A stretch of 64,000 bases of DNA, from the NCBI GenBank assembly GCA_965153355.1, contig OZ231126.1:44516001-44580000 (forward strand), written 5' to 3'. Source of the DNA: Flaccisagitta enflata. Lineage: Eukaryota. Shown piece by piece: positions 1 through 64,000 of the stretch (position 1 is its first letter; each line of letters begins with the position of its first letter). Below the pieces are notes generated by a model, which ran no database searches, had not been told where the DNA came from, and saw only the letters and a program-made list of their open reading frames with translations. Made by a program: the position numbers and the translations under genes.

Positions 1-49
1 TGTTAGCCTGATTATCTGTCTCTGTATGTCATTCTTTCGTTCTTTCGTT

Positions 50-177
<128 letters not shown>

Positions 178-326
178 CACACCGGTTTTCCCTCTCTTAC
201 TTTCTCCTCTTCATTACTTTTCTCTCTCCTCTTGAAACGCGACTGTCGCCAAAGAAATAGCAGAAATAAAAATTTGAAAGAAAGGAAAAGAAAAAAATTG
301 GCATCGGATCCATCAACGTGATGGAA

Positions 327-384
<58 letters not shown>

Positions 385-954
385 CGTGAAAGAGACTCAT
401 GATGAAATGGAGACAATTAGCGTCACCGATTTAAGTTTTATCCGTTTCTGTGACGTCATGCTGTCTGTCTCTTGATTATCAATCTCTTGGAATGGTGTTT
501 GATATTTCCTCTAATAAAAATGATAGCCTTACTTAGTTCAGCTAGCCTTACTTAGTTCGGCTCATTTCACATGCATTTTTTACGTATATTTTACCAATTT
601 GTTCTGTCTCATTTTTTGTGTGTTTGTGTTATTGTTGTTGATTTTTTTGTAACGTCTTCTGTTCCATCACACCCCCAAAGCGGAAACAGCACCGCCTAGC
701 AGCTAGCAGGCCGTAAAAGTTGATTGGTGCAAGATACATTTACTACCATGAGCTATGTGTACAATCTACATATAAAGTACCATTTTTTTCTAACACTACT
801 GATTTTTCTATTCTACTGTGATCATTTGTATACATTTGTTCATTTCTGGTTTTGGCTGCGATGTTTTTCTCCTCATTAACTTCAACCGCGGCCAGATGGT
901 TGATCTGTAAAAAAGAACGAATACAACACCTCAATTCTGCGGATGTCTGTTACG

Positions 955-1016
<62 letters not shown>

Positions 1017-1249
1017 AGTGAGAGATACATTTGAAATTTTCAACTAAAGAACAGAATCGCACGGCCTCAAATAGATAAGCCGGGATTCAGATTCTGGCTG
1101 GCTAATGTTACGCGAATAACGTCATAACCGTCAATATAGATAATATTGATACTGTCTGTTTTCATTTTCTTAACTTGTTGTGTTCCACGATAGTGGAACA
1201 CTAAGTATTCAAAAATTCTCCGTCCATCCCAGTTTTTTCCTATGTAAAA

Positions 1250-3477
1250 ATGTATGTCACGCAACCCAGTTTTCTCCAATGTATGTCACACAGCCCAGAA
1301 TTCTCCGATGTATGTCACACAGCCCAGAATTCTCCGATGTATGTCACACCACCCAGTTTTCTCCGATGTATGTCACACCACCCAGTTTTCTTCCATGTAT
1401 GTCACACAGCCCAGAATTCTCCGATGTATGTCACACCACCCAGTTTTCTCCGATGTATGTCACATAGCCCAGAATTCTCCAATGTATGTCACACCACCCA
1501 GTTTTCTCCGATGTATGTCACACAGCCCAGAATTCTCCAATGTATGTCACACAGCCCAGAATTCTCCGATGTATGTCACACCACCCAGTTTTCTCCGATG
1601 TATGTCACACAGCTTAGAATTCTCCGATGTATGTCACACCACCCAGTTTTCTCAGATGTATGTCACACAGCCCAGAATTATCCGATGTATGTCACACCAC
1701 CCAGTTTTCTCTGATGTATGTCACATAACCCAGAATTCTCCAATGTATGTCACACCACCCAGTTTTTTCCGATGTATGTCACACAGCCCAGAATTCTCTG
1801 ATGTATGTCACACCACCCAGTTTTCTCCGATGCATGTCACACAACCCAGAATTCTACAATGTATGTCACACAACCCAATCTTCTCCGATGTATGTCACAC
1901 AGCCCAGAATTCTCCAATGTATGTCACACCACCCAGTTTTCTCCGATGTATGTCACATAGCCCAGAATTCTCCAATGTATGTCACACCACCCAGTTTTCT
2001 CCGATGTATGCCACACAGTCCAGAATTCTCCGCTGTATGTCACACCACCCAGTTTTCTCCGCTGTATGTCACACAGCCCAGAATTTTCCGATGTATGTCA
2101 CACAGCCCAGAATTCTCCGATGTATGTCACACCACCCAGTTTTCTCCGATGTATGTCACACAGCTTAGAATTCTCCGATGTATGTCACACCACCCAGTTT
2201 TCTCCAATGTATGTCACACAGCCCAGAATTCTCCAATGTATGTCACACCACCCAGTTTTCTCCAATGTATGTCACATAGCCCAGAATTCTCCGATGTATG
2301 TCACACCACCCAGTTTTCTCTGATGTATGTCACACAGCCCAGAATTCTCCGATGCATGTCACACAGCCCAGAATTCTCCGATGTATGTCACACCACCCAG
2401 TTTTCTCCGATGTATGTCACACAGCTTAGAATTCTCCAATGTATGTCACACCACCCATTTTTCTCTGATGTATGTCACACAGCCCAGAATTCTCCGATGT
2501 ATGTCACACCACCCAGTTTTCTCCGATGTATGTCACATAGCCCAGAATTCTCCGATGTATGTCACACCACCCAGTTTTCTCTGATGTATGTCACACAACC
2601 CAGAATTCTCCAATGTATGTCACACAACCCAATCTTCTCCGATGTATGTCAATTCAATTCAATTCAATTCAAACAGTTTATTTCCCCGAAGGCGCATATA
2701 ACAGCAATATGGCGATAGATCAGCGGGGGAGGACCATGCTTAAGCCCTTCATGTCAAATAATGATATACTATCCATGTTTCAGTTAAGGACATCGACGGG
2801 CTTGTTCATGTCGACCCTCGTGATTTCAATTACAAATGCAGGATACAGATGAGACAAAAACAGAAAACACATAATGCACAAGATCACATAAAAATCAGAA
2901 AACAATTAAATAGTGTCACACAGCCCAGAATTCTCCAATGTATGTCACACCACCCAGTTTTCTCCAATGTATGTCACATAGCCCAGAATTCTCCAATGTG
3001 TGTCACACAACCCAGTTTTCTCCAATGTATGTCACAAAGTCCAGAATTCTCCGATGTATGTCACACCACCCAGTTTTCTCAGATGTATGTCACACAGCCC
3101 AGAATTCTCCTATGTATGTCACACAGCCCAGAATGCTCCGATATATGTCACACAATTCAAAATTCTCCCATGTATGTCACAAGACCCAGTTTTCTCTGAT
3201 GTATGTCACACAGTCCAGAATTCTCTGATATAAGTCACACCACCCAGTTTTTCTCCAATGTATGTCACACAGCCCTATATTCTTTGATGTATGTCACACT
3301 ACCCAGTTTGTTCCCATGTATGAAAGTTGGACAACATTACTACTCAACCCTACTTTACTTAGGGATGAGAGCCTTTGGAGCTCTCACTGGTGTTAAATCC
3401 GGAGCCATCACAACTATCCTTAGTATGTCACACAGCCCTGTATTCCTCAATGTATGTCACACAACCCCGCTTTCTCC
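1250..3477. repeat. 29-bp tandem satellite with two alternating variants (58-bp higher-order unit), roughly 60 or more copies
   Basis: A = ATGTATGTCACACAGCCCAGAATTCTCCG, B = ATGTATGTCACACCACCCAGTTTTCTCCG, mostly ABAB. Confidence 0.95.
2652..2913 (-). mobile_element. Non-LTR retroelement 3' tail inserted in the satellite
   Basis: Minus strand ends AATAAA...(TTGAA)4; flanked by duplicated TGTCA; interrupts the 29-bp array in register. Confidence 0.6.
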
Positions 3478-3524
3478 TCACACACATATACACACACACA
3501 CACATGCACACACACACACACATT

Positions 3525-3711
3525 CACAAGCGGCAGTGGGACCGCCCAAAGGCGGCAGTGGGACCACCCACAGGTGGCAGTGGGACCGTCCACAGGTGGC
3601 AGTGGGGCCGCCGACAGGCGGCAGTGGGACCGCCCACAGGCGGAAGTGAGGCTGCCCATAGGCGGCAGTGAGGTCGCCCATGGATGGTAATTAGGCCGCC
3701 CACAGGCGGCC
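3525..3711. repeat. GC-rich 22-bp minisatellite (CACAGGCGGCAGTGGGACCGCC), about 8 copies
   Basis: Directly visible tandem units ending in the hairpin GGCCGCC-CACA-GGCGGCC. Confidence 0.85.
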
Positions 3712-3956
3712 ATTATCTACAACACCGATTTTTCTAGTTATCATTACTAGATTTATTTTATGAATTATTGCCTTTCTTTTTCACGCCAAATCAAGTTTTC
3801 GTGGAACACAATATGGCGAACGCCACTAGTTATATGATGCTTTCGACCTTTCCATAGATGGCGGTTTTCCAGTTTTATATCGATTTTATCTCTATCTTAG
3901 TGCGCCAGTAAATACGAAACATTGGGACTCAACAGCTCAGTTCAGATCCCCACATG

Positions 3957-20649
<16,693 letters not shown>

Positions 20650-20897
20650 CCACTAACCTCAAAAAAATTTTTGGTGGAAATTATGGTAATGAATAAGATT
20701 CTTGGTTTGCGTCTCCTATGCCGTAATTAGTGGCGAAGAAATAACCGCAATGTAGACCACGATGGTAATGATGGTTTATGCCTCTTGCGCCTCTTGTCTC
20801 CAATGGGGAGAACAAGTGGGAGATGATGATGAACATCATATCTGAGAACTGCCAGGTTATCGACAGAAGCACAATTCGACGCGCGTGGTCGCACATG

Positions 20898-20929
<32 letters not shown>

Positions 20930-21533
20930 AAGAGAAAAAAAAAGAATCAAGAAAAAAGAATGAATAAATGAAAGAAAGATAGAAAGACAAAATGAGATAA
21001 GGGAAGGAGAAGATATCATAATGAAAGTAAGAAGGTAGGATAGACAAAAATCCAGACCAAACAGACAGTATAAACCTCTAGAATCGAAGCCACGCCACGG
21101 GTCTGAATCCTCAGGGATTCTTTTTCTTTTCTTTCTTTTGCTCAGGGAGAAAAACCGAATTCTAATTTGAAAACCCCAAATGAGGATCAAAAATTAAGGC
21201 TAATGTTTCAAGCTGCGAAAATCTGCAGACTTCATGCGGCCAAAATGGGAAATGAGACGCGAGTAATTTCCTCTTCCACAATTCAAATTTTCTCATTTGG
21301 AAGCAGAAAAGAAAAAAGGGGAAAGAAGGAAAAAGAGAATAAAAGAAAAGATAGAAAGAAAACCAACAACGTGAAAAAGACTTCATTTTTACTAGATCAC
21401 CCATAAATACAAATCAAATCATCAATTTTAGCTGCGCAACCACACCTTGTCCTTACACAGTACCATCACACTGATCTATTTAACCCTTACAATGACCCCA
21501 TGACTTTCTCTCATGTTGCCGTCATCCCAAATA

Positions 21534-22034
21534 CACTTTTTTTTTTTTTTTTATAAGAACCAAGTTTATAAGAACGTTAGGCTTCAAATCGTCAAAAATT
21601 TAAGAACATGCTAAGAACATTAGAAGGCTTCATTTCTTGAAAAAATTAAGAACATTAGGCTTGAAATCTTAAAAATCTAAGAACATTTTTTTTCTGTTTT
21701 TTTTTAATCAATTGTTCTTTGTAAATGGACAGACCCCATATCTTTTCTGTTCAGCAAATCATGTCTCACTTTATATAGCATATTTTTTTCTACTTTCATT
21801 GATCTTAATTCATTTAAAATGTTTAAATCTACTTCTTTATTGTTTCATTGACATTTTCCTTCATTTTCTCCTTAATGACCAACTTAAAACTAATTAAGAA
21901 CGTTCTTAATTGAAGGCTAAAAAGTGCGTTTGAATTAAGAACAATTTAAGAACGTTCAAGCCTTGAAACTGCTGAAAATTCAAGAACATTGAAGGCTTGC
22001 TCAAAAAATGACGTTCTTATAAAAAAAAAAAGTG
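21534..22034. mobile_element. TA-flanked MITE (Tc1/mariner-like), uninterrupted copy
   Basis: TIR CAC(T)nATAAGAAC, TA on both sides, repeated TAAGAAC motifs; homologous to 57331-60156. Confidence 0.75.
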
Positions 22035-22410
22035 TAGCCCCACATTCCCCTTCCCTCACCTCCTCAAAGTAGTAAGAATAAAACGTTAATTGCAAATTTA
22101 AATTTCATGAATACCGAATGATAATAGTCCCATGTTATTGTAACATTGTAACGCAATACATTGAAAATGGGCATGTGCTACTACGTATCGTCGCTTTTAT
22201 CGCGGTGCATTCCAGGGGACTAACGTGTAAACACAGAAAAAGCAGATTCGTAAAACGCTCTGAAACTAGACAAACATTCTTGGTACAACGCGGTCCAATT
22301 TCGAGAAGGATATTTTAAATCCAATGTTTCATATCCGTTCTTTAAATTCGTATTGTCCACGCGCTGACAGGCCTAATGTTTAAAACAAGTGACGCCGTCG
22401 CGAGTTCATT

Positions 22411-26116
<3,706 letters not shown>

Positions 26117-26956
26117 TTCGCAAATGGAAAAACCTTTCGGACGCTCATATTCGGTACTTGACTTTTCCTTTTGCACGATCCATTGAGCATTTTGGTAAAC
26201 TAAGTGTTAAAATGCATCGCCACTTAATTTAGACTTTTATTCCTCTAGAGGCATTAGCCTGATCGAAAATAAGAGATCAAATGCATCGACATTTTGTATG
26301 CGACCTGTTTCAAGTCACGTTCAGTCAATAACTGGCTTTCGTGGACTTGCTCTTTGATTCATCGGTCCAACATGTTAAAAAGCCAAACCAATAGCTATAT
26401 GCAGCTTCACATTTCCCTCGCGCGGATTCCCTGTCCAAGTTAGGAGAACTTACCACAAGGATTGAAAGAATTGGATAAAGATTAAGGTTTTTTTTTCTTT
26501 TTTTTTGTAAAATTGTTTGACGAATGTCAAAAGTGTTACAGCATCAGTGGGCAATAAGATTATCATTCATTTAAAAAAACTGAAAAATTGATAAGATAAT
26601 AGACTTTAATTGCGAGTAAAACAATTTGCGTCATTCCAAATCTTTGCATTGATAATGCATGAGTCAAATACGTAGAAGAGAAGTTATCAAAAGGCTCAAA
26701 AATGGATGATAATTCAATAAATGTTCATGGTTTCAGTTCTTATGTACTTAAATCGTGCAAGCATGACTGGGCTACTTTTCAAGTTGCGATCAACGCGTTA
26801 ATGTGAACGATAACAAAAAGGAAACTGACGCCATGAATAACCATTAAATCATTTTACGTATATAATATAACATGGCTGAATTCTTTTGTGTCATTGTTCC
26901 TCGCCTATTGTCCAAGTTTAGACATGCCTGATTTGATTTTGAATGAGTTTTGAAAG

Positions 26957-27163
26957 AAACAGGGTCGGATACACGGCTACCCTTATCGCGTGCGAGTGGG
27001 CAGGGGCATTGATGGAGAAGGTCCCGGGGGCAAGTGGGCAGGAGCAGTGAGCTAAAAACACTGAAAAACGCCGAAAAAGTATAAAGGGGACCGACCGACC
27101 GACCGACTGACCGCCGGAAGGACGGACGGAAAAAGCGGGGTGTAGAGTCGCGTAGCACGACTA
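26957..27163 (-). mobile_element. HINE/DINE-1-like element, family A
   Basis: Reverse-complement copy of the 47576-47775 type. Confidence 0.6.
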
Positions 27164-27239
27164 TATTCCCGTTTACAGATTAACTATCTACATATCCATC
27201 CGACAATCAGACTGTTTGTCTGCGTGTGTGTGTGTGTGT

Positions 27240-27349
<110 letters not shown>

Positions 27350-27755
27350 ATACCCAAATTTCAAAACTTATACACTCGAAAATTAAGAGAGAGAGTGAGA
27401 CTCTCTTTCGGATGCTCATTTGTTTTCATAAAACTAATGAGAGTAATCAGCAGCGTCGCTTTTTCGGGGGAGAAGGAACGAGTAACGCCATCTTACGCCA
27501 TTTCGCCGCATTAGCGCAAGAAACAAGAAGGAAGGAAGCTGCCGCCGCCGCCGCCGACGGGCGGTGTTGCCAAGCCGGACTGACGCCAAGACCTTTACAA
27601 AACTGTCAAAAAATCCCGCCAAATGTTTGTAGCGCCGCAATCAAATGCCGCGTTCGTGGTGGCGGAAGAGGCGGCGGAGGCGGCGGCAGCGACACAAGAG
27701 GCGGTGGTGGCGGCTGTTGGGATGGTGCCAGGCGCCAATTAAAGTTCCGAGCGCG

Positions 27756-27856
<101 letters not shown>

Positions 27857-28896
27857 GAGAATTAAGGAGAGCAAAATCGAAAGGATTTATACGCTAAAAT
27901 TTTTGAATCGTCAAAAAATGCCGCATTAATGTTGGAAATTGCCAAAGGAGAGAGATTTTTCAAAAATGAATTTAGAATGTGAAGGAAAGGGAAAGCATGA
28001 ATTGGCTTTGGGTGGGGTTTGGGGTGTGACAATTAGGATGAATATGAGAATTAGAGGAGGGATCAAAGCAAATTAGCTGAACCGACCTTAACAAAAATGT
28101 AATAGAAAGTTTTTTGGTGGTTCCATGTTCCTCAAGGGTTACTTTATCAAGTAAAAAAAAGTTGACCAACATATCGGCAAGACAATTTTTTTTATCGGGG
28201 GGAAAAAAGTTGAAGCCGATCTTCGACTTTTTGACATATTTCAGAGAGTTTTAATTTTCTTGTGTGAAAGTTGAGTATCTCATCCAGGCAAATGCGCCTT
28301 CCAATGAAATTAATAGGGTAAGTAAATTTGATAATTCTCTTTCATTTGGCGCCAAGTAGAACTCTCTATAACAAATAGTTTTTGCATTATGATTTTTTAA
28401 AGATTTATTTTTGAAAAATTCAAATTGATTTTTTCCTCGATTTTTTATGATTTTATGTAGGATCAATAAAGGAGTGTATCTATGTTTGTTTGAGCATGCA
28501 AATACAAGAAAATCTTTTTTGAGCATAGCTGCTCATCTGTCAGGGTGTTTTTTAGTATTCTAGCTCATTTAGCTCATTTAGCTCAGTTTCTTTTTTATTT
28601 TAAATGGGATTGATAGATAAATGTTTTGATGCTCACCCGCTTCATTTAGCTCTCATTTAGCTCATTTAGCTCAGTTTCTTTTTTTTTAAATGGGATTGAT
28701 AGATAAATGTTTTGATGCTCACCCGTTTTTGAGTAATCTAGCTCATTTAGCTCATTTTGCTCAGTTTTTTTCTGATTTCAAATGGAATTAATGAATAGAT
28801 ATTTGGACACGTGTTTGAGCGTGCAAATACAAAAAAAGCATGTCAGTGAGCATAACTGGTTGTTTTGATAAATGATTTTAAGTATTCTAGCTTATC

Positions 28897-29749
28897 TATG
28901 ATTCAAATGATTGGACTTTTTTGTACAACATGAAAAAATTTTTATATTCACAAATATTTGAGGAATACATTCCCCTTTGTCAGGTGAACAGAAAAAAGGA
29001 AATACATAGAGACAAGAGAAGACATAAACGAAAGATGAGGATGAGAATGAGGAGGATGAGGATGAAGAAGATGAGCAAAAGAGAGAGAGGACTGACTGAC
29101 CCAAGGATCAGTCAGGGGTGTCCCTGCCGGCTCTCTCAAGGAACGCTCTCCGCCTTGTGGTCATGTGATGCTGCTGCTGCTGTTGACATTGCTGCTGCTG
29201 CTGCAGCTGCTGTTGCTGCTGCTGCTGCTGTTGCTGCTGCGGCTGTTGTTGTTGCTGCTGCGGCTGTTGTTGTTACTGCTGCGGCTGTTGTTGCTGCTGC
29301 GGCTGTTGTAGTTGCTGCGGCTGTTGCTGCTGAGACATGACGAGTATCGGGATGGTTTGGGATGATGACGTGGAGTTTGCCTTTCTTGGACGACCAGGTC
29401 GTCTCGGGGCTGTGTCCAATAAGTCCTTGGTTGTTGGATAATGTTTCCTGACCGTGAATGGCTGTCTAACGGCTTTGGAGAGGATGGGGTTGTAGTCAGG
29501 AGGTAGTGTGTGTTGACCTGGGTGCTCGTTGATGGAGGGTTTGAGAACTCTTATGGCCGCATTCTCCATTACCCCTCGGCGAAACCAATCATCGTCGCAG
29601 GCGATCACCTCACCTCACCTCACCTTGCATTGACCGGGACAACGAAGAGCAGTGGAGAAGTGCTCATCTACCCATGACTTAAGGGTCCGGCTTAGTGAAT
29701 GTAAGAATTTTCTGATGTTGAACGAAAAAGTCCAATCATTTGAATCATG
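28897..29749. mobile_element. Element with about 55-bp inverted repeats nested in Academ and itself containing a Penelope fragment
   Basis: ATGATTCAAATGATTGGACTTTTT at 28898 is the reverse complement of AAAAAGTCCAATCATTTGAATCAT ending at 29748; no clear TSD. Confidence 0.55.
29090..29695 (-). mobile_element. Penelope-like retroelement 3' fragment (GIY-YIG endonuclease remnant) with (CAG)n tract
   Basis: Minus-strand peptides SRTLKSWVDEH and DDDWFRRGVMENAAIRVLKPSINEHPGQHTLPPDYNPIL resemble the Penelope GIY-YIG C-terminus; boundaries approximate. Confidence 0.65.
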
Positions 29750-30038
29750 CTGAATCTACAACCATCCAACTTCCATTCAAACTAGCTTATCTAGCTTATT
29801 TTGCTCAGTTCTATTTCTTCCAATTTTCAGTGCAATGAATTCATACAATAATTTTTGATTTGATATAACAAATGAAAAAAGACTGAAGACAAAAGCTTGG
29901 TGAAAAGTGACCAATGCTTACAACTTTTTTCCTCACGGCAACAGCCGCCATTACTGGTAGAATTCCCGAATTTTTATGATATCCTGTGATTGATTGAAAA
30001 TTTTTGAGCAAGATTAGTTTAAAAAAAGTTTAAAAAAA

Positions 30039-31682
30039 GATACACAGCTTGTAGCTGAATTCTTGCATGAAAGAAATCCATTTGAGTATGGAAATATTTT
30101 TTGCAACATTGCCAATCATGTTCATGCAAACCCATCAGTCAATTGCGACAATGCTCAAGCCATTGGTGAAAGCATTTTAGAAAAGATGGTTGGAGAGGAA
30201 GTAAGTGATTTTTCTTTTAAGAGGAAAGATCAGGCAGTAACCATGGGTAGCAAAAATGGTGTCAAAGTCGATGGAGTAATTGTGCAGTTTGAGCCACATA
30301 TCTTGTTTCAAAAACTTGCTGTTGCAGCTGAGAGGACTGACAATATTGATCCAGAAACTATTTTCAAGCATGAATTAACAACCATCCCCAAGGCTCTTGC
30401 TGAAACGCCGGAATTACTTCACGAGGCCCAAAAGTCCACTCTTGCAGATACAATATGGTCAGCTGTAAATCAAAATACAGTTTCCATTCCTGATGATGTC
30501 AGGTTTGTACTCGATGGAGGCGCTTTGCTGCACAGAATTCCATGGTCATGAGGTGCTTCCTATGGAAGCATCTTAGAAACATACAGCAAGTATGTTGCTA
30601 CCAATTATGGTAAAGCTGTGGTTGTTTCCAATGGATATAAAGAATTTACAACCAAAGATATGACTCATAAACGCTGTTTGAAGGGAAAAAAAGGAGTTAG
30701 CATCACATTCAGTTTGGATATGAATCTAACTGTCACAAAAGAGGTATTCCTCAGTGACTCAAAAAACAAACAACAATTCATTGACTTTCTTGGCACCAAA
30801 CTCACTAATCAAGGCTGCCAGGTTTTTTATGAGGAAGCAGATGCAGACCTTCTCATTGTCCAAAAGGCAATTGAGTCAGCATCCTCAATGGATACAGTTT
30901 TGATTGGAGATGACACAGATTTACTTGTCCTCCTGTTACATCATTTGCCTCAATATGGCAAACATATTTTCTTTACTTCAGATCGCAAGAAAAATACTAA
31001 AGGACAAGTGTGGAATATTAAAGAGGTCAGAGCACTTGGCACTTTTTTATGCAAACACATACCATTTTTGCATGCATTTTTAGGATGTGACACAACATCT
31101 TGTTTATTTGGCATTGGAAAAGGCTCCATCATCAAAAAATTCAGAGAAAACAAATCTCTCCAGCAAGCTGCAATAGTCTTTGACAATCCAAATGCCACTC
31201 AGGCCCAGATAGATCATGCTGGTGAAGCAGCATTTGTTGTTATGTACAATGGGAAGAAATCAGATACCTTAGATGGACTGCGATACAAGAAGTATTGCGA
31301 CAAAGTTGCCACAAGCTTGACATACGTGGACCCTAAAGTTCTGCCTCCCACCTCTGCTGCTGCTAAGTTTCATAGCAGGCGAGTCTTCCTGCAAACAAAT
31401 CAATGGGAGGACCCCCAATGTGATTTGATAGCAGAGGAGTGGGGATGGGTCCGCAAAGATACTGGGTTGCATCCAGTACTGACAGATATGCCACCAGCCC
31501 CTGCTAAGCTTTTAAAGATCATTCGATGCAATTATACCACTGATTGTGCAACTGCAAGATGCACTTGCAAGAAACATGGAATGAAATGTTCAATGGCTTG
31601 TGGGCATTGTAGAGGCTCCTCATGTTCAATTACCAGCACCTATGTAGAAGATGAAGATGAGAGTGATTCTGAAGAAGACTAG
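30039..31682 (+). pseudogene. Disrupted AcademX ORF: XPG/PIN-like nuclease domain plus C-terminal CXC/Cys8 zinc finger
   Basis: ORFs 30063-30551 and 30618-31682 share one frame split by a single TGA. Motifs LDGGALL, EADADLL, DDTDLLVLL, HAFLGCDTTS, CTCKKHGMKCSMACGHC. The expected VFDGY reads VSNGY and the N-terminal transposase is missing. Confidence 0.75.
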
Positions 31683-33824
31683 ATCTAAAATGTAATCGCT
31701 TTCATGACAATTAATGTAAAGTTTTTTCTTAATACTTGTATTACAATTTTCTCTATTGCAATGTGGGATTTCCATTGTCTGAGACACAGTATGGATGCTG
31801 AAGCTTCTGGTGATCATTTCATGAGCTAGCTATTTTGAGCCATCGTTTTCATTGATAGAAAATTTTGGTTCAAACTTAAACATTATATTATGAAAATTAA
31901 GTTGTTGATAGGCTGTTCAGGTCACCTATATAATCTTTCTTTTGGTCAATCCTCATAAAAATATTAGGGATGAATACAAATATAAGATTAAGAGATTGTA
32001 TACAAAGATTTTTTATACTTTTGTACATGTTTCAAAATTTTCTATATATGAATATTTACCATTTTCGCCATATTTTTCATGCATTTACATATGGCCCAAC
32101 CAGCGCCATTACAGAGTTCAAACCTTGGTCAACTTTTTTTCTTAGCTTAGTGCAACCCATGTAGGGAGCAAAACCGCAAAAAAACTCTCTATTACATTTT
32201 TGTTAGGGTGGATTTTGTAATATCCCTCCTCTAAATTGGTATGATTAGTTTACGGCAAGAGCATTTGTCCATGAATATACCATGTGGCCCTTGGTGTATA
32301 TGGTTTTAGGTAATAGAATCGTTGGCATAGAATGGCATTAAACTGTTATTTTGTGCAAGAAAATGAGTAAGGTTGAATCATTTTACAATTTTTGATATAG
32401 GTCCATGGTTGGACATTCATTTAGAGGACAAAACATAAGTGTCAGAGTACAAAATGGACTCAAAAGGGCAGTTTTTAGATTTCCAGGAAAATGGCGTCAA
32501 AATGTTTTTTCTTTGGCCTCATATTTGATGAAAAAAATTGAGGCAATTTAATGAGACCCACACCTGAAATGAACACCCAATTGCTAGAAAAACATAAAAA
32601 AAGGTGCAGAAAATATCTTCTAGGAATTTTTGTCAATGAAAACAACAGATAAAGACTTCCATTTTTGTGGCGCCAAGGCCCATAAGCAATTCTATTCCCT
32701 AATCCTAATCAGGGTTGTTTGAGGTCTGACTCAAACTCTGGTTCAGGAGAGCATGTTCGTATAAGACGTTTGATAGGAAGGGATGGCTTACTTCTGAAAA
32801 GAGACTCTCACTTGAAATGCCAGTTGGCCAAACCTGCTGCTCGCCCTTCTCAACCTCTCGATGCACAAACCTTTGTTCTCGTTGTTGCCGTGTTTGCATT
32901 TGCCATTTCCTCCAACTTTTTAAGTGTATATATTTTCTCAAAAGAAAACTGGCCTCTTTCGCCCTTCGCTTGGCTTTTGTCCGGCCTTTTGTCGGCCGAA
33001 GTACCTTTTGTTTGCCCGCCATAAAACTTTAATGCATTCCTTTCGCCATCTTTTAGCCTTTGAGCATTCTTTATTCAGACTCTCTGTTTGGAAGGTTTAT
33101 GCCCCACGGGCGTTGACCTGGACCCGGCTCGGAAGAACTTCAGTGAAGCTCACCCGTCCGTTTCAGCGAATCATTGCACGAATATAAAACCACACTCGAC
33201 CAGGAAACTAAGACCCAACTTGACATAAGAAAAATGAAAAAAAAAAAGAAGCAATTGTGGCAGCTAAAACAACCTTTACCAGGCTATCACGGCTTTATAG
33301 CTATAAAAGGAGCTACACCCAAAAGGCCATAACTTCGTTGTATTATAAGTAGAGCTTTCCTGCGTAGATCGTGTGCCCCTCTTTTAAAGTTGCTCCTTGC
33401 TCGTTTAAGGAGATGTTGCTCTCTCATTATCAAATGCAGTGAAAGTGGGGAAATCATATTTCATAATTTTTTTCTGTTGCTCCATTTTTTCTTGCATCAA
33501 GAACCCCGCTCTAACGGACCCGTGAGTAACGGAATTCTGCCAATAGCGAATGCTAATTAAAAGCAATTCAAAGTTAAATTCTTTTTTTTCTTCAAAAGCT
33601 CTAAAAGAATTCTGCCTGTAACAGAAATAACATCTTGATCTGTTGAAATTCATTAGAGTGGGATGTAACTGTTGTTTAAATTGTTAATAGAAGAAGAATG
33701 AAAAATAAAGCGACAAATAGCGAAGTTAAGAAGCATAGAATATATATCTCCATCTATTCATGACATCGTACCTGCAGAAATACACTGTTCAATACCATTG
33801 AAGTTTCTGGTAGGCTTAAAGCTA

Positions 33825-33996
33825 CAGTTGAACCCCGCTCTAACGGACCCGCCACCAACGGAATTCCGCCTATAATAGATACATATTCATGGTCAAGTTA
33901 ATTTCTTTTATTTCCTTTGTTGGCAATAACAGAAGTCCGCCTATAACAGAAGAAAACTGTTGGTCCCCTGAAATCCGTTAGAGCGGGGTTCAACTG
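33825..33996. mobile_element. 172-bp Tigger/pogo-like MITE
   Basis: TIR CAGTTGAACCCCGCTCTAACGGA with TA TSD; related decayed copies near 9619-9780, 33500-33670 and 45520-45700. Confidence 0.75.
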
Positions 33997-35603
33997 TACC
34001 ATCAACTTTATTACTATAAAATTTTCGCAAACAGAGGAGATAAGAGTGGTGAAGAAGAGGTCTGAAGAAAAAATTGGTAGAGCATCAAATGCCGGAAAAT
34101 GCAAATGTACTACCTAGAGCATAAATATATCGCCAAGCATATCAAGCAATATCTCCATCAAAAATGAAAAAAATCATATATAAATCAGTGAGATTCTGAA
34201 ATTACATCAAATTTCTGACCAAATGCCACCAACCACATTTTTCTAGCTCAAGACTCAAGTCGTTTAGAAATGGCCAGCAAAACAATAGTGATACCCCTTT
34301 TGAAAAATAAACAGAATATTTCATCTAGTTTTCTGTCAATCTCTGCTGGTAAATATAATGACACTTGTCTGATAGATTTGAGTATTTTTAATCCCATTTC
34401 TGGACCTCAGGACAATGTTGAAGACTCATTTTCATTTTCTTGGCTTAATGACACATATTGGTTAGAAATAACAGCAGAAGGGAACCCGCCATATTGACTA
34501 TGAAATAGTCTAGAATTGCTTTCAAGAAGGGGAGAGGTACCTTGTATTCTTACTTAAGATTTGTCTAAAAATCTACAGAAAACCCATGATCAGGTAGTGG
34601 TCAAGGTCGATGGGAGCAATACTAATAATTTAGCATAATATGAATATTTTTTGATGAATGCTACATTGATAACATAACTAATTCTTATTTTGGCGATATA
34701 TTTATGCTCTAGATAGTAGTGTGAAGGACATGGACATGGACATGGACATGGACATGGACCAAAAAACATACAATCCTGTGGACTGATTTCGAAATGGCAG
34801 TAGATTTTTTTTGTCCGGTTTTCTAAGCACCAAAATTGCAACAGTTCAGCCATACAGCTGCATTTCTTGTGGACAAAATATTAGATGATGATATTCTCTC
34901 GTGTCTTAAAACAATAAATGTTTCATTCGTAATTTGTAATGTCTGCTGTATGATACAATTGATTACAGCATGTAAATTTGCTCTCACTTAACGTTATTGA
35001 ACTCGCTTATAATGCTTCAAATTCTATCAAAACAATAAAACGTACAGCCTTGCCCCTTGATAACAGCCCCAAGGGGACCCTTCAAATTTGTCCCTTATTG
35101 CGGGGCACCGTTATCATGAAAAACTATTTGACTAGCTGATTGATGCTACCATAGCATCCACTATTTCTTTATTTAATTGGTGTTTGGATGTCTCTTCATT
35201 TTTTTTTGGAATAGATAAGTTTTAATAATCGAGATAATTGATAAAAAGTAGGCATAGTGGTGTGCAATATCAAATATAAAAGTTTAAATATTTGGCAAAC
35301 TTAATTACTTCTTCATGTTTGAACACAAGGTAAAAGTAGCATGATAGCGAGTTGATAAAAAACCAGAGCTTTTTTTAGAAGTGACTCAAGAAAAATCAGG
35401 TAGGAAAAAATATTATTTGGGATATTTTTTTTGAAAAGAAAATTGAAACTCTCTGATCCCTCATCCAGTCTTGACAATAAGTGTGTGTAATATTCAATGA
35501 ATTCTTTGATTATTCATACTACATTCAACAAAAACATGCCCTTCTCACACTGTGGTAACAACCAACAAGAAAAAATGATTTGATCTATCAAATGCTATAC
35601 TCG

Positions 35604-35670
<67 letters not shown>

Positions 35671-36026
35671 GTGGATCAGTCTGTTTGCCGCTATCAAAGA
35701 GTTTAAGGTCATTTAGGCCCAAAACATTTGACCTATATTGGCGAGTCGCCGCTAAAGGCGTGTCCGTTATCTAGGGGCAATTTAGCATTACAAAAGGCCT
35801 GAAAAATTTGGGACTGTAGCATGTTGTACACTAATGGCGGGTCACCGTTAATGGCGTTGTCAAGGAAGCGGGGTTCCACTGTAGTATATGCGTCTGCGTA
35901 TCTTCAGTAGTACGTACCACTGCCTCTTCTCGTAATCGTTGGTTGACAACAAGGCAGCTTCATAAGACATTGCAACTTATACATGTTTGGCTTCACCCAA
36001 ACTGAATGCTAGTCTGCACGTGTGTG

Positions 36027-36218
<192 letters not shown>

Positions 36219-36562
36219 TCATACCTCTGCAAATTTTATCCTTTTCCCTTTTAAGTTTTATGACTCGGTTTTGGAAAAAAGCGGAGGATAAAGAGAAGAC
36301 AAAATCAGTGGAAGAAACGTTGGTTGGTAGTTGGTTGGTTGCCCACCGGCATTAACGCAATGCTGAGAATTGGTGGTAGCAAAAGCAACTTGGTTTCGAG
36401 CCTCCAGCCCCAGGGTTGCTACTGGGGCCCTGACGTTGGGTTGAGGATTTAGGCCTACTGGCCAAGAATTTGGCTTCTAGTATAAATTTTGGGCTGGTGG
36501 CATCATGCCACTGGCATGTCACGTATCAGGATGAGACTTGAAATTGACAGCCATAGCTACAG

Positions 36563-36772
<210 letters not shown>

Positions 36773-37151
36773 TTTAGCTTGAAGGGAAGGCATTTAGCTT
36801 TGACTTTTGGCATTCACGAGCCAAAGGAATTCGGTGGGAAAACATTGATGAACTCTGTCCAACCTCAAAGCCGTGACCTGCATCGTCGCTCGCGTGATAT
36901 TTACTCGCAAAATGCTAGGGCGAAGATTTCCTCTCAGTTTACTCTGTGTATTTCTCTGTCTCTGCGCTTCTGCTTCTTCTTCTCTTGTTTCTCAGAATCT
37001 TTCTGTCTCTCTTTTCCACTCTTACTAACTTTGCTTTTCCTAACTTCTCCGTAGCTATCCGTCCTAGTATCTGTCTATTTGTCACTCTCTGTCTATCTGT
37101 CTTTCTCTGTCTCTCTCTGTCTCTGTTTGTCTCAGTCTATCTCTGTCTGTA

Positions 37152-37418
37152 CAGTCTATGGACATTCGGTATTTGTAGATATGTCAGCAGTTTGGTATAT
37201 TTCAACCCGTTGAAATCTTTCATTTTGGCATATTTCAACAGGTTGAAATCTCTCATTTTGGCACATTTCAACACATTGAAATCTCTCATTCTACAAGATT
37301 AATATCAGTATAATGAAAGATTTCAACCCGTTGAAATATGCTGGAATGAGAGATTTCAACGGGTTGAAATGTACCAAACTGCTGACATATCTACAAATAC
37401 CGAAACGTCCATAGACTG
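37152..37418. mobile_element. Foldback-type MITE with long TIRs and palindromic 29-bp subrepeats
   Basis: CAGTCTATGGAC...GTCCATAGACTG inverted arms of about 100 bp; repeated ATTTCAACNNGTTGAAAT units. Confidence 0.7.
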
Positions 37419-37441
37419 TGTAATTACCTGCTCTAAACGTA

Positions 37442-38928
37442 CTATCTTCGCCAAAAGAAACGCGACACCTTCTACCTAGAATATCTTGGCTTCTAGACAA
37501 GCTAGAGACTTTTTTAAAAAAACATATTAATCTACTCCAAAAGATCTACAAAATGAGTCCAATCTGGTAACTGTATCTTAAAGCGTTTAGAAATGGCAAG
37601 CAGAAGAAGGGAAATAGTCATTTTCAGAATTGATAAAGAATTGCAAAAAGGAGAATAGAAAAGATTTCATGTAAGTTTGACATTGGTTATCTCAGCTTCT
37701 GGAAAAGCTAGAGACTTTTTCCAAAAAAGCAAATTGATCTACATCGAAAAATCTAAAAGATGAGCGTAATCTGGATCCTGTAGCTCAAACCGTTTGGAAA
37801 TGGCAAGCAAAAGAGTAGACCTGTTTAAAAAATCATAGGCTTGCAAAAACTGTGGACTACTGATAAAAGGTTATCACATCTGTGAATGGAGATATGTGTT
37901 ATAAATTGCATTTCAGATTCACAGCCTGGTTTGTTTCTCACACAAAAAACTTACTTGACTTACAAACACTTTCAGCAGCCAAATTTTGTCAGAGTATGGT
38001 CAATAAATCATATCATTGGCCTATTCACTGAATCACGAACTCTTATCTGGAAATAAGGCCAGTCAAGGTCCATTCCACTGAAGCACTACTTCGTGCTTCA
38101 GTGGAATTGGAATTCGTGCTTTAGTGGATTTGCTCTTAACCTCTTTTCATATTGCAATGATTGAGTGCAAATATTTCAGTGAAATAAGAAATTTATCTGA
38201 TTATTTTCTATTGAAACAAGAAAAGTTTTTTTTGTTTTTCTAAACTGTCATCTTCGAATATCTCCATAACTTTTTTTTCCTATGAATCTTGTTTTTATTG
38301 CAAATTTTTTTCCCTATCATTTAAATTTGTGTGTCTTTGAAGGAAAGAAATTTTCTGTCTACAATTTTTTCCAAGGGATAAAAACTAAGATGATGTTAAA
38401 ACATGTGTTGATATTTGATGTTTCATAATTGATATTTGATATTTGATACATGATATTTGATATATGATATTTGATATTTGATTTGTTATATGATTTTATA
38501 TTTGATTTGATATTGTTCCACCTATCATACATTTAGTAAGTGTCCTTAACTAAAGAGAAATAGAGGGAGGTGATAAGAAAACAGTGGATTTCTTGATTTC
38601 TTCAGATAAACAAGGCCAAGTAGGCCAATAAGGTGCGACATGTGGATCGTCGAACGAATGCGTTACCCGACCAACCAACCAACCAACCAACCAACGGACA
38701 CAGCCAATTATAGAGGTGCTTTGTCGGACCTAAAAGATTACTATGATAAAATCAGTTATGTTCAATTCCACTGAAGCTCGAATTCCAAAAAACACTAGTT
38801 TTTTCTTATTCCACTGAAGCACTAGGGTGTGCTTCAGTGGAAATAATTCTAACTTAAGCACGAATTTCGTGATTCAGAGGATGCCCCATATCATTCCCAA
38901 GGTGTCGCGTTTCTTTTGGCGAAGATAG
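37442..38928. mobile_element. Non-autonomous TA-flanked DNA transposon, about 1.5 kb
   Basis: Perfect 30-bp TIR CTATCTTCGCCAAAAGAAACGCGACACCTT with TA TSD; contains a nested Helentron-like piece at 38608-38735. Confidence 0.8.
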
Positions 38929-38940
38929 TACACTCCGTGT

Positions 38941-39026
<86 letters not shown>

Positions 39027-39029
39027 GTG

Positions 39030-39061
<32 letters not shown>

Positions 39062-39120
39062 TGTGTGTGTGTGTGTGTGTGTCCTTCTTTGTTTAATCGT
39101 TCATTCATTCTCGCTTTATC

Positions 39121-39204
<84 letters not shown>

Positions 39205-39630
39205 CCCGTAGGTCATCGCCCATTAGTTAGCCGTTATAAGAAAGGAAGGAGTTTTAAAAGATGAGAAAATTTTCTCTTCAATTTTTTCCTTCGGCAAATT
39301 TTCTCTCCTCCATCTGAAGTCATGGAGTGGCGGGTATGACCGCCCCTGGACGCGCACCGACTAATATCGGCTCAATGTCGGCGATATTTCGGTGCACACC
39401 GGCACCACTCGCCTTGATGAAACCGCCGTCGACTGCGCCACCACCGCCACTAACCGCGGTGTTCGATGATAATTCCACGGCTCACGGACAGCCACGGCAC
39501 GGCTAGCGGCACCCACCGGCCACCACCTCGGCTATCGGCGCCCACGTTGCTTGAAGGGTATATTTTGGGTCAAAATTTTTGATTCGCTCGCCAATTAACC
39601 ATATTCACTTAGCGGCATTTGGAGAGGAAA

Positions 39631-39773
39631 TCAGTCAAGCAGAAGTCGGTGTTTGATTGAGAAACCCACACGGCAATACTATGGTGAAGTATGTGAGGGC
39701 ACTATTTTGTCCATAGGAACTCATCAGTTGCCGTGCGGGTTTCTTGACCAAACATCGGCCTCTGCTTGTCTGA
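39631..39773 (-). ncRNA. Degenerate type I hammerhead ribozyme motif closed by a 46-bp stem
   Basis: Minus strand: stem I, CTGATGA, GTTC(CTAT)GGAC, AAAA (for GAAA), imperfect stem III, GTA, then the stem I complement. Confidence 0.55.
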
Positions 39774-40999
39774 GCACATTCATTTATAATTAAGAAATTG
39801 AAATTGAATACAAGGTTAAATGGCTATCTAATTCTTAAAAAAAAAACTTTTCAAGTCCCCTAGGGTTACCTCTCAAACAACCACGGCAACCTATACTAGC
39901 TGGCAATGGCATTGATTTTATTCTAATGATAGAATCGGTTTTTGGTTTTCCTCCACAGTATTTCCACACATAACGATTCTTCGATACAAAAATTTATAGA
40001 CATGGTTGACTTTGAATTTGTATTGCACTTCTCTTCGCTAGGTTTCGTCGGTATTGACTAATGTCTGCCTCGTCATTGTCCGACGTTAGAACGTCCGAGC
40101 AAAGTAGTAACAGTACACAGTACACAGTACACAGTAAGTTGAAACAAGATTATACAAGAGAATATGAGAGTAGCCGTAAGAAGAAACATGTGCAGTAGGA
40201 CGTCCTGAAAATCTGTTTCCTCCTTTTCACCTCCACCTGACCCTCCAGCTCCTTCTTCAACATCTCTTTATTATCTACCACCGGAATTGTTTCTTTCTTT
40301 TTAGTTGTGGACGCGCAACTCTATTTATAAGAGACCTCGTCCGTTTTGACGTTCGTCCATAGAGCCATTGGTCTGTCGCACAAGTTGAAAATTAGAAACA
40401 TGAGCGTTTTTTAAAAGATGCTTGTGGGTGGTAAGGGGGGGACGGGGGTGTGGACGGGGGTTAGATGCCCCTACTCGCCCGTCCGCAACAATGTTGTGAC
40501 CCCGCGTCACTGGCTTTTCAAATTTCCTTTCCACCACCTCTTTACAAAATAAATTACCAATCTCTATCTTTCTTTTTATTTCATTCATACTTTCTTCATT
40601 CCTCCCTATTTCCATTTCTGCCACCTCTTTTTAGTTTTGCCACCTCTTCCCTCTGTTTCTTTTCTTTTTTCTTTTTCTTTTCTTTTTTCTTTTTCTTTTC
40701 TTTTTTCTTTTTCTTTTCTTTTTTCTTTTTCTTTTCTTTTTTCTTTTTCTTTTTTTCCTCTCTTCTTAGCTCCACCTCTTTACCATCACTCTCCTCTTTT
40801 TCCTTTCTCTTAATTTCTTTATTCCACTCTATTTTACTCTTTGCTCCACCTCTTCCACGGCTGAGGGCACTTTTCAAAATTGGGTTCAAAGTTAAATTCG
40901 AAAATTTTGGACTACGGGTCAAAGATCGCAGTCAGGCGGCGGCCATTAGAGAAAAATTGACTCGCTCACTCTCTTCTTCTCCCTCTCTTTCCCCCACTT

Positions 41000-41049
<50 letters not shown>

Positions 41050-41387
41050 CCTCCGCCCCACCTCCGTGCATACACTCTCCATGAAACCTGAACAATGAAT
41101 AGAACGACCACCGTCTTCTCCTCCTCCTCCTCCGCCTTCCTCCTGCTCCTCAAAACGGCCGAATTTTCTTCCGAATTTTGGGATCAAAATTTTGTTTTAT
41201 GGAAAGAAAGAGAAGAAAAGAAAATTGGAGAATAATGGGGGAGAAAAGCCATCAACCAATCACAGATCAAGATACAAGATCGAACGACCAATGAGAAAAG
41301 ATCTTCAGCGTGGAAAAAAATGGCGGCTTTTCTCTTTGGGTCAGCTTTTTTTTCTTTTTTTCAAAGCTTCGGTGTGGGTAGAGGAAA

Positions 41388-41436
<49 letters not shown>

Positions 41437-42419
41437 TCTTCTTTTTCTCTCCTGTATATTTATGAAGGGTCAGCTTTAAATCGCCATTGAAGAAATTGGA
41501 TGAAACGTTATTTTCTCCTCCTGCCTTCGTTCGCTCGACCTCTCTCAAAACCTTGGCCGGAAAAAAGATTCTTCTTGGTATTCCCCTTTCCGTTCCGTTT
41601 TGTTTTCATTTTGGCTCTCGCGCACGCGCACGCCTAATGTTCCGATGTACATATCTTTGAATCTTGCTCACCTTTCATCATGTATTTCACTCAACATTTT
41701 CACTCTTGTACTGGCATACTGCCAGCGTCATACCCATTTCAGCAATTCAGCCACTCTAAGAACCCTCTCGCTTCTGGACCCTCATGCAACCTCCTTCGTC
41801 CTGTGAAGTTAAAAAAACGATTTGATTCTCATTCACCTCGAATTTCAGCCCAACGATTTTGATATTTTCAAAAATTTACGCGTGCGTGAGTCATGAGTTA
41901 AATGGACTTAGAATGCACGTTAGATGGACGGTAAAATGGAAGTTTAAACGCTTTTTTCCCTTTGGCCGTTAAACTTAGTTTCCTGAAGGGTCAAGCAATT
42001 TTCAAAAGAAAGCAAAGGTTCTTTCCCCTTCACCGCTAATGACGGCTGGTTTGAAAAAAGTATTGTTTAAAGTCCACTCAATTCTAGAATGCACGTTTCA
42101 TGAAACCTGTGGCGCCAGTTTGGCGAAATGGATGCGGTTTTCTGAGCTGAGTAAATTTGTGGTCGTTTTTTACATCGATCTTCGAAAAAGGTTTGCAGGA
42201 CACGTCATCAACCTGAGTTTTGCTCCATGGACTGATGGAGATTACAATTTACCCTTTTCGAGTGAGTTAGCATCTTTTCTTGCACCCACTGTTCTACATC
42301 TAGATACCAGCGCCTCTTGCGTCTATACACCGTTTATGATCTTCCCAGATCGCGGTCAAATTTCCTAGGTTGAACTTCAACCACCAAACCGCACTTGGTG
42401 AGCTGAGACCTGAGTCGTG

Positions 42420-42750
42420 CAGTACGCCGATTGCATCCCGGGACTTTGCTGAATCGCTCTTATGTGACCCCTTCGGATTGTGACACTCACGATTTTATTA
42501 CAAACGAGCCAATGCGCAGCTGTCTAGCTTGATGGGAACCTTTTTTAGGGCCCAATTTAACTTTACATTGAAATTAGTAGTAAAAAATCCCCTTGAGACT
42601 CACCTTAAAAAAAATCCTTTTATTTTCTTTGTTAATTTCAAATTGACCCTCAAAAAGGTTCAAATCAAGCTAGAATGCTTGTTTGAAATATGAAGGGGGC
42701 GCAAAAGAGCGATTCAGCAAACTCCCGGGATGCAGTCGGCGTATTGTGCA
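42420..42750. mobile_element. MITE with about 42-bp TIRs
   Basis: TACGCCGATTGCATCCCGGGACTTTGCTGAATCGCTCTT recurs inverted at about 42705-42750. Confidence 0.65.
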
Positions 42751-43936
42751 ATTGTGACATTAAGGTTTACATTACAATTCACTGAACAAAGAACTTATCG
42801 CGTAAGTGGAACACCATCTAACCCTAATTCACTTATCTGTGCAAACCTCATCAATCGGCGCGAATCATTTCCTCAATTTTTTCCGTCCTTAACTTTCCTT
42901 CTTCCTTCACTCATTCACACCTGGACAAAACTTTTCGTCCACTTCCTCCTCCTCTTTCTCCTCCCGTTCCTCCTCTCTATTTTTTTTTCCTTCCAGCTTC
43001 CGCCTTTTAAAGATTTATCTCCTTTTTTTCTCCCTCCTTATTTCCCTCTTTCTCACGTGCCTTTTCACCTTCACTTTCTCCTCGTCTCTTCCTCGTGTCC
43101 TCTTCCTCTTCCCGTTTGATTCACGCGTAATTTTCCTCACGCCAGGTTTCGCATTTTCCACTCACGTGGAAACACCTGGGCGCGGCGACGGCGGTGCTCC
43201 GGCTGCACGGCTGCGGCGTCGTTTTGCGGCACTTCTGGCGCTATATTCCACATTTTTTACTCTCCTGTCCCCGCTTCCGGTGGATTTTTTTCTTCCTCTT
43301 CCTTCTCTTCAGAAGTTTGACGTCAGGTGATGATTAGTTGTTTCAGTCAGCGCAGGTGAGAACGATCATTCCCGGATGATCATTCACTTGATAGAGACGA
43401 AGTACAATTAAAGCGATTAGCCCTCTGCCGCTAGCCAACCGATGCCAAACTTGTTCTCCTCAACCACCGCCCCTTCCCATTTACTATCTGGCACTACGTA
43501 TCGGGGTTTGTCATCTATGTAGCACAGAAAAGAGTCATAATTTGTTGGCACCATCTGACTGATTTTCTGATTACATGATGCGTACATTCGTAAATGACAA
43601 TACAAATTATAGTTACAATCAATGACACTCGTGGCATTAAAATTTACTATTTCTTACGAGGATAAAGAATGATCAACAAGATTTTAGAAGAACTTAAAAA
43701 TGCCAATAGAAAAACGTTAAAACAAATAATGCTTCTGATTGTGCCTCTCGCTGTTGTTGAGAGAACCGATTAGGCAATTTGCCGTAGTTAGATTTTATCA
43801 TGCAGCCAATATCACAATTTTCATCTAACAAATCAGTGAAACGTGTTTATGAGTGTTTGGGTGTGAATGTGTGTTTGTGTGAGTGAGAAAGAGTAACAGT
43901 GTCTGTTCGTGTACATAAGATAGTTGTAGAAATCTC

Positions 43937-44017
<81 letters not shown>

Positions 44018-46077
44018 CTTCCTTTCTCTATGCGTTCGGAGATTTGTTCGCTCCATATGTTCACACACATACAAGGTCCAACGTTTAGGTGTTAAAAAGC
44101 CATTACGCCATCACGCCATCGCACAGGCATCCCTGCCTTGCTGACGTCACGACGTAGTTGACGCACACCGAGCCCCAGCGCTGTTGACGATGACGACGAC
44201 GAGGACGACGATGGCGACGACAACGACAACGGAAAGGACGATAAGGAAGCAACCCAGGCGCACGTGTGCGCTGGAGGTTTTAAAAGCGTGTGGGTGGAAA
44301 AATATCAGGTGCACGCGCGCGCGAGCGAGAACGAGAAAAAGAGAAGACCGGCAGAAAAACGAAGGAAAAACGAAACAGGCAGATGCAAGTTTACGTGACA
44401 GAATGGCAGAAACAGTGATGCCGAGTATATATCAGACGAGGGAATGAATATGCAAGTCACGATGTGGTGGGTATGGTTAGGAACTTAGGATGATTATGCG
44501 ATAATGATACAGCACTATATGGGACCACGAACACCCGGCAAGGGACGAATCTTGGCTCATTTTGGTGATGATTGATTCATGCACAATTTGCACTTCTTAC
44601 CTTCAGTGCAACTTGGACAAACCTTAAATAGTCGCGGGGTGATGAGGACAGAGATCTAGTCACAGATATTGTTCCACCTATCATACAGCGCCTTGTTCAA
44701 TGTACATAAGGTATACGCGCTTGCGGGCCGACTGGTAGGCGGACGGAAATGAGGACTACAGTTGTAGTAATTCGTGGCTGCACGTGGGGAAAAAAAGAAA
44801 GATTTTGGAAGAAACTGGCAGTTTTTTCTCGCTTTAGAAACCGTTATCTTCCTTACCTACATGTTTCCCGTGAGTAGCATCCTGAATAAGCCCTACTACC
44901 AAAACAAGGCCCAGTGGGCCAATAAGGTGCGCCGTGTGGATCGTTGAATGAATGCGTTACCGACCAACCAACCGACCGACAGACCAACGGACAAAGCCAG
45001 TTATAGAGGTGCGTTGGCGCACCTAATAAGTAAGGGGTCGTTACAGTATTTCTCCTGATGAGCGCCTCCCACTCTTTTTGAAAAGAAAAGTCTGCCACTG
45101 GTAGAGTAATTTTCCAACTCATTTGTAGCTCAGTCTTTCAAAAGTCAAAACAATGTAGAAATCTAAAATTTTTCAGAACATGAAGAAAGTTTGTTCCTTG
45201 TTAATGTGGTTTTTTCTCATCCCCTGTCCCTTTCTTTCTGATGCTCCTACTTTTCCTAAAAATAACATCTGAGGAGGCGATCATGTATGGGCAAAAATGG
45301 CAATGTTACATTCTAATTTTGTGAGCGCCCGGGGCGCTAATTAGTAGAAATACGGTAAAGAGCTGTTCACTTGAATGAAGCCAAACATTACTTTTCAAAT
45401 GTCATTTCTCAGCCCTTTGCTTTAGGTCTGTTAGTCGGTCCATAACTCAGTTGATTTACTCTTTCCATGGTCTCAAACTCAATTTGCGACAATGCTCTTG
45501 CCCAACCACCCACAATTTATTTCAGTTAAATCTTACTCTGACGGATTTCAAAAGACTTAAAAATTGTATCTGTTATGGGCGGAATTCTGTGACAGCAAAT
45601 AAAGGAGATGTCAAGAAACAACAAGTCAAAGGGACTAAGGATTTGCATCCATTACAGGCGGAATTCCGTTAGTGGCGGGGCCGTTTTAGCGGTATTAAAC
45701 TATACCGTGAAAGCTTAGAGCTTACAGGACATCCAAATCCAGACTTCAGATGATCTCAGTTCCAGGCTCCCAACTTCCCAGCTCTCAAACCTACCTCATG
45801 AGTCATGACTCTAATTACTCGAAACATTTGAAGTGGATTCCTTAAACACCCATCTATACTGTTACATCGTCATTGCCCTATAGGGGTAGAATACATTCTC
45901 GCCCCAGTTTTAATTCTTATCCTGGGTACAACTGGCCACGAGTTTTAGGCGGGTTCCCCGGTTCTCGTCCCTTTCTTCCTTCCTCCATTTTTCGTCCTTC
46001 TTTGCCTCGTTGGAGAAAGTCATGACTTTGGAGGTGAAAGGAAGACGAGAACGAGTAAAGTGAGTACGGATATTAGC

Positions 46078-46148
<71 letters not shown>

Positions 46149-46760
46149 AGAGAGAAAGAGAAAGAGAAGAAGAAGAAGAAGAAGAAAAAGAAGAAGAAGA
46201 AGAAGAAGAAGAAGATGGTGATGATGGTGAAGATGAAGAAGAGTAGGAGTAGTGGTCCTAGTATTTTGACAGTAGATATGAACCACGACCTACACCCGAT
46301 GAAAATAACATTGTAAGAAATATTTTTGTCCGAATTTTTAGTCGCTGGCCAAGCGACTCTGTAAGAGGGTGTGTCCCTATGTAGGAAGAAAGGGAGGAAG
46401 GAAGGTTGGAAACGCCAAATTTTGGATAACGCGAAATCGACTGAAATACATAGTGATTTCCTAGCATTACTGCCTATGCCTAGCCACATTACAGCCCCGC
46501 CCTCCCCACACTGTCCCTGCTCACCCGCCAGCGACTACTTATTGGCCAAGTATCCAGCCTTGTTTTCCTTTCTGAAGGCACTATAATCAAAGTATGGAGT
46601 ATAAAGTGTTGCTTCATGATTTAGACATTTGTTATTTGACAGACTCTCACTGTAAGTGGATGAAGATGTTGGACCTGGATCTGCATACATCTTTGAGGTC
46701 AGCAGGGGTCAACGGGAAAAAAGGTGGTTAGAGGCCATTACGCACCTCGTTTAGAGTTCG

Positions 46761-46851
<91 letters not shown>

Positions 46852-46929
46852 AGACCAACACACAAACACAGCGCAAAACAAAACAACGCACTTCACCACC
46901 ATTCGTTAACACACACAAAAAACTTAAAC

Positions 46930-46971
<42 letters not shown>

Positions 46972-47175
46972 CCACATCCACACACCCAAGTACCCACTCA
47001 AACATTTGCTGATCATTGGCTTCATTAGTTTTTATTGGGTTTATTATTTTACTTCAAACAAAGGAAGAGAGTATCATTGTGCCGACAAATTGAATCTACT
47101 AGCCCATGCCCAAGCGACCAAATCCTCTTAGACAAAGATTGATCATTGTCAATTGACTTTCTCCTTCTTCTTTTG

Positions 47176-51480
<4,305 letters not shown>

Positions 51481-52629
51481 TGTTCATAGCCGCCACAGCC
51501 GCCACTGCCGCCAATGCCGCCCTCGCCGCCGCTGACTTTGCCGCCACCGTCGCTGCCGCCGCCACCACAATGACCTTCGACCATTTGTTTTTTGGTTATC
51601 CTTGATACAATTCAAAATTGACAGATTCTGAGGTCTGTCAAACAGTAAATGTTCATCAAAGCGGGAGTAATGCAAAAACGAGAGTGTCGGAAATGGTAAT
51701 CAGCGTTTTTAGATGGTTGGTAACGCATTAAAAACATCAAATCCAAGCATTTCATCAACAGAAAAGTGGTTCTAACCCAGTAAAAGAAGATATATTACGT
51801 AATCCATTCATTATATCATTTATTCATTCGCAAAAGACATTCATTCATAAAAATATTCACTCATATAAAAACATTCATTCATAAAAAAACATTTATTCAA
51901 AGAGGACGCATCGTTGGTCTACTTGGCCTTGTTTCTCTACGGATTGATCGACTGGATGAGCGCACGGACGGACACATTGAGTACTATCGAGTCGCGTGTA
52001 GTACGTACTAAAGATTTTATGGACCCACCTGCTTGTATTATAACGTGAAAAACGAGAACCAGTTCCGAACCACTGAATAATCGGATCGCGAGTTGCGCTT
52101 TTGTTCGATTGATTCGGACGAGTTTTCGCACTTCGACGAAAGAAGGCATCTGGCGTTCATCCTGGCGGAAATTCCGCCATTTTGGTTGATATCAGAGAAA
52201 AAAAAAGTGAAACTGAGAGAAAACTTAAACAAAGCGGTATGAAGTGTAACTACAGCATTTGTGTTTTCATCTCGATGGTTCGACGACATGTGTTACTGTA
52301 ATTCTTCACTGAATCGCTGTCACTCAATAACGGAGTGAAAGTGCTCTTTTGCGTGAGAAGGAAAGACAGGAAAGGGAGAGAAAAGGAACGAATAGGGATA
52401 CAAACATAAATACACGCAACGACCGACAAACTGAAGAAAGTGAGACATGGAAGGAGGGGGGGGGGGCGGTGCAGTGATGACACACAATCACAAATATGAG
52501 TTGAAAACAAATATTTAAAAAATCTCCGTTAGTTGTTACTCAAATACGCTACTTGTGACCAATTAATGATTTTTGTTCACTCCTATTCGCCCCGTTCACC
52601 AATCCCTCCTTGATCCCAGTGCTCCACCT

Positions 52630-52733
<104 letters not shown>

Positions 52734-52961
52734 TTTTTCGCTCTCCCTTCGCATTCATTTCTCTCCTGTCGTTCCTTGATGAATTTTGAATTGACCCGCG
52801 CTCACGGGGACACGGACGCTGATGCTGCTGGATTTTTCTGTCGCTGCTGCTGCAGTTGCTGAAGCGTCCAGCCGCCGAATCTGAGCGGAAAGCGGCGTCT
52901 CTGGCGGCGGCCAAAGGAACTTTCTTGCGAACGGACGCCATCTTGATTTTTTCATATTGTG

Positions 52962-52999
<38 letters not shown>

Positions 53000-53547
53000 G
53001 GCCGCGGGGTTCGAAACCGGGTAGCAATTTTGCCATTTTCCTCATCCATCAAATTCTACTTGCGGCTCTTTTCTTATTTCAGTCATTTGCAGAAAGGAAT
53101 ATTTGCGCCCCTTCTTTTTGAGAAAAGAGTATGACCAAACTCTCAACTATTTTTCTCTTCTTTTCTGATCCTTTTTTTTAGCCATTAAAACTTTGATATA
53201 CAGCACGAGAGAAAAATAAGGAGTTCCTTTTTCCTTTTGAAATCTCCGAAAATGTTCTCTTTTTTCTTTTGTGATGATCGAAGTTTTTTCCTTTATTTTC
53301 ATGTGTGTGTATGCGAGTTTTCTTTTTTTCGAGCCCACAAAATGAAGCGAATGTAACAATGGTAATTATGCATCAATGTTAACAAACGTGATTCTCGTGG
53401 CCGAAATTCCACCGTTCCGTTTATCCATTTCTTTGTGAAACTCGAAAGCCAAAGATATCGATTTCAAATTTTACAACTGAACCTTTTCCACTTGGCAAGG
53501 CGCAGCTCAGGAGGCGCGCACGAGCGGGCGGGCGGGCTAAGAAAGAA

Positions 53548-53632
<85 letters not shown>

Positions 53633-53810
53633 GAAAGGATAGAGGCAGGCAATAATGTAGCATATTTTTAGCAATCCGAGGCAATAAACCGTAAGATTGG
53701 CTTTTTTATGAGGGGAGGTAAATATTTCTTTTTCGCGCTCTGAAAAATTTTCTTCCCTCAACCTCTCACTGCTTGCTCTTCTTCCTCTCTTCTTCTTTCT
53801 TTCTTTCCTT

Positions 53811-54073
53811 TTTAGATGCGTCCTCGCATCTCTATAATAGTCTGTGTCCGTCTGTTGGTCGGTTGATTTGTCTCTCTGTCTGTAAAAAGCATCAGAATCT
53901 TGCATTTTTTCATCAGAAAATTCATACCAACTCAGTAAAAGTAGCATACATTGAATGAGTCATTCATTAAATCATTCATTCATTGATAAACAACATTCAT
54001 TCATAACAAACATTCATTCATAAAAAAACTTTCATTCAAAGAGGACGCATCGTTGGCCTACTCGGCCTTGTTT
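53811..54073 (+). mobile_element. HINE/DINE-1-like element, family A variant
   Basis: SubTIR GATGCGTCCTC / GAGGACGCATC and 3' hairpin GGCCTACTCGGCC followed by TTGTT. Confidence 0.6.
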
Positions 54074-55971
54074 TCCTCATGCCTCATCTCAGGTTCCCAA
54101 AATACACAGGCGCAATAGGGCATCTTCATCTCTCCTTTCCTTTCCGTCCACTTATTTTTTTCCTTTGCTTGCTAATATCTCGTGTTCCCGCCGCGCCATC
54201 TAATGTCCATCATTCTATCTAGACTCTCTCTCTATCTCTCTTTCTTTCCTATGTTCATCGTTCTGCCCAATATTTCTTTCGAGTCTCACGTTCATTGTTT
54301 GGTAGCGATGGCGTGGTATCTGATAATTAGAACTATTCGCTTCTCCTTTATTACCTCCAGGGTTGGATGCTTCGCATACAAAAAATTGGGAGTATCCCTT
54401 TGTCCCGCTTACGCAATACGGAGGAACAAAAATCATATAGATGAGCGTTTTCCTTTTTTTAAAATTCTATCATCTTCCGTTTTTGTTTTGACCTTGAAGT
54501 TACCCATAGAAATCAATGGGAATCGAAAATTCCTTTCATAGTTTTGTTACTGATAAGGCAGTTATTTGTATTGGAAAATCACAATATTTGTAAGGATAGA
54601 CTTCAATATTATAGCAATAACTATATAAGAGCTTACTTAGAAAGCTGATGAGCAATTTCATGAAAAAAAAAAGAATTAGTAGAAATCATTTCAAAGAACA
54701 TCAGCACAACAATTTATCCAACTGCATTATGCAAATTAATTCTTACAAAAAGCTCGCTAAAAAACGGAAGATGAACGATTTTGAGAAAAAGAAAAATGGT
54801 TAGAGTTCTAAAATTAACCACTCTACATAAGGTAAGCGGGACGAAGAGAAATTCACAAGTTTTGCTATGTGAAGCTTCCAATCTCCAGGGTATAATCCCT
54901 GCCGAAATTCCTGCCGTCTGAATCATATACCACCATTGCATTGACTGCTTAATTCCAGCTATGAGCCACAAACACCAACATGGAAGATCAAATCCCCGCA
55001 TTGAGAATCAAAATCATGTAATAGACAATAGTCATGGTTTGGCAGAGTCCATTTCTTCAAAAGGCAGGTTTATGATCCCGTATGGGGCCAGGGGCAAAGG
55101 ATTTACGCTTGCCTTTGGCGAAACAGTATACTAGCTTTGGTCACATATGTGAGAAAGATTTGGTTTTAGTATGATACGTATGTGGAGAAAGCTTCAGTAA
55201 TTAAGTAATGACAAGTAGAACAATAAACGTAATCTTATGAAAAATGTTTCATGCGAATTTTTGCGAATGGGCAATCGTCTCCCCCCCCAACACATCAAAT
55301 GAAAATGCGCACATATCTGGAGTATGTATGCACCCGTCGACGGAAATTGCATGTAGGAAATGGAAAAAATTGGTGAGGATAGGCTAGGTTCGGATCGCAC
55401 ATTTGTGTTAGATCACACACCATCAGCCATATTCCAGTCGCTCACCCGACCTTGCCCTACTAGCTTGATCTAGTTTTTTATATAGTTTTTAGTTTTCCGA
55501 ACCTCTAAACCCTGTCCAGGGCGCACATTCCCCATCGATAAAGTCTTTGAAATGTGCACCCATCAACGGAAAATGCACGATAGTCACTGGAAAATGCGCA
55601 CACGTTAAAAGAAAACAGTACACGCAGCCCTAGAAAATGTGCGCTCCTCAACGGGAAGTGCGCACTCTTCAATATAGGAAACAGTGCACGCAGGCGCAGA
55701 AAATATGAACACGTCAACGAGAAATGTGAGTTGCATGGAAAGAAATCACGTGAACAAAGAAAATTTGACTTCGAATTCCCCTTTCGTCCTGGAAACAGTT
55801 CCCCGCCATGAATTATTCCTCAACTTTCATTCATCAACGTCAAATCGACGGTTTTGTGGCGAATTTGTCCATTTGTCGGTCTGTCTAACGATCGGTCAGT
55901 CTGGTTGTCGGTGCGTTGATTTTTCTTTTACCGAGATAAAACCATGCCAGTAAAGAGAAAAAAGATGATAT

Positions 55972-56134
55972 TTTTAGTCGCGGACAAGCGACTCTATAAG
56001 AGGCTTTGTCCGTCCGTCCGTCCGTTGGTCGGTCGGTTCGGTCCGTGGTGATCGAGTTGGAAAGCGTGAAAACGCGCATTTCTGCCCCTGCCCACCCGTC
56101 CGCGACTGGTATTGGCCGTGTATCCGGCCTTGTT
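55972..56134 (+). mobile_element. HINE/DINE-1-like element, family A (near-identical to 63309-63476)
   Basis: AGTCGCGGACAAGCGACT...(GTCC)n...CGCGACTGGTATTGGCCGTGTATCCGGCCTTGTT. Confidence 0.65.
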
Positions 56135-56454
56135 TTGGGGTATCTTTTCATTTGAATTAGACATGAAGTTTCTGCGGCTGCAGAAAAAGTGATATGAATG
56201 ATGAGTAATGACTTATGATGATAACGATGTTGATAATGATGATGATGATTCTGATTCTGATGCTTTTGCTGATCATGACAATGTCAATGATGACGATTCA
56301 GATAATGAGTACGAGTGTTCATAATTTCGAAGTAAGTTGTGATCCTGATGGTGGTGACAATGATGGATGAAGAATTTTTTTGGAAATACAGGATGCCTAA
56401 GAAAGGCAAATGGGTTCAATCGTCATCCTGATATTCCTTTTGACCGAAAGGATG

Positions 56455-57070
56455 AAATAGTCGCAAAAGCGCTAGATGGTCAGCGGTACCCGTTGCCCCT
56501 ACATGAGTTTATGAGGGTGTGAGGTGGTGAGAGGGGCAGCGGCCCCGAAGGAGCCAATGACCTATGCTGTTTTTGTTTGAGCCTGGAGGTTGGAATTGGG
56601 GTCTTGAAGCTGGCATTTGAGCCTGGAGGCGGGGATTTGAGCCTTGTGGCTGGGATCTGAGCCCCGTGGCTGGGATTTGAACCTCGAGACTGGGGTTTGA
56701 GCCTGAAGGCTAGGATTTGTCCCTCAAGACTGGCATTTTTGCCTCAAGACTGGGATTTGAGCCTCGAGGCTGGGACTTGGGCCACAAGGCTGAAATTTGG
56801 GCCTTGAGGTTGGGATTTGGGCCTCGAGGCTGGGATTTGGGCCTCAAGGCTGGGATTTGGGCCTCAAGGCTGGGATTTGGGCCTCGAGGCTGGGATTTGG
56901 GCCTCGAGGCTGGGATTTGGGCCTCGAGGCTGGGATTTAGGCCTCAAGGCTGAAAGCGGGGGGGGGGGGGGTTACGGAAAATAAGGAGGAGGATGAGGAG
57001 GAGAAGGAGGAGAAATTTCTCCTGTGTGAAAGCATAGGTCATCGGCCCCTTCGGGGTCGCTGCCCAAAAA
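56455..57070 (-). mobile_element. HINE/DINE-1-like element, family B, with expanded 20-bp tandem array
   Basis: (GCCTCGAGGCTGGGATTTGG)n at 56580-56950 between subterminal inverted repeats. Confidence 0.65.
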
Positions 57071-57330
57071 GGAAAGAAAAATGCAACAATGCTCGCCTTG
57101 AAGAACCCGGAAGACTAGTATGACAAGACGGTGCTTCATCTTCACTCCTCTGAAATATTCAGGCGCAGGAAGAAGACAAAGAACGGAGAATTGAGATGGA
57201 GTAGAGGGAAAAGAAAGGGAAGGAAAAAGTGATATTCACCTTGGAAGTGACGTGTGTCTTGGTGTATCATTACTATCTTTGCGATATTTCATAATCATCA
57301 TCATTATTATCATTATCAACATCATCATTA

Positions 57331-60156
57331 CACTTTTTTTATTTTATAAGAACCAAGTTTATAAGAACGTTAGGCTTCAAATCATCAAAAATTTAAGAAC
57401 ATGCTAAGAACATTCAAAGGCTTTATTTCTTCAAAAATTTAAGAACATTAAGCTTAAAATCTTAAAAATTTAAGAACATTTTTTCTCTGGGCTTTTTTCA
57501 ATCGATTGTTCTTTGTAAATCAAGAGACTCTGTTCAGCAAATCAAGTTCCACTTTATATAGTATATATCTTTCTACTTTTATTAATCTTTTTATTCAGTT
57601 ATAATGTTTAAACCTGCTGCTTTGTTATTTCATTGACATTTTTTCTCATTTTCTTATTAATAACAAACATAAAATAATTAAAAATGTTCCACTGTGTCAT
57701 ATGTAGGTACACCCTAAGCGAAATCCCAAAAGTTCCCAATGACCCAATTTTTCGCCATAAGCCCATTGGAATTATCCCATAGAAGCCAAAAAAAGTTATA
57801 GAGCACATTCCGTTCAGATAGACGCACGTATTGCCGTAAAATGCCGTAAAATACCGTAAAAATGGCATTTTTGCCAGTTTTTTTGGTCTAAATCCGTTGC
57901 TTTAGTCATATAATCGTCAAACAATGACGTTCTGGCACTGAGCCACCATCATGCACAAATTCAAGTCAATCCGTCATCATTCAGCATATTTTTATGCCGT
58001 AAACTGCTATCAAAATGGCATTTTTGACCATTTTTGAGGGGTTTTCTTCCTGTTGTAGATGGACAACTACTCAAGAAATTGCCAGAAAATGTGTATTTGA
58101 ACCGGACACAATACTACGGAGTTTCAAAACATTGAGTTAAGTTTGAGTCTCATTTCATTTGTAAATGTTCATAAAATGCCGTAAAAAGCTTTTATATTGG
58201 CATTTTTGACTGTTTTACAACTACTGAACCACTTTCTGTCAGAAAATGGTGAACAATGATAATCTGGCACTCAGACACCATCATGCACAAATTCAAGTCA
58301 ATCCGTCATCATTCAGAATCATTTTTACTGTAAAATTTCGTCAATATGGCAAATTAGATCATTTATTGGCCTGTTATGGCCCTGGTATGAGTGTTTGATG
58401 GTCCTCGAGTATATTTTTCCTAGTTCTGAGTGGTTTGAGTGAGATTCAAAAAAATTCCAAGAACAATGATCAATTTGAAGAAAATGCGATTTAGGCATTT
58501 TAGGCCAATTTTGGCCTGTTATGGCCCCGGTATGAATGATGAAGGGTCCAAATGAGTATACTTTTCTTAGTTCAGTGTAGAATGAATAAGACTGGCAAAA
58601 AAGTCTGAATAACAATGATCAGTTTGAAGAAAATGCTGATTTTGGCCATTTTAGGCTGTTTTTGGCCTGTTTTTGGCCTGTTATGGCCCCGGTATAAGTT
58701 TTTAAAGGTCCTAGTGAGTATACTATTCCTAGTTCTAAGTGGAATGAGTGAGATTGGCAAAAAGATTCTGAATAACAACGATCAGAATGAAGAAAATGCT
58801 GATTTTGGCCATTTTAGGCCGTTTTTGGCCTGTTTTTGGCCTGTAATGGCCCTGATGTAAGTTTTTAAAGGTCCTAATGAGTATATTTTTCCTAGTTTTA
58901 AGTGGAATGAGTGATATTGGCAAAAAAAATCTGAATAACAGCGATCAATATGAAGAAAATGATGATTTTGGCCATTATAGGCCATTTCTTGCCAAAAATG
59001 GCTCAAAATGGCCAAAAATTGACTCGAAATCTAAAAAAAATGTGCAAATTGATTGTTTTTGATGTGAACGAGTCTCTTTGAGGGGTCTGAACCCTGAAAT
59101 TTCAGATTTTCAAATTTTAACCAATATTGCCATTTTTTCATAAAAAATTAGGCCACTTTTAGGCACTTAGAACACGTCCCACTCACATTTAAACAAAAGC
59201 AAAATAATTTCGCAGGTCAAAATCCAGCTGTAAGCAACTTTTCAGCTTAATTTGAAAAATTCTGACCAGTCTATACCCATTTTTCAAATTTCTTGTTGGT
59301 AGGGTTGTTGGGCTGGTCTGCAAATTGACCGCAAAATTTGGATCCAAGACATCAAACATAATGTAAAGACATGGTCTTGTGCCAAAAATTGACATCCTCA
59401 GTCAATTTTGTTAAGAGATAATTTGATTTGTTTTTTACCAAAAATGACATTTTTCGTATGTTGCTAAAAATGGTCAAAAATGGCTGAAGGACCGCCAGGA
59501 ACCAGACAAATCAACACTAGTACCTGATTGTACACTAATAGGGGTATCAAATTCTGCAAAAAAATTTCTTGGACTTTCTGGGGCTATATGAGTTTCAGAA
59601 CTACTTATTTTACATTTTGAGACAAAAAAACCCTAAAATTTGAATTTTTTCAATTTTTGCCCCAAAATTCAAAACCTATATCCAAATTTTTTTCCTCACA
59701 TCGATAAAGGTGCTCAAGAGCTAACCAGCAAAAAAATCTGCATGTCAAAAACACAATTTTTAGAGCCACAGTGACTATTTTTTCATCCGTATCTCTTGAC
59801 AAAAAACAGTCCATTTTTCCCTCAAAAAATTCATTGATTTTCGACTTTGAGAGGGTCGTGACGTCACTGTAGCGCCAAAAAATGTCCAAAAATGTTGGTT
59901 TGGTCTTAGTTTACGTTTTTCCTCGCCCTCTAAATCAATGTTGGTGCATATTTCTCAAAATCAATTTTTGACCCCCCAAAGTTGGCCCTGTGTTCACTTT
60001 TCGTAGAGATACGGCACAGTGTGTTCTTAATTGAAGGTTAAAAAGTGTGTTTAAATTAAGAACAATTTAAGAATGTTCAAGCCTTGAAACCGCTCAAAAT
60101 TTAAGAACATTGAAGGCTTGCTCAAAAAATGGCGTTCTTATAAAATAAAAAAAGTG
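57331..60156. mobile_element. Second copy of the same TA-flanked MITE, split by the Transib-like insertion
   Basis: 57331-57689 and 60022-60156 align colinearly with 21534-22034. Confidence 0.75.
57690..60021. mobile_element. Non-autonomous Transib/RAG-like DNA transposon, 2332 bp
   Basis: Ends CACTGTG...CACAGTG; 5-bp TSD TGTTC (57685-57689 and 60022-60026); the paralogous host MITE has a single CGTTC at 21901-21905; internal tandem repeats of about 180 bp (58370-58990); no ORF. Confidence 0.75.
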
Positions 60157-60250
60157 TATCAATTCATCATCATCAACTCATCATCATCATCATCAACATC
60201 ATCGTCATCCGCCTCATCATCATTATCATCATCATCATCATCATCATCAA

Positions 60251-60295
<45 letters not shown>

Positions 60296-60302
60296 TATCA
60301 TT

Positions 60303-60370
<68 letters not shown>

Positions 60371-60371
60371 T

Positions 60372-60471
<100 letters not shown>

Positions 60472-60831
60472 CCATCATCATCATCGTCATTATGTCCCAA
60501 TCCGTGTTGCTGTCATTCTTCCCGCGAACGGTGGCTTTTTTCTGGTGTTAAGCAGGCGTCATATTCGATGTCCACCTTTCAACGCTCGTCGGGCCTCCGA
60601 GGACGTTTTCGTCATTTTCAGAACGTAATCATATTTTGGTCAGAATCTTGTAACGAAAAAGACGCTGAAATTATCGTTACGAAAAACCATTTTTTCGCGT
60701 TCTCACGACGAATCATTCAGGTTGGAAAGTAAGTCATGCTCGAGGTGTGGCTGATGGACCTCATCCATGACGGCACTAAAGCTCATCTTCCGTCTTCGCT
60801 TTCCCCCCGGCTCACGTCTCCCTGCCGCTGC

Positions 60832-60936
<105 letters not shown>

Positions 60937-61432
60937 GCTCTCTCCTTAAAAGGTCTGATTCACGTACATACATATCCGCAAATCTGTTTTGACCCAAATT
61001 TCTTTGAGATTTTTTATGTAGATGGCGTAACTTCGCGACTTTGGCGCCCTTATCCACAAATTGCGCTAAAAAAGAAAACAAGCCCGACCAAGCAACGATG
61101 CGTCCTGGCTGTGTAGCTGCGTGTATTGAGTTTTGCCCTGAGCATCTGATATTTGGAGAGACAGACGGACTGACAGACAGAACCTGTGCGCCAACTACGA
61201 GGTCTCTAGATGCGCCTAATCCAAGTATTCACCATCGGTGATTTTCAATGAATTGGAAAGGCCTGACGGACATACGTACCGACCGACAGATGGATGGACA
61301 GACCCACTTGAAGAGATGCGAGGACATGTCTACAACAGCAAAGGGGGAAAGGAAGGAAAGGTTAAGGAAAATGATGAAAATAGCATTGAGTCAGAGATAT
61401 CAAATGATGTTGTAAGGATTATGATGTAAAAG

Positions 61433-61617
61433 AAACAAGGCCGGATACACGGCTACCCCAGTCGCGTGCGGATGGGTAGGAGCAATGCTGGAGATGGTCA
61501 CTAGAGCAGCAGGCTCAAAAAGGTCAAAAACGCTGAAAGAGTTAAAAAGGGACCGACTGACCGACCAACGGACCGACCGACGGACCAACACAGCGGGGTG
61601 TAGAGCACTTGACTAAA
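61433..61617 (-). mobile_element. HINE/DINE-1-like element, family A
   Basis: AACAAGGCCGGATACAC terminus and (GACC)n tract. Confidence 0.6.
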
Positions 61618-62111
61618 AACCGACAGGTAGGTCTTAATCTACTTAAACCTTTCAATTTCATATCAACTTTTTCAATAGTTAAAATGTTAAAATATGATTA
61701 TATTGAAAAAGACCAACTTTTAGTCAGTCAACGTAGCAAAACAGTTGTAAGCGGATGTTGCTGTGACGCTGTCCTCAAAAAAAGTCCTGAAAAAAGTCAA
61801 GGCAAGAATTTCAAAATCGGACGTCCATAACTATGACCAGGAAACACGTTCAGAGTCGATGGCCATCACCGAAAGACGCGGATGGGAGCTCATTTTATGT
61901 TAATCGGTCTCTGAAGTACACTCTCTGTCGCTGTCTGTCTGTCTTTGTCTGTCTGTCTGTCTGCCTGTCTGTATTTATTCTGTTGGTCGATGTGTCTTTC
62001 TTTGACTGTCTGTCGTTACCTGTCTTAGTCTGTCTGTCTTTGTCTGTCAGTCTTGGTGTGTGTGTGTGTGTGTGTGTGTGTCTGTCTGTCTGTCTGTCTG
62101 TCTGTGTGTGT

Positions 62112-62215
<104 letters not shown>

Positions 62216-63308
62216 GTCAGACGGAAGTCGAAAACTGGCTTCGATCAAGAATTTCAAGATGGACCACGAGCAAAGTCCATTGGCGCGAGGAGGTTTTACT
62301 GCTGACGACGCGATGATATGGTGGGGGGGGGGGTTAAAGGTGGAGAAAGGGAGGGTCAGTGATTAGTCCAAATAGTGCGTGATGGTGGACATCTAGTTCT
62401 GGCTTAATGGCAGAGATTTTTAAAAGTCATACTCAATGGTGCATTAATCTACCGGTGATGACGATGTTAGAAAAATAAATGTAACAATAATGAACGAAAA
62501 ATCACTTTTGCTAGTGATGGTACGAATATCGCAAAACCTAAGGTACACAAGAACAAGGCCATCACGTGCGCTATATGAATCGTAAAACAAATGCGTGACG
62601 GACCAACCGACGAGAGGACGTACAGAAGGACGCGTTGGTGGTGATGACCACTTTTGGACACGCACGTAGAAAACCCATTCTGCGTATGGTCGCTTAATTC
62701 GTCCTTATTTCTCGTCATTCACGTGATTTTGTCATCTCTGCTTTGAAAATCAACAATAACATCAGTTGCCTCCAATTGTCTTGCCTCTTAACACCAGTTC
62801 CATAAACAACGTCAAAAAGTACGAAGAAGCAAAAAGAAAGAAAAGAAAGAAAAAATATTCTAACTGAGCAAGCTGGCTTGTGTATCGTGTTATCCACTCA
62901 GTGCTTGCCATGCTAATCATTCCGTAACTTACCCCTGGCAAGCCAGCAGTGCGTCGTTTGGCGACCTGTGGCTCGACCATGTCTTGACCTCACTTGATCT
63001 TTCCAGGAAAGGAAAAAATCGGACGTTAAGTCACCGTCGACGATTTTGGATAGGCGCGACATGAGACCTGAGACCTAAGGCCAAGACCTGATTAACTAAG
63101 AGGGCTTGAAAAGGGGAGTCGCCTAATCGCTGATTTGTTGAATCTAATCGACATTGAAAGAACTGAAGGAAGTTTTAGCACTCTCAAGATTTTTTTTCTT
63201 TTTTGCATAGACTGACTGTTCCATTTTTCGCGAACAGACGCTCCAAACACACCGAAACATGTTTCCATTAGCGTTGACAAAATTTCACAATCCCTGATCA
63301 GTAAATGA

Positions 63309-63476
63309 TTTTTTAGTCGCGGACAAGCGACTCTATAAGAGGCTTTGTCCGTCCGTCCGTCCGTCCGTCCGTCCGTCCGTCCGTTGGTAATGATCGAGTT
63401 CAAAAGTGCGAAAACCGCATTCCCGCCCCTGCCCATCCTTCCGCGACTGGTATTGGCCGTGTATCCGGCCTTGTTT
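63309..63476 (+). mobile_element. HINE/DINE-1-like element, family A
   Basis: Near-identical to 55972-56134. Confidence 0.65.
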
Positions 63477-63655
63477 CTTCGGCAAGTGGTAATCAATGCC
63501 AATGATGAACCATTGGAATTGTACACCTCGTTAAAATGATTTAAAAGATCATTGTCTAGCTGTTGCAACATGAGCTTCTACTTCCGCTTAAGTGTAAGGC
63601 ATGAACGCATGATAATCAATAATTATTATCTATCAACAGATTGTATACTAACATG

Positions 63656-63978
63656 AAGCGCAGCAGAACAGAAGCAGGAAAGAGTGCAAATACCAATACA
63701 GATACGTCACATGAGTAATTACAATTTATAATACAAAGAGACAGGAAGACGGATGCGGAAGAAAATAAATGATCGAGTAATGTTTGATTTCATAAAACCG
63801 CATAGTATCTCGCATGGTACCTGAGATAAAGCGCAGCAGAACAGAAGCAGGAAACAGTGTAAATACCAATACAGATACGTCACATGAGTAATTACAATTT
63901 ATAATACAAAGAGACAGGAAAATGGACGTGAAAGAAAATAAATGATATAGAAATGGATGATTTCATGAAACCGCATAG
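63656..63978. repeat. Tandem duplication of a unit of about 172 bp
   Basis: AAGCGCAGCAGAACAGAAGCAGGAAA... occurs at 63656 and 63829. Confidence 0.85.
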
Positions 63979-64000
63979 GGCGCACGACATCTCTCTCTCT

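What the first reader, a model, noticed from the sequence alone, without database searches (positions are those of the whole stretch)
57685..60026. Non-autonomous Transib/RAG-like element with heptamer ends and possible 12/23 asymmetry
Seen: both ends read CACTGTG inward; the TSD is 5 bp (TGTTC), supported by the empty site in the sister MITE at 21901-21905. Beyond about 13 bp the two ends diverge, but GAAA follows the heptamer after exactly 23 nt on the left (TCATATGTAGGTACACCCTAAGC) and exactly 12 nt on the right (CCGTATCTCTAC). Known: CAC-initiated heptamers with 5-bp TSDs characterise Transib and RAG-like transposons, relatives of V(D)J recombination, whose RSS use 12 and 23-bp spacers. 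Inference: a recently mobile Transib/RAGL family with RSS-like asymmetric ends may exist in this genome. The shared post-spacer motif is short (CGAAA), does not match the canonical nonamer, and could be chance.
Basis: partly seen in the sequence, partly recalled or inferred. Interest (0 to 1): 0.7.

Follow-up and report, generated by a model that had tools for sequence, protein, structure and literature searches.

The report
Gene-less Transib/RAG-type jumping element family
This is one of about 130 young, gene-less copies of a cut-and-paste jumping element of the kind from which antibody-gene recombination arose; its '12/23' end spacing is weak and its enzyme source was not found, but the same genome holds intact RAG1/RAG2-like transposons with an unusual layout.

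Summary
Real element: 57690-60021, CACTGTG at both ends, 5-bp TSD, no coding capacity. It is one of a young family (133 left and 132 right exact ends, reversed controls 0; 19 of 19 full copies checked have an exact 5-bp TSD). That fits a non-autonomous Transib/RAGL element, not EnSpm. The 12/23 reading is unproven. GAAA lies exactly at 23 and 12, but shuffles give P=0.01 (exact) to 0.07 (±1). A longer shared motif (AAAAGTGA) lies at 13/31, the 23-end fails the nonamer's AA test, and copies are too alike to show conservation. 12/23-like ends are already published for non-autonomous Transibs. No transposase was found inside or near these ends. The search did find two heptamer-sharing candidates: an intron-bearing Transib whose 3' end is CACTGTG+23+AAAAATATC, repeated 52 times, and three RAG2L-RAG1L loci, two with TIRs and 5-bp TSDs. 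These RAGL loci have head-to-tail RAG2L→RAG1L order (in papers read, only in an alga), a third membrane-protein-like gene, and a RAG1L lacking the C-terminal zinc knuckle. No DNA similarity links them to this family beyond the heptamer. The element is ordinary; the RAGL loci deserve their own follow-up.

The parts
57685..57689 (+). left target-site duplication TGTTC
57690..57704 (+). left end: heptamer CACTGTG plus 8 nt; 12 of the first 15 bases match the right end. About half of the family's left ends read CACTGTA
57720..57723 (+).
57728..57733 (+). AAAAGT 31 nt after the left heptamer; family consensus AAAAGTGA, the best motif shared with the right end
57832..58369 (+). left subterminal repeats (about 335-bp unit, more units in most other copies); 60-68% alike to sister CAC-ended families
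58348..58993 (+). internal tandem repeat of about 163 bp
59767..59796 (+). internal CACAGTG (59767) and an inverted copy of the right-end motif CCGTATCTCT (59787)
59994..60002 (-). GAAAAGTGA 12 nt after the right heptamer; holds both candidate motifs
60007..60021 (-). right end: heptamer CACTGTG plus 8 nt
60022..60026 (+). right target-site duplication TGTTC
57329..60158 (.). host MITE (TA-CAC...GTG-TA, about 490 bp without the insertion), split by the element
21532..22036 (.). sister MITE carrying the empty site (CGTTC at 21901-21905)

Best explanation
A non-autonomous Transib-superfamily DNA transposon, one of about 130 young copies, typically about 3 kb. Shown: CAC ends, 5-bp TSD, Y-N-N-N-R and GC-biased targets, no coding capacity, dispersed near-identical ends. 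Inferred from known Transib/RAG chemistry: a transposase supplied in trans binds the terminal 15 bp or so (heptamer plus TR2-like bases), excises the element by nick and hairpin, and inserts it with a 5-bp stagger. A distal A-rich motif at unequal distances probably helps pair the two ends, but its register (12/23 or 13/31) is not settled. The most likely supplier is a RAG2-less Transib whose matching copy is absent from this assembly or was not detected.
For: TSD exactly 5 bp in 19 of 19 full copies. 133 and 132 exact ends versus 0 controls. The 30 best left ends differ from their consensus by 1.0% over 100 bp (best hits, so biased low). Target YNNNR in 36 of 47 flanks versus 0.23 background; GC 0.49 versus 0.41. 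Longest ORF 97 aa; no hit to RAG1L, RAG2L or Transib by tblastn or profile, while 3 of 3 controls hit. Many Transib loci exist here. One autonomous family has clear 12/22 A-tract ends, and another has CACTGTG+23+AAAAATATC at its 3' end. Sister gene-less families sharing this element's subterminal repeats have heptamer+22/23+AAAAA ends. PMC1131882 describes 5-bp TSDs, GC-rich targets and 12/23-like non-autonomous Transibs.
Against: No transposase locus carries these ends. The nearest of 59 loci lies 57 kb from a listed end, and 11 of the 12 longest paired copies hold nested inserts or non-coding DNA. Bases 8-15 of the ends match none of the Transib ends read. The heptamer CACTGTG is shared with the C4 RAGL element at both of its ends. 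Only 100 of about 133 ends of each kind were listed, and the 5' ends of several Transib clades were not found.
Confidence: 0.62

Rival explanations
1. The family is moved in trans by a RAG1L-RAG2L (RAGL) transposase: one of the three tandem RAG2L→RAG1L loci of this genome, or a lost or polymorphic relative.
For: The C4 RAGL element (14,206 bp, TSD TCTTT) starts with CACTGTG at both ends and has open RAG2L and RAG1L frames. RAGL-type 5' ends number 269 versus 12 controls and include both CACTGTG and CACTGTA, the two heptamers of this family's left end. The C4 and C8 RAG1L proteins have GRPK and no CCGHC tail, which by PMC10462144 points to nonamer-type binding. A second DNA sample shows no contigs over the C4 RAG2L/RAG1L genes, so such parents may vary between individuals.
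Against: No blastn similarity between the element and either RAGL element. Bases after the heptamer differ (GGCC or GGCT versus TCAT and CCGT). Local scores against the RAGL 3' ends (41, 37) beat shuffles but are reached by 2 and 5 of 600 real genomic windows, lie in T/A runs and use different registers. The RAGL ends share no 12/23 pattern: only 1 of 4 has an A-tract at 23. No RAG2L/RAG1L reads in about 6% of one polyA run from another sample.
Confidence: 0.25
2. The GAAA at 12 and 23 is the functional second binding site, giving true RSS-like 12/23 pairing whichever transposase is used. This is a sub-claim, not exclusive of the others.
For: Exact 12 and 23 spacing, P=0.010 by shuffles. The offsets match where A-tracts start in the genome's own Transib ends (12, 22, 23). 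In both, the 22/23-type end lies beside tandem repeats.
Against: P=0.074 with the usual ±1, and 0.136 for any 5-bp match at offset 10-11. The best shared motif is AAAAGTGA at 13/31 (P=0.036 at any offset). AA at nonamer positions 5-6 fails at spacers 22-24 on the left and passes only at spacer 11 on the right. The first 130 bp do not align with sister families above chance, so no register can be borrowed. The G of GAAA varies in 4 of 29 right ends.
Confidence: 0.3
3. The ends belong to a Chapaev or EnSpm-type (other CMCT) element.
For: These lineages also have CA..TG or CAC..GTG ends (PMC12730594 passages). The genome was not searched with a Chapaev or EnSpm transposase.
Against: TSD is 5 bp in 19 of 19 copies. 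EnSpm makes 3-bp TSDs (PMC12730594 passage); Chapaev 4 bp and Chapaev3 3 bp (recalled). None of the 11 long copies read held such a transposase ORF, judged by eye.
Confidence: 0.05

Closest known systems
Non-autonomous Transibs with 12/23-like ends (TransibN1_AG, N2_AG, N3_AG; autonomous Transib5, Transib2_AG; PMC1131882)
   Same: CAC heptamer ends, 5-bp TSD, GC-biased targets, no transposase, unequal distance to a distal A-rich motif.
   Different: Heptamer is CACTGTG rather than the consensus CACAATG. There is no [13 protein letters not shown] nonamer at the 23-end. The element is about 3 kb with internal tandem repeats. The parent is not identified.
Non-autonomous RAGL elements and ProtoRAG-type RAGL-B TIRs (PMC7204232)
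   Same: 5-bp TSD; similarity between the two ends confined to about 13-15 bp.
   Different: No AAA at positions 8-10 as in the protostome consensus; no RAG1L or RAG2L remnant inside.
Vertebrate 12/23 RSS
   Same: Heptamer one base from CACAGTG; a shared GAAA after 12 and 23 nt.
   Different: No ACAAAAACC-like nonamer; positions 5-6 are not AA at the 23-end; no functional evidence.
AanRAGL of Aureococcus (PMC9435367), for the RAGL loci found elsewhere in this genome
   Same: RAG2L upstream of RAG1L on the same strand, each in one long open frame; TIRs and 5-bp TSD.
   Different: Here they lie on chromosome-size contigs of an animal-like genome, carry a third conserved ORF with a signal-peptide-like start, and RAG1L ends right after the core with no CCGHC tail. 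TIR sequences differ.

Membership tests
Transib superfamily (incl. RAGL), non-autonomous | 5'-CAC termini in inverted orientation | tested here: met
Transib superfamily (incl. RAGL), non-autonomous | 5-bp TSD | tested here: met
   19 of 19 full copies; empty site
Transib superfamily (incl. RAGL), non-autonomous | GC-rich target preference | tested here: met
   GC 0.49 versus 0.41 in flanks; YNNNR 36 of 47 versus 0.23
Transib superfamily (incl. RAGL), non-autonomous | autonomous partner with the same ends and a RAG1-like DDE transposase | tested here: inconclusive
   none among 59 + 24 transposase hits or 11 long copies; about 33 ends of each kind not listed
12/23-type Transib TIR or RSS | A-rich nonamer (AA at 5-6) after 12±1 nt on one end | tested here: inconclusive
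   right end passes only with spacer 11; 6 A in 9 at spacer 13
12/23-type Transib TIR or RSS | A-rich nonamer (AA at 5-6) after 23±1 nt on the other end | tested here: not met
   left end fails at spacers 22, 23 and 24
12/23-type Transib TIR or RSS | motif conserved while the spacer varies | tested here: inconclusive
   spacers are as invariant as the motif in 30 left and 29 right ends
12/23-type Transib TIR or RSS | coupled cleavage needs one end of each type | not testable with these tools
   needs a biochemical or cell assay
RAGL transposon derivative | terminal or internal sequence shared with a RAG1L-RAG2L element | tested here: not met
   heptamer only; blastn none; local scores within the real-DNA background
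EnSpm / Chapaev | 2-4 bp TSD | tested here: not met
   5 bp in 19 of 19; EnSpm 3 bp from PMC12730594, Chapaev lengths recalled
RAGL (loci on C3, C4, C8, outside the window) | RAG1L with RING and DDE core plus RAG2L with kelch and PHD | tested here: met
   C3 RAG1L best PDB hit BbeRAG1L E=5e-26; RAG2L profile best hit BbeRAG2L E=7e-11; C4 RAG2L reaches the Pfam RAG2 cut-off, 21.9 versus 21; D522, D624, E899 kept; PHD read by eye from the Cys/His pattern
RAGL (loci on C3, C4, C8, outside the window) | TIRs and 5-bp TSD | tested here: met
   C4 (TCTTT) and C8 (CAAAA); none found for C3 in 40 kb
RAGL (loci on C3, C4, C8, outside the window) | convergent RAG1L-RAG2L orientation and CCGHC tail typical of animal RAGL | tested here: not met
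   tandem order in 3 of 3 loci; no CCGHC motif in any forward frame of the 3 regions, found in 2 of 2 controls

The most novel reading that the evidence does not exclude
The family is a passenger of an undescribed animal RAGL lineage found here: head-to-tail RAG2L→RAG1L, a third membrane-protein-like gene, and a RAG1L that, like vertebrate RAG1, has a GRPK nonamer-binding motif and no C-terminal zinc knuckle. Such an enzyme would have to read distal motifs, and this element's GAAA at 12 and 23 would be that signal. This would be a recently active invertebrate system using vertebrate-style 12/23 recognition. The RAGL lineage itself is shown by the data; the link to this family and the 12/23 function are inferred and unsupported beyond the shared heptamer.
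Probability: 0.1. Interest if true: 0.85.

Novelty: new member of a known kind. Interest (0 to 1): 0.5.

Why it matters
On its own, a gene-less Transib-type family with possible 12/23-like ends adds one example to a pattern published in 2005. The genome around it matters more. It holds several recently mobile CAC-ended families with different spacings (12/22, symmetric 22-23, 13/31 or 12/23) next to intact Transib and RAGL transposases, so which enzyme reads which end spacing can be tested directly. The RAGL loci combine a gene order reported only from an alga (in the papers read) with a vertebrate-like RAG1L (GRPK in two of three, no CCGHC tail). This bears on when nonamer dependence and loss of the tail arose on the way to V(D)J recombination.

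Tried and rejected
Pfam RAG1 (PF12940) over the genome found only 2 weak remnants and missed the three RAG1L loci, so it is insensitive here. Regions round those remnants showed no similarity to the element. 25 Transib-hit regions of 10 kb were read: none carried the ends; 1 of 25 (L157) matched the left repeats at 60-67%, and that stretch belongs to a separate, widespread gene-less clan. Long copies: 11 of the 12 longest were read (7 whole or nearly so, 4 only in the middle); they hold a LINE-like, an RT-like, an LTR-like, an XPG-like (labels from motifs, recalled) or another CAC element, and one had no ORF of 130 aa. Apparent similarity of the right end to RAGL 3' ends was rejected against real-DNA background. 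Register transfer from sister families failed. A single-sequence fold of RAG2L was useless (pLDDT 32). The atlas gave no lead for ORF-X (best 0.79). No RNA holder was listed for the RAGL genes; the one polyA run laid is from another sample and was read to about 6%, with 0 reads on RAG2L/RAG1L, which says little because that sample may lack the element. The tree was the quick method only, with long branches. The supplement of PMC9435367 could not be retrieved; it lists many RAG1L/RAG2L hits and may include tandem animal loci. No earlier scan notes exist for this genome.

Full report
Observation. The element spans 57690-60021 (2,332 bp). Both ends read CACTGTG inward and TGTTC flanks both sides. 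It sits in a TA-flanked MITE (57329-60158). The sister MITE at 21532-22036 is 89% identical and has a single 5-mer at the site, reading CGTTC. GAAA follows the heptamer after exactly 23 nt on the left and 12 nt on the right, as stated. The longest ORF overlapping it is 97 aa. The inside is made of a roughly 335-bp repeat, a 163-bp repeat and unique AT-rich DNA.

The family. The window lies on contig C1 of a 794-Mb, 9-contig genome. It looks animal: a casein kinase 1 gamma-like exon lies in the window. Exact end patterns give 133 left and 132 right ends, with 0 for the reversed controls. Of 100 listed left ends, 72 pair with a listed right end; the median length is 3.1 kb and the range 1.9-10.8 kb. 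The TSD is exactly 5 bp in 11 of 11 paired copies and 8 of 8 further copies. Targets are YNNNR in 36 of 47 flanks (background 0.23) and GC-richer than their surroundings. The 30 best left ends are 1.0% from consensus, a figure biased low. So the family is real, dispersed and young. The 5-bp TSD places it with Transib/RAGL (PMC1131882, passages) rather than EnSpm (3 bp; PMC12730594, passages) or Chapaev (3-4 bp, recalled).

The 12/23 claim. Copies are too alike to test it: spacer and motif are equally invariant in 30 left and 29 right ends. By shuffling, a 4-mer shared at exactly 12/23 has P=0.010, with ±1 tolerance 0.074, and any 5-bp match at offset 10-11 0.136. The best shared motif is AAAAGTGA at 13 (right) and 31 (left), P=0.036 at any offset; the window copy is mutated there. 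On the right the two motifs overlap (CGAAAAGTGA); on the left they lie a few bases apart. The AA at nonamer positions 5-6, which PMC1131882 calls essential, fails at spacers 22-24 on the left and passes only at 11 on the right. In favour, other CAC families of this genome start A-tracts at these offsets. An autonomous Transib at C4:63.56 Mb has 12 and 22, an intron-bearing Transib at C4:21.0 Mb has CACTGTG+23+AAAAATATC, and two sister gene-less families have 22-23. The first 130 bp do not align with the sisters above chance. I put functional 12/23 spacing at about 0.3. The pattern is already described for Transib5, Transib2_AG and TransibN1-3_AG (PMC1131882 and PMC8355894, passages), and length asymmetry for some RAGL TIRs (PMC10462144, passages; PMC9435367, whole main text).

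Search for the parent. The nearest of 59 loci is 57 kb from a listed end. Among the 24 hits, the nearest is about 25 kb from a left end that points away from it (read by eye). Eleven of the 12 longest copies were read and hold nested inserts or non-coding DNA; a RAG1L profile hit none of them but hit 3 of 3 controls. About 33 ends of each kind, on C8 and C9, were not listed, 28 listed left ends are unpaired, and most 4.0-4.5 kb copies were not read. The parent is therefore not found, not excluded.

What the search did find. Three loci carry RAG2L and RAG1L head to tail on one strand: C3:97.71 Mb, C4:29.92 Mb and C8:38.38 Mb. The C3 RAG1L's best solved relative is amphioxus RAG1L (E=5e-26). The RAG2L profile's best is amphioxus RAG2L (E=7e-11), and C4 RAG2L reaches the Pfam RAG2 cut-off. 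C4 (29916443-29930648, TSD TCTTT, both ends CACTGTGGGC) has both frames open. C8 (38372833-38385758, TSD CAAAA) has RAG1L split over two frames. No TIRs were found for C3. All three carry an upstream ORF with a signal-peptide-like start and a hydrophobic C-terminal stretch (24% identity C3 to C8, E=6e-11; in two frames in C4). C4 and C8 share a further downstream ORF. Between C4 and C8 all four ORFs differ most at third codon positions. All three RAG1L proteins, and an unnamed public relative (P0001, 39-43%), stop within three residues of the core's end. No CCGHC motif lies in any forward frame of the three regions. C4 and C8 have GRPK. These four proteins form one clade in a quick tree, 22-27% identical to other RAG1-like proteins. 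RAGL-type 5' ends number 269 against 12 controls. One other DNA sample has contigs on the third gene but none on RAG2L/RAG1L; contigs cannot prove absence. PMC9435367 reports the tandem order only for Aureococcus; searches listed no paper that appeared to report it in an animal, but that paper's supplement was not seen. PMC10462144 says the CCGHC tail is present in virtually all invertebrate RAG1L and absent from vertebrate RAG1.

Is the family a RAGL passenger? Only the heptamer is shared. Blastn finds nothing, bases 8-15 differ, and the best local scores fall within real-DNA background. The same heptamer ends the intron-bearing Transib. Transib clades outnumber RAGL clades here, and the sister families have classic Transib ends. 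I give a Transib supplier 0.62, RAGL 0.25 and Chapaev/EnSpm 0.05; the rest is an unrecognised lineage.

Mechanism. Shown: ends, TSD, target bias, copy number, lack of genes. Inferred from known Transib/RAG chemistry: transposase supplied in trans, binding of the terminal 15 bp or so, hairpin excision, 5-bp staggered insertion, and possibly a distal asymmetric contact.

Verdict. The element is a new member of a known kind; alone it would score about 0.3. The RAGL loci and the arrays of end signals found while testing it raise the score to 0.5 and merit their own study.

Noticed in passing
G000:C4:29916443-29930648 (L118-L120); C8:38372833-38385758 (L121-L123); C3:97.706-97.712 Mb (L073-L074): RAGL transposons with head-to-tail ORF-X → RAG2L → RAG1L. 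TIRs and 5-bp TSD at C4 and C8. RAG1L has RING and DDE core, no CCGHC tail, and GRPK in C4 and C8. The C4 frames are open. 269 RAGL-type ends in the genome versus 12 controls.
   Followed up: partly
L122:8784-9542 (minus); L074:4611-5132 (minus); L119 about 70-600: ORF-X, about 170 aa, with a signal-peptide-like start and a hydrophobic C-terminal stretch, kept in all three RAGL loci; no Pfam or atlas match. A further ORF downstream of RAG1L is shared by C4 and C8.
   Followed up: partly
G000:C4:21004101-21008726 (L150, L177): The 3' end of an intron-bearing Transib is a head-to-tail array of 52 units of about 91 bp, each with CACTGTG + 23 nt + AAAAATATC. Shorter arrays of 3' end units occur in related Transibs (L131: 9; L132, L133: 3; C4:63.56 Mb: 4). 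They resemble arrays of recombination signals.
   Followed up: partly
G000:C4:63558230-63564613 (L081-L082): Intact-looking Transib (771-aa frame, TSD CCATG) with clear 12/22 asymmetric ends sharing TGATGGGAAAAAA; ten loci at 91-100% protein identity.
   Followed up: partly
G000:C2:86887154-86891760 (L140): HzTransib-like element (E=4e-65) with near-symmetric short TIRs and TSD CATCG.
   Followed up: partly
L151:2309-8220: A 5.9-kb gene-less CAC element (TSD ATCCG) nested in a family copy; one end is CACTATG + 12 + CAAAAAATC, close to a 12-RSS, and its first spacer bases GGCCG match the RAGL ends.
   Followed up: partly
L163-L174; L167 upstream: Large clan of gene-less elements (968 candidates) with CACGCCC or CACCGTG ends plus 22-23 nt plus AAAAAT, sharing this family's subterminal repeats at 60-68%.
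   Followed up: partly
L061 (C6:12.75 Mb), L062 (C4:79.50 Mb) and loci: Further RAG1-like remnants that do keep a CCGHC-type tail, including an intron-split clade on C1, C2, C3 and C5.
   Followed up: no
window 57329-60158 and 21532-22036: Host MITE with CAC...GTG ends and flanking TA, like the ESTA pattern in PMC12730594; not tested further.
   Followed up: no
window 30018-31682: ORFs of 177 and 376 aa with an XPG-like motif and a C-terminal cysteine cluster, probably a decayed DNA transposon (label recalled); a similar ORF is nested in family copy L127.
   Followed up: no
window 5397-7302; 50728-51483: Exon-like frames of an armadillo-repeat protein (by eye) and of casein kinase 1 gamma.
   Followed up: no
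window 1134-2700; 14440-15552: A 29-bp tandem array, and a 370-aa frame that looks like a retroelement gag (recalled).
   Followed up: no
L003, L023, L039, L040, L041, L049, L056 flanks: Several copies are inserted within a few bases of GCGACT/AGTCGC, part of a very common short repeat of this genome; L040 and L049 share the same flank and nested insert.
   Followed up: no
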